Assembly: GCA_965263035.1 (NCBI GenBank)
Contig: OZ253580.1
Span: 416,001 to 480,000, forward strand
From: Acidobacteriota bacterium
GTDB taxonomy: Bacteria; Acidobacteriota; UBA6911; RPQK01; JAJDTT01
DNA: 64,000 bases
Direction: 5' to 3'
This document shows positions 1 through 64,000 of the stretch, in pieces. How positions within the stretch are numbered: the stretch's first letter is position 1; each line of letters opens with the position of its first letter. Position numbers and translations under genes: made by a program. The notes below the pieces were generated by a model. It had not been told where the DNA came from and made no database searches. It saw only the letters and a list, made by a program, of their open reading frames with translations.

Positions 1-1003
1 TGGGAGTTTCCTTGTGGTGGCTCAGGGCGTGCCACTCTCCCCGTACACCGGGAATGAAGCTGAAGTCGCTGTACTTGGGTCCGTAGCTGTCGAACATGAA
101 GCTCAGCACCCGGGTCTTGTCCATCCGCAACGCCAACACGATCAGATCCAGCATGAGCCGCGTGTGCTCGCGGAAGTTCCCCGGCTGATAGAGGGCGAAG
201 TCGGCGGTCTCCCCCGCCCCTCGGGGATCTTCGGGATGAAAGCGCCGGGAGATGGAGCCGGCTTCGGACTGCTGCTGCCGCTGCCAATCGGCCTTGTCCC
301 GGTCGAGGCGGGCGATCCGCTGCTCCAACTCGCGAATGCCCTGGAAGTACTCCGACAGGGTCTGGCTGTCCTGAGCGCTCAGACGCCTCTCCAGAGTCTT
401 GGCCTGATCCAGCACCAGGTCCAGAACGCTTCGGTCCCGCTTCAACCACGACTTGTCGGCGAAGAGGGCGTCGAAGGTCATGGCCGGATCGATCTCTTTG
501 GCCAAGGGCTTGTCGGGGCTGCCCCAGGAGACCGCGGAATCGTAGAACCCGCGGCGGTTTCTGGAGGGCGCAATTCCGAGCGCCAGAGACGGAAACTCGG
601 TATCGTGCCCGATCCGGTTGGCGATGTGTTGATCGATGGAGGTCCCGGCACGGCTGTGGTCGCGTCCGCCCGGCTCGCCGGTGAGGAGGGAGGCCACCTT
701 CCCGGCGTGTCCCCGCAGCTTCTTCAAGTGGGGATGGGACAGATCCTGCAGGATATTGACCTTGTGCTGGATTGGCCGGAGCGGTTCCAGGGTCGGCTTG
801 AGGGTGAGACTCGAGCCCTCGCCGGAGGCGCCCCACTCATGAGTGTTGACGCCCAGGGGAAAGAAAGTCGCTACGAAGCGAAGCGGCGGCCCGGCCGCCA
901 CATCTCCCACCGGCGCGGCCACCACGCCGGGAATCGACTCCAGCCACGGCAGGGTCAGGCTCACCCCGGCGGCCCTCAGGAATGATCGACGATTTTGCAA
1001 CAT
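1..1003 (-). CDS. DUF1552-family protein (partial, runs off window start)
   Basis: Not in the ORF track because it is open-ended. Manual translation from ATG at 1003 gives MLQNRRSFLRAAGVSLTLPWLES...GTSIDQHIANRIG..TEFPSLALG..EIDPAMTFDALF..MLDLIVLALRMDKTRV..WHALSHH, typical of DUF1552. Confidence 0.85.
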   Translation of the reverse strand, partial: MLQNRRSFLRAAGVSLTLPWLESIPGVVAAPVGDVAAGPPLRFVATFFPLGVNTHEWGASGEGSSLTLKPTLEPLRPIQHKVNILQDLSHPHLKKLRGHAGKVASLLTGEPGGRDHSRAGTSIDQHIANRIGHDTEFPSLALGIAPSRNRRGFYDSAVSWGSPDKPLAKEIDPAMTFDALFADKSWLKRDRSVLDLVLDQAKTLERRLSAQDSQTLSEYFQGIRELEQRIARLDRDKADWQRQQQSEAGSISRRFHPEDPRGAGETADFALYQPGNFREHTRLMLDLIVLALRMDKTRVLSFMFDSYGPKYSDFSFIPGVRGEWHALSHHKETP

Positions 1004-1326
1004 GAGCGATCCCCGCGGAAAACCTCCCGTGGTTTCAAGCATGCCGACGGATCATGATGCTCCGGGAATGGGCAGTGCCGTCAAACCGATGTTCGACAAT
1101 ATAACCTCCTGCTACGACCTCCGCCAGCGGCCGAAGGCGAGGAAAGAGAAAAGAGTGAAGAAAGGCGCGTAGTTTACGCGTAGCGGGCACCTCTACCGAA
1201 AACGATCTGGTTAAGGATTCTGGAGCCAGATTGGTTCGAAGGCTTGTTTCTTCCATGAATCTTCCGGAGCCCAGCCGGTGAGGAAGCTTTCCTCTTTCCT
1301 ATTTTCTCTGTCTTCGACCGGAACAG

Positions 1327-2172
1327 CTAAACGGGGACTTCTTCCGGCGGCAGGTGTCGTTCCATCCAGGCTTTGAGCGGGACGTCCTCGGGGCCCGGCG
1401 AAGTGTAACCCATGCCGCCGGTGCTGACGCCCAGGAGTTGCTGGCGAATCGGGTCGCAGCGGTCCATCACGTGATCGACGGTCATGTCGTCCCGGGGCCG
1501 GAGCCAGCGGTAGCTGTACCCGTAAAAGAGAACTTTTCGGGTCCAGTCCGAATCGTTGGGACTTCCCGAGTGCCAGAGACGCCGGTCGAAGAAGACCGCG
1601 GCGCCCGGCGGCACGCAGACGGTCAGGGCATCGTCCGGGTCGGAGACGCCGCCTTTCGGAAGGTCCAACCGGTTGCGCCGGTGGCTTCCGGGCACGATGG
1701 TGAAGTTTCCGCAACCGGGCACCGACGTGTCCGTGAGGAAGAAACCGATCTTCAACGAGACCCGCGGCCGGGGGTCGCCTTCCAACTCCAGGTTCAGGCG
1801 ACCGCTGTCCTGATGCCATTCCAACCGTCTCTTTTCAGCAGAATGAACTCCTCGGGGCGGCGTGATGACCAGGTCGGAATGATAGAACTGGATGTTCCAA
1901 CCCAGGATTCCCCACACCTTGGGGAAGGTCAGAGGCCAATCCAGCAATCGTAGGAAGAGGTCGTCCCGGCCGATGAAGTCCAGGATGTGGATCATCTCCC
2001 GGCTGTCGATGCCGTGTTTCTGGCGAGACTGGCGATCCAGCCGGTCCACGACCGCCCCCAGGTCGTGGACCAATGACGCCGGCAGGGCGTCGGGAATGAT
2101 GAAATAACCCTCCTGCTCAAACTGACGGCGTTCCTCTGCGGTGAGGCGATAGTCGAGAGATTTGAGATCCAT
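1327..2172 (-). CDS. Phytanoyl-CoA dioxygenase (PhyH) family Fe(II)/2OG oxygenase
   Basis: N-terminus FEQEGYFIIPDAL, WHQD (HxD), IVPGSHR and distal RLWHSG motifs. Confidence 0.9.
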   Translation of the reverse strand: MDLKSLDYRLTAEERRQFEQEGYFIIPDALPASLVHDLGAVVDRLDRQSRQKHGIDSREMIHILDFIGRDDLFLRLLDWPLTFPKVWGILGWNIQFYHSDLVITPPRGVHSAEKRRLEWHQDSGRLNLELEGDPRPRVSLKIGFFLTDTSVPGCGNFTIVPGSHRRNRLDLPKGGVSDPDDALTVCVPPGAAVFFDRRLWHSGSPNDSDWTRKVLFYGYSYRWLRPRDDMTVDHVMDRCDPIRQQLLGVSTGGMGYTSPGPEDVPLKAWMERHLPPEEVPV

Positions 2173-2651
2173 TCTGCCGAACTCTCCGGCGGCCCGGTCG
2201 TCCGCCGCACGACGTTCTCCAGCAATCCTGTACCGGACGTCCTTTCGATATCAGAACGCGGCATGGCAAACAAGCTTCGCATCTTGCGCCTGGTGTCCGG
2301 CTCGATGCGGCTATGAGGCAGTCGGGGAATAGTGCTATTAGGTGGTAGTTTTCACCGATGGTGCCGTAAATGCGCCGGCACCGACGCCTGACGCCAGGAA
2401 CCGGCCAATGGTGATCGGACTGTTAGAATTAACATCCGGAGAACCGATCGGTTCGCAACTGCCGAGCCATCGGATCCTCCTGCAGCACGAGAAACGCTCC
2501 GCAAGCAACGCCTCGCATTCTTTCGACCGATTGCCGGCTCCCCGGCGACGGTCGTATTTTTTCACCCACCGGCGATCGAAAGCCGTCCAGTTCGCGGAGG
2601 GGTAAATCAAACTCAACCTTCACCCAATTCGAATCCGAAAGGAGTAGAGCC

Positions 2652-3299
2652 ATGCCACCACTGGTCAAATGGAGCCGGAGAGAAGGAATTCTGATTGCGA
2701 TGCCCGTCGGCCGTATCGACGGGAGCAACTACCTTGAATGCCAGAACATCCTGGAGTCAGGAGTCGATCCCGACGAGAACACCATGATTCTGGACTTCGC
2801 GCAGTTGGGCTACATCAGCAGCGCGGGTCTACGCGTCTGTCTGATCATCGCCAAGAAGTTCAACCAGACTGACAAGGCCTTCGGAATCTGCAACCTCTCA
2901 GCTTCGATCCGCGATATTGTCACCGTGAGCGGCTTTGATCAGGTCATTTCGCTTTACGACACGCAGCGTGCGGCAATCGAAGCCATCACGGGACAGACGG
3001 GTGCCGGAAGCGATAGGAGAGAAGGCGCGACTCCCCGCACCATCCCGATGAAGAGCGCGGTCAACTTCGACATCGTCGGAGAAAACATCCGGGATATTGC
3101 CAATTTCACGATCGAGAAATACGAATACAAAAACGATCGAACTCTCTCGCTCCAGGCACGGGAGGCGGCGATCGCTGAAATTACGAATTCCCTGTGGAGG
3201 TTCGTCGAGCGCTTGAGAAACCGGCGCCAGAAGATTCTTGAGGAAATGTTCAGCTCGGCTGATAAGGCGCTGGACGAGGTCATAGCGAGGACGGAATAA
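2652..3299 (+). CDS. STAS-domain protein (anti-sigma factor antagonist-like) with ~100-aa helical C-terminal extension
   Basis: GRID...ILDFAQLGYISSAGLRV with the conserved phospho-acceptor Ser; GGAG RBS upstream. Confidence 0.8.
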   Translation: MPPLVKWSRREGILIAMPVGRIDGSNYLECQNILESGVDPDENTMILDFAQLGYISSAGLRVCLIIAKKFNQTDKAFGICNLSASIRDIVTVSGFDQVISLYDTQRAAIEAITGQTGAGSDRREGATPRTIPMKSAVNFDIVGENIRDIANFTIEKYEYKNDRTLSLQAREAAIAEITNSLWRFVERLRNRRQKILEEMFSSADKALDEVIARTE

Positions 3300-3403
3300 C
3301 GGCAACGGTGCCGGTCACGCCCGGGCGTTCCGCAATGGCGCGGCCGCCATTGAGAAGTCCTGGCTCACCGCAAGCGGCGGGCTGACTTGCCAACCGAGCC
3401 GGA

Positions 3404-4760
3404 TCACGAACCGAATTCGCGAATTCCGGTGCGGGTCAGAAATTCTCGATAGCCCGAAAACGCAGTGTTGACGTCCTCGGACGTCAGGCCATAGTCCGCC
3501 AGATCGTAGCGATGTTTCGGCTCCTTGCGGCGACGCTGCGCTTGCTGGTAAAGCCAATCGTCCATCGTGTTCAGGACCGACCGTTTGAGCGGCCAATTGA
3601 ATCGCTCATAGATGCTGTGCACCACGGCCAGCGGATCCTCCACCAGATCGACGTAGTTCACGTCCATCCAGCGATGCTCCAGTTCGGGATGGGTTTCCCG
3701 GAAATGCACGCCTCTGGCCATCATTCCGCTCATGAATTCCAATAGTTCGGAACCGAGGCTCTGGATGGAGGGAGAGCGAGCGAGCCTTTTCCACGAAGCT
3801 GTTCCACGACCCCATGAATTGGCTGGGGCTGCGGTGCGTCTGGATGAAAAGGGCGTCGGGATAGGTCTCGACGAGGGTCTCCAACTCCATGAGGTGAAAG
3901 GGCATCTTGAACAGCCATTGCCCCAGGTGCCCAGGCTGACGTTGCCGGCGCTGCCACGTGTAGTTCTGCATGATGCGGCGGTGGTGGGCATAGGCATGTT
4001 GTGAACCGGTGGCGGCCAGCCAACGGCCGAACTGCGGGACATGGAATCGAACGGTAGAGGTCCATGACCCGAAGGCCATGCTCAAGATCGGGAAGTCCTC
4101 CGCCGGTTCGTCGAGGTTGAAGTCGTGAACCCCCTTGAATATTTCGACGACCCTGGACGATTCAAGCATTTCCTCGACCCGCGCCCGGCGGGGATCGTCC
4201 GGCGTGCCCCCAATCGTTGCGTATTCCTCCTTGGACAGGACCGGCGCGGCGTACTCGTAGCCCCGTAGCGACCAGAAACGCGGGTTGCGGACCATGAGGC
4301 GATGCAGGTAGGTCGTGCCGGTGCGGTTGATCCCGACGATGAAGATCGGCCGCGTGATCTCCTCCCGTTCGATCTCCGGGTAACTGCATCCGTTCACGGG
4401 CGAACGCGGCATTGTTGCGTAAGAGACGGCTGAAATCGAAGACCAGACCAGGCAGCTTGTCCTCCAACAGTTTGACCTCGGACGTTTTCACGGCCCCAAC
4501 CAATTGCTCCAGGTTTCGACGCATCCAGAGGGGATACGCCTGATCGAAGGAGACGCCGTTGTCTTCGGCGTGGCGCTCTGCCCGGGAGACCAGGCAGTCG
4601 AAGTCCAGACGGCCCCGCGACACGGGATGGGGCCATTGCCACCGGTGGTCCATGACCCACTGGTAGGAGTGTCGAAGCTTGGTCAACACACCCGGCCATT
4701 TGATCGGGTGCGGACAGTCCTCCCGGAGGGCACGGTCTGAAATGGGCAGCCTGTCCTCCG
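3404..4760 (-). pseudogene. Sulfotransferase domain gene, frameshifted, 5' part deleted
   Basis: PIFIVGINRTGTTYLHRL (PAPS loop), WLFKMPFH, FIQTHRSP and YDLADYGL are spread over three frames, with shifts near 4385 and 3780. Confidence 0.8.
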
Positions 4761-5359
4761 GCTTGTTCGCAGTCTCCGGAGCGCAACGCGTTGAACGCCG
4801 TGTGCAGCGCCGTCAAGCTGGCGGAACAAGCCGTGCAGCAGGCGAGTGACGGCCCCATCAAGTTGAAATGGTAGGAGATGCGGTTGGCCAGCATGGCCAC
4901 GCTGATGCTGGCGATGGAAAACTCGGTTGCACCGGGCGGCCTGCGCCAATTGGACGTCGCCGGAACCTGCGCGCCGACGAACACACCCGTGCGGCTGTTG
5001 TGCAACGACTACAGGTCCCAGCCCGCTCGTTCGCAGGTCTCCCAGGTGCAGGTCAAGAGCATCCGCACGTGCGGATCGGCGGACAGCATTTCGTGATGCG
5101 ACATCCCGAAGAGGCTGCGATCGAAGAGCTTCTCCCCTTCCTCGCGAATCAGCCCTTCGTACGGGCTGGCAAACCGCCCCGGGCCGGAGAAATCTCCGAT
5201 CGGCCGGTAGCCCCTGCCGTAACGGCCGGTGATCGGCTCCCGGACGATCTCGCGCTCGCTGAGCAAACGCCAGAAGTCGTCGTCCGTGTCCACTCCACCG
5301 GGCATGCGGTAGCTGTAACCTACGATCGCAACGGCGTCTTCGGGTTTAGGGCAGCTCAT
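4760..5359 (-). pseudogene. Type I PKS/FAS ketosynthase N-terminal fragment
   Basis: VAIVGYSYRMPGG..DPHVRMLLTCTWE..TGVFVG..MLANRISYHFNLMGPS..CTACSASLTALH..LRSGDCEQA; in-frame TAG at 5009-5011; homology ends abruptly near 4760. Confidence 0.88.
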
Positions 5360-5651
5360 ACTTCTCTCCAGTCGTCTGCTTGCGATTCCAATCGTTCAGG
5401 GATATGGCTCAAGGATCTGAACGGGACTCCGACCCGACGCGACGGCCCGGCGGCGTCACCCGAAAAAAGACAAGGATACCGCTGTATTCGTGACGACGAT
5501 TCAACACACATTGAATTGCAATCTGCGTCCATCGTACGACGAAACCGTGCCCATGATACCGAGGCGCCCCACTTCCTCACAATAAATCCTCAGCGGTTGG
5601 ACCGCCTATGCAAGCGCCATGCGAAGCAGCCCACTTGCCTCAAACCTTAGA

Positions 5652-5675
5652 AAAGTTTAACTTAAGTTAAACTTT
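5652..5675. promoter_or_regulatory. Perfect 24-bp palindrome, probable TA operator
   Basis: AAAGTTTAACTTAAGTTAAACTTT, 16 bp upstream of the antitoxin ATG. Confidence 0.7.
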
Positions 5676-5691
5676 GCGAAGAGAGCCCTCG

Positions 5692-5937
5692 ATGCATGAG
5701 ATTCTCAGCGCCAAACAGCTCCGAGAGAGATTGAAGGACGTCGTCGAAAAGGTGAGACATGGTGAGAAGTTTACCGTCCTGTACCGGAGCCGCCCGGCGT
5801 TCGACATCGTCCCGGTAGGCACTCCCTCTGTCGAAAGCGTGCCTTTGGAATCGGATTCCCTGTACCGGGCCGAACCCGTCGGCTCCTCCGACTCGGGGGA
5901 CGCGGCCATGAGGCACGATGAGCTGCTTTATCGATGA
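5692..5937 (+). CDS. Phd/YefM-family antitoxin
   Basis: SAKQLRERLKDVVEKVRHGEKFTVLYRSRPAFDIVP; ATGA overlap with the PIN toxin. Confidence 0.85.
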   Translation: MHEILSAKQLRERLKDVVEKVRHGEKFTVLYRSRPAFDIVPVGTPSVESVPLESDSLYRAEPVGSSDSGDAAMRHDELLYR

Positions 5938-6341
5938 AGCCCATTTACGTGGATACGGCCGCATGGGTTTCCGCCGCCGACAGCGCCGATATTTCGGGTT
6001 CGCTCGTACGGCAAACTCGGGATCGATGGCTTTCGGAGGGCGGCATCCTGGTGACAACCGACTACGTGGTCGACGAGACCCTGACCACGATCCGGTTGCG
6101 CCTCGGTCTCGACGCCGCTGAAGCCTGGTGGCGGCAGATAGAGGGGTCGACCCGACTTCGCATGGAGTCGGTCGGTGCAGCGCGAAGAGCGCGCGCACGA
6201 TCGATTTTCTTCCGCTACCGCGACCAGGACTTCTCCTTCACCAACTGCTGCAGCTTCGTTGTCATGCGGGAACTACGAATTCGCAGGGTCTTGACGTTGG
6301 ACCACCACTTCCGGCAGATGGGTTTCGAGGTCGTTCCTTAA
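5934..6341 (+). CDS. vapC: VapC-like PIN-domain toxin
   Basis: IYVDTAAW..TTDYVVDETLT..FSFTNCCSF..LTLDHHF. The usual Asp in SFTD reads Asn here, so activity may be reduced. Confidence 0.85.
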   Translation: MKPIYVDTAAWVSAADSADISGSLVRQTRDRWLSEGGILVTTDYVVDETLTTIRLRLGLDAAEAWWRQIEGSTRLRMESVGAARRARARSIFFRYRDQDFSFTNCCSFVVMRELRIRRVLTLDHHFRQMGFEVVP

Positions 6342-6534
6342 CCCGGCCACACTTGCCGGACTTTGGCTTGTCCCAAGGAGTTCGCATACGCGGCACCCGA
6401 GGTGTTGCTTCGCCGTCTCCTGCTCTTGGAGTCGGCGCTTTCGCGGAACCAGAATCTGGGAGCCCGTGCGGCGCTTTGACGGGAACTGATCGGAAAATGC
6501 ATGATCGAAGAAATCGAACAGGAGGCAGAAACCC

Positions 6535-6969
6535 ATGGAAAGACTCAAGCGAGTCATCGGCGTCTACCTGATCGCGGTAGGGGCTATCGTAGCCGTCCAC
6601 ACGATCATCGAGCCGCTGTATCACACGTCCACCGAAGCCGCCCCGTACACCCCGAATTGGGGCTACATCAACCCGCTGATGGCGCTGGCCGTGGCGCTGA
6701 GCCTGGTCTGCAGCTATGGCTGTAAGAGACGAGCCGACCGTGAGGGGGGCGATGCTCCGGTCACCCGGTATTACTTGGCAGCCAATACGCTGTTCTACGG
6801 CTTCGTTTTCGTTGGAATCCTGTTCTTCTGGAACTGGTTCAACTACGTGAGCCCCGGCTTTACCGCCGTAGGAGACGATACGGTCACACTGGTCTGGGGC
6901 TTCATCGACGCTGCACTCCCGCCGCTTCTGTGGGCGATGGGCATGTGCCTGTTGCGGTGCGAAAAGTAA
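6535..6969 (+). CDS. Hypothetical membrane protein (about 4 TM)
   Basis: Four hydrophobic segments; AGGAGG RBS. Confidence 0.7.
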   Translation: MERLKRVIGVYLIAVGAIVAVHTIIEPLYHTSTEAAPYTPNWGYINPLMALAVALSLVCSYGCKRRADREGGDAPVTRYYLAANTLFYGFVFVGILFFWNWFNYVSPGFTAVGDDTVTLVWGFIDAALPPLLWAMGMCLLRCEK

Positions 6970-7022
6970 GCCGGGGAGAAACGTCGTCTGAAGTCCACTG
7001 GCGCTGCGCCGGGCTTACCCCG

Positions 7023-7466
7023 TCAGCGCCGGGACTCGGGGTGGGACTCCAGCACGACGGTGGTGTCCGGTGTCGCGGCGGCGACCGTGCCGTAGAGGGG
7101 ACAGCGAGCCTTCCAAAACCCCGTCAGCACTTCGGCGGCGTCGTCGTTCACCCCCCACATCTCGATCCGGACCCGGACCGAATCGTAGAGGGTCAACTGG
7201 CCGTGGTCCTTGTCGGGATCGCGGTAGGCCTCCACTGAGACGTCCATCCAATCCAGGGAAATCTCGTCCGCCGCAGCGATCCGCTCCACCATGTTGACGG
7301 CGCAGGCGGCGACGCCGGAGAAGAAGAGCTCGCCGGCTCCCACCTCTTCTCCTCCCAGGTCGTCGGCGACGAAATGGTGGGCGCGGGCGCTGCAAATGGC
7401 CCGGCCCAGGGTTCCGGTGCTGTAGCTCCGGGCTTTGTATGCGAGCTTCAACTCTCCCATGATCAT
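7023..7466 (-). CDS. OsmC/Ohr-family protein
   Basis: GAGELFFSGVAAC and ARCPLYGT, the two-Cys OsmC pattern. Confidence 0.75.
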   Translation of the reverse strand: MIMGELKLAYKARSYSTGTLGRAICSARAHHFVADDLGGEEVGAGELFFSGVAACAVNMVERIAAADEISLDWMDVSVEAYRDPDKDHGQLTLYDSVRVRIEMWGVNDDAAEVLTGFWKARCPLYGTVAAATPDTTVVLESHPESRR

Positions 7467-7500
7467 TCCCCCCCGATCGGACCTGTGACGCCCCTTGGAT

Positions 7501-8952
<1,452 letters not shown>

Positions 8953-8956
8953 GGGA

Positions 8957-11569
8957 CTACTCCCGCGTGATGAACTCGTCCAGGTTCAAGAGAATCCGGC
9001 TGGCGCCGACCCAAGAGGCCGCTTCCGACAGAGCGATTCCGGGAAATTCCACGGGCAGGGTCAAACGCGCCAGCCCCTGCTCCTGCTCCAGAATCTCCGA
9101 CTGGCGGCGCATGGCCGTTTCCAGCCATTCCAACTCCTCGGGCGCCGGCGACCTGGCGAGACAGAGCCGGAAGGCATGTTCGAGGCGTTCCTGAGGATCG
9201 GCAGGTCCTTCCGCCAAAATCCGGAACGCCATCGCCTGAGCGGCTTCGAAGAAGACCTCATCGTTGAGGAGATTCAGAGCCTGCAGCGGGGAGTTGGACC
9301 GGCCCCGCCGACACACGGCTTCATAACCGCCCGGCATATCGAAGTTGGCCAGAAACGGATACGGAAACATGCGCTGGTACTGGATATAGAGACCTCGCCG
9401 GTAGCGGTCCTGACCTTCGCTCTCCACCCACTTCCTCCGTTGCATCTTCCCCCCGGGCTGGGGCGGACGAACGCTCTTTCCTCCTACCGAGGGATTCAGC
9501 AGTCCGCTCACGGCCAGAGCCGAATCGCGGATCAACTCCGCCGGCAACCGCATCCGCGTCTGCCGCGCCAGCAGGACGTTGCCCGGGTCCTGCGCCTGAA
9601 GGTCGGGCCGGATCGCCGAGGACTGCCGGTAGGCGGCGGACATGACCATGGTCTTGATGGCGCCCTTCAGGCTCCAGCCGTTCTCGCGGAAGTCGCTGGC
9701 GAGCCAGTCCAGAAGTTCAGGATGGGACGGTTTCTCTCCCTGCGACCCGAAGTTCTCTGTGGTGAAGACGATGCCCCGTCCGAACAGTTCCTGCCAGAGG
9801 CGGTTGACCGTCACTCTGGCGGTGAGGGGATTCTCGGGACTGATGATCCATTTGGCCAGCCGGACCCTGGGCGGGGAGGCCTGGTACGGCTCCGGGTGCA
9901 GAAATCCGGGCACTCCGGGCTCGACCGGTTCCCCCATGCGGTTGAATTCCCCGCGGACGTGGATATGGGTGGGACGGACCTCCGCCTCGGTGGCGATGGT
10001 CAGGGCCTGACTCGGAGCCGGAAATTCGGCCTCCAGCTCCTTGAGCTTCTTCAACAGCTCTCCGAACTTGAGCTTCTCCTCGTAGACCTTCTTGGGCACC
10101 ACTTGGCTGGAGTAACGGATGAAGTGCTCGGTGAGGATCTTGGCTTCCTTCTCGCTCCGTTCCGACGGCTCCTTTCGGAGGATCTTCTCCCCCATTCCGT
10201 ACACCGGGTGCATGTCGCCGACTCGGACCGTCCCCACTGCCTTGTCCCAGTTCTGCCACCGGCCTGGATGGGCTATAGCCTCCAGCAGCTTGGCCTCCCA
10301 CGCCGGCTGGAGCTTGGGCACGCGGTATTCGGCCAGCAATTCGGCCCGTTTCTTCCGATACGAAGCCACTTCCCGCAGATAGGGGCCCATCTCCCCCGGC
10401 AAAGGAGCGTCGATGTTCACCTCTTCCGCGTCATTGAAGAAGGAGAACAGCCGGTAATAATCCTTCTGGCTCAAGGGATCGTACTTGTGATCGTGGCACT
10501 GGGCACAGCCCACCGTGAGTCCCAGCCAGACCGTCCCCACGGTGTTGATCCGGTTGATCACCTGCTCGAACCGGAACTGGACCATGTTGGTCCCGCCCTC
10601 CCGGTTGCTGGGCGTGTTGCGGTGGAATCCGGTGGCGACTCTGGACTCGATTCCGCCATCCGGAAGCAGGTCCCCGGCAATCTGCTCCAGGGTGAAGCGA
10701 TCGAAGGGCAGGTCCTGGTTCAGGGCTTGGATGACCCAGTGGCGATAACGCCAGGCATGGGGCCGAAAGTCGTCCTGGCGGTAGCCGTCGCTGTCGGAAT
10801 ACCGGGCCAAGTCCAGCCATTGGCGTGCCCATTTCTCGCCGAAGTGGGACGACTCCAGAAGGCGGTCGACGGCATTCTCATAGGCTGTATCGCTCTCCTC
10901 CGCCAGAAACGCGTCCAGATCGGCAAGCTTGGGAGGGAGCCCGGTGAGGTCCAGGCTGAGGCGCCGCAGGAGAGTCGCCTGGTCCGCCTCCGGTGAAGGC
11001 TCGACGCCCTCGGCTTCCAATTTGGCCAGGACGAACCGATCCACCGGATTCCGGATCCAGGACGAGTCTTTCACCGCCGGCGGAACCGGCCGGACCAGGG
11101 ACCGGAATGCCCAGTGCGAGGACTCCGCTCTTGTGTTCGGACTTGCGTCCGCGGCGGCCTCCACCTCCACCCAGCGGGCGCCCTGGTCGATCCAGGCGCG
11201 CAGGAGTCCGACCTCGTCGGAAGTGAGTCCCTTCCCGCCGGGAGGCATGACCTCACCCGGAACGACGCCGGCCACGAGCTGGATGAGCCGGCTCCGGGCA
11301 CTGTCGCCGGGTCGAATCACGGCGCCGGACTCTCCTCCCCGCAGCGCGTCCTGGGCCCGGTCCAGGCGCAGACCCTTCATCTGCTGCTGGGGTCCATGGC
11401 AGAGATAGCAGCGGCTCTCCAGCAGGGGCGCCACGTCCGTGGCGAAATCGACGGTCTGCTCGACCGGAGGAGGCAGATCGGACGATTGCCCCGACACCGG
11501 CGCCGCCAGACAGAACGGCAGCAGCAAAAGAAACAGAAATAGGAGGTTGGATCGCTTCAAAGGATTCAT
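8957..11569 (-). CDS. Planctomycete cytochrome c / DUF1549 / DUF1553 (PSD1) protein
   Basis: Signal peptide, CYLCH, LLRRLSLDLTGLPP, WLDLARYSDSDG, CAQCHDHKYDP, PLQALNLLND, LLNLDEFITRE. Confidence 0.92.
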   Translation of the reverse strand: MNPLKRSNLLFLFLLLLPFCLAAPVSGQSSDLPPPVEQTVDFATDVAPLLESRCYLCHGPQQQMKGLRLDRAQDALRGGESGAVIRPGDSARSRLIQLVAGVVPGEVMPPGGKGLTSDEVGLLRAWIDQGARWVEVEAAADASPNTRAESSHWAFRSLVRPVPPAVKDSSWIRNPVDRFVLAKLEAEGVEPSPEADQATLLRRLSLDLTGLPPKLADLDAFLAEESDTAYENAVDRLLESSHFGEKWARQWLDLARYSDSDGYRQDDFRPHAWRYRHWVIQALNQDLPFDRFTLEQIAGDLLPDGGIESRVATGFHRNTPSNREGGTNMVQFRFEQVINRINTVGTVWLGLTVGCAQCHDHKYDPLSQKDYYRLFSFFNDAEEVNIDAPLPGEMGPYLREVASYRKKRAELLAEYRVPKLQPAWEAKLLEAIAHPGRWQNWDKAVGTVRVGDMHPVYGMGEKILRKEPSERSEKEAKILTEHFIRYSSQVVPKKVYEEKLKFGELLKKLKELEAEFPAPSQALTIATEAEVRPTHIHVRGEFNRMGEPVEPGVPGFLHPEPYQASPPRVRLAKWIISPENPLTARVTVNRLWQELFGRGIVFTTENFGSQGEKPSHPELLDWLASDFRENGWSLKGAIKTMVMSAAYRQSSAIRPDLQAQDPGNVLLARQTRMRLPAELIRDSALAVSGLLNPSVGGKSVRPPQPGGKMQRRKWVESEGQDRYRRGLYIQYQRMFPYPFLANFDMPGGYEAVCRRGRSNSPLQALNLLNDEVFFEAAQAMAFRILAEGPADPQERLEHAFRLCLARSPAPEELEWLETAMRRQSEILEQEQGLARLTLPVEFPGIALSEAASWVGASRILLNLDEFITRE

Positions 11570-11636
11570 CCCGAACTGACCTAGTTCCTACATGGAACCC
11601 CTGGCGAAAGTCAACAGGGACCAGGTTTCCACGCCG

Positions 11637-13139
11637 TCAATTGAACCGAATCGAATAGAGGTCGCCGTCCCGGACCAGAATCCGCAGACGAACGGCGCGG
11701 CCGGCCAAGCGGGACAGGTCCGAGCCCCGGTCCCAGGTGACGACCTGCTCGATGCTGTTGCCGTAATGCTCCACGGCCTGCATCAGACCGTATCCCGGCA
11801 AGGGATTTCCCGTTTCGTCCTGGATCTCCACTCGAACGCTTCCCGCCGCCGACGTGGCGTAGTTCATGACCAGGTTCTTGCCTCGGAAGATCAAAGGCCG
11901 GGTCACCAGTTCCCCGCCCCGGTAGGAGGCGTTGACAGAGACCAAGCCGTCGGCTCTCAGAACTCCCCGGCGCAAGTGGATGCTGGGGAGCCGGAAGTGA
12001 CGCAGGACATACACGGACATCTCATCGGACCCGGTGGACACCAGGCCGGCGGCCACGTAGTTGCTCCGGTCGGTCCAGTCGAGGGGATCCGAGCCGGGCC
12101 GGACAAAGCCTTCCAGGTAGCGCCGGTCCCAGTTCACACCGTCGCGGCTGAACATGAATACCGAGTCGGAGAGGCCGATCCCGCGCGTGGCATCGTATTT
12201 TTCGGGTAACTCGGAGCGGCGGTATTTCATCAGTCTCTTGGGAAAGGCCATGTAAATGTGCGGCGCCCTGAAATAGGGCGTCGCGGAGAAAGTGTAGAGC
12301 TGATCGGGCGGGGCGTCGCCCATGTCGATCCATTCCGGGTAGCTCCAATCGGCGAAGTCGGTGGAGGTCGTCACCCGGACGCAGCGGGTCCGCTCGCCGA
12401 GCCCCGGCGACAGGTACATGTCCCGCAGATAGGCCTGGTAACGCTCCCGCTCGGCGTCCCAGAAGATGACGTTGTGGCTGTCGAACCCGTTGATCATGGG
12501 GACCGTGGTCATGTCGTGCTTCATGAAGGGCTCGCTGCCCTTAGCCTTCCAATGGATCCCGTCGGCGGAAACGAGCAGGTAGAGCCCGCGGTTGATGCCC
12601 CCCACTCCCTTGTAGCGTTCCTCCGGCGCCACTTGCGGATTGGTGTCCCGAAAGGCGAAGAAGTTGCTGGTGGGGTTCCCCCAGTCCCCTGGGGGTCCGG
12701 TCAGGATGATGTTGTTCTCCTTGCTCCCCTGGAACTCGGCCAGGCCCAGCTTGGGCCGGGTCCAATTGGTGCCGTCGCGGCTCTCGGCATAACACGTGTT
12801 CATGGGCCACCCCTTGCCGCTGGCCGGCATGTCTCCGGCCCGCACGCAACGGTAATACATGCGGTAGAGGTCCCCATCCTGGAAGACGGTGATGTAGTGA
12901 TTGCCCGGTCCTTCCCAGGGGGCGTCGAACTTGAGTATCGGCTCGGTGAGCCGGGGCCGGTGCATGCGCAGCGAGAGACCGCCGCTCATGCTCTCGATCA
13001 GGTAGTCGTCGACGAAGGGCTCCAGGCGAGAGCCGATCTCGATGGGCTCGGTGGAAGTCTTGCCGCCCCCGCCGGCTAACGCTGCCGTTGAACAAAACAA
13101 CAAAGCAGCGAGCAGGGAAAATATCGACCGTGTCCTCAT
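11637..13139 (-). CDS. Secreted glycoside hydrolase-like (beta-propeller) protein
   Basis: Start at MRTRSIFSLLAALLFCSTAALA (signal peptide, GGAGG RBS); YAESRDGTNWTRP, SADGIHW and SRDGVNWDR Asp-box-like repeats. Confidence 0.7.
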   Translation of the reverse strand: MRTRSIFSLLAALLFCSTAALAGGGGKTSTEPIEIGSRLEPFVDDYLIESMSGGLSLRMHRPRLTEPILKFDAPWEGPGNHYITVFQDGDLYRMYYRCVRAGDMPASGKGWPMNTCYAESRDGTNWTRPKLGLAEFQGSKENNIILTGPPGDWGNPTSNFFAFRDTNPQVAPEERYKGVGGINRGLYLLVSADGIHWKAKGSEPFMKHDMTTVPMINGFDSHNVIFWDAERERYQAYLRDMYLSPGLGERTRCVRVTTSTDFADWSYPEWIDMGDAPPDQLYTFSATPYFRAPHIYMAFPKRLMKYRRSELPEKYDATRGIGLSDSVFMFSRDGVNWDRRYLEGFVRPGSDPLDWTDRSNYVAAGLVSTGSDEMSVYVLRHFRLPSIHLRRGVLRADGLVSVNASYRGGELVTRPLIFRGKNLVMNYATSAAGSVRVEIQDETGNPLPGYGLMQAVEHYGNSIEQVVTWDRGSDLSRLAGRAVRLRILVRDGDLYSIRFN

Positions 13140-13192
13140 GAGCTTACCTCCAGCATTGAGCATTCTCGCAGATCCGGGTGTCCTCCGCCGGG

Positions 13193-13627
13193 ATGAAACG
13201 GACAGGTCTTCGTCGTGGACACCAACTTCATCGTGTCCGGACTGATCGGTGCCGACCCGAGCAGCCTCCCGCACGTATCCTGGACGCCATGCTGGATGGC
13301 GATCTTCTATACCTGATGTCCAGCGTTCGGCTCGCGGAATACTCGTCCGTATTGCGCCGTCCGCGAATCGCCCGATGGCACGGCCGAGCAGACGACGAGC
13401 TGGACCGGTTGCTGACCGATTTGACGGCAAACGCCGGGTGGCGCCAGCCGTCCACGGATCCTCCAGCTCCGGAATCCGGCGACAACCATTTCTGGGCATT
13501 GCTCTCCAGCTGGCCGCATAGCCGGCTCGGTACAGGTGACCGGCTTCTCGTTGCGAACCCTCCGGCCACCGCCGTCATCGTAACTCCTCGTCAAGTGGCG
13601 GATACTTTCCTTCCAGCGAGGGAGTGA
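13193..13627 (+). pseudogene. Degenerate PIN-domain toxin
   Basis: N-terminal motif QVFVVDTNFIVSGL lies in a different frame from the rest (PPARILDA..LAEYSSVLRRP..DNHFWAL..GTGDRLL). Confidence 0.65.
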
Positions 13628-13965
13628 GAAGTTCCGCCATCGGTTCGTGCTTGGGAGATTTCATCGGAGAGCCAAACGAATTAATATTGTCGCCAGACGA
13701 TCGTGGCGCCGGTGTTCGAGCGGATCGGGAACGCGGGATTCCAGGGAATTGGAAGTGCTGGTGACACGGAGGGTGGCAAAGGAACGTTCATCGGTCTCCG
13801 GAGCGTACGACACAATAAACAGCACCTGGGGCCTAGCGGTACGGATTGTGCTGGGAGTTGACACAAGGTACCTGAAAGTCGTCGCAGATCCGACTCCACG
13901 CCTTCGACCGAGGACGTAACCATTTAAGGGTCTCAACGAGAAGAGACCCGCAGAGGAGGCTTACG

Positions 13966-15172
13966 ATGGCAATGGGCGTACCCGTGGCAGGCACGGCGCC
14001 AGTCGCCGGATCTCGCAGAGATGCTTGGTTGTTGAACTACATCGAAAGACGGTTGCAAGACAGCGCCATCGGTTTCGAGATGACAACTTCTGACGGGAAT
14101 ACCTACCGTTTCGGCGCCGGTCCGGCCAGCTTCAGGGTAAGTATCACGCATCCGTCCGGGTTGAGGGCGATCGCCTCGCTCGACGAGGGAACCATTGCAC
14201 ACGCCTATGTCGTCGGCTGGTTCGACGTCAAGGGCGACTTCATCAAGATCTTCGATCTGCGTGAGCAGCTGCATGACCGGCACCCGTTCCATTGGCTCTG
14301 GCGGTTCATCGCGCCCTTATTAATGGGGCAGGTCGCGCTCAACATTAATGGGGCAGGTCGCGCTCAACAAGTCGGCCATCAGCCGGCACTACGAACGGGA
14401 TCCGGAGTTCTTCCTTACGTTCCTGGACGAGAGTTTCCATTGCTACACCCAGGGCGTCTTCCTGTCGCCGGATGAGGAGCTCGACGTGGCGTTTCGTCGA
14501 AAGATGGATTGTGTCGTCGAAGAATGCCGGTTGGCCCCCGGCAGCCGGGTACTGGAAGTCGGCCCTGGCTGGGGCGCATTTGCGGCGCACGCTGCGCGCA
14601 AGGGGATCGAGGTTACGGCCGTCACGATTTCCAGGCAGTCGCTCGATTTCATGAATCGGCTGACCGCCGAGGAGGGTCTGCCGATAACCATGGTGATGTC
14701 CGATTTCCTGGAGTTCGAGTCAGAGCAACAGTTCGACGCCGTCGTGGTGCTGGGAATCATGGAGCATATGCCCGACTACCCGCGCGTATTGGCGCGTATT
14801 GACCAGTTGCTGAAACCGGGTGGCCGTGTCTTTATCGACTCCGCGGCCTATACCCGGAAGTACGAGATGTCGTCGTTCATTACGCGCCAGATCTACCCCG
14901 GCAATCATTCGTTTCTCGTACTCCACGATTTCCTGAAGTCGTTGGCGTCTGCTCCGTTCGATTTGAAGGGCGTGTGGGACGACCGGATCAGCTACTACTG
15001 GACAACCGTCGGTTGGGCCAGGCGCCTCGACTCCAAAAAGGAGCTCATCATCGAAAAATTCGGCGAGGTCGAATACCGGCGTTTTCAACTCTACCTGTGG
15101 GGATCCGCGCACTGCTTCCTGCGCAACCGGTTGCAGTGCTACCGGCTGGCACTGGAGAAACACCCGTCCTGA
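13966..15172 (+). pseudogene. Cyclopropane-fatty-acyl-phospholipid synthase-family SAM methyltransferase, frameshifted
   Basis: AISRHYE..FLDE..CYTQG..VLEVGPGWG..FITRQIYPG..FQLYLWGSA; split by a 25-bp tandem duplication at 14319-14368. Confidence 0.85.
14319..14368 (+). repeat. Perfect 25-bp tandem duplication
   Basis: ATTAATGGGGCAGGTCGCGCTCAAC x2. Confidence 0.95.
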
Positions 15173-15301
15173 TGCGGTCTTCCGGGATTCGTGCGGAAAA
15201 GCGGCATGGAGCGAACTTCCTGCCCTTCTCCCAGGTACCGGATCCGTACGAAATCTTGCCAGGCGCCGCCGCCTTGGCCCAAAATACCGTTGGCCCCCAC
15301 C

Positions 15302-17816
15302 ATGAAGCTTCAATCCGGAACCCTCCTCATCCTGATCCTGGCCGCCTGCCCTCTGATGGGCCAGGTCCAGGATGACGCAACGGCCGACGGGTCGTTGCTC
15401 TTCCGGGAGACCATTCAGCCGATACTCCAGAACCGCTGCCTGGCTTGCCACAACCAGAAGGTTCGCAGTAGCGGCCTCTCGCTGGAGAACCGCTCGGAGA
15501 TCCTCACGGGGGGAACTCGGGGTCCCGCCATTCTGCCCGGAGACTCGGAGCAGAGCCGGCTGATCCAGGCGTTGGCCCATTCGTCCGATCTGAATATGCC
15601 TCCCGGAGGCAAGCTGCCCGAGGCGGAGATCCACGCACTGCGTCAATGGGTGGTCCTGGGGGCTCCCTGGGACGAGCCGGGCGATTCCGGCAAGGGCGGT
15701 CACTGGTCATTCCGGCCCGTACGGCGTCCCGTGCCACCGCAGGTGTCCGACGCGCAGTGGGTCCGGAATCCCATCGACCGGTTCATCCTGGAGCGGCTGG
15801 AGGAGGAGGGCCTGGAACCGTCCCCGAAAGCCCCCCGGATCACGCTGTTGCGCCGCCTCAGCCTGGATCTTCTGGGCCTGCCTCCCTCACCGGCCGCCGT
15901 CGACGGTTTCCTTGCGGACACTCGCCCCGGCGCCTACGAGCGGCTCGTGGAGCGCTTGTTGGCTTCGCCCCATTACGGAGAGCGGTGGGGCCGGCACTGG
16001 CTGGACGCGGCCCGCTACGCCGACTCCGACGGGTTCTCCGACGGACCCCGGCAGATCTGGATGTACCGCGACTGGGTGGTCCGGTCCCTGAATCGCGACC
16101 TGCCGTTCGACCGGTTCACCATCCAGCAGTTGGCAGGCGACCTGATTCCGGATGCTTCCAAGAAACAGATCGTCGCCACCGGATTCCACCGGAATACCCT
16201 CCTGAACCAGGAGGGGGGCATTGACGTGGAGCAGTATCGCGTCGAGCGGGTCGTGGACCGGGTCGAGACCACCGGAGCCACCTTTCTGGGTCTGACCGTC
16301 GGTTGCGCCCGCTGCCATGACCACAAGTACGATCCCGTCTCTCAACAGGAATTCTTCCAGCTCTATCTCTTTCTTCAACAACATCGAGGAGAGGAGCCCC
16401 GAACTGGAAAAGACGGACCGGCCCCGTCACTGGCCCTTCCTGGAGTTTGGGAGCGACGAAGAGTTCACCCGGCGAGACATCATCCGGAGTCAGGTGGCGC
16501 TCCTGGAGGAAGAGCTGAAGACCTACGAGAAGGAGCTTCTGGCCCGTTTGCCGCAATGGGAAAAGGAACTGGACCCGGAGCGGCGCCGGGCGTTCCCTCC
16601 CGAGGTTCAGAGGATTCTGGCGCTCCCGGCCGAGGAGCGGAACGAGATTCAACTCAAGACGTTGCATCTGCTCCACAAGGAACAGGATCTGGGCCATTCG
16701 ACCCGGAAGGCCGGCATCGACTCCCTGAAGCAGGCCGAACCGAAGTTGCCCAGCACCCTGGTGATGAAGGAACTGGCGGAGCCCCGGGAGGCCTATATCC
16801 ATCTGGGAGGCGAGTTCACCCGCAGGGGAGACCCGGTCCAGCCGGACGTGCCCGCCGTCCTGCCTCCGCTGAAGGCCCAATCCAGACCCAATCGGCTGGA
16901 CCTGGCGCGGTGGTTGGTGGACCCAGGACATCCTCTCACCGCCCGAGTCACGGTGAACCGCATCTGGCAACGCTACTTCGGGGCCGGCCTGGTGGACACC
17001 GAGAACGACTTCGGAATTCAGGGGACCCGTCCCTCCCACCCGGCACTCCTGGACTGGCTGGCCTCGGAACTGATTCGCAAGGATTGGAGCCTGAAGGCGA
17101 TGCACCGGCTGATCGTCACCTCGGAGGCCTACCGGCAGTCGTCCCGGCACCGGGACGATGCCGCCAAGCTGGATTCAGCCAATCGGCTGCTGGCCCGGCA
17201 ACACCGCCTGCGCCTGGAGTCGGAGGTGGTGCGGGACGTGTCCCTGGCCGCCAGCGGTCTATGGAACCGGGCCCTCGGCGGCCCCCCCGTCTTTCCTCCC
17301 CAACCTCAGGGGAGCAGCCGTCTGGGCCATTCCAAGCGAGCCTGGATGACCAGCCAGGGTGAGGACCGGTTCCGCCGGGGCCTCTACACCCATTTCTGGC
17401 GCTCGACGCCACATCCCGCCCTGATGGTCTTCGACAGTCCCAACGGAATCACCACCTGCACCCGGCGGAGCCGCTCCACCTCGCCCCTGCAGGCGCTGAC
17501 CCTGCTCAACGACGAGGCCTTCTACGAGTTCGCCCAAGGCCTTGCCCACCGGGTACTCAGGGAGGGCCCGGACCAGGACGCGGAACGCATCGACTACACC
17601 TTCCGCGTTTGTCTATCGAGACCGCCCAGCGCAGAGGAGAGCGCTCAGTTGATGCGCTTTCTGGACCACCAGAGGAACGATCTGGCACGGCGCCCGCGGG
17701 AAGCCCGATCATTGCTTTCCCTGGAATCGGAGGACGAAGATCCGCAGGAACTCGCGGCTTGGACCCTCCTCTCCAGCGTGCTCCTGAACCTGGACGAGTT
17801 CATCACCCGGGAGTGA
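15302..17816 (+). pseudogene. Second planctomycete cytochrome c / DUF1549 / DUF1553 gene with a 1-nt insertion (or read error)
   Basis: CLACH and CARCHDHKYDP in frame 1; continues SFFNNIEE..LLNLDEFITRE in another frame after one extra C near 16367. Confidence 0.85.
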
Positions 17817-17821
17817 ACCCC

Positions 17822-19273
17822 ATGCAGAGCTACGAACCCTGGCATCTTGCGGAGACACGGCGGCACTTTTTCAGCCGTTGCTCCCTCGGTTTGGGACAGG
17901 TCGCCCTGGCCTCCCTTCTCAGTGACGGGCGGCTCCTCGCCGGGAAACCGGATCTGGCGAATCCCTTGGCGGCCCGGGATCCCCATTTCCCCGCCAAAGT
18001 CCGAAACGTCATCTATCTCTACATGGTGGGAGGACCCAGCCAACTGGATCTCTTCGACCACAAGCCGAAGCTCCGGGAATTGGACAGCCAACCACTTCCC
18101 GATTCCTTCCTGAAGGACAAGCGCTTCGCTTTCATGGACTTCTTCACCAAAGAGAAACCCCGGCTTCTGGGTTCGGAACGGGAGTTCGAACCTTACGGCC
18201 AATCGGGCAAGACCATCTCCGAGTGCCTGCCCCACACCGCGTCCGTCGTCGACGACCTGGCGTTCATCTCCACCGTCTCCACCGACAACTTCAACCACGG
18301 GCCGGCCCAGATCTTCAGCAATACCGGGTCTCCGCGGCCCGGGAGCCCCAGCATGGGTTCCTGGATCAGCTACGGCCTGGGAACCGAGTCCCAGGACCTG
18401 CCCGCCTTCGTGGTCCTCCAGTCCGGCCGGCAAGGTCCCCGAGCCGGCGTCTCCAACTGGGAGAGCGGCTTTCTCCCCACCATCCACCAGGGGATCCCCT
18501 TCTTCAGCAGCGGCGATCCCATCCTGAACCTGGCGAGTCCCGCCGGTATGAGCCGGCAGCGGCAGGCGAGCCGGGTGGAGGCGATCCGCAACCTGAACCT
18601 GGCCCGGTTGGCCGAGACGGGGGATCCCGAGATCGCCACCCGGATCGCTTCCTACGAGATGGCCTACCGGATGCAGACCAGCGGTCCGGAGCTCATCGAC
18701 TACTCCAGCGAGACCCGGCAGACCCTGGACCTGTACGGTGCCGAACCGGGAGCCCGGTCATTCGCCAACAACTGCCTTTTGGCCCGGCGCCTGGTGGAGC
18801 GGGGGGTCCGTTTCGTCCAGCTCTACCACGCCGAGTGGGACCATCACGGAAACGCCCACGTGAACCTGCAGGAGGGGCTGGACAAGGTCACCAGGCAGAC
18901 CGACCGCCCCTCCGCGGCCCTGGTCCGGGACCTGAAACAACGAGGACTCCTGGATTCCACGCTGGTGGTCTGGGGAGGAGAGTTCGGCCGGACTCCCATG
19001 GGGGAGAAACGGGACTCCGTCGGACGCAACCACCACATCGACGCCTACACCATGTGGTTCGCCGGGGGCGGCATCCGGCCCGGTCAGACGATTGGAAGGA
19101 CGGACGACCTGGGCTTTTCTCCGGTGGAGGATCCGGTCCACGTCCATGACATCCACGCCACCATCCTGCATCTGCTGGGACTGGATCACACCCGGCTCAC
19201 GTTCCGTTTCCAGGGACGGGAGTTCCGTCTCACCGACGTCGCCGGCAACGTGATCGAGAAACTGTTGGCATAG
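17822..19273 (+). CDS. DUF1501 protein
   Basis: TRRHFF leader, VIYLYMVGGPSQLDLFDHKP, WGGEFGRTP; paralog of 7501-8952. Confidence 0.92.
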   Translation: MQSYEPWHLAETRRHFFSRCSLGLGQVALASLLSDGRLLAGKPDLANPLAARDPHFPAKVRNVIYLYMVGGPSQLDLFDHKPKLRELDSQPLPDSFLKDKRFAFMDFFTKEKPRLLGSEREFEPYGQSGKTISECLPHTASVVDDLAFISTVSTDNFNHGPAQIFSNTGSPRPGSPSMGSWISYGLGTESQDLPAFVVLQSGRQGPRAGVSNWESGFLPTIHQGIPFFSSGDPILNLASPAGMSRQRQASRVEAIRNLNLARLAETGDPEIATRIASYEMAYRMQTSGPELIDYSSETRQTLDLYGAEPGARSFANNCLLARRLVERGVRFVQLYHAEWDHHGNAHVNLQEGLDKVTRQTDRPSAALVRDLKQRGLLDSTLVVWGGEFGRTPMGEKRDSVGRNHHIDAYTMWFAGGGIRPGQTIGRTDDLGFSPVEDPVHVHDIHATILHLLGLDHTRLTFRFQGREFRLTDVAGNVIEKLLA

Positions 19274-19322
19274 GCAGGACGCACCCTTTGTCTTCACGGG
19301 CTCCGGCCGCACCACCGAGGTC

Positions 19323-20981
19323 ATGAAAGCCGCCATCTATCGGGGTATCGGGCGAATCGGTCTGCAGGAAGTGGAGCGGCTTCCCCCTCCGCCCGGATAC
19401 GTCACCATCGATACGCGGCAGACGGGCATCTGCGGCAGCGACCTCCACGTCTACCGGGGACACTGGCCTCAGCCCGCGACCTTGGCGCTGGGGCACGAGA
19501 CCTCCGGCGTCGTGGTGGAACTGGGCGAGGGGGTCTCGGGAGTCGAGCCCGGAGACCGGGTCGCCATCGAGTGCTTCTCCCACTGCGGGCGGTGCCGCTA
19601 CTGTCGGGGCGGCCACTACAATCACTGTCTGGAACGGCAATGGGTGTCGCAGGATACGCACGGAGGTTTTTCCGAGTTCACGACCGCTCATGCCTCGGCT
19701 CTCTTCCGGCTCCCTCCGGGCCTGAGCTTTGAAGAAGGGGCCCTGGTCGAGCCCCTGGCCGTGGGTTGCCGGGCGGTGGGTCAGGCAGGCGCGACCTGGC
19801 GGGATCGGGTGGCGATCCTGGGCGGCGGAACCATCGGCCAGTGCTGCCTGGCGGCGGCCAAGGCAGCCAACGTGCGGGAGACCTGGATCACCGTCAAGTA
19901 CCCGCAACAGGCCCGGCTGGCCAGAGATCTGGGCGCCGACCACGTGTTCGTGCTGGGTGGGAGCGACCTCGACGACTGGGTGAGCGATCTGGCCCGGGGT
20001 CCACGGCCGGACGCGGTGATCGAGACGGTGGGCGGAGGAGGCAATTTCGATCTCGCCCTTCAGATTGTCCGGCCCCGCGGCGTGGTGGTTCTGTTGGCCG
20101 GCTATCCGGAGCCGGTGGAGGTGGACCTGGGACGGGTTCTGGAATCCGAGGCGGTGGTAACCGGATCCCACTGCTACGCCTCGACCGGATTGGACACCGA
20201 CTTCGATCGGGTCGGGCGCAGGGGATTGCGCCCCTGCACCCTCCCACACCACCGGACGTACCGTTTTCAGTATCCGGCGGTTGGAGTCACCCGAGGCTCT
20301 TTCGAGCCTCGTACAGGGCCTTTCTTTCCGGTTTCCGCCGCCGCTGAGACTTGATCTCCGCCCTTCCGGCTTGCCGGGCTCCACCCGTGGGCCTTCCATG
20401 CCGGGTCCGAGGGGCCTCCCCCCGCCCCGTTTTCGGAGGTAGTTGCGATCCCGCTGACGAGTCCACCATAGGGCCAGTCCGACTCCTTCGGTCCTTCGCT
20501 CCACCGGCATTACCCGGCTTCTTCGCTACTACGACCTCTGCTGACTTCTCAAGGGCTCTCACCCTTGAGATCTCCCCGAGTAAGGTGCTGCATCTTTCCC
20601 CCCGGGCCGCCCGGCTCTACCTGATGCGTCTGGATGGGGTTCGGGTTTCGCTGTTGCTCGCCAGCTCACCGCCCGCACCCGGCCTCACTGCCGGTTCGTG
20701 TTCCTGCGGTCGTGGGTTTGCCTTCCGCTTCCTTCAGCTTCACCTCGCGGCTACGCCTTGCGGTTCGGCTAGGGTTGGTCCCATCACCTCCCTTGGGATC
20801 TTTCATCCCTTAGATACAGCCCATGTCGGGCGCACGAGCGGCCATCGACCTGATGGCCACCGGCCGGGTGGACGCGACCCGCCTCGTCACCCACCGGTTC
20901 CCTCTGGAAGCGGTCGAGGAAGCCTTCCGCGTCGCAGCCGACAAGTCCTCCGGGTCCATCAAGGTCCACCTCTGCCAGTGA
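19323..20981 (+). pseudogene. Zn-dependent alcohol/polyol dehydrogenase interrupted by an antisense group II intron
   Basis: GICGSDLH, LGHE, CGRCRYCRGGHYNHC, GGGTIG. Removing 20206-20835 restores DTDFG-AAIDLMATGRVDATRLVTHRFPLEAVEEAFRVAADKSSGSIKVHLCQ*. Confidence 0.92.
20206..20835 (-). mobile_element. Group IIC intron ribozyme without an RT ORF (630 nt)
   Basis: 5' GTGCGCCCGACATGG; IIC-like blocks GAAGGAAGCGGAAGGCAAAC, AGGAACACGAAC, CTTACTCGGGGAGATCT, GAGAAGTCAGCAGAGGTCGTAGTA; domain V AACCGCCGGATACTGAAAACGGTACGTCCGGTGGT; domain VI and end ...CCCGACCCGAT. Confidence 0.93.
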
Positions 20982-21190
20982 TCCAATCGCGGCCAGCGGT
21001 CTTGGGGAAAGTCGAATGCCGCCTCCTCCCCGAAAGGATTTCGACCGTGACTTCGCCGGGTCGCCGTACGGCATGGAAACTCATTGCAGAGAACCCGCAG
21101 AATGCGGACGGTGTGGACTGGAACTCACCCCCTCTGTTCCGTCGAGAAACCTAAATAGGTATCCTTGACGACGTAGAAGGCAACAGTCCC

Positions 21191-22528
21191 ATGCGGGTAC
21201 GACGTACTCCGGCCATGACGCGAAGATCGCTGTTGACTCGCGGACTTGCGGGTCTGGCGACGGCAGCTTGGACGAGTCGACCGACTTCCGGAGCCGCACT
21301 CGCCGGAACGGCCGGGTTCGAGACGCCAACGCAAGGCGGGCACGGGGATTCACACTCCTGTCCGGCGGACAATGAGATCGTCCTGGGCATGTCCGCCGCC
21401 TTTTCCGGCCCTTCCCGGGGCTTGGGCAGCGAGCTTTACCGCGGAGCCAAAGCCTACTTCAACCACGTCAACGACAACGGCGGCGTCAACGGCTGCCAGA
21501 TCCTTCTGAAGCTCTACGACGACGGTTATCAACCGGACCCCTGCGTCCGGAACACCATGGAGATCATGCTGGAGGACCGGGTATTCCTCCTGTTCGGCTA
21601 CGTGGGAACACCGACGGTGACGCGCGTGCTGCCCCTGCTCAAGAAGTTTCAGGACGAAAGGGTCTACCTCTTCTTTCCCTTTACCGGAGCCCAGCCCCAG
21701 AGGGAACCGCCCTACGGCGACTTCGCCTTCAACCTCCGGGCGTCCTACCGGCAGGAGACCGCCGGCCTCGTCGACAACTTCCTTCGCGTCGGCAAGAAGC
21801 GCATCGCCGTGTTCTACCAGGCCGATGCCTACGGCAGAAGCGGCTGGGCGGGCGTCCGAGCGGCTCTGGCAGCCCACGGCGAGCGACTGGCCGGTGAGGC
21901 CACCTACCGCCGCGGGCAGAGGTTCACCGGCACCATGAGAGCCCAGGTCGAAATCCTCCAGGCTGCTTCCCCCGACGCCGTGATCTGCATCGGTTCGTAT
22001 GCCGCATGCGCCGCGTTCGCACGCGACGCCGTGGACCTGGGCCTTCGCGTTCCCATCGCCAACCTCTCGTTCGTGGGGAGCGAAAACCTCCTCCAATTGC
22101 TCACCGAGGGTCGCGGCGACGCCGAGAGATACACCCGGTACCTGGTCAACTCCCAGGTGGTTCCCAGCTATGAGAACACTTCCATTCCGGCGGTGCGCGA
22201 GTACCGGGAATTGATGGAACGTTACGACCCCGCCGTTCCCCGGGAGCTGGTCAAGGAACCTTACAGTCCGTTCCCCCAGAGCTTCGTCAGCCTGGAGGGA
22301 TTCCTCGACGCCAAGTTGATGGCGGAGATTCTACGGCGCATGGGGGGCGGGCACGATCGAGCCAAACTGGAGAAGGCGGTCTTCTCGGTGCGGAACTACG
22401 ACCTCGGGATCGGCGAAAAGGTCTCTTTCGGACCCGACCGCCGGCAAGGGCTTCAGACAGTCTATTACACCGTCGTCGAGGGCGGGCGCTTCGTGACTTT
22501 GGAAGACTGGCAGAGTTGGGTCTCTTGA
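21191..22528 (+). CDS. Periplasmic ligand-binding protein (LivJ/Peripla_BP_6-like), Tat-like leader
   Basis: TRRSLL leader; IVLGMSAAFSGPSRGLG, GGVNG, YDDGYQP, GYVGTPT, FNLRASY. Confidence 0.85.
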   Translation: MRVRRTPAMTRRSLLTRGLAGLATAAWTSRPTSGAALAGTAGFETPTQGGHGDSHSCPADNEIVLGMSAAFSGPSRGLGSELYRGAKAYFNHVNDNGGVNGCQILLKLYDDGYQPDPCVRNTMEIMLEDRVFLLFGYVGTPTVTRVLPLLKKFQDERVYLFFPFTGAQPQREPPYGDFAFNLRASYRQETAGLVDNFLRVGKKRIAVFYQADAYGRSGWAGVRAALAAHGERLAGEATYRRGQRFTGTMRAQVEILQAASPDAVICIGSYAACAAFARDAVDLGLRVPIANLSFVGSENLLQLLTEGRGDAERYTRYLVNSQVVPSYENTSIPAVREYRELMERYDPAVPRELVKEPYSPFPQSFVSLEGFLDAKLMAEILRRMGGGHDRAKLEKAVFSVRNYDLGIGEKVSFGPDRRQGLQTVYYTVVEGGRFVTLEDWQSWVS

Positions 22529-22529
22529 G

Positions 22530-23273
22530 ATGAAGATTCAGAAGCTTTTCCAAAAAACCCGTTTCGGCATCTTCGCCCTCTTCGGGCTGATCGTGCTGTC
22601 CACGTCGATTCTGTGCATCTACACCGTCGACACCCAGTTGTCGGCGGAATACGAGACCAACACCAGGAATATCGCCAAGACCATTGCCGACGCCAGCGTG
22701 GACATCCTCCTGAACCGGAACCTGGCGACGCTGCAGTCGATGATCGACCAGTTCGTGGAGATTCAGGGAATCCGCTACATCTACATCACCAGTGAGTCGG
22801 GCGAATACCTGGCTCATACCTTCGTGCCGGGAATACCCGAGCAGGTCCGGGCCAGCGATCCGTCCAGCACCGAACCGGTCGAACGGAGCATACCGGGGAT
22901 GGGGGATTTCGTAGAAGTGGGCAGCCCCATCCTGGCCGGTGTCGCGGGCACGGTCCACGTGGGAATGGATCTGGACCTGGTTGCACTCAAGATCCAGCGG
23001 GCCATCGGTCAGCAGGTCATCCTCATCTGCATCTTTCTCGTGGTCAGTGTTCTGGCGTCGATCTGGTTCGTCAACCTGGCGGCAAAGCCTCTGGGTGGAC
23101 TCCTCGCCTATGCCGTCGACGTGGCCGGAGACAGAGAACCGGACACGTCGAGGGAGGACGAGCTGCTGGCCCGGGACGATGAAGTCGGAGACCTGGCCCG
23201 CCTCTTTCGTTACGTGTCCGAACGCGGGTCCGGTTCGAAGCGGTCCGGGGCCACGCCGGGACAGGCCGGGTAG
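22530..23273 (+). CDS. Two-TM sensor-like protein with periplasmic domain and HAMP-like tail, no output domain
   Basis: TM, ~150-aa extracytoplasmic domain, TM, then AKPLGGL..RDDEVGDLARLF and stop. Confidence 0.7.
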   Translation: MKIQKLFQKTRFGIFALFGLIVLSTSILCIYTVDTQLSAEYETNTRNIAKTIADASVDILLNRNLATLQSMIDQFVEIQGIRYIYITSESGEYLAHTFVPGIPEQVRASDPSSTEPVERSIPGMGDFVEVGSPILAGVAGTVHVGMDLDLVALKIQRAIGQQVILICIFLVVSVLASIWFVNLAAKPLGGLLAYAVDVAGDREPDTSREDELLARDDEVGDLARLFRYVSERGSGSKRSGATPGQAG

Positions 23274-23287
23274 GAGGAAGTCGAGCG

Positions 23288-24598
23288 GTGCGCATACCGC
23301 GAAGCGTCATAGCTCTTATCTGCACGACTCTTCAAATCTGCTTCGGCACGGTCTACGCGTGGAGCTTCTTTCAGACGATGCTGGTCCGGCAGATGGGCTG
23401 GACCCATACTCAGACCGCCTGGGCCTTCAGTATCGCCATCTTCTCGCTGGGCGTTTCGGCGGCCTGGGCGGGAAGCATGCTGCCCCGGCTGGGTCCCCGG
23501 ATACTGGCCCTGGCCGGCAGCATCATGTTCTCCGGCGGATACCTGATCGCGGGTACGGCGCTCCAATTCGATCTGGTCCCCCTTTTCTACCTGGGCTACG
23601 GGGTGATCGGCGGCGCCGGAATCGGCTTCGGATACGTGACGCCGGTCGCCACGGTCGCCACGGTCGCCAAGTGGTTTCCCGACCGCAAGGGGCTGGCCAC
23701 CGGCATCGTGGTGATGGGATTCGGCGTCGGCGCGTTTCTTCTGAGCAAGGGACTGGCGCCGTTCCTGATCGTCGGGACGGCAGGAGCGCTGCCGCTGGTC
23801 TTCTTCTGGATGGGGATCATATTCGCCTGCATCCTGATTCCCTGCAGTCTTCTCCTGAGCGATCCCCCCGCGCCTGCTTCTCCGGGCGCCGGCAACCGGA
23901 CCTCCCTTCGGGACGCCGAACCCCAGTCTGCCCGGACCTATTTGGGCACCACCCAGTTCGTCATCATGTGGACGGTGTTCTTCTTCAACATCGCCGCCGG
24001 GATATCGGTGATCAGCTTCCAGTCGGAGCTCCTGCAGGAGGTCTGGGGACTCGCCGATCCCTCGATCGAGCCGACCACGCTTGCGGCATACGGAGCGACG
24101 CTCATCGCCGTCAGTTCGCTCTGCAACGGAGTGGGGCGCCTCTTCTGGGGACTCCTCTCGGACCGCTTGGGCCGGGCTGCGGTCTTCCGCATCCTGCTGG
24201 CCAGCCAGATGGTGGTCTTCGGGGTTCTGATGACGGAGACCAACCCCTGGATCTTCTCGATCCTGGTCTGTTACGTGCTCCTCTGTTTCGGCGGCGGGTT
24301 CGCCACCATGCCCTCTTTCGTGCTCGACGTCTTCGGCACCAGGAAGATGTCCACCATCTATGGCGTGATTCTCACGGCGTGGGCCGCCGCCGGCATCTGC
24401 GGACCGCTCTACATGGGGTATCTGAAGGACACCTACCCCGACCGGGCCGTTATGTACTGCTTTCTCATCGGCATCCTCATGCTGGGCGCCGGGTATCTGT
24501 TCTCCTACCTGCTCAATGACGGGCGGATTCGACTGGGGCGTCCGACCCTGGAGAGCACGTTGCACCGGTATGGGATTCCGGTGCCGGGCAAGAGCTGA
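23288..24598 (+). CDS. OFA-family (oxalate/formate antiporter-like) MFS transporter
   Basis: GTVYAWSFF, GYGVIGGAGIGFGY, KWFPDRKGLATGIVVMGFGVG, NGVGRLFWGLLSDRLGR; 9-nt in-frame duplication (VATVAT). Confidence 0.9.
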   Translation: MRIPRSVIALICTTLQICFGTVYAWSFFQTMLVRQMGWTHTQTAWAFSIAIFSLGVSAAWAGSMLPRLGPRILALAGSIMFSGGYLIAGTALQFDLVPLFYLGYGVIGGAGIGFGYVTPVATVATVAKWFPDRKGLATGIVVMGFGVGAFLLSKGLAPFLIVGTAGALPLVFFWMGIIFACILIPCSLLLSDPPAPASPGAGNRTSLRDAEPQSARTYLGTTQFVIMWTVFFFNIAAGISVISFQSELLQEVWGLADPSIEPTTLAAYGATLIAVSSLCNGVGRLFWGLLSDRLGRAAVFRILLASQMVVFGVLMTETNPWIFSILVCYVLLCFGGGFATMPSFVLDVFGTRKMSTIYGVILTAWAAAGICGPLYMGYLKDTYPDRAVMYCFLIGILMLGAGYLFSYLLNDGRIRLGRPTLESTLHRYGIPVPGKS

Positions 24599-24737
24599 AA
24601 ACGGCCCGGCGGGTTTGTTGCAGCCCGGATCGGAATGCTTCAAATCGTGATTTTTTCAGTCCGACTTCCGGCACCGGATTGCGGTATCCTTTTCCGGGCG
24701 ATCGGCTCCCGAGTTTGGCGCCGGCGATCGAAGGATC

Positions 24738-25250
24738 ATGCGAAGACGCGAGTGGTTTCAGAAATTGGTGGGCGGCGTCATAGGAATCGGCCTGTTGGTC
24801 GTCCCCCTGGGAGCGGGCCTTCTCTTCCTTCTCAACCCCCTTCGCCGTCGTGCCGAGCAGCACGGCTTCAACCGCGTGGCCTCCGTCGACAGCCTTCCGA
24901 TGGGCACCCCCCGTCACTTCCGGGTGCGAGGCCAGCGCCGGGACGCCTGGGAAGTGGGCGCCCAGGTTCCGCTGGGAGCCGTTTACCTGGTGCGGCAGGA
25001 GACCGGTATCCGGGCCTTCCAGGTCATCTGTCCCCATGCCGGATGCTTCGTCGGATATGAAACGGCCAAGCGCCGGTTCCTCTGTCCCTGCCACGACAGC
25101 TCCTTCGGGCTGGACGGCGCCATTGCCGATCCGGAGAGCCCGTCTCCCCGGGGTCTGGACGAACTGGAGGTCAAGATCGAAAAGGGCGAGGTCCTGGTGC
25201 GCTACCAGGAGTTTCGACCCGGCGTACGCGAGAGGGTCGCCATCTCGTGA
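24738..25250 (+). CDS. Rieske [2Fe-2S] subunit of a cytochrome bc complex
   Basis: RRRE Tat/TM anchor, CPHAGC and CPCHDSSF boxes, PSPRGLD. Confidence 0.92.
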   Translation: MRRREWFQKLVGGVIGIGLLVVPLGAGLLFLLNPLRRRAEQHGFNRVASVDSLPMGTPRHFRVRGQRRDAWEVGAQVPLGAVYLVRQETGIRAFQVICPHAGCFVGYETAKRRFLCPCHDSSFGLDGAIADPESPSPRGLDELEVKIEKGEVLVRYQEFRPGVRERVAIS

Positions 25251-27073
25251 GCCGCCCGAGCGACTGGCTGGATCGCAGGACGGGCTACCGGCGACTCGTG
25301 TCCTGGCTGCTTTACGAGTCGATCCCGGGCGGCGCCAGATGGCGCTATGTCTGGGGGAGCACCCTGGTCTTCACCTTCCTGCTCCAGCTCTTCACCGGTC
25401 TCCTCCTTTGGACCGCCTACAGTCCGTCGATCCGGGCGGCCTGGGAGAGCGTCTACTTCATCCAGCACCAGATGGAGCTGGGCTGGTTCATCCGGGGGCT
25501 GCATCACTACGCCTCCCACGCCATGATCGTGCTGCTGGTCCTCCATCTCATACAGGTGGTGATCGCGGGTGCCTACCGTTCTCCCCGCGAGATCAACTGG
25601 TGGTTCGGACTGCTTCTGATGGGGCTGGTGGTGGGAACGGCCCTCACCGGATACCTGTTGCCCTGGGACGAACGGGGATACTGGGCCACCCAGGTCACCA
25701 CCAAGATCCTGGGGATCGTGCCGCTGCTGGGACCGACCCTGGAGCGCCTTCTTCTGGGCGGACCCACCTACGGACATCACACGCTCACACGTTTCTTCGC
25801 GCTTCACGCCGGATTGTTGCCGGCTCTTCTGGTGCTCGTGACAGTGCTGCACGTCGTCCTGTTCCGCCGCCACGGCGTGACCCATCCCGAGGACGCCAAG
25901 GGAGAGACCTATTTCTGGCCCCGGCAGGCGTTTCTGGACGGCCTCGCCTGCTTGGCCGTGCTGGTGGTCCTGGCGGCGATGGCAGGCTGGGGCGGTTGGG
26001 AACAGGGCTTCGTCTTCGGACCCGAAGGCGGAGCTCCCCTGGACGCGCCGGCCGATCCTTCCCGGCCCTCCCCGTCGGCACGTCCCGAATGGTACTTGCT
26101 CTTTCTTTACCAGTTCCTGAAGTACTTTCCAGGACGGAGCGAGGTGATCGGCGCTGTGGTTATTCCCTCGTTCGTGGTGGGAGTGATGTTCTGCTTCCCT
26201 TTTCTGAGCCGCATCCGCCGGGGCCACGCGTTGTGCGTCGGGATCACCTTCGCCACCCTCACCGCTGCGCTGCTGCTGACGGTGACGGCCATTCGGGAAG
26301 ATCAGACCCGGCCCATGTACGAGGCGGGACTGGCCGATGCGGAGAAGAAGACCGGGCGCATCCTGGAGTTGGCCAGGGAAAACGGGATTCCTCCCGACGG
26401 CGCCCTGGCGATGTTGCACCGGGACCCTCAGACTCAGGGTCCGACGCTGTTTCGAGACAACTGCTCCGCCTGCCACCGCTGGGACAGCCATGACGGTACC
26501 GGGGCCCAGGTGACGGAGATCCGGGACGGAGCATCGCTGGCCGTCCCTCCCGGCGCCAGCGATCTGGCCGGTTTCGGGACTCCGGAATGGGTCGCCGAAT
26601 TTCTGAAGGATCCGTCGGCGGAGCGCTTCTTCGGACAGACCCCTCACCGGGATGGGACCATGGTTCAGTGGGCGAGGAAGAACATCCCCCTCATGACGGA
26701 ACGTGAGATCGATGCCGTGTCCGCTTTCGTCATCCACCAGACGAGAGATTCCGAATCAGCGGCGGCGGACCCGGAACTCATGGCGCTCGGAGCGCACGTT
26801 TTCTCGTCAGGAAATTCAGAAGGGGCTCAAGGTTGCATCACGTGCCATCAACTCGACCACCCGGAGGTTTCGGGGTCGGGAATGGCCCTGGGACCGGACC
26901 TGACCGGATATGGTTCTGCGGAGTGGCTGGGCGGAATCATCAGGGATTCTTCCCAACCTCGTTTCTACGGTAACCAGAATTCCGGGATGCCGAAGTTCGC
27001 CCACCGGCTCCGAAACCAGGAGCTCCAACTCCTGACCGAATGGATCCTTGAGGAGAGCCAGACCGAAAAATAG
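25247..27073 (+). CDS. Cytochrome b (b6 plus subunit IV) fused to a dihaem cytochrome c
   Basis: GWFIRGLHHY, TGYLLPWD, LTRFFALH, RPEWY, then CSACH and CITCH. Confidence 0.92.
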   Translation: MSRPSDWLDRRTGYRRLVSWLLYESIPGGARWRYVWGSTLVFTFLLQLFTGLLLWTAYSPSIRAAWESVYFIQHQMELGWFIRGLHHYASHAMIVLLVLHLIQVVIAGAYRSPREINWWFGLLLMGLVVGTALTGYLLPWDERGYWATQVTTKILGIVPLLGPTLERLLLGGPTYGHHTLTRFFALHAGLLPALLVLVTVLHVVLFRRHGVTHPEDAKGETYFWPRQAFLDGLACLAVLVVLAAMAGWGGWEQGFVFGPEGGAPLDAPADPSRPSPSARPEWYLLFLYQFLKYFPGRSEVIGAVVIPSFVVGVMFCFPFLSRIRRGHALCVGITFATLTAALLLTVTAIREDQTRPMYEAGLADAEKKTGRILELARENGIPPDGALAMLHRDPQTQGPTLFRDNCSACHRWDSHDGTGAQVTEIRDGASLAVPPGASDLAGFGTPEWVAEFLKDPSAERFFGQTPHRDGTMVQWARKNIPLMTEREIDAVSAFVIHQTRDSESAAADPELMALGAHVFSSGNSEGAQGCITCHQLDHPEVSGSGMALGPDLTGYGSAEWLGGIIRDSSQPRFYGNQNSGMPKFAHRLRNQELQLLTEWILEESQTEK

Positions 27074-27079
27074 AGGACA

Positions 27080-29194
27080 GTGATCATGAAGCCGGAAATC
27101 GTGTCCGACCGGAAGCATCTCACCGCCGCTTCGGACGGCTTCGGAACCGGCTCCCGGGCCCTGTCCTTAACAGCCCGTGGCAAAAGTCGTCGCGGCATTC
27201 GACCGTCCCTGCATCCCGGCGGACTGCGTTGCGATTCGGTCACATACTCCCGGTATGCTCCCTCATCGCGCCTTGTCCGGCGGGCGCAGGAACGGTCTCG
27301 GTGCTCGCGGGACTTTCACCACGGACTGTTAATGGTCCTGGCCGCTGCCGTCCTACTCCCGGCCTGTACTCAACCGGTGCCGGTCGAGACTCGGGAGGAC
27401 GGCCGACTCCCCATCTTCCATCGGACCGAAACTCCCATCTACTTCACCGATCTCAGCCGGTCCCAACCGGCCTCGGCCCTGACCCGCCAAGAGAAACGTT
27501 TCGCCTGGAGACTCATCGACTACGTGGCCGAGGATTTCAAGGGAACCCTGGTTTTTGCGGGAGAGGAGGCTCAGGCGCCCGACCTGACCCTGTCGCTGGA
27601 CACCACCGGCGTCCACGACGTGTACGTGGGCATGTTCAATACGGCCTGGAGGCCCTACCAGAACCTGAATGCGCGGGCCAAGCTGACCGGCGACCCGGCT
27701 TTTTCGACCCTTTTCCTGCCGGCTCCAGAGGGACTGACTTCGGGGGTGCCGGAGGACGACACTGTCCGGGGCCCGCGGATTCAGGACGTCTACTTCAAGA
27801 CGGCCGATCTGAGCGGGCAGGACCTCATCATCCGGCAACCCTGCCAACGGATCGTCCCCCCGGACCAGGAGTACGGCAACCCGTGCGAGAAGGTCTGGAT
27901 CGCCTACGTCAAGCTGGTGCCGCTGAACCCGGAAGAGGTGGCCACCCTGGAGCAGGATCGGGCGCGGACCGATACCCGCCGGCTCTTCGGCTACAACGAT
28001 TCCTGGGGCGTGGCCTGGGGACGTGCGGAGCCGGCCTCGGCGGAGTTCGTCCGTTCACACCTGGAACCCTACCGCGGCACCGATTTCCGGCGGATCTACT
28101 GGGACGGGGTCCACGGGGACGTCTGCAACTACTTCACCCGGGTCGGAAGGATGTGGACCCGGGAACACTATCCTCTGGAGGATTTCGTCCGGACCGGCGA
28201 CCGGCTGCTGGTCGAGTCCTGGACCGAGTACGTGGAGAAAGGGATCGACCCTCTTCAGGTGGCGGCCGACGCCGCCCGCGAGATGGGCCTCGAGATTCAC
28301 GTCAACTACCGGCTGGGTTGGGGGCCCTTCTACTGGCCGCCCCCCTGGGAAGCCTTCAACCGGGGAGGTTTCTGGGACCGGCATCCCGAGTGGCGCACGG
28401 TGTGTCGGGACGGCACCCGCGGCACCGCCATGTCCCTGGCCTTTCCGGGGGTTCGGGACTACATGCTGAGTTTCGTGCGGGAGATGGCTGCCTATCCCGT
28501 CGACGGCATCGCCATCCTCTACAACCGCCAACCCCCGTACGTCGAGTATGAAGCTCCCCTGGTGGAGGGTTTCAAGGGCGAATTCGGTAGGGACCCAAGG
28601 GAGATGGACGGTCAGGATCCGGAGTGGCGCGACTGGTTGGCCTACCGGAGCCGGGCCGCCACCCAATTCATGAAGGACCTGCGCCGGACGCTACAAGAAT
28701 CGGCCCGGGAACAGGGCCGTGGCAAACCCTTCGAGATCACGGCGTGGGTCTTCGGCAACCTTCAGGAGAACCTGGAATTCGGACTGGATCCGGAGACCTG
28801 GGTGCGGGAGGGGCTGGTGGACACCCTGATCCCCTACTCCTCGGCCAAACATCTCTTCAGTTGGCAGCCGTCGTGGGAAGACCCGCGGGACGTGGCCGCG
28901 TGGGTGTCCCTGACCCAAGGAACCCGGACCAAGCTCGCGCTGAACGTCATGCCCCGGAACCTGCCGGTGGCCGAATACCGGCGCAAGGCCCATTCCCTTT
29001 ACGGCGCCGGAGTGGAGTACCTGGCTTTCTGGGACACGGTTATCCACGGAAGCGCCTCATCCCTGGCTCTGAGGCGCCTCGGACACGCCGAAGAGATCGC
29101 CGCCTGGCTGAGAGCGGGACAGCCTGCGGAAAAGCTGCCCTTCTCTCGACTGCGAAAATTGGGCGACTGGGACTTGAGCTTCTTCCCTGAATGA
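27080..29194 (+). CDS. Putative lipoprotein, glycoside hydrolase-like 10 (GHL10) TIM-barrel protein, with an in-frame MITE in its signal peptide
   Basis: Lipobox-like LPAC; AAREMGLEIHVNYR, HPEW, SLAFPGVRDY, YPVDGI. Confidence 0.7.
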   Translation: MIMKPEIVSDRKHLTAASDGFGTGSRALSLTARGKSRRGIRPSLHPGGLRCDSVTYSRYAPSSRLVRRAQERSRCSRDFHHGLLMVLAAAVLLPACTQPVPVETREDGRLPIFHRTETPIYFTDLSRSQPASALTRQEKRFAWRLIDYVAEDFKGTLVFAGEEAQAPDLTLSLDTTGVHDVYVGMFNTAWRPYQNLNARAKLTGDPAFSTLFLPAPEGLTSGVPEDDTVRGPRIQDVYFKTADLSGQDLIIRQPCQRIVPPDQEYGNPCEKVWIAYVKLVPLNPEEVATLEQDRARTDTRRLFGYNDSWGVAWGRAEPASAEFVRSHLEPYRGTDFRRIYWDGVHGDVCNYFTRVGRMWTREHYPLEDFVRTGDRLLVESWTEYVEKGIDPLQVAADAAREMGLEIHVNYRLGWGPFYWPPPWEAFNRGGFWDRHPEWRTVCRDGTRGTAMSLAFPGVRDYMLSFVREMAAYPVDGIAILYNRQPPYVEYEAPLVEGFKGEFGRDPREMDGQDPEWRDWLAYRSRAATQFMKDLRRTLQESAREQGRGKPFEITAWVFGNLQENLEFGLDPETWVREGLVDTLIPYSSAKHLFSWQPSWEDPRDVAAWVSLTQGTRTKLALNVMPRNLPVAEYRRKAHSLYGAGVEYLAFWDTVIHGSASSLALRRLGHAEEIAAWLRAGQPAEKLPFSRLRKLGDWDLSFFPE
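27171..27328. mobile_element. 158-bp MITE with imperfect TIRs and TTAA target duplication
   Basis: TTAA|CAGCCCGTGGCAAAAGTC ... GACTTTCACCACGGACTG|TTAA; internal hairpins such as CATAC-TCCCG-GTATG. Confidence 0.85.
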
Positions 29195-29230
29195 ACTCGC
29201 ACTGCACTCTCAAGCAGGGGGACTGATCCC

Positions 29231-30000
29231 ATGGAGAATCGCATCGCTTTAGTGACCGGCGCCGGCCGTGGCATCGGACGCGCCATCGCTGCCGGGCTCG
29301 CCGCCGAAGGCGCCCGAGTCGCCGTCACCGCACGCAGCCTGGACGAGCTGGAGAACTTGGCCCGGGAAGTGAAAGCCGGGGGTGGAGCCGCGCTGGTGGT
29401 TCCGGGCGACCTGTCAGATCGATCGGGGCCGGCCCGCATCGTCCGGACCGTCACGGAAACCTGGGGCCCCATCGAAATCCTGGTCAACAACGCCGGTGTG
29501 GGAAGCAGTCAGAATCCCAAGGCTCTGGTCGATTTCGACGACGACTTCTGGGACCTGACGCTCATGGTAAACCTGACCGCTCCCTACCTCCTCACCAAGC
29601 TGGTCCTCCCCTCCATGATGGAGCGGGGATGGGGACGGATCATCAACATCTCGTCCATCGCCGGAAGGATCGGAAGCGAGCACGGCGCCGCCTATGGCGC
29701 CAGCAAACACGGCCTGTTGGGGCTGACCCGCAGCACGGCCGTGGAAGGAGCCCCCCACGGCATCACCGCCAATGCCGTCTGTCCCGGCGTGACCCGCTCC
29801 CGCCTCAACGACCGGCGCCTGGAGTACGACTCGCAGCGGCTGGGGATCAGCTTCGAACAGTTGGAAAAGGAATCCACGCCTCTGGGCCGGCGCCTCGAAC
29901 CCGAAGAGGTCGCCGTCCTGGCCGTCCAGCTGGCCCGGGACGAAGCAGAGGCATCAACGGCCAGTCCATTAACGTCTGTGGCGGCCGGGTGTTCAGCTAA
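29231..30000 (+). pseudogene. SDR-family oxidoreductase with a 1-nt deletion near the 3' end (or read error)
   Basis: TGAGRGIG, NNAG, YGASK; the normal C-terminus GINGQSINVCGGRVFS* lies in another frame after ~29947. Confidence 0.82.
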
Positions 30001-30013
30001 GCCGCCAAACCTT

Positions 30014-30253
30014 GGAGGGACGGTTTTCTTGCCGCCCTTTGCGGGGGACAGTCTTGTCCCCCGCTGGGAGGGGCGACTTTCTTGTCGCCCATTGGGACAG
30101 GCGGCTTTCTTGCCGCCTGCTCTTCCATGTTGCTATGCGATTCGGTGGCCTCAAAGTGTAGGAAAGTGTAAAGGGGGGACTCCGTTCCCCCCTGGTCGGC
30201 GACAAGAAAGTCGCCGCTCCACCCCCCATCGGCGACAAGAAAGGCGCCGCTCC
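30014..30253. repeat. REP/BIME-like palindromic array A
   Basis: Several GGA(G/C)-GGCGAC-TTTCTT-GTCGCC hairpins in both orientations plus a GGGGGGAC..CCCCCC unit. Confidence 0.85.
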
Positions 30254-30298
30254 CGCGTCTTCCTTTTTGTCGGCGCACGGGACTATAGTGGTCAGGCT

Positions 30299-31567
30299 AT
30301 GCCACTCAAGAAATCAGAGCTCGATCGAAGAGGATTCTTCCGGAAGACTGCACTCACTGCTGCCGCTCTCTCGGCTCGAAGCTACGGGCGGGTCCTGGGG
30401 GCCAATCATCGGCTCCGCATCGGAATCATCGGCTGCGGAAAGATCGCCGGCAGCCATCATCTGCCCAAGCTGCTGAAGATGGCCGAGGCCGCCAACGTCG
30501 AGGTCGTGGCCGTGTCGGACGTCTACCGGACCCGAGCCCGGAAGTTCCAGGATCGAATCTCGAAGGCCGGGGGAAGCGCCGTGGACAAGGTCCACCATCA
30601 GGACCTGCTGGAGATGAAGGATGTGGATTACGTCGTCATCGCCACGCCGGAGCACTGGCACCACCGGCAAACCCTGGACGCACTGGATGCGGGAAAGCAC
30701 GTCTATTGCGAAAAGCCCATGACCCACACCATTCCCGAAGCCCAGGAGGTGGTTCGGAGGGTCCGGGAGACGGGTCTCAAGATGCAGGTCGGCGTCCAGG
30801 GGATGAGCGACGACAGCTACTCCAGCGCCAATCGGGCCATACGGGCCGGCAAGCTGGGTACGGTGGTGGAAGCCCAGTTGGAGTATGTGCGCAATCACCC
30901 CCTGAACAAGGGACCCTGGCGCAGAGGGATCCGGTCCGACGCTTCCAAGCCTCCCGATCTGGACTGGGATCGCTGGCTGGGACCGGCGACCAAGCGGCCC
31001 TGGTCTCCCCATCGCTACTTCGAATGGCGCAACTACAGGGACTACTCGGGCGGGATCTCGACGGACCTGTTCATTCACCGCCTCACCCGGGTGCTGAAAG
31101 CCTGCGAACTGACGTATCCGAATTCGGTAGCCGGGTTGGGGGGAATCTACATCTGGGACGACGGTCGAGACGTGCCCGACAACTTGGAGATGATCGCCGA
31201 ATACCCGGCAATCGAAGGAATAACCAATGGGATGACCCTTCACATGCTGGGCACCATGGCGAATAAGCACGGTGTCGAGCACTGTATCCGGGGGCACAAG
31301 GGCACCCTGGTCTTCACCAAGAGAGGTTGGAAGATCCTGGATCAGGGAACCGGCAAAGTCGTGGAAACCCACAAGAAGACGGGCGCCGAGGACATGGCGC
31401 TCCACCATCGCAACCTGCAGTCGGCCATTCGGGACGGCAAGGCATTGGCGTGTCCCGCTGAGTTGGGAATGCGCGGAGTGGTCGCCGTGGTCATGTGCAA
31501 CGAGTCCTGGGCTCGAAGGAAGCTCATGACCTGGGATTCCGAAAAGCAGGAGATGCTCGAGGCTTAG
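30299..31567 (+). CDS. Gfo/Idh/MocA-family oxidoreductase, Tat-exported
   Basis: DRRGFFR leader, RIGIIGCG, IATPEHWH, GKHVYCEKPM, LDWDRWLGPA. Confidence 0.9.
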   Translation: MPLKKSELDRRGFFRKTALTAAALSARSYGRVLGANHRLRIGIIGCGKIAGSHHLPKLLKMAEAANVEVVAVSDVYRTRARKFQDRISKAGGSAVDKVHHQDLLEMKDVDYVVIATPEHWHHRQTLDALDAGKHVYCEKPMTHTIPEAQEVVRRVRETGLKMQVGVQGMSDDSYSSANRAIRAGKLGTVVEAQLEYVRNHPLNKGPWRRGIRSDASKPPDLDWDRWLGPATKRPWSPHRYFEWRNYRDYSGGISTDLFIHRLTRVLKACELTYPNSVAGLGGIYIWDDGRDVPDNLEMIAEYPAIEGITNGMTLHMLGTMANKHGVEHCIRGHKGTLVFTKRGWKILDQGTGKVVETHKKTGAEDMALHHRNLQSAIRDGKALACPAELGMRGVVAVVMCNESWARRKLMTWDSEKQEMLEA

Positions 31568-31753
31568 GAGCCTGCGCCGCAGAAATTGATCTACTGCGAA
31601 AGCGGTAGAATCGGTCCATATTTCCTCGATTTCTCGGCGAATAGAACAACTATGCACCTCCAAATCGAGAAAATCTGGCCTCGATTCCCCACTTTCTCGC
31701 TACGATCATTTCTACAGCGCAGCCTCCTTAGCCCGCGACGGGCTCATCCAGGT

Positions 31754-32854
31754 TCACAGCAACTCGTAGAACAGTTTCTCGTACTGCTCGGTGATCCGCT
31801 CCCAGGCGAAACGGCGGCGAACCCGATCCTGCGCCGCCTTCCGCAGTTCCCGGTAGTCTTCAGGCGTGCGGCAGACTCTGGCCATGAGCCGGGCGAGTTG
31901 CGTCTCCTGGTTGAAGGGATAGAAGAGGCCGGCGGCGGCTACGGCTTCCCGGTTTTCCGGGATGTCGTTGACCAGGACCAGACAACCGGCGCCCATGGCC
32001 TCCAGCAGTCCAGGGTGAATCCCGCCGATCTCCCCGCCATAGACGTAGCAACGGCAGTGGGAGAGCAGCTCCCGGTAACCCCGACCGTAGATGGCTCCCG
32101 GCAACAGAACGTTGGTCCCGCGCGCCAACTGGCGCAGATAGTCGATATAGGAGCGGTTGTAGGGTGCGTCCCCCACCACCACCAGCGGGAACTCCAGACT
32201 CGACTCCCGATAGGCGCGGATCACCCGATGGGCGTTGTTCTCCGGTTCCAGCCGGCTCACGAACAGCAGATACCGATTCGCCTCCAGGCCCAATTCCCGC
32301 AGCACATTTTGGCTCTCGAGACGCCCCACCGGCGCCCCGTAGGGAATGAACGGTGATTCCCGGCCGTAACGACGCCGGTAGTACTCCTGGGTCGTCCTGG
32401 CGTCGGTTACGAAGCAATCGGGAAAACGGACGGCCAGCGACTCGCCCATGCGATGGAAGGTCCGGCCGGCCCAATTCCACTTCTTTCTCTTCCGCTCGAT
32501 GCCATCCACGTTGAGCGCCACCCTCTGGCCCGCCAGCCGCGGGAGCCAGCAGAGGAAGGCGTTGGCCGCGTTGCACACCAGGCAGACGTCGTAGCCCCGA
32601 AAACAGGCGGACAAAACGGAGAGGGCAGTGTGGGAGACCGTCTCCAGATACTTGTGCCGGATTGCAGGCAGGACCCTGATGCGGACTCCCTGGTAGGTGG
32701 TGAGCTTCGGTTCCACGAAGTGGCTCCGTCCGTAGACCGTGACCTGATGCCCCCGGCGAACCAGACGAACCGCCAGCTCCTCCGCAAAGGTCTCGAACCC
32801 GCCGTAGTTGGCAGGAATCCCGCGGGTGCCCAGGATGCCGATTTTCAACCCCAT
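31754..32854 (-). CDS. GT4 glycosyltransferase (DUF1972-type)
   Basis: ILGTRGIPANYGGFETFAE, LNVDGIE, VSRLEPENN, PGLLEAMGAG. Confidence 0.9.
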   Translation of the reverse strand: MGLKIGILGTRGIPANYGGFETFAEELAVRLVRRGHQVTVYGRSHFVEPKLTTYQGVRIRVLPAIRHKYLETVSHTALSVLSACFRGYDVCLVCNAANAFLCWLPRLAGQRVALNVDGIERKRKKWNWAGRTFHRMGESLAVRFPDCFVTDARTTQEYYRRRYGRESPFIPYGAPVGRLESQNVLRELGLEANRYLLFVSRLEPENNAHRVIRAYRESSLEFPLVVVGDAPYNRSYIDYLRQLARGTNVLLPGAIYGRGYRELLSHCRCYVYGGEIGGIHPGLLEAMGAGCLVLVNDIPENREAVAAAGLFYPFNQETQLARLMARVCRTPEDYRELRKAAQDRVRRRFAWERITEQYEKLFYELL

Positions 32855-32957
32855 GTCCGACTCGTCCCCGCGGGAATGCAGGAGTCACTGCCGCATCTGC
32901 AGCGTTACTGGAACTTCTTTCTTGAGGCTGGCATCTCCACGTTGCGGCCAGTGGGAT

Positions 32958-33359
32958 TCAGTGGAGATATATAACAGGCTTCAGACTCAGATATTTGACC
33001 ATAGGCAGGAAGTCACGGTCGGAGAACAACAACGGGAACCCTTCGTCGATGCAAAAGGAGGCGATGACGACGTCGATGGTCTTGCGGATCGTGACTCCTG
33101 TCCTGCGCAGCTTTCGATAGCGCATGGCCACCCGGTGCGCCCGCTGGCCCCTGAGTAGATCGAAAGACGGAAACTTCGACAGTGCTCGCTTTGCCGCTCT
33201 GAAATCCGAGTCGTTTCGAAATCCCTGGAGGACTTCCACCAGAATCAGGTCGCCGGTCGCCACGACATCCTGTCCCAACAGGGCATCGAGACGATCCGTT
33301 TCCGGTGTTGGAATACCGTTGAAAAAATCGATCCAGACACTGGAATCGATCAGAATCAT
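32958..33359 (-). CDS. vapC: VapC PIN-domain toxin
   Basis: MILIDSSVWID..EVLQG..KTIDVVIA..SDRDF. Confidence 0.9.
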   Translation of the reverse strand: MILIDSSVWIDFFNGIPTPETDRLDALLGQDVVATGDLILVEVLQGFRNDSDFRAAKRALSKFPSFDLLRGQRAHRVAMRYRKLRRTGVTIRKTIDVVIASFCIDEGFPLLFSDRDFLPMVKYLSLKPVIYLH

Positions 33360-33550
33360 CAGTCTCGCCTCATCCTCTCCAGATCACCCGTCCAACGAAG
33401 CTTACCGCGCAATGCGCGGATTCCTTCCTGTTCCTTCAATCGAATCAACGAGGCCAAGCCCAATTCCACGACCTCGCGCTTGGTTTTTGCCCCGGTCGCG
33501 CGCATGGCGCGTTCCAACAGGTCGTCGTCAATGACGATGTTCGTACGCAT
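33359..33550 (-). CDS. vapB: VapB antitoxin
   Basis: MRTNIVIDDDLLERAMRATGAKTKREVVELGL..WTGDLERMR; 1-nt overlap with the toxin. Confidence 0.9.
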   Translation of the reverse strand: MRTNIVIDDDLLERAMRATGAKTKREVVELGLASLIRLKEQEGIRALRGKLRWTGDLERMRRD

Positions 33551-33567
33551 CTGGAAGTCCTCCGTTC

Positions 33568-33599
33568 GATGTGTATAACACGATCGAATTATACACATC
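33568..33599. promoter_or_regulatory. Inverted-repeat operator upstream of vapB
   Basis: GATGTGTATAA-N10-TTATACACATC. Confidence 0.7.
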
Positions 33600-33677
33600 A
33601 TCCATGCAGGAATCAAGAGTTTGATCGGCGCCCGGAAAGACATTCCGGTACACCGGATTTGGAATCACGCCGGGGAT

Positions 33678-34916
33678 TCAGGCGGCTTTGGCCCGGCCCC
33701 GTTCCTGGACCGCATATGGGGCCGTCAAGAAGAACAGCAGCAGGATCAGCACCTCCGAATCGCCGAAGTTGTATTCCAGGCAACCCGCTACGTGAAACGC
33801 CGCCGAGATGCAGAGGCCGTTCAGACCCAGGAAGCGGACCCATTCCGATTCGGACCGGAGCCACATCCGGATCAGGTCCCGGATCAGGACGATCCAGAGC
33901 GCCAGCCAGAACGCCAGCCCCACGAGTCCGGTCTCGGCGGCAACCTGGAGGAAATTGTTGTGCAGGTGCTGATAGGCCCAGTCGGGGTACTCCTGGTGTG
34001 ACCGGTACTTGAGAACCTCCCGGGAGACCATGCCGGGTCCGACTCCCGTCCAGGGATGGCCGGCAATGAGACGAGATCCGGCGCGCACCATCTCCAAGCG
34101 GACCTGAGTCGTCGTGTCGCTCAGATCCACGCCGGAGTAGAGACGATCCCGAAACGGCGTCGGCAACAGAATCAACAGGGCCATCACCGCCAGCAGCAAC
34201 AGCAGCACCCGGGTCTTCTTCCTCAGGACCACCAACAGCAGGCCGCCCGCGGCCGTTCCCAGCCAGGCGTTTCGGGTGAAGGTCACGAGCAGGCTCCAGC
34301 TCAGGAGGCTCAACAGGAGCAACCCCCGGACGGGCAGGCGACGCCATCCCGCCTCCTCCCGGTCAGCGGTGGAGGTGCCGGCCGGCTTGAACCGCTCCCG
34401 GCACAGAAAGACCCCCAGCGAGACGGCTCCCATCATGAGCTGGCCGGAAAAGGTCATCCAATGGCTCATGAAGCCGGTGACCCGGTGGAGCAGATCCGGC
34501 TCCATCAGCCAGTAGTATTGCGCCAGGGCGTACACGGCGCTGGCGCCCAGAACCCAATAGATTCGCCTTATGGTCCACTCCACGTGAACCTGCCCGAACC
34601 AAGTGAACAACAAGGGAACGAAGAGGAAGCGCACCAGCTTCTTGAGAGAGCCCGAACTGGTCACGGGGTCTTCCGAGAAGAGGACGGCGATCCCGATGGA
34701 AATGACATACAGGAGGAGCGGCAGTGCGAAAGGTGGCCAACGGAGGCGCAGGCGCCGACGCCGCAGAGTATCGATGATCCAGAGGAGCAGGGCAGTCCCG
34801 GCGAATATGTAGGCCGCCGCGATGGAGACGAGCGACGCTACGATGGAGGCGGCGGCGCACCATGGAATCCAACGGGCTTGCAAGAGACCAAATATGCGCA
34901 GCTTTTCCGATCCCAT
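33678..34916 (-). CDS. O-antigen ligase (Wzy_C) family membrane protein
   Basis: Many TMs; TFTRNAWLG, HPWTGVGPG, HLHNNFLQVAAETGLVG. Confidence 0.88.
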   Translation of the reverse strand: MGSEKLRIFGLLQARWIPWCAAASIVASLVSIAAAYIFAGTALLLWIIDTLRRRRLRLRWPPFALPLLLYVISIGIAVLFSEDPVTSSGSLKKLVRFLFVPLLFTWFGQVHVEWTIRRIYWVLGASAVYALAQYYWLMEPDLLHRVTGFMSHWMTFSGQLMMGAVSLGVFLCRERFKPAGTSTADREEAGWRRLPVRGLLLLSLLSWSLLVTFTRNAWLGTAAGGLLLVVLRKKTRVLLLLLAVMALLILLPTPFRDRLYSGVDLSDTTTQVRLEMVRAGSRLIAGHPWTGVGPGMVSREVLKYRSHQEYPDWAYQHLHNNFLQVAAETGLVGLAFWLALWIVLIRDLIRMWLRSESEWVRFLGLNGLCISAAFHVAGCLEYNFGDSEVLILLLFFLTAPYAVQERGRAKAA

Positions 34917-35006
34917 CCCACCGCTCGCCGTACCGGTTCCTGGGACCGGCCGCCGCGACCTGCGGGAGAGATTACGACCCCCGGTCCCCGTCCGCAACAC
35001 CTGCCG

Positions 35007-37793
35007 CTACTGGAATCTGACTTCGACCCGGGTCAGAACGGGGCTGGCTCCGCCATTGGGAGTCGCGAGCCGAGCCCGGTATTGGAGCCAGGAGGCCGAG
35101 GATGCGCTTCCGGAAATCGGTCCCGGCTCCAGGAACCAACTGTCCGGACCCGAGGGGCCCGTCCAGGACGCCTTCTCCAAGGCCTCCCTGTCCTTCGCGG
35201 TCCGAATCTGGAGCGCGATCATGGTTCCCAAGGGAGTCTCCGCATCCCATCCGATGGAGACGGGACGGACGCCGGCCCCGAATCGGTGCGGCGGAGAGAC
35301 ATAGGTCTCGGCCAACTCCCGGGTGTAGATGTTCCCCGGGTCCCGGATCATCTGACCGTGGGGGCCCACGGTGGGAAGCCAGGTCCGTTCCCGGAGGGAA
35401 AACCCGTCCGGCCCGTTCCAATAGAGGACCGACGGGGTCGTGTGCCGGATTGGATCCCCGGGACGATCCCGGTTTCCGTCCCGCTTGTGATTGAGCAGGA
35501 AGATGTCGGTCCAGCCGTCGCCGTCGAAATCGGCGGCCAGGGAGGCGGTCCCCGAGTCCCCGGGCAGTTCCAGGCGGCGGTCCGGATCGAACCCGGAGGC
35601 GCTTCCCCAGTAGAGGAAGCAGGGGACGCTTCTGGCGGTGTTGCTGGAGTAGTTGGGCACGAAAAGGTCCAGGAATCCGTCCCGGTCGAAGTCGGCCACG
35701 CTGGGGTCGAGGGCCGACATGTGCCGTAACGGCCGGCCCTCCCTCAAACGGAAACCGTCCCCGGATCCGAAGTAGATCCGGATCTCCCCTTCCTTGTTGC
35801 GGGGATAGTCGCTGACCGGCACCACCAGGTCCAACCAACCGTCGGAGTCGAAGTCGGCGGTCTCCAGGTAGGGGACTCTTCCCTGGGAGATCAACCGGTG
35901 ATGTTTCTCCCGAAATCCTTCCTCGGACCCGTAGACCAGGTGCGCACCTTGCTTGGCGGAGCCCCCCGCCAGGTCCAGATACCCGTCGCGGTTCCAATCG
36001 GCCACCACCGGGGGAAAACCCAGCCCGCCGATGGGAATCACCTCCCGTCTGGCGGGAGAGAATCCGTTCCCCGCGCCGTAGAGGATCACATAGCCGGGAC
36101 GCCCCTTCGCGTCCCGCTCCGCAGCGCCGATCACCAGATCCAGGTAGCCGTCCCGGTTCAGGTCGGCGGTGACCGCTCCCATCTCCGGGTCCTCCACGGA
36201 GAGGACGGCCCGGCGCCGGGGTTCGTAGCCGTCGACTCCCCCATACCAGACATAGACCCCGTTGAGGGTCACCGGCCGGCCCAGGGCATAGCGGGCCTCG
36301 GCCGAGACCAGGTCCACCCAGCCGTCGTCGTCCAGATCGGCCTGGGCGGTGCCCACCGTATAGCCCGCCCACAGTTGGCTGCGCCGCCGGGTGGAGTAGT
36401 TGCGCGTCCCGTCGCCCCAGTAGATGAAGTTGGGGTTGTGGCCGGTCCGGAGCCCGCCCTCCAGGTTGAAGAAGATCACATCCGGATGTCCGTCGTTGTC
36501 CACGTCGCCGATGCCGTTGCCATGGGCGCTCCGGGTGTCCAGCATGGACTTGTGCGCCGGGAGGAACTTCCCTTCCCGGTTCCAGAAGACGAAGGACTGG
36601 ACGTTCAGGTCGTTGAAGGAGTGATTGTTGCTCACCACCAGCTCGGGCCAGCCGTCCCCGTCCAGGTCTCCGGCGCTGATCCCCCGGGCGTGGACCGTGG
36701 CCAGAGGGGTCGGGTCGGTCTCGGACAACCGTCCGTTCCGGTTCCAGAAGACCAGCGAGTCGGTGTACCCGTTGCCGCCGTGGTCCGAAGAGGTCACGGC
36801 CAGATCCGGGAGCCCGTCCCGATTGAGATCCTGGACCGCCAACTGCCAAGGGTTCTCCACCGGAAGCCGCTGCAGGACCTGAAATCCGTCCGAAGGCGCC
36901 GCCCGAACCTGAACCTCCGATTCGACGGCGACAAACAGCTCGATCCGTCCGTCCCGATCCAGATCCCCCGCACCCAGATGCCGTGCCTCCACGTCCAGTA
37001 CCAGGGGCTTCTCCAAGTCCAACCCGTCCTTCCCCGCCGCATAGACGAAGACACTGGGTCCGGCGGCCAGAACCAGATCGAGCGCCTCGTCTCCGGCCAG
37101 GTCGGCAGCCAGGACCGCCGTCCCCGGGCCGGCAAGCGGCGTCCGGCGATCGGGATCGAATCCATGGGCCGAATTCCAGTAAACGACCGAGTGGCTTGAT
37201 TGCTCGTCTCGCCCCGCATTGGCGCAAGCGATGGCCAGATCCGGCCATCCATCCCGGTTCCAGTCCCCGACGGCGGCTTCCTTCCCCGCCCACGACCTCA
37301 ACTGCCGGCGCTGGGACACGGGGAAGCGGCCCTCGGCCCCGTAGTAGACAAAGCTGTCGGACCTGCTGGTGGTACCGCCCGTTCCATTGACCACCACCAC
37401 GTCGTTGACGCCGTCCCGGTCCAGGTCGGCCACCAACCCCTCGACAGCCCCATTCGTAGGCAAAGCGATCCTCCGGCGAGGATCGATGGTCTCGCCGTTG
37501 TTCAGGTAGACGTAGGCGTCTTCGTCTTCACTGTGTCCGTGGCCGTTGGCCACGAACAGATCGATGTGACCGTCCCGGTTCAGATCCAACCGGTTGATCA
37601 ACTGGATCCTGCCGCGGCGAGAGACGTAGATGTTGGAGCCGGAGTCCTCGAACGATCCCTGGGAAAAGGCTCGATAACCCTCGTGACGCCAAACCCGGGC
37701 CCAAAGCCCGCCGCCGGCGACCTCTCCGCCGAGAAACAACGCCGCCATCATTGCCACCAAGTGCCGCAAACCAGAGCTCAGCTTCATGCCCAT
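35007..37793 (-). CDS. Secreted FG-GAP/VCBS repeat protein
   Basis: More than 12 DxD/NxDGxxDL repeats; N-terminal signal peptide. Confidence 0.88.
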   Translation of the reverse strand: MGMKLSSGLRHLVAMMAALFLGGEVAGGGLWARVWRHEGYRAFSQGSFEDSGSNIYVSRRGRIQLINRLDLNRDGHIDLFVANGHGHSEDEDAYVYLNNGETIDPRRRIALPTNGAVEGLVADLDRDGVNDVVVVNGTGGTTSRSDSFVYYGAEGRFPVSQRRQLRSWAGKEAAVGDWNRDGWPDLAIACANAGRDEQSSHSVVYWNSAHGFDPDRRTPLAGPGTAVLAADLAGDEALDLVLAAGPSVFVYAAGKDGLDLEKPLVLDVEARHLGAGDLDRDGRIELFVAVESEVQVRAAPSDGFQVLQRLPVENPWQLAVQDLNRDGLPDLAVTSSDHGGNGYTDSLVFWNRNGRLSETDPTPLATVHARGISAGDLDGDGWPELVVSNNHSFNDLNVQSFVFWNREGKFLPAHKSMLDTRSAHGNGIGDVDNDGHPDVIFFNLEGGLRTGHNPNFIYWGDGTRNYSTRRRSQLWAGYTVGTAQADLDDDGWVDLVSAEARYALGRPVTLNGVYVWYGGVDGYEPRRRAVLSVEDPEMGAVTADLNRDGYLDLVIGAAERDAKGRPGYVILYGAGNGFSPARREVIPIGGLGFPPVVADWNRDGYLDLAGGSAKQGAHLVYGSEEGFREKHHRLISQGRVPYLETADFDSDGWLDLVVPVSDYPRNKEGEIRIYFGSGDGFRLREGRPLRHMSALDPSVADFDRDGFLDLFVPNYSSNTARSVPCFLYWGSASGFDPDRRLELPGDSGTASLAADFDGDGWTDIFLLNHKRDGNRDRPGDPIRHTTPSVLYWNGPDGFSLRERTWLPTVGPHGQMIRDPGNIYTRELAETYVSPPHRFGAGVRPVSIGWDAETPLGTMIALQIRTAKDREALEKASWTGPSGPDSWFLEPGPISGSASSASWLQYRARLATPNGGASPVLTRVEVRFQ

Positions 37794-37878
37794 CCCAACA
37801 CGAGACTAACAGCCGGCACTAAAGCGAACCATGGCATCGGCTCCTTTTCTTCATCCCCCTTTCTGCTACTATCCCGCC

Positions 37879-39123
37879 GTGACCGGATTCGACGCCTTTC
37901 TCTACGGCGGTGGGGAACTCGTCTGCGAAGGGACTTCCCTGACGCAAATCGCCCGGCAGGCGGGAACCCCAAGCTACGTCTACAGCCGGCGGGCGATTCG
38001 GGACTGCTATCACCGGCTGCAAAACGCCTTCGCCGGCGTGGATCCCCTGATCTGCTACTCCCTGAAGGCCAACGACAACCTCTCCCTGCTGAGGGTACTG
38101 CAGGAGGAGGGCAGCGGTTTCGACGTGGTATCGGGAGGAGAACTCTTTCGGCTGCAGCAGATCGGCGCCGACCCCGGGAGCATTGTCTTCAGCGGCGTCG
38201 GCAAGACCGTCCAGGAGATGGAGATGGCCCTGGAGTGGGGGCTCTTCAGCATCAACGTCGAGTCCCGGCAGGAGTTGGAGACTCTGGCCCAGATCAGCCG
38301 GAGGATGGGCCGCGAAGCCCGAGTCGCCATCAGAATCAATCCGGACGTGGACGCCCGGACCCATCCCTACATCGCCACCGGTCTGCACCAGCACAAGTTC
38401 GGCGTCGAGGCGGACCAGATCGACGACCTGTTGAAGATTATCGAGAACTCCGCCGAAATCCGGCTTGTGGGCCTCGGATATCACATCGGCTCCCAGATCC
38501 TGGACGTCCAGCCGTTTCTGGACGCGTTCGACAAGCTCAGGGAATGGGCCGATCGGATCCGGGACCGGGGGTTTCCGGTGGAACATCTGGATCTGGGCGG
38601 CGGCCTGGGAATCTCCTACCAAGGAGAAACGGGCCCGGATCTTCAACGGTACGCCGAGGCCCTGGCTCAGAATGGTGAAGGCTACCGCATCGTCATGGAG
38701 CCGGGACGCTATCTGGTCGGAAACGCCGGCGTCCTGCTGACTCGTGTCCTCTATCGGAAGACCAATCGCGGCAAGGTCTTCCTGGTAGTGGACGCCGCCA
38801 TGACCGACCTGCTTCGCCCCAGCCTGTACGATGCCCACCACCAGATTCTTCCGGTACAGGCGGATCGATCCTGGATCACGGCCGACGTGGTCGGGCCGGT
38901 CTGTGAGAGCGGCGATTTCCTGGCTCGCAACCAGCGGGTTCCCGACGCCCAACCTGGAGACCTCCTGGCGGTGATGAGCGCGGGAGCCTACGGATTTGTC
39001 TTATCCTCCAACTATAATTCCAGGAGGCGGGCTGCCGAGATTCTGGTAGATGGAGGCGAGTGGAGAGAGATCCGGGTCAGAGAATCGTTCGAGGATCTGA
39101 TCCGTGGCGAATCCATTCCCTGA
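37879..39123 (+). CDS. lysA: Diaminopimelate decarboxylase
   Basis: GTPSYVYS, YSLKAN, FDVVSGGEL, HIGSQI, DLGGG, EPGR, VGPVCESGD, AGAYG..SSNYNSR; start may be 37831 or GTG 37879. Confidence 0.95.
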   Translation: MTGFDAFLYGGGELVCEGTSLTQIARQAGTPSYVYSRRAIRDCYHRLQNAFAGVDPLICYSLKANDNLSLLRVLQEEGSGFDVVSGGELFRLQQIGADPGSIVFSGVGKTVQEMEMALEWGLFSINVESRQELETLAQISRRMGREARVAIRINPDVDARTHPYIATGLHQHKFGVEADQIDDLLKIIENSAEIRLVGLGYHIGSQILDVQPFLDAFDKLREWADRIRDRGFPVEHLDLGGGLGISYQGETGPDLQRYAEALAQNGEGYRIVMEPGRYLVGNAGVLLTRVLYRKTNRGKVFLVVDAAMTDLLRPSLYDAHHQILPVQADRSWITADVVGPVCESGDFLARNQRVPDAQPGDLLAVMSAGAYGFVLSSNYNSRRRAAEILVDGGEWREIRVRESFEDLIRGESIP

Positions 39124-39331
39124 AGGGCCCCGGTGAAGGTCGTCGTGGCGTGCCTCCGAATTTCCATTCCACAGCAGTCGGGGAGTATTCAGGAGCGGTC
39201 TGGACACCGGTAAGTGCCCTGGATTCTTTGTTTTTGTGGGGTTTCCTTGACTGGTCCGAAACCGTTTCAATATCATGCGCAGCCAGATGGCGTGCTCGCC
39301 GCGTTAACCACGATTTGCAAGGAGCCGAGTC

Positions 39332-40405
39332 TTGTCCTTGGAAACTGACGTTACGCTGGAGATCGAGCCCGAATCCCGTGTGGACGTGATCAACGTCCGC
39401 GATCGTATTCCGGATCGGACCCGCTCCCGATTTTCCAAGTATTCCAAGTCGGTCTACTACTCCTACCACACCACGGCCGGCTACTTCGGTGAGAAGCTCT
39501 CGGCCCAGCTGAATCACAGCGGCGAGGCCCTGCGCAACTTCGTGCAGATGTTCCAGACGCTGTTCCCTTTTCGGCGGGGATACCGTCACGACCAAATGGA
39601 TCTGCGCACCGAGTTGAGCCAGGAGCAGAAGGTCACCGAGCCTCACAATGCCGACTCCCACCTTACGTTCATGAGTTCCGGCCTCACCAATTGCGCGACG
39701 TACGAGAACAATCCCGATACCCCCGTCTATTTCGTGGACCTGGACGGCATCTGGAACGACATCCGGCGCCGGCGCCGGACCACCGTGATGGCATTCAACG
39801 AGGAACAGGTGGTTGATCGCGTGGACCTCCCGGTCCCGGTATCCCGGCACCCCATCGATTCCATCAACCTGATGGATCCCAGACTTGAATTCTTCTCCCG
39901 GGTGCAAGAACTGATCCGGACCCATGGCGTCGACCGGGGGCGTATCGATATCTCACTGGCGCCGGACGAACAGAATGCGGGCCTCACCGTAAACGAGTAC
40001 GAGACCCTGCTGATAAAACACGATCTGGCCAGGGTCCTGAGAAATCCCCTGCATTTCATGGCGAAGAGCGGCCGGCAGATGTTGGGAAACCCGAGGGCCA
40101 TTCCGGGCAGGGCCAGGGATTACGCCAAATACGATCTGGTCCAGATTCTCAATCAGACCGTGGACGCGCTGGGGTTGAGCGAGTCGGTCTTCGAGCGCCT
40201 GCTGCAAAGATTCGTCAGGGCGCCCGCCGACCACTTCCTGGGCATGGAGCGCTCATTGATCCTGTTGGTCTCCAACTCCCATGCCAATGGTAACAGCCAT
40301 GGCTCCATCGTCCACGGAACCTACCAGAGCCCCATCCTGGTTCAATGGGACCGGCCCGAATCCAACACGCGGCGGCTGGAGATCTCCCTGGTCCGATTCG
40401 ACTGA
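39332..40405 (+). CDS. Hypothetical protein with two YjbQ/UPF0047-like halves
   Basis: HTTAG and NADSHL in the N-half; AGLTVNE and GTYQ..WD..R in the C-half. Confidence 0.55.
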   Translation: MSLETDVTLEIEPESRVDVINVRDRIPDRTRSRFSKYSKSVYYSYHTTAGYFGEKLSAQLNHSGEALRNFVQMFQTLFPFRRGYRHDQMDLRTELSQEQKVTEPHNADSHLTFMSSGLTNCATYENNPDTPVYFVDLDGIWNDIRRRRRTTVMAFNEEQVVDRVDLPVPVSRHPIDSINLMDPRLEFFSRVQELIRTHGVDRGRIDISLAPDEQNAGLTVNEYETLLIKHDLARVLRNPLHFMAKSGRQMLGNPRAIPGRARDYAKYDLVQILNQTVDALGLSESVFERLLQRFVRAPADHFLGMERSLILLVSNSHANGNSHGSIVHGTYQSPILVQWDRPESNTRRLEISLVRFD

Positions 40406-40406
40406 T

Positions 40407-41441
40407 TCAGTCGCCGCCCGTTTGGACCCATTCCAATATCGTTCGATAGGACGCGGACTCCCGATTCCATCGAACACCTCCGCCGTGTTGGTCAGAGCCG
40501 GACGCCCGGGTTCCTTTGGGGGGAGGCTCACGGGTCGGCTTCAGCAACACGAGGCTCTGCTCCGGCCGCTTCAGGTCAATGACCCGCAACGCCGAACGAT
40601 AGTAACCCTGGACGTCTTCCGGTCCGGCCCGTTCCTGAGCCGGCTCCAGGCGGAAGATGACGTGAGACTTGTGACAGTCGAAGCAGGACTTGCCATCGGC
40701 TCCGGATTTCTGCAGCAGGGGCAAGACGCGGTCCCGAAAGAATTGGAGGGAAGGAAGCGTCGGATCCGTAGCCGGACCTTCTTCCGGGAGTTGAGTCAGG
40801 CTCTCGACGATCGCCGGAAGATCACGCAGTCCAGGCCGGCTCCGAATCAGGGAAAACGCCAATTCGGCCAGGGCGGGATCCGGGTCCCTCAACGCCTCGC
40901 TCAAGAGACTCACGAAACGGAGATCCTGCAATCGCCCCGGTACTTGCCGAGCCAACTGCAGGATCGCTTTGCGCTTCCACGCATCCTGACTGCGGAACGC
41001 CAGACTCAACCGCCTCCGGATCATGGCGAAGGACTCCAGTCGCGGCGCCTCGAGACACAGTCCGACGGCCGCCCGGAAGATTTCGGGATCCTTGGAGGCC
41101 AGGGACCGGAAGACCTTCATCTGCACCGTCCGGCGATCCAGCAACTCGGGAAACGAAGTCACCGCCTGGAACTCCCCAGCCCCGGCCTCGTCCGCCAGAA
41201 ACAACCGCTCCACGTCGGCCGAATCCTCCTGACCAGCGGCGGAAACGAGGGGATAGCCCACCGCCAACCAGGAAACCGCTACCATCTCAATCGATATCAG
41301 CACCAGAAAACCTATTGAGGCCACCGCGTCAGAAGCACTGTAACAACAAGCAGCAAGTCTCGCTGCCGCGTTCACTTCCCACAGCACCCACGCTTTGGCA
41401 CCGAACGCGTAGCCTGCATCGGGCAAATTCCAGCCGCTCAA
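40407..41441 (-). CDS. Hypothetical exported HEAT-like protein with a C-terminal c-type haem motif (start uncertain)
   Basis: Helical repeats, CFDCH, EQSLVLLKPT..HGGG..YRTILEWV. Confidence 0.6.
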   Translation of the reverse strand: MSGWNLPDAGYAFGAKAWVLWEVNAAARLAACCYSASDAVASIGFLVLISIEMVAVSWLAVGYPLVSAAGQEDSADVERLFLADEAGAGEFQAVTSFPELLDRRTVQMKVFRSLASKDPEIFRAAVGLCLEAPRLESFAMIRRRLSLAFRSQDAWKRKAILQLARQVPGRLQDLRFVSLLSEALRDPDPALAELAFSLIRSRPGLRDLPAIVESLTQLPEEGPATDPTLPSLQFFRDRVLPLLQKSGADGKSCFDCHKSHVIFRLEPAQERAGPEDVQGYYRSALRVIDLKRPEQSLVLLKPTREPPPKGTRASGSDQHGGGVRWNRESASYRTILEWVQTGGD

Positions 41442-41617
41442 GGAGCCAGCATGCGCCTACTCTTCTCTCCCCCTCTTTTCTCTTTATCCTCTTTCCTCGG
41501 CCGACAGGTCAGATCCGCCTGATATCTTGAATTGGCTATCGTGGTGAATTGTCGTTCTGATCATGGCGGGAACCCAATCGGGTCGACCCCGCGACTGAAT
41601 CTTTGGAGGAACGAGCC

Positions 41618-43045
41618 ATGTCCTTCAACCGAGCCCTGACCGTAGCGCTAATCGCAACTTTGCTCCCGACCGCCGCGCCTTACTTGCACGGCCAAGAGGA
41701 ATTGCGGAATGTCAATGGACTCATCTTCGACCTGAGGCACCCGGAGCTGGAGCGACGGAAGACGGCGGTCGTAGCGCTGGGAAAGCATCGGATTCGGCGG
41801 GCTGTCCCCGAACTGTCGAGGCTGGTCAAGGATCCGGATGACCTGCTCCGGACGGCGCTGGCCCGGGCGCTCGTCAAGATCAACGACATCAGGGCTCTTT
41901 CGGCCCTGATGACCCTCTGCCACGATTCCAGGAAGCAGACCCAACTCGTGGCGATGCGCGGACTGGTCAGTCTCTATGTGACCACTCCGGACGGCTTCAT
42001 CCAGGGGATGAAACGCGTCGTCGGTTTTGTGAATCCCGCGAATGATGACTACAACCCCCTGATCGTGGAACCTTACGTTTCCGTCAGCCCTGAAGCCATC
42101 GACACCCTGGCCACTTTGCTGAGCTCCCCGGACGCGGACATTCGCAGGAACGCCGCCTTTTCGCTGGGAATCCTTCGCGGCCGTCGAGGCCTACCTGCCC
42201 TCCAGGAAGCCTTGGAACTGGAGCCGGACAACGGCGCGAAGGTGGAGATGATCCGCGCCATTTACAAGATCGGAGATCCCGAAGGGGGCGTCGCACTGAT
42301 TCCCCTGATCTGGGACCCGGACAAGAAGGTTCACGACGAGGCCATCTTCGCTCTGGGACGCCTGAAGGTGGAATCAGCGGTCCCGGCGCTGACGGAGCTG
42401 TACAACAGCGGAGTCACGGAGCGGAAGAAGATTCTCGGCGGACTGGTCCCCGTGAGTCGCAGCGACGATCTGAGGCGGAAGACCCTGGAGGCCCTCGCCT
42501 ACATCGGCGATCCTGGCTCCCGGCCAATATTCATTGAGGCGATCGCGGACGAAAGAGCGACCTTCCGGCGGTATGGCGCCGAGGGTCTGGGCCGACTCGG
42601 AGACCCGGACCTCGTCCCCACGTTGGCGCCCATATTCCAGAGGGAAAAAGATCCCGAGGTGATACTGGCGGTGAGCTTCGCCCTCTTTCGTCTGGGCGGC
42701 GAGGAGCATCTCCCCGAGTTGGTGGACCAGATCAATACGGATCAAGTCTACTTTTATCTGTTGGAGCTGGAACCGGATGAGGTTCCCAAGCTCCATCCCC
42801 TACTCCCGCTGCACACCAGGGATCCCGCCGTTCAAGTCCGCCTCCTGGACGTGATCGGTCAGCGCGGCGACGCCTCTTCCCTGGAGGTGGTGGAACCCCT
42901 GACCCGGAGCGAGAACTCCGACGTGATCTCCTCGGCAAATGTAGCCCTGAGGCGGCTGCAGGGCCGGCATCCCGGTGCGACCTTGAGTTCCATGGTGGTC
43001 GCCCCGGGCGGCACCGGTACCGGTGCCGCTATACCGGCGAACTGA
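41618..43045 (+). CDS. Exported HEAT/PBS-lyase repeat protein
   Basis: Signal peptide; repeated R..A..ALG.L....AVP.L units; GGAGGA RBS. Confidence 0.85.
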   Translation: MSFNRALTVALIATLLPTAAPYLHGQEELRNVNGLIFDLRHPELERRKTAVVALGKHRIRRAVPELSRLVKDPDDLLRTALARALVKINDIRALSALMTLCHDSRKQTQLVAMRGLVSLYVTTPDGFIQGMKRVVGFVNPANDDYNPLIVEPYVSVSPEAIDTLATLLSSPDADIRRNAAFSLGILRGRRGLPALQEALELEPDNGAKVEMIRAIYKIGDPEGGVALIPLIWDPDKKVHDEAIFALGRLKVESAVPALTELYNSGVTERKKILGGLVPVSRSDDLRRKTLEALAYIGDPGSRPIFIEAIADERATFRRYGAEGLGRLGDPDLVPTLAPIFQREKDPEVILAVSFALFRLGGEEHLPELVDQINTDQVYFYLLELEPDEVPKLHPLLPLHTRDPAVQVRLLDVIGQRGDASSLEVVEPLTRSENSDVISSANVALRRLQGRHPGATLSSMVVAPGGTGTGAAIPAN

Positions 43046-43063
43046 CGGGCAACGCAGGGAGAC

Positions 43064-44533
43064 TCAGTCCAGTCCCAGGCGAGGCCAGAGCCGGTCCACT
43101 CGCTCCCGGACATCATCATCCATGATGATCTCGTCGGGCCAGTCCCTCTGGAACCCCTCTTCCGGCCATTTCCGAGTCGCGTCGATCCCCATCTTGGATC
43201 CGAAGTTGGGCAGGCGGGAGGCGTGGTCCAGGGAGTCGACGGGGCCCAGCGTGAACTGGATGTCCCGCTCCGGATCGATATGGTTGAGGGCTCTCCAGAC
43301 AACCTCCGGGTAGTCGTTGAGATCGGCCTCCTCGTCCAGCACCAGAACGCACTTGGAAAACATGGCCTGACCCATCCCCCAGATAGCGCTCATGATCTTG
43401 CGGGCGTGTCCCGGATATCGTTTTCGGATACGGACCAGGACCAGATTGTGAAAGATGCCCTCGAAGGGCATGTGCATGTCCAGGATCTCCGGAAGCTGCT
43501 TGCGAATCAGGGGCAGGAAGATCCGCTCCACGGCATATCCCATGTAGCAGTCCTCCTGGGGAGGCTTGCCCACGATGATGGTCTGGTAGATGGGGTTTCG
43601 GCGGTGGGTGACGCAGGTCACGTGAAAGACCGGGTACTCGTCCGCCAGGGAATAGTAGCCGGTGTGATCTCCGAAGGGTCCTTCGGTGCGGAGCTCGTCC
43701 AGATTGACGTACCCTTCCAGAACGATCTCGGCATTGGCCGGAACCTCCAGGTCGACGGTCTTGCAGGCCGTCATCTGCACCGGTGACCGCCGGAGGAACC
43801 CGGCGAACATCATCTCATCCAGGTCGTCGGGCAAGGGAGCGATGGCGGAGAAGACGGTGGCAGGGTCCGCACCGATGGCGGCTGCCACTTCCATACGCCT
43901 TCCACCCGCATCGGCGCCGCCGATGCGGACGGCCTCTCGAAAATGCTGGGCGCCGTGCTTGTGGGTCTGCCAGTGCATGGCTGTGGTCCGTTCGTCGAAG
44001 ACCTGCATGCGGTACATGCCACAGTTGCGCTTTCCCGTCTCCGGATTCTTGCTGAAGACCAGGGGCATGGTGATGAAGCGGCCGCCGTCCCCGGGCCAGC
44101 ATTGGAGAATGGGGAAATCCAACAGCGAGAACTCTCCCGTCTTGACGACCTCCTGGCAGACACCCCGGCGCACCATCTTCGGCGTCAGGGACGCCAATTC
44201 GGTGAGCTTGGGAAGCAGTTTCAACTTGTCCATCGCACCCGAGGGGGCCTTCAGGTCCAGCAAGGCCTCGATCCGATCCGCAATCTGATTCACGGAATCG
44301 ACTCCCAGGGCCAGATTCATCCGGTTGTAGGAGCCAAGGGCATTAATGAGGAGCGGATGGTTTGACCCCTTGGGATTCTCGAAAAGCAAGGCAGGACCCA
44401 TGCGCTTCGAGACCCGATCCGTGATCTCGGCGATCTCCAGCACCGGGTCCACCGGTGCGTCGATGCGTCTCAGCTCTCCCTGTTGTTCCAGGACTTGGAC
44501 GAACTCTCTCAGATCCCGGTGCGGGTACCTCAT
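43064..44533 (-). CDS. UbiD-family prFMN decarboxylase (menaquinone biosynthesis type)
   Basis: DLREF..LEIAEI..GPALLFE, NCGMYRMQ, EGPFGDHTGYY, LDHAS..GSKMGIDATRK. Confidence 0.93.
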   Translation of the reverse strand: MRYPHRDLREFVQVLEQQGELRRIDAPVDPVLEIAEITDRVSKRMGPALLFENPKGSNHPLLINALGSYNRMNLALGVDSVNQIADRIEALLDLKAPSGAMDKLKLLPKLTELASLTPKMVRRGVCQEVVKTGEFSLLDFPILQCWPGDGGRFITMPLVFSKNPETGKRNCGMYRMQVFDERTTAMHWQTHKHGAQHFREAVRIGGADAGGRRMEVAAAIGADPATVFSAIAPLPDDLDEMMFAGFLRRSPVQMTACKTVDLEVPANAEIVLEGYVNLDELRTEGPFGDHTGYYSLADEYPVFHVTCVTHRRNPIYQTIIVGKPPQEDCYMGYAVERIFLPLIRKQLPEILDMHMPFEGIFHNLVLVRIRKRYPGHARKIMSAIWGMGQAMFSKCVLVLDEEADLNDYPEVVWRALNHIDPERDIQFTLGPVDSLDHASRLPNFGSKMGIDATRKWPEEGFQRDWPDEIIMDDDVRERVDRLWPRLGLD

Positions 44534-44817
44534 CTCAGCCCTACCTTCCCCAGGAGGTCATCCAGTTCCTGCCGGAACGCCTCCCGGTTCAGATCGCGGC
44601 TCCCTTCGGGTCCGTCCACCCGAAACAACTCCGCGTGCCGGATCGCCTCCGCAGGCGAGGGCAAGCCCCTCAGCTCACTCAAGGCGAGGAACCGGCCGTA
44701 GTTGTTGGAGCGTTCCAGGCCCCCCGAACTCACACGGATGAAGCCGGTATCGGAGCTCCCCAGCCAGATCTGGCAATCCCGCAGCCGGCAATAGTCGGAA
44801 ATCTCTTCAAGGGTCAT
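44530..44817 (-). CDS. Small hypothetical protein coupled to the UbiD gene
   Basis: 95-aa ORF with ATGA overlap; the longer track ORF runs into a REP array. Confidence 0.55.
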   Translation of the reverse strand: MTLEEISDYCRLRDCQIWLGSSDTGFIRVSSGGLERSNNYGRFLALSELRGLPSPAEAIRHAELFRVDGPEGSRDLNREAFRQELDDLLGKVGLR

Positions 44818-44874
44818 GGCCAACAACTGGTTATTCTCCAATGCGGTCCATTCCAGGTCAAACCCCAGGTGGTG

Positions 44875-45026
44875 GGAGCGGCGGCTTTCTTGCTGCCGAA
44901 CAGGGGGTAAAGGGGGGACGGCAAGTCCCCCCTTTACAGTCTCGTTCGGTCGCGTGCGGAGCGTGTGACGAGGTGAACGAGTAGTGTGTCCAGGAAATCT
45001 GAGCGGGCGCTTTTCTGCCGCCCTCC
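44875..45026. repeat. REP/BIME-like palindromic array B
   Basis: GGAGCGGCGGCTTTCTTGCTGCCG plus GTAAAGGGGGGACGGCAAGTCCCCCCTTTAC. Confidence 0.8.
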
Positions 45027-45046
45027 GCCCAGCTAACCTGAGAGGC

Positions 45047-45922
45047 ATGTCAAATCAACACGAGGCCCTTCTGGGAGCGCACATGTCGATTGCGGGAGGC
45101 ATTCCCAAGTCTCTCGACCGGGCCATGGACGCCGGCTGCAACGTCCTCCAGATCTTCGTCAAGAACAACAACCAATGGCGGGGCCGGGTCCTGCTCGATC
45201 CGGAGGTCCACGAATTCCGGCAACGCTGGGCCGAATCCCCTATCCGCCAGGTCGTGGCCCACGACTCCTACCTGATCAATCTGGCGTCGCCCAAAGAGGA
45301 ACTCTGGGAACGGTCGATCGCCGCCTTCCTGGATGAGATGGATCGCTGCGAGCGGCTGAGCTTGAGCCATCTGGTCACTCACCCGGGAGCCCACGTGGGG
45401 GCCGGGGAGGCCTGGGGCATCGACCGGATCGCGGCGGCCCTGAAACGGATCCTGGAGAGAACGGCCTCCTACCGGGTCAAGATCGCCCTGGAGACCACCG
45501 CCGGCCAGGGGACCACGCTGGGTCACCGCTTCCAACATCTGCGGGACATCCTGGCGGGTTGCGGTTCTCCGGAGCAGATCGTGGTCTGCATGGACACGTG
45601 TCACGTTTTCGCCGCCGGCTACGACATCAGAACCGAGGAGGGTTACGCCGGCGTCATGGAACAGTTCGCACAGGCCGTGGGACTGGACAAACTGGAAGTG
45701 CTTCATTTCAACGACAGCAAGCGATCTTTCGGAAGCCGGGTGGACCGGCACGAGCACATCGGTCAAGGACATATCGGGAAAGCAGGGTTCGGCTGGTTTC
45801 TGAACGACCCCAGGCTGGTCCAGGTCCCAAAGTTGCTGGAGACCCCCAAAGAGAACGAGGGGGAGGCCGACCGGAGAAACCTGAAGGTGCTGCGCTCGTT
45901 GTTGGACAACCCTGAACCATGA
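45047..45922 (+). CDS. nfo: Endonuclease IV
   Basis: LGAHMSIAGG, QIFVKN, HDSYLINL, HPG, LETTAGQG, DTCHVFAAGYD, HFNDSK, DRHEHIG, LETP. Confidence 0.96.
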   Translation: MSNQHEALLGAHMSIAGGIPKSLDRAMDAGCNVLQIFVKNNNQWRGRVLLDPEVHEFRQRWAESPIRQVVAHDSYLINLASPKEELWERSIAAFLDEMDRCERLSLSHLVTHPGAHVGAGEAWGIDRIAAALKRILERTASYRVKIALETTAGQGTTLGHRFQHLRDILAGCGSPEQIVVCMDTCHVFAAGYDIRTEEGYAGVMEQFAQAVGLDKLEVLHFNDSKRSFGSRVDRHEHIGQGHIGKAGFGWFLNDPRLVQVPKLLETPKENEGEADRRNLKVLRSLLDNPEP

Positions 45923-46317
45923 GCGCCTACACCGACAAGGAACGGGAAGAGATCATCCTGGAGTACTTCGGCTCTGCGTCCGAAGACGAGCCGCTCTGCC
46001 CCGACTGTGGAGAAGTCCTGGGGTTCCTATCCCGATACCCCTCAGGAGATTCTCCCTACCGGCTCCAGGTGGATTGTCCCGACTGCCACGCCCGATTCAT
46101 TTGGGAACAGGACCGGGACCGGGAGGCCTGGACCTCGATGCAGCTCTCCTACTGCCGGGAACGGCATCGTCAAGGTGAAACACCCCGCTGTCCGGTGGAC
46201 GATTCCTACGTTATCTGCACCGAGTTCAACGACGGCGCGGTGGAGTTTCGCTGTCCCTACTGCAACCGGAGCGGCCGGGCACGGGCGAGCGGAGGCTCAC
46301 CCATCCCCGAAGCTTAG
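45919..46317 (+). CDS. Small zinc-ribbon-like protein
   Basis: CPDC, CPDC, CPVD, CPYC; ATGA overlap with nfo. Confidence 0.7.
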   Translation: MSAYTDKEREEIILEYFGSASEDEPLCPDCGEVLGFLSRYPSGDSPYRLQVDCPDCHARFIWEQDRDREAWTSMQLSYCRERHRQGETPRCPVDDSYVICTEFNDGAVEFRCPYCNRSGRARASGGSPIPEA

Positions 46318-46345
46318 AATCTCAAAGTGCATCGAAGGGGCGGCC

Positions 46346-46524
46346 GGACGAGCGACATTCTTGTCGCCTGCCAGGAGGGGCGACTTTCTTGTCGCCCACT
46401 GGGACAGGCGACTTTCTTGTCGCCTGCTCCGGACTGAAGAGGGGGGACTTGCCGTCCCCCCTACCCCCCCTGAGCGGCGACAAGAAAGTCGCCGCTCCCG
46501 CTCGGCGGCTGGAAAGCCGCCGCT
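46346..46524. repeat. REP/BIME-like palindromic array C
   Basis: Shares ~55 nearly identical bp with array A; its right half is the reverse complement of array B. Confidence 0.85.
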
Positions 46525-46590
46525 TGCGGGTGCTACCATTTGCCGCGATTTTTTCGCTTTTTGGTAACAGAACCGAGGGGGTAGAGAGAC

Positions 46591-47208
46591 ATGAAGAACT
46601 ACGTGGTCGAGTTCATAGGGGCATTCTTCCTGGTGCTGGTCATCGGATTGGCCTCGGGAGACCTGGCGCCGTTGGCCATCGGCGGTGCGCTGATGATCAT
46701 GGTCTACATGGGAGGCCACGTCTCGGGCGCCCACTACAATCCGGCCGTTTCCATCGCCTGTCTGGTCCGGGGCGCCCTGGACGGCGCCACTACGGGAATC
46801 TACATCGTGAGCCAGATCCTGGGAGCCCTGGCGGGAGCCTGCACGGCCACCTTCCTGAGCGGCCAAGCGACCACGGTGGCCCCCGGTGACGGCGTCAGCG
46901 CCACGAATGCGCTCCTGGCCGAGTTCCTCCTGACCTTCGCGCTGGCCTCGGTGGTCCTGAATGTCGCCACTTCCAAGGACCATCCGAACAACTCGTTCTA
47001 TGGACTGGCCATCGGATTCACCATCTTCGTCGGAGCCGTTTCCGTGGGTCCCATCTCGGGAGGGGCCTTCAACCCGGCGGTGGCGCTGGGCCACAACATC
47101 GTCTCCGGTTCGCTGGGGAACATCTGGATCTACCTGCTGGGACCTGTCGCCGGCGGCGTTGCGGCCTCACTCGTCTTCAAAATCACGAATCCTGACGAGT
47201 TCGCGTAG
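46591..47208 (+). CDS. Aquaporin (MIP family)
   Basis: VSGAHYNPAVS and SGGAFNPAVA. Confidence 0.95.
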   Translation: MKNYVVEFIGAFFLVLVIGLASGDLAPLAIGGALMIMVYMGGHVSGAHYNPAVSIACLVRGALDGATTGIYIVSQILGALAGACTATFLSGQATTVAPGDGVSATNALLAEFLLTFALASVVLNVATSKDHPNNSFYGLAIGFTIFVGAVSVGPISGGAFNPAVALGHNIVSGSLGNIWIYLLGPVAGGVAASLVFKITNPDEFA

Positions 47209-47342
47209 TCGGTTTCCAACCGCCGGATCGGTACAGCGGGAAACCGGCCTCATCGGAAATCCGTTTTTGAGCATGATGGGCCCCCCACGCATGGTTCCAT
47301 TCCAATATTGAGTAAAATTAGGCATTATCGTATCATGAAGGA

Positions 47343-48620
47343 ATGGCCAGCTATGAACGGGCCCAAATCTCGACGCTCCTCGACCGCCTTGAGGAGACTC
47401 CTCACCGGCTGATCATCATCACCGGACCGCGCCAGACGGGCAAGACGACTCTTGTCGACCAAGCTCTGAATCGGATTCGACAACCTCATCACTATCTGGC
47501 CGTCGATGAACCTGAAACGGCGATGTTGCCCCCCTTCCCGAGGCTCGCCGAGGGCCTGACCGCGCCCTCCAAACAGTCGTTCATCCCACTCGGAGGCGAG
47601 AGAGACATACAGTGGCTGGTCCACCATTGGGAACGGGCCCGGATTGAGGCCAGCCGTTCGGAACGGGGCTTCGTTCTGGTGTTTGACGAGATCCAGAAAA
47701 TCCGGAACTGGTCCGAAGCGGTGAAAGGGCTCTGGGACGCAGACCGGCGCCACGGCCGCGCGCTCCATGTGGTCCTTCTGGGCTCGGCCCCGCTGCTCAT
47801 GCAGAAAGGGATGAGCGAGAGCTTGGCCGGCCGTTTCGAGACCATCCGTCTCCGACACTGGTCGTTTGCGGAGATGGCGGCGGCATTCGATTTCGATCTT
47901 GCGAGCTACGTCTATTTCGGAGGCTATCCTGGGGCCGCGCCGCTCACGCGCCAGCAGGACCGGTGGCGCGACTACATCCTGACCTCGCTGGTCGAGCCGA
48001 ACATCGAGCGCGACGTTCTCGCCATGCACCGCGTCAACAAGCCGGCGCTTTTGAAACGGCTGTTCGATCTCGGTGCCGGGTATTCCGGCCAGATCCTTTC
48101 CTACACCAAGATGCTGGGCCAACTGCAGGACGCGGGGAACACGACGACCCTCGCGCACTATCTTGATCTGTTGTCGGCTGCCGGTCTGATCACCGGGCTT
48201 CCCAAATACGTTGGGGGAGCTTATCGGCGCAGAGCTTCGAGCCCCAAGCTGAACGTGCTCAACACCGCACTCATGTCGGCTCAGTCCGACTACACGTTTC
48301 AGGAGGCCACGTTGGATCGCAGCTTCTGGGGACGACTGGTCGAAAGCGCGGTTGGCGCCCATCTGTACAACACGGGCACCCCCGAGCTTCGCATCTACTA
48401 TTGGCGCCACAACGTCCACGAGGTGGATTTCGTCCTGGAACGTGGCCGCCGCCTCGTCGCTATCGAAGTAAAAAGTGGCGTACAACGGCGAACCGTCAGC
48501 GGACTTCGAAAATTCGGCGAGCGCTTCAAAGTTGAGAACTCCATTCTGGTCGGTACGGGAGGCATCCCTCTGCCGGAATTTCTCTCGGTTCCAGCAAGAG
48601 AGTGGTTTGAAGGCTCATGA
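47343..48620 (+). CDS. AAA_14 ATPase with DUF4143 / PD-(D/E)xK C-terminus
   Basis: GPRQTGKT, FDEIQ, LGS, ESLAGR, GGYP, GRLVES, EVDFVL..AIEVKSG. Confidence 0.92.
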   Translation: MASYERAQISTLLDRLEETPHRLIIITGPRQTGKTTLVDQALNRIRQPHHYLAVDEPETAMLPPFPRLAEGLTAPSKQSFIPLGGERDIQWLVHHWERARIEASRSERGFVLVFDEIQKIRNWSEAVKGLWDADRRHGRALHVVLLGSAPLLMQKGMSESLAGRFETIRLRHWSFAEMAAAFDFDLASYVYFGGYPGAAPLTRQQDRWRDYILTSLVEPNIERDVLAMHRVNKPALLKRLFDLGAGYSGQILSYTKMLGQLQDAGNTTTLAHYLDLLSAAGLITGLPKYVGGAYRRRASSPKLNVLNTALMSAQSDYTFQEATLDRSFWGRLVESAVGAHLYNTGTPELRIYYWRHNVHEVDFVLERGRRLVAIEVKSGVQRRTVSGLRKFGERFKVENSILVGTGGIPLPEFLSVPAREWFEGS

Positions 48621-51600
48621 CTCATTACGTCGCTCGTACCTGTACCGAGATCCGTGAAAAAGACGAGCGGGGCGAGTCCGAAATTCGTTCCCGGTCTCTC
48701 GATGATTTTCGGGACCTGGATGCCTACGTGCTGCTCGGCGCGCCCGGAGCGGGTAAGACGGAGGCTTTCAAACGAGAAGCTGCAATGTGTCCTGACGGGC
48801 GGCGCGTTTCCGCGCGCAACTTGGTTAGGTCTACCGACAGGTACAGATGGCATGACGCAACCCTGTTCATCGATGGGCTCGATGAGATCCGGGCGGGGTC
48901 GACGGATGGGCGTACGCCGCTCGATCGAATTCATAGCAAGCTCAACTCCCTCGGATGCCCTCGATTTCGCCTGTCCTGCCGGGAGGCTGACTGGTTCGGA
49001 GCCAACGATCGAACTCACCTGAAAACGGTTTCGGCAGACGGCGAGGTCAGTGTGCTGAGACTAGACCCGCTGTCCGAGGACAATATCCGAGAGATATTGC
49101 GCCGAAATCTCCATATCCATGACGCCGACAGCTTCATCGCGTCGGCCCGCGAGAGAGGCATCAATGGATTGCTCCCGAATCCCCAAAGTCTGCGGATGCT
49201 GGCCGCCGCGGTCGCTGGTGGCCGTTGGCCCGAGACGCGGAAGGAAACCTTTGATTTGGCGTGCCGGACACTGCTCAAGGAACACAACCGAGAACATCAG
49301 ATAGCAAAGCGGGATGCTTTCGATATTTCCAGCCTGATGGACGTGGCGGGTCGCCTATGCGTCGTGCAACTACTGACAGGCAACGCCGGGTACGCCCTCA
49401 CCGGGAATGGAATCGGTGATACTGACTACCCGGGCTTGGAACAAATTCCGGGAGACAATCGTCCAATTCTACGACACACGTTGGGCACCAAATTGTTCGA
49501 GGGGCCCTCCGAGGGTCGATTAGCTCCCGTACACCGGCAGGTTGGCGAGTTTCTGGCTGCAAGATACCTCGCGAGTCTTATTGGCAAAGGCCTGCCTGTC
49601 GGACGGATTCTCGCCTTGCTGACGGGACATGACGGCGTCCCCGTGTCGGAGCTGCGCGGTCTTACGGCTTGGCTTGCAGCCCATAGCAAGACCAGCCGAT
49701 CGGAGATCATCGCACGGGACCCGCTCGGAACGATCCTCTATGGCGACGTTCGAGAATTCTCCACCCACGAGAAACGCCGATTGTTGGAATACCTGGATCG
49801 GGAAGCGAAAACGAAACCCTGGTTCTGGGGCTTGTTCGGAATGGATGCTCGGTTGGGAGATATCACCACGCCAGACATGGGAGAGGCAATCAGAGAGACA
49901 TTGCGTGACTCGGCGCGAGACGATGCGAGGCAATCCTTCGTTCGGATTGTACTCATGTCGGTCACGCATAACCGCGTCCTCGCAGGGCTTTCCGTTCCAA
50001 TAATCCAGATCGTGAGAGACGATAACTGGACCCCAGGAGTGAGACTTGCGGCTATTGACGCGCTCACGAGACAAATGGGCAAAACCGAAGCGGCAGTCGC
50101 CCGTCTCAAGTCGTTACTGGAGGACATCGAATCCGGATCGGTGTCCGACCCGGAGGATGAACTGTTGGGTTCCCTGCTGACCCAGCTTTATCCCGTGAAG
50201 CTGTCGCCAACCGAAGTCCTGCGATATTTTCGGAGACCCAAAGTCGCGCCATATATCGGTACATATTTATTGTTCTGGGTGAATAGAGTTCCGAATATCT
50301 CAACGAATTCTCAGCTTGCCCAGCTTTTGGATGCGATCGCCCGAGATTACCAGCAGTTGTCGCCTGAATTCGTGGGGCTCGAGGAACAAGTCAATCCCCT
50401 GCGCCGAGTACCCCTCTTACTGCTGAAGCGTTTTCTCGAAACTTTGGATAAGAACATTTCCCCGAATCGCCTCTTGAAGTGGTTGAAGATTGTATCAATT
50501 CCAGAGTTTCGAGAATCACCGGATCAGGTTGAATTCATCCGAAACTGGCTGATTTGCCGTCCCAGCTTGCTCCAGGAGACCCTCACACTAGGAGTAGAGC
50601 TTTGCGCCGATTCGGGGAATTTCTCCCACTGCGTAAATGAGATGGAGCGTCGCTTGTTTGACGTTCCGTGGCCACCGGAATGGTGTCTTGAGCAAGCGCT
50701 GTCCTCTACCAACCGCAACGTCGCCAGACATTTCATTCAAAGGGTCGCCGATTTTGTGCATGGACACCCGAGCGACGAGAGTCTTTCGCGAGGCAAGGTC
50801 AGGGACCGACTTGTTGAAAACCCCATTCTCATGCGTGCGTTCGACCAACGGCTGACGTTCTTCGGAGATATTATTACTCAGCAGAAGGACCAACGGTTGC
50901 AGTATGATGAGAATAAGAGACAGTTCAAGCAGGATTGGTGCGACCGCGTAAGTGCTCACAAAACGGCATTACGCGAAAATCGATGTCCACCCGCGTTACT
51001 CCACGATCTAGCCTTAGCGTATATGGGCCACTTCGTCAATGTTGAGGGTGAGACGCCTCTGGCCCGACTGGAAAACCTTCTGGACAACGACCAGGATCTG
51101 ATCCATGCCGTCTTGGAGGGACTTCGTGGATCGATCGAGCGAAGCGATCTTCCCCGCGCAGACAAGGTTTTACAACTTGACACTCAGAATCAGCAGCACC
51201 TTCTGACGTGGCCGTTCATGGCCGGATTGGAAGAGGCCACTCATACTGCTTCGAAACGCAAGTTCTCGCTTCATGAAAAGCAGATGCGCTTGGCCCTCAC
51301 GATTCATTTTACCGTCTTGATGCCCTTTGGCGCACCGCAGAGCCCGAGGTGGATTCCTTCATTGCTGACGTCCCATCCGGATGTAGTCGCTGAAGTTCTG
51401 GTTTCATCCGTCCGATCCAAGATCAATAGCAATGCAAATTTTGCTGACTACCTATACGAATTGGCGCAGTTGGAAGATCACGCAGAGGTCGCCCGTTTGG
51501 CTACATTACCATTGTTGAAGGTGTTTCCGGTGCGCTGTAGCAGACGGCATCTGCCAGCTTTGCAGGTATTGTTGGAAATGGCTCTTCGCCACTGTGAGGA

Positions 51601-52726
51601 AACACCGGTGCTCGAAGTGATCGAAAGAAAGCTTGCCTACCGCAGCATGAACGTAGCGCAACGCGTCTACTGGCTGGTTGCGGGCCTTGTTGCTTCGCCG
51701 GAGTCCTATATCGAGAGGCTCGAATCCTATGTTGCCGGGAACGAGGTTCGAGTTCGTCATTTAGCCGAGGCAGTCACTGGAGTTCGAGGGGGATCGGATC
51801 CAATCGAACGCTTGGACGGTTCGGCGGTGAAGCTCTTGATCCGGATGATGGGTGTCTCCTACAGGCCAAATTCGCACACTATGTCGGAAAAAGAACACGT
51901 CTATACACTAGACCGGAAAACAGCCGACCACATTCGTTGGGCCATTGGTCGACTCGCCTCCGACCCTTCACAGAGTGCTGCCGGAATCCTCCATTCGCTC
52001 GCGAAAGACGACAACCTGATTCCATGGCGACCCGATCTTAACTATGCAATAACTCAGCAGAATGATCTGCGCCGCGACGCCTGCTTCCGGCATGGGAACA
52101 TCGAACAGGTGATTCAGGTGCTCGACAACCGGAAACCGGCGAACGCTGCCGATCTGGCCGCGCTAACGACCGAGTATTTGCGAGAAATCTCAGCGAATAT
52201 CCAAGATGGGAACACTTCCGACTGGCGCCAGTATTGGAACGATGTCAACCACAGGCCCTCGAACCCTAAGCACGAAGATCGCTGTCGAGACGCACTGCTC
52301 TCAGACCTGCAACACAGGTTGAAGCCATTGGACATCGACGCCCAGCCGGAAGGCCGTTACGCCGACGACAAACGTTCGGACATCCGCGTCTCGTTTGGGA
52401 AATTCAACGTCCCGGTGGAGATCAAGAAAAGCTGTCATCGCGATCTGTGGAGCGCCATCAGAAGGCAGTTGATCGCCAAATACACCCGCGATCCGGGCGC
52501 ACACGGCTACGGAATCTATCTCGTTTTCTGGTTCGGAAACACGGAACATTGCCGACCGACACCGGGGGAGAAGTCCCCTCCGAAGAGCGCCGCCCAACTC
52601 GAAGAACGTCTGCGCGACCCCCTCTCAGAGGAAGAGAAACGCAAGATTTCGATTTGCGTCATCGATGTTGCCAAGCCCGACATACAGCGCGGCACAATTC
52701 GGCGTGACCTTCACACAGATCGATGA
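48617..52726 (+). CDS. 1369-aa STAND/NACHT-like NTPase with a C-terminal restriction-endonuclease-like domain
   Basis: GAPGAGKT, LFIDGLDE, RLSCR, NPQSL, HRQVGEFLAARYL; C-terminus PEGRYADDKRSDIRV..PVEIKK..GYGIYLVFWFG. Confidence 0.82.
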   Translation: MTHYVARTCTEIREKDERGESEIRSRSLDDFRDLDAYVLLGAPGAGKTEAFKREAAMCPDGRRVSARNLVRSTDRYRWHDATLFIDGLDEIRAGSTDGRTPLDRIHSKLNSLGCPRFRLSCREADWFGANDRTHLKTVSADGEVSVLRLDPLSEDNIREILRRNLHIHDADSFIASARERGINGLLPNPQSLRMLAAAVAGGRWPETRKETFDLACRTLLKEHNREHQIAKRDAFDISSLMDVAGRLCVVQLLTGNAGYALTGNGIGDTDYPGLEQIPGDNRPILRHTLGTKLFEGPSEGRLAPVHRQVGEFLAARYLASLIGKGLPVGRILALLTGHDGVPVSELRGLTAWLAAHSKTSRSEIIARDPLGTILYGDVREFSTHEKRRLLEYLDREAKTKPWFWGLFGMDARLGDITTPDMGEAIRETLRDSARDDARQSFVRIVLMSVTHNRVLAGLSVPIIQIVRDDNWTPGVRLAAIDALTRQMGKTEAAVARLKSLLEDIESGSVSDPEDELLGSLLTQLYPVKLSPTEVLRYFRRPKVAPYIGTYLLFWVNRVPNISTNSQLAQLLDAIARDYQQLSPEFVGLEEQVNPLRRVPLLLLKRFLETLDKNISPNRLLKWLKIVSIPEFRESPDQVEFIRNWLICRPSLLQETLTLGVELCADSGNFSHCVNEMERRLFDVPWPPEWCLEQALSSTNRNVARHFIQRVADFVHGHPSDESLSRGKVRDRLVENPILMRAFDQRLTFFGDIITQQKDQRLQYDENKRQFKQDWCDRVSAHKTALRENRCPPALLHDLALAYMGHFVNVEGETPLARLENLLDNDQDLIHAVLEGLRGSIERSDLPRADKVLQLDTQNQQHLLTWPFMAGLEEATHTASKRKFSLHEKQMRLALTIHFTVLMPFGAPQSPRWIPSLLTSHPDVVAEVLVSSVRSKINSNANFADYLYELAQLEDHAEVARLATLPLLKVFPVRCSRRHLPALQVLLEMALRHCEETPVLEVIERKLAYRSMNVAQRVYWLVAGLVASPESYIERLESYVAGNEVRVRHLAEAVTGVRGGSDPIERLDGSAVKLLIRMMGVSYRPNSHTMSEKEHVYTLDRKTADHIRWAIGRLASDPSQSAAGILHSLAKDDNLIPWRPDLNYAITQQNDLRRDACFRHGNIEQVIQVLDNRKPANAADLAALTTEYLREISANIQDGNTSDWRQYWNDVNHRPSNPKHEDRCRDALLSDLQHRLKPLDIDAQPEGRYADDKRSDIRVSFGKFNVPVEIKKSCHRDLWSAIRRQLIAKYTRDPGAHGYGIYLVFWFGNTEHCRPTPGEKSPPKSAAQLEERLRDPLSEEEKRKISICVIDVAKPDIQRGTIRRDLHTDR

Positions 52727-53063
52727 TGGGGGCGCTGTCCACCACGAATCGTCCGGCCGATGGGTAGTGTATCACTCCAACCCTTAAGTATATCAGTTTC
52801 CCCTGATCCATAAAGGGTCAGCAGCACCCGCCGCTTGACATCTAAGGCCCGCTACAGTATACATAATCTGCGCTCGCCTTTGAGTTGATAGCCTGTTCAT
52901 AATACGCCTCCTTCCTATCCTCCTAAACCCAAAAGGCGAAAGGACCGACATTTCTGCCGGTCCTCTCTAGTTTAACTGATCCTTCAGCGCAAGTTAGTCT
53001 GACGTGACGAACTTCATCCACTCACCCTCATAACAATAATATGCAACGGAAGCCTTCTCTAGA

Positions 53064-55059
53064 CCCAGATTATTCATCACGCAAACATAAAATGAGCAAG
53101 CGTGCCCGTCATGTCGAGTCGGATCAGAGGGTTACCGGATACCCACAGAAAACGGATGGGACCCGACCTGGGTGAAACGCTATCTTTGTTGTCAACGTCG
53201 GTTTAACCCCAGGATTCAAGGGGGGCCGAAACCCAAGCATTTCCACGGTTTGCGTCCCCTCCAAGGGCGGCATAAAGAGACGGCGTGCCCGTCATTTGTG
53301 GTATGATTATAGTGCTAAGAAACAACCACAATAAACGGAGCACGCCATGCCTGAGACGATACCGCAGATCCGGCCCTCATTCAACCGATCCCTCCGCCTC
53401 GAGACCCGCCCCGAGTTGCTCAGTGCGGACACGGGAGCCCTGGTGCAGCGGGAGCTGATGGAGCGCAGCGGCCTCATCGACTGGTTGACCGAGCGGTTGC
53501 ACGATCCGCGACACCCGAGTTCGATCCGCTATCCGCTGTCGGATCTGCTGCGAACTCGACTCCTGCTGCTGGGGCAGGGCTGGCGCGACCAGTCCGACGC
53601 CGACCGCCTGCGTCAGGATCCGAGCTTGCGGGTGGCGAGCCAGACCCGTCGGGGCACGGCGGCCTTGGAGGAGGGCCACGGGCTGGCGTCACAGCCGACC
53701 TTGTCCCGACTGTTGGACACGCTCAGCCGGGAGGAGAACCTTCCGGTCCTGCACCAGGCGGTGACGGAGCTGGCGTGCCGTCGGATCGAGATGATCGAAG
53801 GTCGGCGGCGAAAACGGGGGAAAAAGACCCCACGGAAGAAGAGACGGAAAAAGACGATGGTCCTGGACGTGGACGGTCTCCCGGTCGAGGTCCATGGGCA
53901 TCCCCCGGGAAGCGAATGGAACGGATACTATCGCCAGCGGATGTACCACGGATTGGTGGCGAGTTGTGCCGAGACGGGGGACCTGATCGACGGGGAGATT
54001 TTTCCGGGAGCCAGCTACCTGGGGAAGAAGGCGCTGAAGTTGACGCTCCGGGTGGTGGACCGCTGTCGGGGGCGTGTGTGCGGCTCGATGATCGTGCGGA
54101 TGGATGCGGGGTTCCCGGAGCCGGGGCTGCTGCAGGGGCTGGAGTCGAGAAGCGTGCCCTATATCGCTCGAATCCGCAAGAATGAGGTCCTGAACCGGAT
54201 GGCGAAGCCCTACTTGACCCAGCCGGCGGGGCGATCCCCGAAAGCACCACCGAGGCTCTGGTTCCATGAGCTGACCTATCAGGCGGAGAGCTGGGATCGG
54301 GCGCGCCGGGTGGTGCTGGTGGTGCGGGAGCGACCGGGGGAGTTGTATCCGGATCATTTCTGGTTGCTGACGAGCCTGAGTCGGAAACGATACGAGGCGG
54401 AAGCGTTGCTGGCGCGGTACCGCAAACGGGGGAAGGCGGAAGGCCACATGGGGGAGTTGATGGACGTGCTCGATCCGGCCTTGTCCTCCGCGAGCCGGCC
54501 CAAGACGCACTACCGGGGGAAGCCGCTGAAGTCGGAAGCCAAGCCGGAAGCGAGGACGGAGGCCGGGGTTCGACCCCACAACGAAGTCTTGTTTCTGCTG
54601 AATCTGCTGGGGTACGAGATCCTGCACCTGGGTCGGGTGCTGATGGAGCAGGCGACGCGTCGGGGCTGGAGTCTGCGTCGTTTTCGCGAGCGGGTGTTGC
54701 GAGTGGCATCTCGGGCGCTACGTCAGGGGAGGCGATTGATTTTCGTCATCAGTCAAGGGGCGACGGACTGGAAGCGGTTGTGGAAGAGACTGGCGCGGGT
54801 GTCCTGGGCGCCGGGATAGCGGACGGAGGAGGAATCGGGCCCGTGGAAGGGACCGAAACGGTGGGGATTTCTCACCGGAGAGTCAATCTGTCGGCGGGTG
54901 ACGGCCCCCTTGGCCGTTAAACGGTTTATGACTGGTTCAATCGTCCTGTTTTTGAGCCGATTCAGTCGAATCGACAGAGGTTCAAGAGAAACCGGGCTGC
55001 GACCGCACGAAAACGCCGGGTTGGAAGCCCTTATCAACATGTTCCATGAATAATCTGGG
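53064..55059 (+). mobile_element. IS1380-family insertion sequence (1996 bp)
   Basis: 14-bp TIRs CCCAGATTATTCAT / ATGAATAATCTGGG; CTAGA target duplication on both sides. Confidence 0.92.
53347..54819 (+). CDS. IS1380-family DDE transposase
   Basis: LSADTGAL, LASQPTLSR, VLDVD, VRMDAGF, YRKRGKAE. Confidence 0.93.
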   Translation: MPETIPQIRPSFNRSLRLETRPELLSADTGALVQRELMERSGLIDWLTERLHDPRHPSSIRYPLSDLLRTRLLLLGQGWRDQSDADRLRQDPSLRVASQTRRGTAALEEGHGLASQPTLSRLLDTLSREENLPVLHQAVTELACRRIEMIEGRRRKRGKKTPRKKRRKKTMVLDVDGLPVEVHGHPPGSEWNGYYRQRMYHGLVASCAETGDLIDGEIFPGASYLGKKALKLTLRVVDRCRGRVCGSMIVRMDAGFPEPGLLQGLESRSVPYIARIRKNEVLNRMAKPYLTQPAGRSPKAPPRLWFHELTYQAESWDRARRVVLVVRERPGELYPDHFWLLTSLSRKRYEAEALLARYRKRGKAEGHMGELMDVLDPALSSASRPKTHYRGKPLKSEAKPEARTEAGVRPHNEVLFLLNLLGYEILHLGRVLMEQATRRGWSLRRFRERVLRVASRALRQGRRLIFVISQGATDWKRLWKRLARVSWAPG

Positions 55060-55608
55060 CTAGAAAAGCATGGTTGATCGCATCGTGTGTCCTCATGCTA
55101 GGCACCCCTGACTCTACATCCGACCCGGAAAGTGCGCTAGTCCATGGTGAGGCCCTAGAGATTACACGAGAGAAACCGATGCTGTTACGTTCAGGAACGG
55201 CTGTGTGCTGGAGGGAAATGTAGTCATCTCGTGCTACCAGCACTTCCGATCTACAGTTTACTGATCCACCCCATAACACAACAATCGTTGACCTACCATC
55301 ACGCGAACATAGTGCAGCCCAATCTGTCTGCTCTGGTGTAGCGAACTGGCCTGACACGATGTTGTGCTTTTTGTCTTTGAATCTCCAAGTAGCTTGAGGT
55401 ATTGTACAGCCCATTTCAGACAGCTTCCGCTGAACTTCTGCAGGCACGTACTCGAACTCCATTGGGGATAAGCGAGTGATGTTCTCTGCTGCCTTGTCGA
55501 AACGCTCCGTCAACTCCTTGTGCTCTTTCGAGAGTTGAGTCATGTTTGCAAGAGATAGCAGCAGAGAAAATAAGATGTAGATCGTCATCGTCAGCTACTA
55601 CCTCACTC

Positions 55609-55900
55609 TCACTTCGTAAGGTGCCAGTGATCCGGGTCGGTATGGATCTCCACCCGGAAACCCAGAGCCTCCGCTACGTTCCGGAAGAACTCCTGCTGCG
55701 TCTCCGTCATAGATCACAACCTGATATCGACGTTGCGGCCTTCGCGATGGAGTGAATGATCTGGTGGAGACCAGTTCTGGTTGAGATCGAACACTCCTCC
55801 GTCTTTCAGGCTGATGTCGTTGACGAATATGTTTTCACCATATTGATTGTACCCAATGGCTCGTCGACGAGATCCTACAATCAGTTGAACACCACCATCG
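55609..55900 (-). pseudogene. Remnant of a LAS-type (MepA-like) zinc murein endopeptidase domain
   Basis: VNDISLKDGGVFD..WSPPDHSL-HREGRNVD (Hx6D)-IRL*SMTETQQ..HTDPD-HWH (HxH)-LTK*; in-frame TGA at 55714-55716. Confidence 0.6.
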
Positions 55901-56049
55901 TCATGAGCGCACCAAGCTGCCCGGACTCGTGACACCCGATCTGTCCGCTCCTGGCCACAAGCCCGCCCGCAACTCGCCAATCTTCATTCCGACTCGTAAT
56001 CATATTCGCCGGGAGAGAGAGGTCCCCGGCTCGAAGACGCGAAAGCGGA

Positions 56050-56397
56050 GGTAGCACCCCTGTCACAATTCTGTATCTGCCAGGAAATCAAGCCCCCGAG
56101 ATCTGGGTCTGGACACGATTGCAAAAGAGGCCCGACGTCTTTGCTGCCGATCTCGGAATCGATTCGTCGAGCCTTGCCCGGAACATTCGGAATTTAGACG
56201 CCCTTTACAGCCCTGCGAAGGATTCCGATTCGGCAATTGCCAAGGCCAAGCTCAACGACATGGCGGATGCACAAGACCGGACCGTGCCCGAAATCTGCCG
56301 TCTGATTGCACGTATCGAAGCCGGCGGCGACGGCAGCGAACTCCAACCACTGGTGGAAGACCGGAAGGATCTCTTTTCCAAATGGCGCGCGGACTGA
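56050..56397 (+). pseudogene. C-terminal fragment of an unidentified protein, possibly an ATPase-associated nuclease domain
   Basis: Open frame ILYLPGNQAPEIWVW..KWRAD* with no convincing start. Confidence 0.35.
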
Positions 56398-56500
56398 ATC
56401 GATTGACCTCTTTCCGGCAACGCCTGCTGTTCCGGTTCCGGAATCGCACGGCATCATTTTTATGCGTCATGAGCGAAGTAGACACTCCTACGAAGATACC

Positions 56501-56900
56501 ATGCTTGAGCGCTTAAAACTCCAGAATACAGGTCTCGCTCCTGAAATGCAGCTTGAATATCGCCGCCGCGTGAATCTCCATGGGCACCGTCTGGGCAAGA
56601 CCTTCCACCTGGACGCCGCTTGGTGGTCCCTGACGGGGCGTTAGCTGCACGCCGTGAACCCGAAGTTGACCGTCGGATTCCCGGCAAGGCCCACCGATGT
56701 GGAAACAGTGGCGAAGATCGAAACCAGAGTTCGTTGGTCAGCGGCCCCCCCCCGGACCTTACGGCCACTTGGTCGCGTTTCGAAGAGATGGACTCGCAAC
56801 CACTTGGTCGGAGCAAGTCTGGTCCTGTATGCGCACTCCGATGGCTCCGTATCGGTTTGGGACCCGGCGCGAAACCATCCGGGCGGTGACGAACGCCACC
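56501..56900 (+). pseudogene. Eroded N-terminus of an AAA/ABC-type ATPase
   Basis: MLERLKLQNTGLAPEMQLE..VNL..LGKTFHLDAAWWSLT (damaged Walker A), later LVLYAHSDGSVSVWDPARN in another frame. Confidence 0.6.
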
Positions 56901-57090
56901 CTACCGACGGCGGGAAGCATACCAATGCCAGCGACGACGATCCGGCGTCCATTCCGTGGACCCGCCGCCGTGGTAAAGTGAAGCCGGTCGATTCACCCGG
57001 GTGACGTTCCGTATGAATCCGAATTGCGGCGTAGACGGCGGGTGACCGTGGAGTCGACATCCCCCGTTTCGAGTCCCCGGGAGATTCAGG

Positions 57091-58377
57091 ATGTTCCATG
57101 GCAGGAAGGAACTGCTGGACAAGATTCGACTGCGAGAAGACTCCTACCATGAAGTCAAGGAGGTGCGGTTTGCCGGTCATCGGGTCACCGCGCCACACTG
57201 CGACTCACTTGCCGACTCCATCGCCGCTTTCGCCAACACCCGCGGCGGCGGGCTCGTCCTGGGAATCGAGGCCAAGACGCACGACGTCGTCGGCATTCCT
57301 CTCGATCGTCTTGAAACGGTGACGGACTTCGTCCGCGAAGTGTGCATCGACTCGATCGACCCGCCCGTAGAGCCCCTTGTCGTCGAACATCTGCGACTGC
57401 CTGCGCGCACGGGTGAAGAGCTCGCCGTGGTCAAGATCGACGTGCCGCGCAGTCTGTTCGTCCACCGCAGTCCCGGAGGCTATCTGCACCGCATGGCCAA
57501 CGCCAAGCGGCGGATGTCCACGGAGTACCTCGCCCGACTGTTTCAACAACGCAGCCAGACTCGCCTGATCCGATTCGACGAGCAGGTCGTTCCGCGGGCG
57601 CGCTTGGACGATCTCTCCTCCCACCTCTGGAAGCGTTTTCGAACCGCCCGCTCCGGCGACGACCGGGAGGCTTTTCTGGAAAAGCTCAACCTGGCGCAGG
57701 TGGACGAGGAGGGTGTGTGGAGGCCCACTGTCGCCGGTGTGCTCATGGCCAGTGAGGACCCGCAGCGATGGCTGCCCAACGCCTACGTTCAAGCGGTCGC
57801 ATATCGAGGAAACAGGATTCGAGCCCACCCGGGGGCCATTTATCAATTGGACGCCGCGAACCTTTCCGGGCCGTTGGACCGTCAGGTGATCGAGACCTGT
57901 CGGTTCGTCGCAAAAAACATGAGGATCGCCGCGTTCAAGGACCAGGGGCGCATCGACCGTCCGCAGTTCGACATGACGGCCGTGTTCGAGGCGGTCGTAA
58001 ATGCCGTCGTGCATCGTGACTATTCGGTGTACGGGTCCAAGGTCCGGCTGCGCTTGTTCGAGAACCGACTGGAACTCTACTCTCCAGGGCCGATCGCCAA
58101 CTCCATGACCATCGAGAGTCTCCCCTTCATGCAGTCGGCCCGGAACGAAGCGCTCTGCAGCCTGGTGACGAAGTGCCCCGCACCGGATGAGCCCTGGCTT
58201 CACACGGATCGGCGAACCCTGATGGAGAAGCGTGGAGAAGGTGTGCCCATCATCTTGGACAACAGCGAACGCTTGTCCGGTAGAACGCCGGATTACCGCC
58301 TGATCGGCGATGCGGAACTGCTGCTGACGATCCATGCAGCCGGTGGAGATGGGGAGGACGCGCCGACACCTGTCTGA
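57091..58377 (+). CDS. AlbA_2 (Schlafen-like) domain plus HATPase_c_4 protein
   Basis: EDSYHEVKE, IAAFANTRGGGLVLGI, EAVVNAVVHRDY, LELYSPG, ARN, EKRGEGV. Confidence 0.88.
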   Translation: MFHGRKELLDKIRLREDSYHEVKEVRFAGHRVTAPHCDSLADSIAAFANTRGGGLVLGIEAKTHDVVGIPLDRLETVTDFVREVCIDSIDPPVEPLVVEHLRLPARTGEELAVVKIDVPRSLFVHRSPGGYLHRMANAKRRMSTEYLARLFQQRSQTRLIRFDEQVVPRARLDDLSSHLWKRFRTARSGDDREAFLEKLNLAQVDEEGVWRPTVAGVLMASEDPQRWLPNAYVQAVAYRGNRIRAHPGAIYQLDAANLSGPLDRQVIETCRFVAKNMRIAAFKDQGRIDRPQFDMTAVFEAVVNAVVHRDYSVYGSKVRLRLFENRLELYSPGPIANSMTIESLPFMQSARNEALCSLVTKCPAPDEPWLHTDRRTLMEKRGEGVPIILDNSERLSGRTPDYRLIGDAELLLTIHAAGGDGEDAPTPV

Positions 58378-58447
58378 GGGAACGCCAGAACACAGGCGGG
58401 TCGGCAATCACAAGTTTCTGGCGTCCCCTCCAAGATCTCTCCGACCT

Positions 58448-58666
58448 CTACTCAGAACGGACCAGCTCCCGGTCAGTTTCGTGTCCAGGATTCGAAGCCG
58501 GCGCACCGGTCAGGTATTCCTCGAAACGTGAGGTGTACGGAAGATCCTTGAGGAGGACGACAAGCCGAGCCACGTGTCGAGCAACGAGTCCGAGGATTTC
58601 CAAGCCGGAGTTCCGGTAGTCGATGAGCACGTCTGCGTCGAGGACGAACGTCGGCTTGATCGCCAT
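58448..58666 (-). pseudogene. Truncated PIN-like gene
   Basis: FVLDADVLIDY N-terminal PIN motif; only 72 aa. Confidence 0.55.
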
Positions 58667-60031
58667 CTAACTGACCCATTGAAGAGCCCGCTTTCTCAAG
58701 TCTTCGCGGGTGATTTGCAGGATCTCGGCGGCTCGCCCCAGAGAGATCGCGTTCTCTTTCACTGCCCAACTCACGAGCCAGGACAGGCGTTTCTCGGCAA
58801 AATCACGCCGGGACATCCCAGCGGGCTCGACCGAAGCGTTCCAGGGCCATCCAGACTCGTTCATCCGGAAGGGATCAGGAGAGTCGGTGCATTTGAGCCG
58901 TTCGTCAGCGGCCCCGCTATATTGCCGTTGGAACCGGCGCCACACGTCGGACGGCCGGCGACCCGACCCGACCAGGCGCAGAAGCACGACTTTGTAGCTC
59001 ACGCGGAAGATCCGCTTGACCTTCAGGACACGCTCCACCAGGGAATTGCCACTTATCGTCTCCCATTCATGAGCAAACGCTGCATCCGGCATCAGGAACT
59101 CGCTGGCGAAATGGTCGGCATCACGCTCCGATTGCATGGAGTATTCGGCGGAGTCGCGCCCGTACTCGGACGGGTGGAGCAGCAGGTGGCCGAGTTCGCG
59201 TGCCGCGGCGAATATCCATCCCTCCACGGATGACCGGTCCGACGCGTTGACGACCACAGCCGGACCACGATCACCCGGACCAATGCTCAACCCAAACAGG
59301 GGATCTTGCTTCCGCTTCAGCAGAAGGAGCTTCACCCCGTTATCCTCAAGCAGCCGGGCGAGGTCACACACGGGTTCCAACGATCCGAGCCCTACGGCCT
59401 GGCGGGCGTCCTGCGCGGTTTCGACCGGAGTCCTCGAAGAACCGGAAGTTCTCTCCCACTTGAAGCGAAAATGCGGGGGCTTTCCCCCGCTGACCCTGTC
59501 CAACCAGGTTTGGAGTTCGGTATAGGAATCCAGCCACGTCGAGACGGCCGCCTGTATCTGTTCGCGTCCGCAATCTCGTTCCCGGCCGGGAAACCTCACC
59601 TGTTCAAGGGGTCGAACAGCCACTACCAGTTCGCCGACCGGTACCGCCAACGTCTTCGCCAGATCGTCCACAGTGGGCCCGAGGGGAACCAACGAACCTC
59701 GCTCAATTTGCCGCACCGCCATCTCCGATAAACCGGCCCTCACGGCGACATCCTTCCGGGTCAGTTGCCGGTCCATCCTCAAGCGAGCGAGATTGACGGC
59801 GATGCTGCCCGCAATCGTAGTCTTCTCTTCCGGTGGGTCGACATCACCCCCGAGGAGCCTTGTGAACCGCTTATTCCACCATTCCTGGACCCTGGGCTTG
59901 TCCAGGTCCAAGCGCACATGGAACAGTTCTCCCGGACCCGGAAAGCTTGGCCATCGAAGCCTGCCGGAAGGTTCCCGCTTCAACTGCACATAGATATGCC
60001 GTCCTCCGGAAGGCTTCTTTCCCAAGTCCAT
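58667..60031 (-). CDS. XRE-family HTH fused to an ImmA/IrrE-like metallopeptidase domain (degenerate motif)
   Basis: NLARLRMDRQLTRKDVAVRAGLSEMAVRQIERG; FAAARELGHLLL; ERDADHFASEFLMP; start uncertain. Confidence 0.82.
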   Translation of the reverse strand: MDLGKKPSGGRHIYVQLKREPSGRLRWPSFPGPGELFHVRLDLDKPRVQEWWNKRFTRLLGGDVDPPEEKTTIAGSIAVNLARLRMDRQLTRKDVAVRAGLSEMAVRQIERGSLVPLGPTVDDLAKTLAVPVGELVVAVRPLEQVRFPGRERDCGREQIQAAVSTWLDSYTELQTWLDRVSGGKPPHFRFKWERTSGSSRTPVETAQDARQAVGLGSLEPVCDLARLLEDNGVKLLLLKRKQDPLFGLSIGPGDRGPAVVVNASDRSSVEGWIFAAARELGHLLLHPSEYGRDSAEYSMQSERDADHFASEFLMPDAAFAHEWETISGNSLVERVLKVKRIFRVSYKVVLLRLVGSGRRPSDVWRRFQRQYSGAADERLKCTDSPDPFRMNESGWPWNASVEPAGMSRRDFAEKRLSWLVSWAVKENAISLGRAAEILQITREDLRKRALQWVS

Positions 60032-60881
60032 TGCGATACCTAAGTCCGCGCCACTCTCATGGCGTTGCTGCTTTCTCTGAAGGGTTGCCGAACATCGTCA
60101 GAGTTCTTGTCGAAACGTTTCCATTCGGCTCGTGAAGCGTCCGGCTCGGTTGGACCGGGGACCTCCGAGTCACCCGCGCTTCCCGGAAGGGGGAGCGGGC
60201 CATCGTCACCTACACCTCGACGCGTGCAACTTGTCATATCTTCTCGTGCCCCTGCTTACCGCGTCACGGCTCGACGAAACCGTCTCGCGTTACGGCACCA
60301 TTGCGGTGTGAGAGGAGGCTCCGGGACTGACCCGGCGCCTATTTTCGGCCACTCGACCTCATAAGGAAACGCGTAGAAACGCTCGCGATGTTGTGAGTAT
60401 GTACCTGCACATCCCCGTCAAACCAAGAATGTATCTATCTGGTGGGTCCGACATGCGAATGTCCTCGAAGTCCCATCCAAGCTAAGACTGACAACGTGGC
60501 CCTCAACCCGATCGCCTACACCGAAAACGTCGTCCAGAGCTTTCTCCGCTACCAGCTCACGGCGTACTCCTTCACCGACCCGAACCTGTATGCGCAGATG
60601 CGAGACCTGCTCTCGCTCGATGAGACCCGACAATCGCCGCTATTCAAGGGACCCTACGTCAGTCTGTCGCGCCCGTTCCGGCAGGGCGCGGCGATCGACA
60701 GGCTCGTCGCCGAAAAACTCCTCCACCCTCATCTGCAACAACGGATACCGAACCAGATTACGCACCTCTACAGCCACCAGGAGCGCGCCATCCGGTCCAT
60801 GGCCGGCGGCCGAACGACCCTTGTCTCCACCGGTACAGGATCCGGAAAGACTGAATGCTTTCTTTACCCCATTGTTAGCCA

Positions 60882-62531
60882 GTTCTCATCCGGAAAGCCG
60901 TAAGTTATTGGGAAATAAGGACTAAGGAGGCATTTTCAAGCCCCGGTTCTGTCATAGTCGTTTGGTAGTCTATTGGTGCTAAATAAAAGCAACCAAATGA
61001 CTTACACAAAACCGGGGGCTTGAACAATGCGTCGAAAACGGGAAAACCAGCTTCCGCTCTCCGGGCTCTGGCCCGGTCACCGACTCGCCCAGGAATTGAA
61101 AGCTGTTTCCAAGATCTTGGATGACAACCCCTCGATCCTGAGTCTGGTTCTACACGATCTGTGTGACACCGCCGGTTCAGGCCAGGGGGCTCCGGGTCTC
61201 TCCGCAGAGCAGGTCCTGCGCGCGGCCATCCTCAAGAACTGGCATCAGCTGCCCTACACCAAGTTGGCGTTCCTCTGGAGCGACTCTCAGAGCTTTCGTC
61301 GCTTCGCTCGACTCCCTTGGCAATGGACCCCCAGTGCCTCCTGCCTCCAGGACAACATCAGCCGGATTCAAGCCGGAACCTGGCAGCAGATCAACCGGCT
61401 CCTGGTGCAATGGGCGGAGGGCCAGGGACTGGAACGGGGACGGAAGATCCGAGCCGATGCCACGGCCGTGGAAAGCCCCATCCCCTATCCGCGGGATTCC
61501 CAGATGTTGTCCGACTCGGTTCGAGTCCTCACCCGCTGGCTGCGCCGCTTGGCCCGACCTCACAAGATCGTCTTTTCGGATCACCGGCGCCGGGCCAAGC
61601 GACGCTGTTGCGAACATCGCCAACCACCGGGGCAAGCGTCGTCTGCGAGCCTATCGGGATCTGTTGAAGGTCGCTCGCAAGACCGCTCATGACGCCGAGA
61701 GGGCGCTGCGGCAAGCGGATCGGTTCACCGACCTGCCCAGTCTGGTCATCGCCGGTCAACTGCGCCATTACTTGGATTTGACGAAGAAGATCATCGACCA
61801 GACCGAGCGGCGTGTGCTGCGGGGAGAGACGGTTCCGGCCGCCGAGAAAGTCCTCTCCTTGTTTGAGGAGCACACCGACATCATCAAAAAGAAGCGCCGG
61901 GAAACGGTCTTTGGGCACAAGCTGTTTCTGACCGGCGGCGTCTCCGGCCTGATGCTGGATGCTGAGGTGGTGCGGGGGAACCCTAACGATGCCGGTCAGT
62001 TCCAGCCCTGGATGCGGCGCCAGTATGATCTGTACGGCCGTTGGCCTCGACAGGTCAGTTGTGACGGATGCTTTGCCAGCCGCTCCAATCTGGAGTGGGC
62101 CAAAAAGCAAGGCGTCCAGGATGTCGCCTTTGCCAAGAAACGCGGACTGAAGGTCCCTGAGATGGTGCGCTCCAGTTGGGTCTACCGGCAACTGCGACGC
62201 TTCCGGGCCGGCATCGAAGGGTGCATCTCGTGGCTCAAGCGAGTGTTCGGACTCGGACGCTGCACCTGGAAGGGCTGGCCCCACTTCCAGCAATATGTGT
62301 ACCTCTCGATCGTCAGCTTCAACCTGCTGGTGCTGGCCCGCCTGCTGCTGTAAGCGCAGCTTGAATCCATTGCCGATGCCCCGTCAGGGACTCGTGTCTT
62401 CAAAATCCGGGATCGGCTCTCAACGGACTTGAATTTCCTGCTTTCGGCCCCCATCGAGCCGGTTTATTGCAGTTTCCCCGGTCTTCCTCGGGCTACCCAA
62501 TCCCCCAAAACCCGACTTTCTGGATGAGAAC
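60882..62531 (+). mobile_element. ISNCY-type insertion sequence (1650 bp)
   Basis: TIRs GTTCTCATCCGGAAAG / CTTTCTGGATGAGAAC; TAGCCA target duplication. Confidence 0.88.
61027..62353 (+). pseudogene. ISNCY (IS5-like DDE) transposase with one frameshift
   Basis: GLSAEQVLRAA, RADATAVE, then EKVLSLFEEHTDII, FGHK, DGCFAS, FRAGIEGCISWLKR in a second frame after ~61608. Confidence 0.85.
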
Positions 62532-64000
62532 TAGCCAGTGCCTGACCCTGCGGGATCAAGGCGCACCCCCCGGCATCAGCGCCGTCATCGTCTATCCCAT
62601 GAACGCGTTGGCGGAAGACCAGTTGATGCGATTGCGCGGGCTGCTGGCGGGGACTGGGATTCCGTTCGGGATCTACGTTGGCAAGACGCCGGAGCGGGAG
62701 ACGGACGTGGCGGGAGTCCGGCTTCGGCCGGGATCCTCGCGCGCCACCTATATAGCCCGGTTAAAACGGGCGCGGCGCGAAGGCTCCGGCGAAACGGTAT
62801 ATCCCTCGGAAGAAGTCTGTTCCCGGGAGATCATGCGCACTGCCGGCCGGCAACCGAGGATACTGCTGACCAACGTCAAACAACTTGAGTTGTTGTTGAC
62901 GCGACAGCAGGACATCCAGCTGTTCTCCGATGCTCGTCTGGACTACCTGGGGTTCGATGAGGCGCATACCTTCACGGGCGCTATGGGCGCGGAGACGGCT
63001 TGTCTGATCCGGCGCCTCCGGGCCTTCTGCAATGCCGAAACCAGCCATACGGTCTGCGTCGCGACTTCGGCGACCATCGTTGATCACGACGATCCGGACG
63101 CCGCGCGCAGCTTCGCGTCGCGGTTCTTCGGCGTCTCCTCCGACAAGGTGACCACCGTCGGCGAGGACTATGCGGAAGAGATCTGGGACGAGCCTCGTTT
63201 CGTCCCACCGGAACCGGGCGAAGATCCGGAGGTCATCCTCAACCTGTGCGTCGGCGCGGTGGAGGACGAAGACCGATCCGGAGCCGGCATCCGAAGAGCC
63301 TATCGACTGCTTTCAGGGCAGAATCTGGGTCAGGGGAGTTGGCCGGAAGCGCTGCACCAAGCATTGTCCCGCAGCGACCTCGTCTACGGTCTCAACGAGG
63401 AATTGAAAACACCCAGGCCGTTGGAGGAACTCCCGGAAACCCTGGAGCAACGCGTGGGTCGGCCGGTGACGGAAACCGAGATCCTCGCTTGGTTGACTCT
63501 CGGCGCCGCCGCACGGCACCAAGAGCGTCCGCTGCTACGACCGGTCGTACACGGATTCGTGCGAGGCATCGGAGGCGCGGTCGTAACGTTTCCGGAGGAT
63601 TGGAACTCCGCACGGCTATGGCTCGCCGCCGAAGACAAAGGCCAGCACCAGGAGTTCGGCGAGAATGACGCCCACTTTCCCGTCACCACCTGCACGACTT
63701 GCGGGCAGCACTACTACGCCGCCTTCCTGAAGGATTTCGAATTCACCGGCAGTCGACCGGGCGGAGGGGAAGCCGGTTCGAATAGCCATTGGTGGCCGCC
63801 CCTGGAAGAGACTCTCGGCGGCAAGCGAGTCTTGCTGGTCGATCACCTGGTTGGCGCGGGCGACGACGAGGGGAGCCGTTCCACCACTCGCACGTCCCCG
63901 CTTCACTGCTGCCGAAAATGTGGAGCAGTGCATCCCCAGGCGGCTCCGCGGTGTCTTTCGTGTGGCGCCATGGCCTCCACCGTTCAATTGGATGCGATTC

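Follow-up and report, generated by a model that had tools for sequence, protein, structure and literature searches.

A zinc-type alcohol dehydrogenase gene is split by a 630-nt element in the window, the 64,000-nt stretch of an Acidobacteriota genome analyzed here. A first-pass annotation had described this element as a group IIC intron without an RT gene, recently inserted and mobilized in trans by an RT encoded elsewhere. The locus raises the question of how an intron lacking its own RT came to lie in this gene, and whether it belongs to a family that moves with the help of another intron.

A complete group IIC intron without an RT gene

The element is a complete RT-less group IIC intron of 630 nt on the minus strand. 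Its 5′ end is GTGCG (20835–20831) and its 3′ end CCCGAT finishes at 20206, so that the GUGYG and AY termini of group II introns are both present; these ends, described as intact in the annotation, were borne out by 24 aligned copies. Three Rfam models match the minus strand: group-II-D1D4-3 (RF02001) at 20587–20754 with 85.5 bits (cut-off, 32), group-II-D1D4-1 (RF01998) at 20491–20584 with 45.3 bits (cut-off, 35), and Intron_gpII (RF00029; D5/D6) at 20206–20282 with 40.4 bits, barely above its cut-off of 40. A gathering scan of the whole window listed only RF02001 and RF01998, RF00029 being absent there. The RNAalifold consensus of five ORF-less copies from four species comprises domains D1 to D6 and 187 predicted pairs, of which 8 show compensatory changes, the six-domain structure being predicted from the same alignment that supplied those changes (Table 1). 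The ribozyme is compact (D1–D3, 349 nt; D5–D6, about 77 nt); the size criterion of class IIC is a ribozyme of about 400 to 430 nt outside D4. Domain V has CGC where the Rfam consensus shows the AGC catalytic triad (CCGCCGGAU aligned to the consensus GAGCCGUAU), and CGC instead of AGC is typical of class IIC in the O. iheyensis literature. In domain VI, the A at 20212, 7 nt from the intron 3′ end, is a candidate branch point in the predicted fold.

Table 1 Features of the intron, its host gene and related elements. Positions are those of the window, except for the C1 entries.
Feature	Position	Strand	Basis
Complete ORF-less group IIC intron	20206–20835	−	Rfam matches; ends from 24 aligned copies and empty orthologous sites
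Domain I (intron positions 6–261)	20575–20830	−	RNAalifold consensus; RF02001 match
EBS1, GAGC; loop of the hairpin GCTG-GCGAGCAA-CAGC (20650–20665)	20656–20659	−	Rfam and consensus fold; pairs with IBS1 GCTC
Domain II, short hairpin with GAGA loop (positions 262–293)	20543–20574	−	Consensus fold
Domain III (positions 300–346)	20490–20536	−	Consensus fold; RF01998 match 20491–20584
Domain IV without RT gene (positions 350–553)	20283–20486	−	Alignment of mini with FL1; consensus fold
Hairpin GAGGCTC-GAAA-GAGCCTC (7 bp, GAAA-capped)	20293–20310	−	Pairwise alignment of mini with FL1
60-codon open frame, judged noncoding	20287–20469	−	Pfam, frame conservation, codon-position bias
Domain V, 34 nt	20248–20281	−	Rfam alignment and consensus fold
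Domain VI, unpaired GA in 3′ strand	20208–20246	−	Consensus fold, columns 669–670 unpaired
First 3′-exon base C, IBS3 candidate	20205	−	C frequency at occupied and empty sites
Target hairpin GTGGCCATC-AGGTC-GATGGCCGC (20838–20860), overlapping IBS1 GCTC (20836–20839)	20836–20860	−	ssDNA fold
Zinc-type alcohol dehydrogenase, N-terminal 294 codons	19323–20205	+	Pfam; orthologs
Severed dehydrogenase 3′ end, about 48 codons and stop	20836–20981	+	Continuous with 5′ part in 7/7 orthologs
Full-length intron FL1	C1:529488–531335		
Full-length intron FL2	C1:2572796–2574643		
Second group II RT family	C1:983841, 5053528, 5537537, 5842122		

Domain IV is the sole part of this short intron (the mini) that differs much from its full-length sisters in the same genome, FL1 and FL2. 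The GAAA-capped hairpin replaces the 1230-nt RT ORF of the full-length intron (positions 538–1767), and all 46 differences in the 531-column alignment of the mini with the full-length intron fall beyond position 325. The annotation had also reported a 60-codon ORF here, devoid of RT motifs. The latter part stood, a Pfam scan of the frame giving no match; as a gene or RT remnant, the frame was rejected. Its ATG is lost or the frame shifted in 3 of the 19 intact copies of this genome, it is not preserved in the congeners G001, G003 and G008, and no third-codon-position bias was found in the homologous segment of a full-length intron, which lies 5′ of the RT start. We judge it a chance frame over the noncoding 5′ arm of domain IV and the closing hairpin.

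The dehydrogenase carries Pfam ADH_N and ADH_zinc_N domains and has orthologs with 90 to 98% identity in all eight congeners. In every one of the seven relatives read, the orthologous junction is uninterrupted. At the closest empty site, in G007, the 45 bases to the left are identical and 1 of the 45 to the right differs (gacttcg before the junction, gagcggccatcgacctg after it), and comparison with the empty orthologs reveals no base duplicated or lost. The intron therefore inserted recently and precisely, in antisense orientation to the gene, and exact excision restores the dehydrogenase frame without duplication, as first proposed. Being antisense, the intron cannot be spliced from the dehydrogenase mRNA. 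The last ~49 residues of the enzyme are exchanged for 49 foreign residues, a loss from which we infer a probable knockout. A minus-strand gene upstream is absent, and the window copy may be silent. Stop-to-stop frames were listed over each in silico empty site, and five flank translations from three sites (C1:3923178, 2272572 and 37528) out of the 23 besides the window's were searched with Pfam. The only match was to an SDR gene adjoining C1:3923178; its domain begins about 250 nt past the insertion, which thus lies upstream of that gene. With three of those 23 sites covered by Pfam, verified insertion within a gene is claimed for the window copy only.

Copies, targets and orientation

Short copies elsewhere and a full-length RT-bearing intron were sought, and both were found. 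The 6.2-Mb genome contains 19 intact minis (630–632 nt, 97–100% identity) and 3 further copies interrupted by IS elements, about 22 in all, together with FL1 and FL2, each 1848 nt and encoding identical class-C RT/maturases; short copies outnumber autonomous ones 22 to 2 (11 to 1). Of 433 core positions, 2 separate the window copy from FL1, and five minis are identical to one another. Comparison of the window copy with FL1 located the D4 junction, over which the 19 intact copies can be aligned with a single variable position. Boundaries are base-exact in 24/24 elements, each of which has a unique 3′ flank. At diagnostic alleles, FL1 matches the minis of haplotype A and FL2 those of haplotype B; mosaic haplotypes among the copies indicate that recombination between them does occur.

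The full-length ORF (409 aa) matches RVT_1 and GIIM only in Pfam, and TIGR04416 at 362 bits. Assignment to class C was made on the full-length sisters by relative scores against solved structures, the best being the GsI-IIC RT (451 bits) and 7uim (346), which we take to be the Eubacterium rectale IIC intron RT/maturase, as against LtrA (124) and 6me0 (110). No endonuclease (En) domain was found in this IEP in Pfam and PDB comparisons. The En-less class-C IEP of the sisters, along with hairpin targets bearing a short IBS1, supports the IIC class originally named. The FL1 and FL2 IEP genes are the only two of class C in the genome.

All 24 elements lie directly 3′ of a DNA hairpin plus GCTC, usually in a REP-like repeat, and the first base of the 3′ exon is C in 23 of them, as it is at 187 of the 195 motif sites that are empty. 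Insertion usually occurs at REP-like hairpins, about 200 in number, of the form GGCGRC-AAGAAA-GYCGCC-GCTC, which have no T-run and are not classical intrinsic terminators. Insertion of IIC introns after terminator hairpins was reportedly described in Robart 2007 and Mohr 2018. At least five different stem sequences occur among the 24 targets, and there is thus no fixed IBS2. The window target folds as ssDNA at −8.8 kcal/mol (z = −2.9; canonical REP-type targets, −8.6), and the window insertion is off target, at a hairpin within the dehydrogenase gene that resembles the REP-like ones without being one. EBS1 GAGC pairs with exon GCTC in 24/24 cases in this genome, whereas in G001, G003 and G008 GAGG accompanies CCTC exons in all eight elements read; all six G003 elements lie at a hairpin plus CCTC. 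Compared as sequences, EBS1 and IBS1 co-vary between species.

The orientation of the copies was analyzed relative to the GC-skew minimum at 2.9 Mb, with dnaA at 2,872,067. Assuming one origin, at the skew minimum, 20/24 copies occupy the template of the lagging strand (binomial p = 0.0015), and occupied motif sites have this orientation in 15 of 18 cases, as against 61 of 195 for empty ones (Fisher p = 2e-5).

Congeners carry related elements in other proportions. G001 (99% complete, single contig) has no class-C IEP and only a single member of this mini lineage; the domain IV of the window family matches that of this copy and is unlike that of the resident full-length introns. G003 has five full-length copies but one mini, and therefore IEP presence alone does not yield expansion. 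The ORF-less copies of G003 and G008 have junctions that differ from the window family's. Within the genus, the ORF has been lost on three or more occasions, at nearly the same two points. A scan of the sequence collection, from which this genome was excluded, found the mini D4 junction nowhere outside this genome, and a scan for the exact D5 gave 12 loci, the titles of which all name Acidobacteriota or Candidatus Aminicenantes MAGs.

Probable mobilization in trans and competing explanations

We consider the mini a non-autonomous group IIC intron, present in about 22 copies, that very probably parasitizes the RT/maturase of FL1 and FL2 (probability about 0.85). The trans-mobilization suggested in the first-pass annotation gains support from 19 intact and 3 IS-broken short copies accompanied by two RT-encoding sisters. 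A sole short copy, with full-length introns at this site in relatives, had been named there as speaking against it; the genome instead has 22 copies, and the site is empty in 7/7 relatives.

The cycle that we propose draws on the anatomy of the elements and on known IIC biology. A mini would be transcribed through read-through from a host promoter, and the class-C IEP of FL1 or FL2 would bind the ribozyme core together with the domain IV arm that the mini has kept, and aid splicing. The resulting RNP would reverse-splice into single-stranded DNA immediately 3′ of a DNA hairpin, with the site set by the hairpin, the 4-bp EBS1–IBS1 pairing (GAGC with GCTC) and C at +1. As this IEP lacks an En domain, the primer for the cDNA would come from the nascent lagging strand of a replication fork. 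Domain IV is where group II IEPs bind; since it is the most diverged part between the mini and the full-length introns, recognition of the mini by their IEP is assumed here. The single copy in IEP-less G001 is consistent with trans-mobilization by a class-C IEP.

It is possible, if unlikely, that the mini is a long-lived hyperparasite lineage and not a by-product, perhaps with HYER-like protein-free DNA cleavage as well. Its core may then have been homogenized with the driver introns by recombination, to which the alleles shared between FL1 and haplotype A and between FL2 and haplotype B could point. The mini and the lone G001 mini have a domain IV type in common, and the parent has been out-replicated 11 to 1. 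The recurrent ORF loss at nearly the same two points could then reflect a deletion mechanism inherent to these introns, such as a jump of the RT over the foot of the domain IV stem.

Could the mini instead be protein-free and HYER-like, hydrolyzing or reverse-splicing into ssDNA, and spread without the class-C IEP or have a role of its own? HYERs, in the parts of two reports that characterize them, are ORF-less IIC introns that cleave ssDNA, and HYER1 has 637 nt against the 630 nt of the mini (PMC11754743, PMC12990946); G001, moreover, retains an intact-looking mini without a cognate IEP. We regard this reading as improbable, since a reverse transcriptase is required to fix an RNA insertion in DNA and one copy exists where the cognate IEP is missing (G001) against 22 where it is present. 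HYER1-like dimerization through the palindrome GAGATCTC was also rejected: in the consensus fold the palindrome is in the D1-closing and D2 stems, outside any loop, giving no sign of such dimerization. A second, distant group II RT family (about 34% identity, three or four copies in this genome) might be the driver in place of FL1 and FL2, and some Thermosynechococcus IEPs are described, in the relevant passages of PMC2882425, as mobilizing non-cognate introns. That proposal is very improbable, as a 41-nt stretch is all that this family shares with the mini, whose catalytic core is nearly identical to that of FL1 and FL2 and which has EBS1 and the target rule in common with them.

Multiplication as DNA, by recombination or duplication of REP-plus-intron segments and not by retromobility, has in its favor the mosaic haplotypes, which reveal inter-copy recombination, and the similar 5′ flanks, which are alike because the target is a repeat. 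We find it hardly credible: 3′ flanks differ in all copies while the boundaries are exact, the site of the window copy is not of the REP type and is precisely empty in relatives, and a replication-strand bias relative to empty motif sites is unexpected under DNA duplication. Least credible of all is that a full-length intron arrived at this site and then shed its RT gene, leaving the short form as a local decay product. The D4 hairpin junction lies in a stretch common to the 19 intact copies, with one variable position, at different sites with unique 3′ flanks; domain IV matches the G001 mini and not FL1 and FL2; and all seven relatives read lack an intron here (7/7 empty); independent near-precise ORF losses elsewhere in the genus (G003 and G008, at different junctions) do speak for such decay in general.

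Relation to known group II introns

Elements of this kind are already known (Thermosynechococcus ORF-less introns, B.c.I7, and the HYER ribozymes reportedly described by Liu et al. 2024 in Science), and the family here is new within the kind. To our knowledge, Thermosynechococcus provides the one well-studied proliferating ORF-less case, of a different intron class. Miura et al. 2022 is said to list ORF-less counts per genome and may contain comparable expansions. A literature keyword search found no proliferated ORF-less IIC family targeting REP-like hairpins, which does not show absence. Group II introns that lack an ORF are rare in bacteria and usually found beside related IEP-encoding introns, as stated in passages of Zimmerly and Semper 2015 (PMC4424553). 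The annotation's remark that ORF-less IIC introns are uncommon has aged, HYERs being described as such in parts of PMC11754743 and PMC12990946.

The family offers a clean natural class IIC example, with a compact 630-nt ΔORF ribozyme in 22 copies, two identical driver genes and, as an internal control, ~195 still-empty landing-pad sites. The EBS1 change tracks the target change between species, and the replication-strand bias is measurable in one chromosome; trans-mobilization, retargeting and the origin of non-autonomous retroelements thereby become testable in one system. The mini, GC-rich, of class IIC and found in an Acidobacteriota MAG, is also a candidate for HYER-type activity screening. 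For annotation, the dehydrogenase "pseudogene" here would be a recent insertional knockout.

The mini resembles HYERs in its class (IIC), in having no ORF and in a length of about 630 nt (PMC11754743, PMC12990946 and a bioRxiv preprint, in the parts bearing on this). HYERs are defined in those parts by protein-free hydrolytic DNA/RNA cleavage, and the likeness drawn here is one of description; the mini has a cognate IEP in its genome and a copy pattern that points to retromobility. In Bacillus cereus E33L, three of four B.c.I7 copies lack the RT ORF, retaining its first 13 and last 28 bp, and are nearly identical, according to the relevant passages of Tourasse and Kolsto 2008 (PMC2504315). Near-precise ORF loss and a complete copy in the same genome are thus common to both, with three plasmid copies there and 22 chromosomal ones here. 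C.te.I1 of Clostridium tetani, an ORF-less intron with no IEP in its genome in the account given in part of PMC4424553, resembles the lone mini of G001, whereas the present genome has IEPs and many copies. GsI-IIC of Geobacillus stearothermophilus and other RT-bearing IIC introns insert after terminator hairpins, as related in passages of PMC12584367. GsI-IIC has the closest IEP (451 bits) and shares insertion 3′ of DNA hairpins, a short IBS1 and high copy number; introns of its type are autonomous, and the mini targets REP-like repeats without a T-run, not intrinsic terminators.

The introns of Thermosynechococcus elongatus are IIB-like, belong to the CL lineage, encode an IEP with an En domain and find their targets via long EBS/IBS pairings. 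The traits of that case recur here, namely no RT ORF, near-identical dispersed copies, one junction and a related IEP-encoding intron. In the passages of Mohr et al. 2010 (PMC2882425) that deal with them, ORF-less TeI3 introns are mobilized by TeI4 "driver" IEPs, and as here, one ancestral ORF deletion was followed by proliferation, the proximal part of domain IV is retained and related IEP-encoding introns reside in the same genome; ORF-less and ORF-containing introns number 17 and 8 there, 22 and 2 here. Mobility was demonstrated by experiment in that system (same passages), whereas here it is proposed from sequence. The hosts differ too, an Acidobacteriota MAG here and a thermophilic cyanobacterium there, and the mini differs from the T. 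elongatus introns in its IIC class, its En-less IEP, its target of hairpin plus 4 nt, its REP-like landing pad and its strong lagging-strand bias.

Anatomy of the intron and its relatives in the genome

The group II intron that the first-pass annotation had placed at 20206-20835 is borne out by three minus-strand Rfam models and by its ends, 5′ GTGCG at 20835 and 3′ CCCGAT finishing at 20206. The match of Intron_gpII to domains V and VI is marginal, and this model was not listed again in a whole-window gathering scan with Rfam. From five ORF-less copies out of four species, RNAalifold predicts a six-domain consensus fold of 187 pairs, 8 with compensatory changes. The D5 triad is CGC, where the Rfam consensus has AGC; CGC at this position is typical of class IIC.

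Coordinates of the intron, its relatives and associated features (C1, chromosome contig of the window's genome unless stated otherwise; G001, G003 and G008, congeners)
Feature	Location	Strand	Remarks
group-II-D1D4-3	window 20587-20754	minus	Rfam, 85.5 bits (cut-off 32)
group-II-D1D4-1	window 20491-20584	minus	Rfam, 45.3 bits (cut-off 35)
Intron_gpII (D5/D6 model)	window 20206-20282	minus	Rfam, 40.4 bits (cut-off 40)
D1	intron 6-261		RNAalifold consensus
D2	intron 262-293		RNAalifold consensus
D3	intron 300-346		RNAalifold consensus
D4	intron 350-553		RNAalifold consensus
D5	intron 555-588		RNAalifold consensus
D6	intron 590-628		RNAalifold consensus; unpaired GA 7-8 nt from 3′ end
Dehydrogenase gene, part left of intron	window 19323-20205	plus	ADH_N + ADH_zinc_N domains
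REP-like repeat clusters	window 30015-30252, 44876-44897, 46375-46525		inverted orientation; GGCGRC-AAGAAA-GYCGCC-(G/C)CTC
FL1, full-length intron	C1:529488-531335		1848 nt
FL2, full-length intron	C1:2572796-2574643		1848 nt
IS3-split mini	C1:3067627-3070027		342-aa HTH_21 + rve transposase
IS3-split mini	C1:3923178-3925592		342-aa HTH_21 + rve transposase
Third interrupted mini	C1:5180457-5185638		4.7 kb in place of nt 121-264
Relic, 51-nt piece of intron 5′ end	C1:56917-56967		94% identity
Relic, 34-residue IEP piece	C1:1998664-1998765		79% identity
Second, distant group II family	C1:983841-984845, 5053528-5054094, 5537537-5538541, 5842122-5843126
G001 complete ORF-less copy (lone mini)	G001 C1:4991714-4992361		648 nt, 91% identity; G000 (window genome) domain IV lineage
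G003 complete ORF-less copy			657 nt, 88% identity
G008 complete ORF-less copy			650 nt, 87% identity

BLAST of the 630-nt intron against the single-contig, 6.198-Mb genome returned 34 matches, among them both the further short copies and the RT-bearing parent that trans-mobilisation had led the first reading to expect: 19 intact copies (630-632 nt, 97.1-100% identity), 3 interrupted copies and 2 full-length elements, FL1 and FL2. Four 41-nt matches are part of a different intron family. The second group II family in the genome shares with the mini-intron (mini) a 41-nt stretch only (mini 303-343), and its RT is ∼34% identical to the class-C protein described below. Two of the interrupted minis are split by the same IS3-type element at different sites, one following nt 264 and the other near nt 350; the 4.7-kb insert in the third encodes a 694-aa large serine recombinase (Resolvase + Recombinase + Zn_ribbon_recom) together with IS21-type IstB and IstA-like genes.

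The two full-length elements are 6 nt apart, and the open frame they encode is the same. Its product carries RVT_1 and GIIM domains, matches TIGR04416 at 362 bits and, among solved structures, matches GsI-IIC RT at 451 bits (query 87-482, chain 2-399), 7uim ("Group II intron reverse transcriptase/maturase") at 346 bits, LtrA at 124 bits and 6me0 at 110 bits; we take 7uim to be the Eubacterium rectale IIC intron. As judged from these similarities, the product is a class-C intron-encoded reverse transcriptase/maturase (IEP) without an endonuclease domain. Translation most probably begins at the ATG at FL position 538, which encodes M89 of the open frame, because the match to GsI-IIC RT starts there, the G003 full-length intron lacks the ATG further upstream, and differences from G003 show a third-position excess inside the ORF and not upstream of it (36/22/63 by codon position in the ORF, 7/11/10 in the upstream stretch).

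The mini is identical to FL1 at positions 1-325 and in the last 91 nt; in a 531-column match, all 46 differences fall after position 325. The ORF of the full-length element (538-1767) is replaced by the hairpin GAGGCTC-GAAA-GAGCCTC (window 20293-20310), and the 60-codon ORF noted earlier consists of this hairpin and the noncoding 5′ arm of D4. Three of the 19 intact copies have lost its ATG or shifted its frame, and none of the G001, G003 and G008 minis retains the frame; we treat it as a chance open frame in GC-rich RNA.

Across the intact copies, which include five identical sequences, 47 columns vary and define two main haplotypes and several mosaics. Haplotype A minis share the diagnostic alleles of FL1, and haplotype B minis those of FL2 at 149, 210, 212, 619 and 621; between the window copy and FL1, 2 of 433 core positions differ (326-327). 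Because of these common alleles and the mosaics, the cores of autonomous and nonautonomous copies appear to be exchanged or homogenised, a pattern that speaks for recombination or template switching among them, with gene conversion and RT template switching both possible routes. Domain IV remains distinct between minis and full-length introns.

Target sites, strand bias and the interrupted gene

A DNA hairpin followed by GCTC precedes all 24 elements (19 intact, 3 interrupted and 2 full-length), and the next base after the element is C in 23. Eighteen of these hairpins are copies of a REP-like repeat of the form GGCGRC-AAGAAA-GYCGCC. In its strict form this repeat occurs 92 times in the genome (17 occupied); with up to three substitutions it occurs 213 times (18 occupied), and C follows 187 of the 195 empty sites. 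The window holds ten copies, against a chance expectation of none; two of them match the intron target perfectly and are unoccupied, both lying on the plus strand, the disfavoured orientation in that replichore. Stems differ at the remaining six element sites. The window target, GTGGCCATC-AGGTC-GATGGCCGC, has a predicted folding energy as ssDNA of −8.8 kcal/mol, versus −8.6 for canonical targets. Because six stems are not REP-like and the window hairpin folds like canonical targets, recognition looks to depend on hairpin structure plus a 4-nt pairing, as has been described for IIC introns (PMC12584367).

The candidate EBS1, the intron element that pairs with IBS1 in the 5′ exon, is GAGC in the loop of GCTG-GCGAGCAA-CAGC (window 20650-20665). 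The same loop reads GAGG in the G001, G003 and G008 minis and in five G003 full-length introns, and a hairpin plus CCTC precedes all eight of these elements. This covariation of loop and exon between species supports the assignment.

Cumulative GC skew is lowest at 2.9 Mb and highest at 5.85 Mb, and dnaA lies at 2,872,067. With the origin presumed at the skew minimum/dnaA, the sense strand lies on the lagging-strand template in 20 of 24 elements (binomial p = 0.0015). The favoured orientation is found at 15 of 18 occupied motif sites versus 61 of 195 empty ones (Fisher p = 2e-5), or versus 37 of 111 empty sites ending in GCTC with C as the next base (p = 1e-4). Lagging-strand bias is expected of endonuclease-less introns that prime on nascent lagging strands. 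Miura et al. (2022) report it as strong for bacterial-C introns (PMC8919778).

Orthologs of the dehydrogenase gene are present in all 8 other genomes of the genus (90-98% identity), and the insertion point is uninterrupted in 7 of 7 orthologous loci read; in G007, the closest relative, the 45 bases left of the junction are identical and 1 of 45 on the right differs. Because these loci run through, the insertion is exact to the base, lacks a target duplication, as first proposed, and postdates the divergence from G007. The antisense placement also held, with the intron on the minus strand and the gene on the plus strand. The interrupted frame continues for 49 codons inside the intron before a stop, and the insertion has probably abolished dehydrogenase function. 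A paralog with 36% identity lies elsewhere in the genome. Upstream of the gene is a 554-codon ORF (window 17609-19273, plus strand), presumably DUF1501/sulfatase-like, a guess from its sequence alone.

ORF loss in congeners

Some intron match occurs in 19 of 41 genomes (40 related ones plus the window's own), with full-length introns in G003 (five read) and G004. The G003 deletion spares 4 codons at the start of the ORF and about 8 at its end, that of G008 runs from just before the ATG up to the last 6 codons, and the G001 mini has the domain IV and stem of the window's genome with a larger loop. The G003 and G008 forms thus go back to separate deletions, each removing the RT ORF almost precisely; from the differing junctions, loss occurred at least three times, each nearly exact. 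No genome of another species yielded the exact junction of the window's genome. B.c.I7 resembles the congener minis in its near-exact ORF loss, with 13 bp retained from its start and 28 bp from its end (PMC2504315). A class-C IEP is absent from G001 (one contig, 99% complete), where the best RT match is 36% identical; by this search its mini is an orphan intron. No IEP was found in G008, but that assembly comprises 670 contigs; many intron fragments lie at its contig ends.

Probable mobilisation in trans and its alternatives

We consider it very probable (about 0.85) that the window mini is a nonautonomous IIC intron that owes its mobility to the IEP of FL1/FL2, acting in trans. The observations behind this reading are the anatomy, copy pattern, target rule, EBS1/IBS1 covariation, strand bias and empty orthologous site. 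The mini would be transcribed, its RNA would be bound by the IEP and reverse-spliced at the target, and the lagging strand would then prime synthesis. Loss of the RT in place from a full-length intron at the window site, the rival that the first-pass annotation had itself raised, is contradicted by the same junction at many sites, and spread of the copies at the DNA level by their unique 3′ flanks and by the strand bias. A driver from another RT family, or a protein-free, HYER-like activity of the mini, is possible and less supported than mobilisation by FL1/FL2.

For ORF-less bacterial introns, an IEP acting in trans is the expected pattern (PMC4424553). ORF-less copies proliferated from one deletion in Thermosynechococcus (PMC2882425), HYERs derive from ORF-less IIC introns (PMC11754743, PMC12990946), and a survey reports increased numbers of ORF-less introns in certain genomes (PMC8919778). 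Since trans-mobilised ORF-less introns are already known, the present family adds an example, not a new type. Its particulars are class IIC membership, minis that outnumber the autonomous parent 11:1, a landing pad of REP-like repeats that supplies internal controls, an Acidobacteriota host and, together with its congeners, species-level EBS1 retargeting and recurrent ORF loss.
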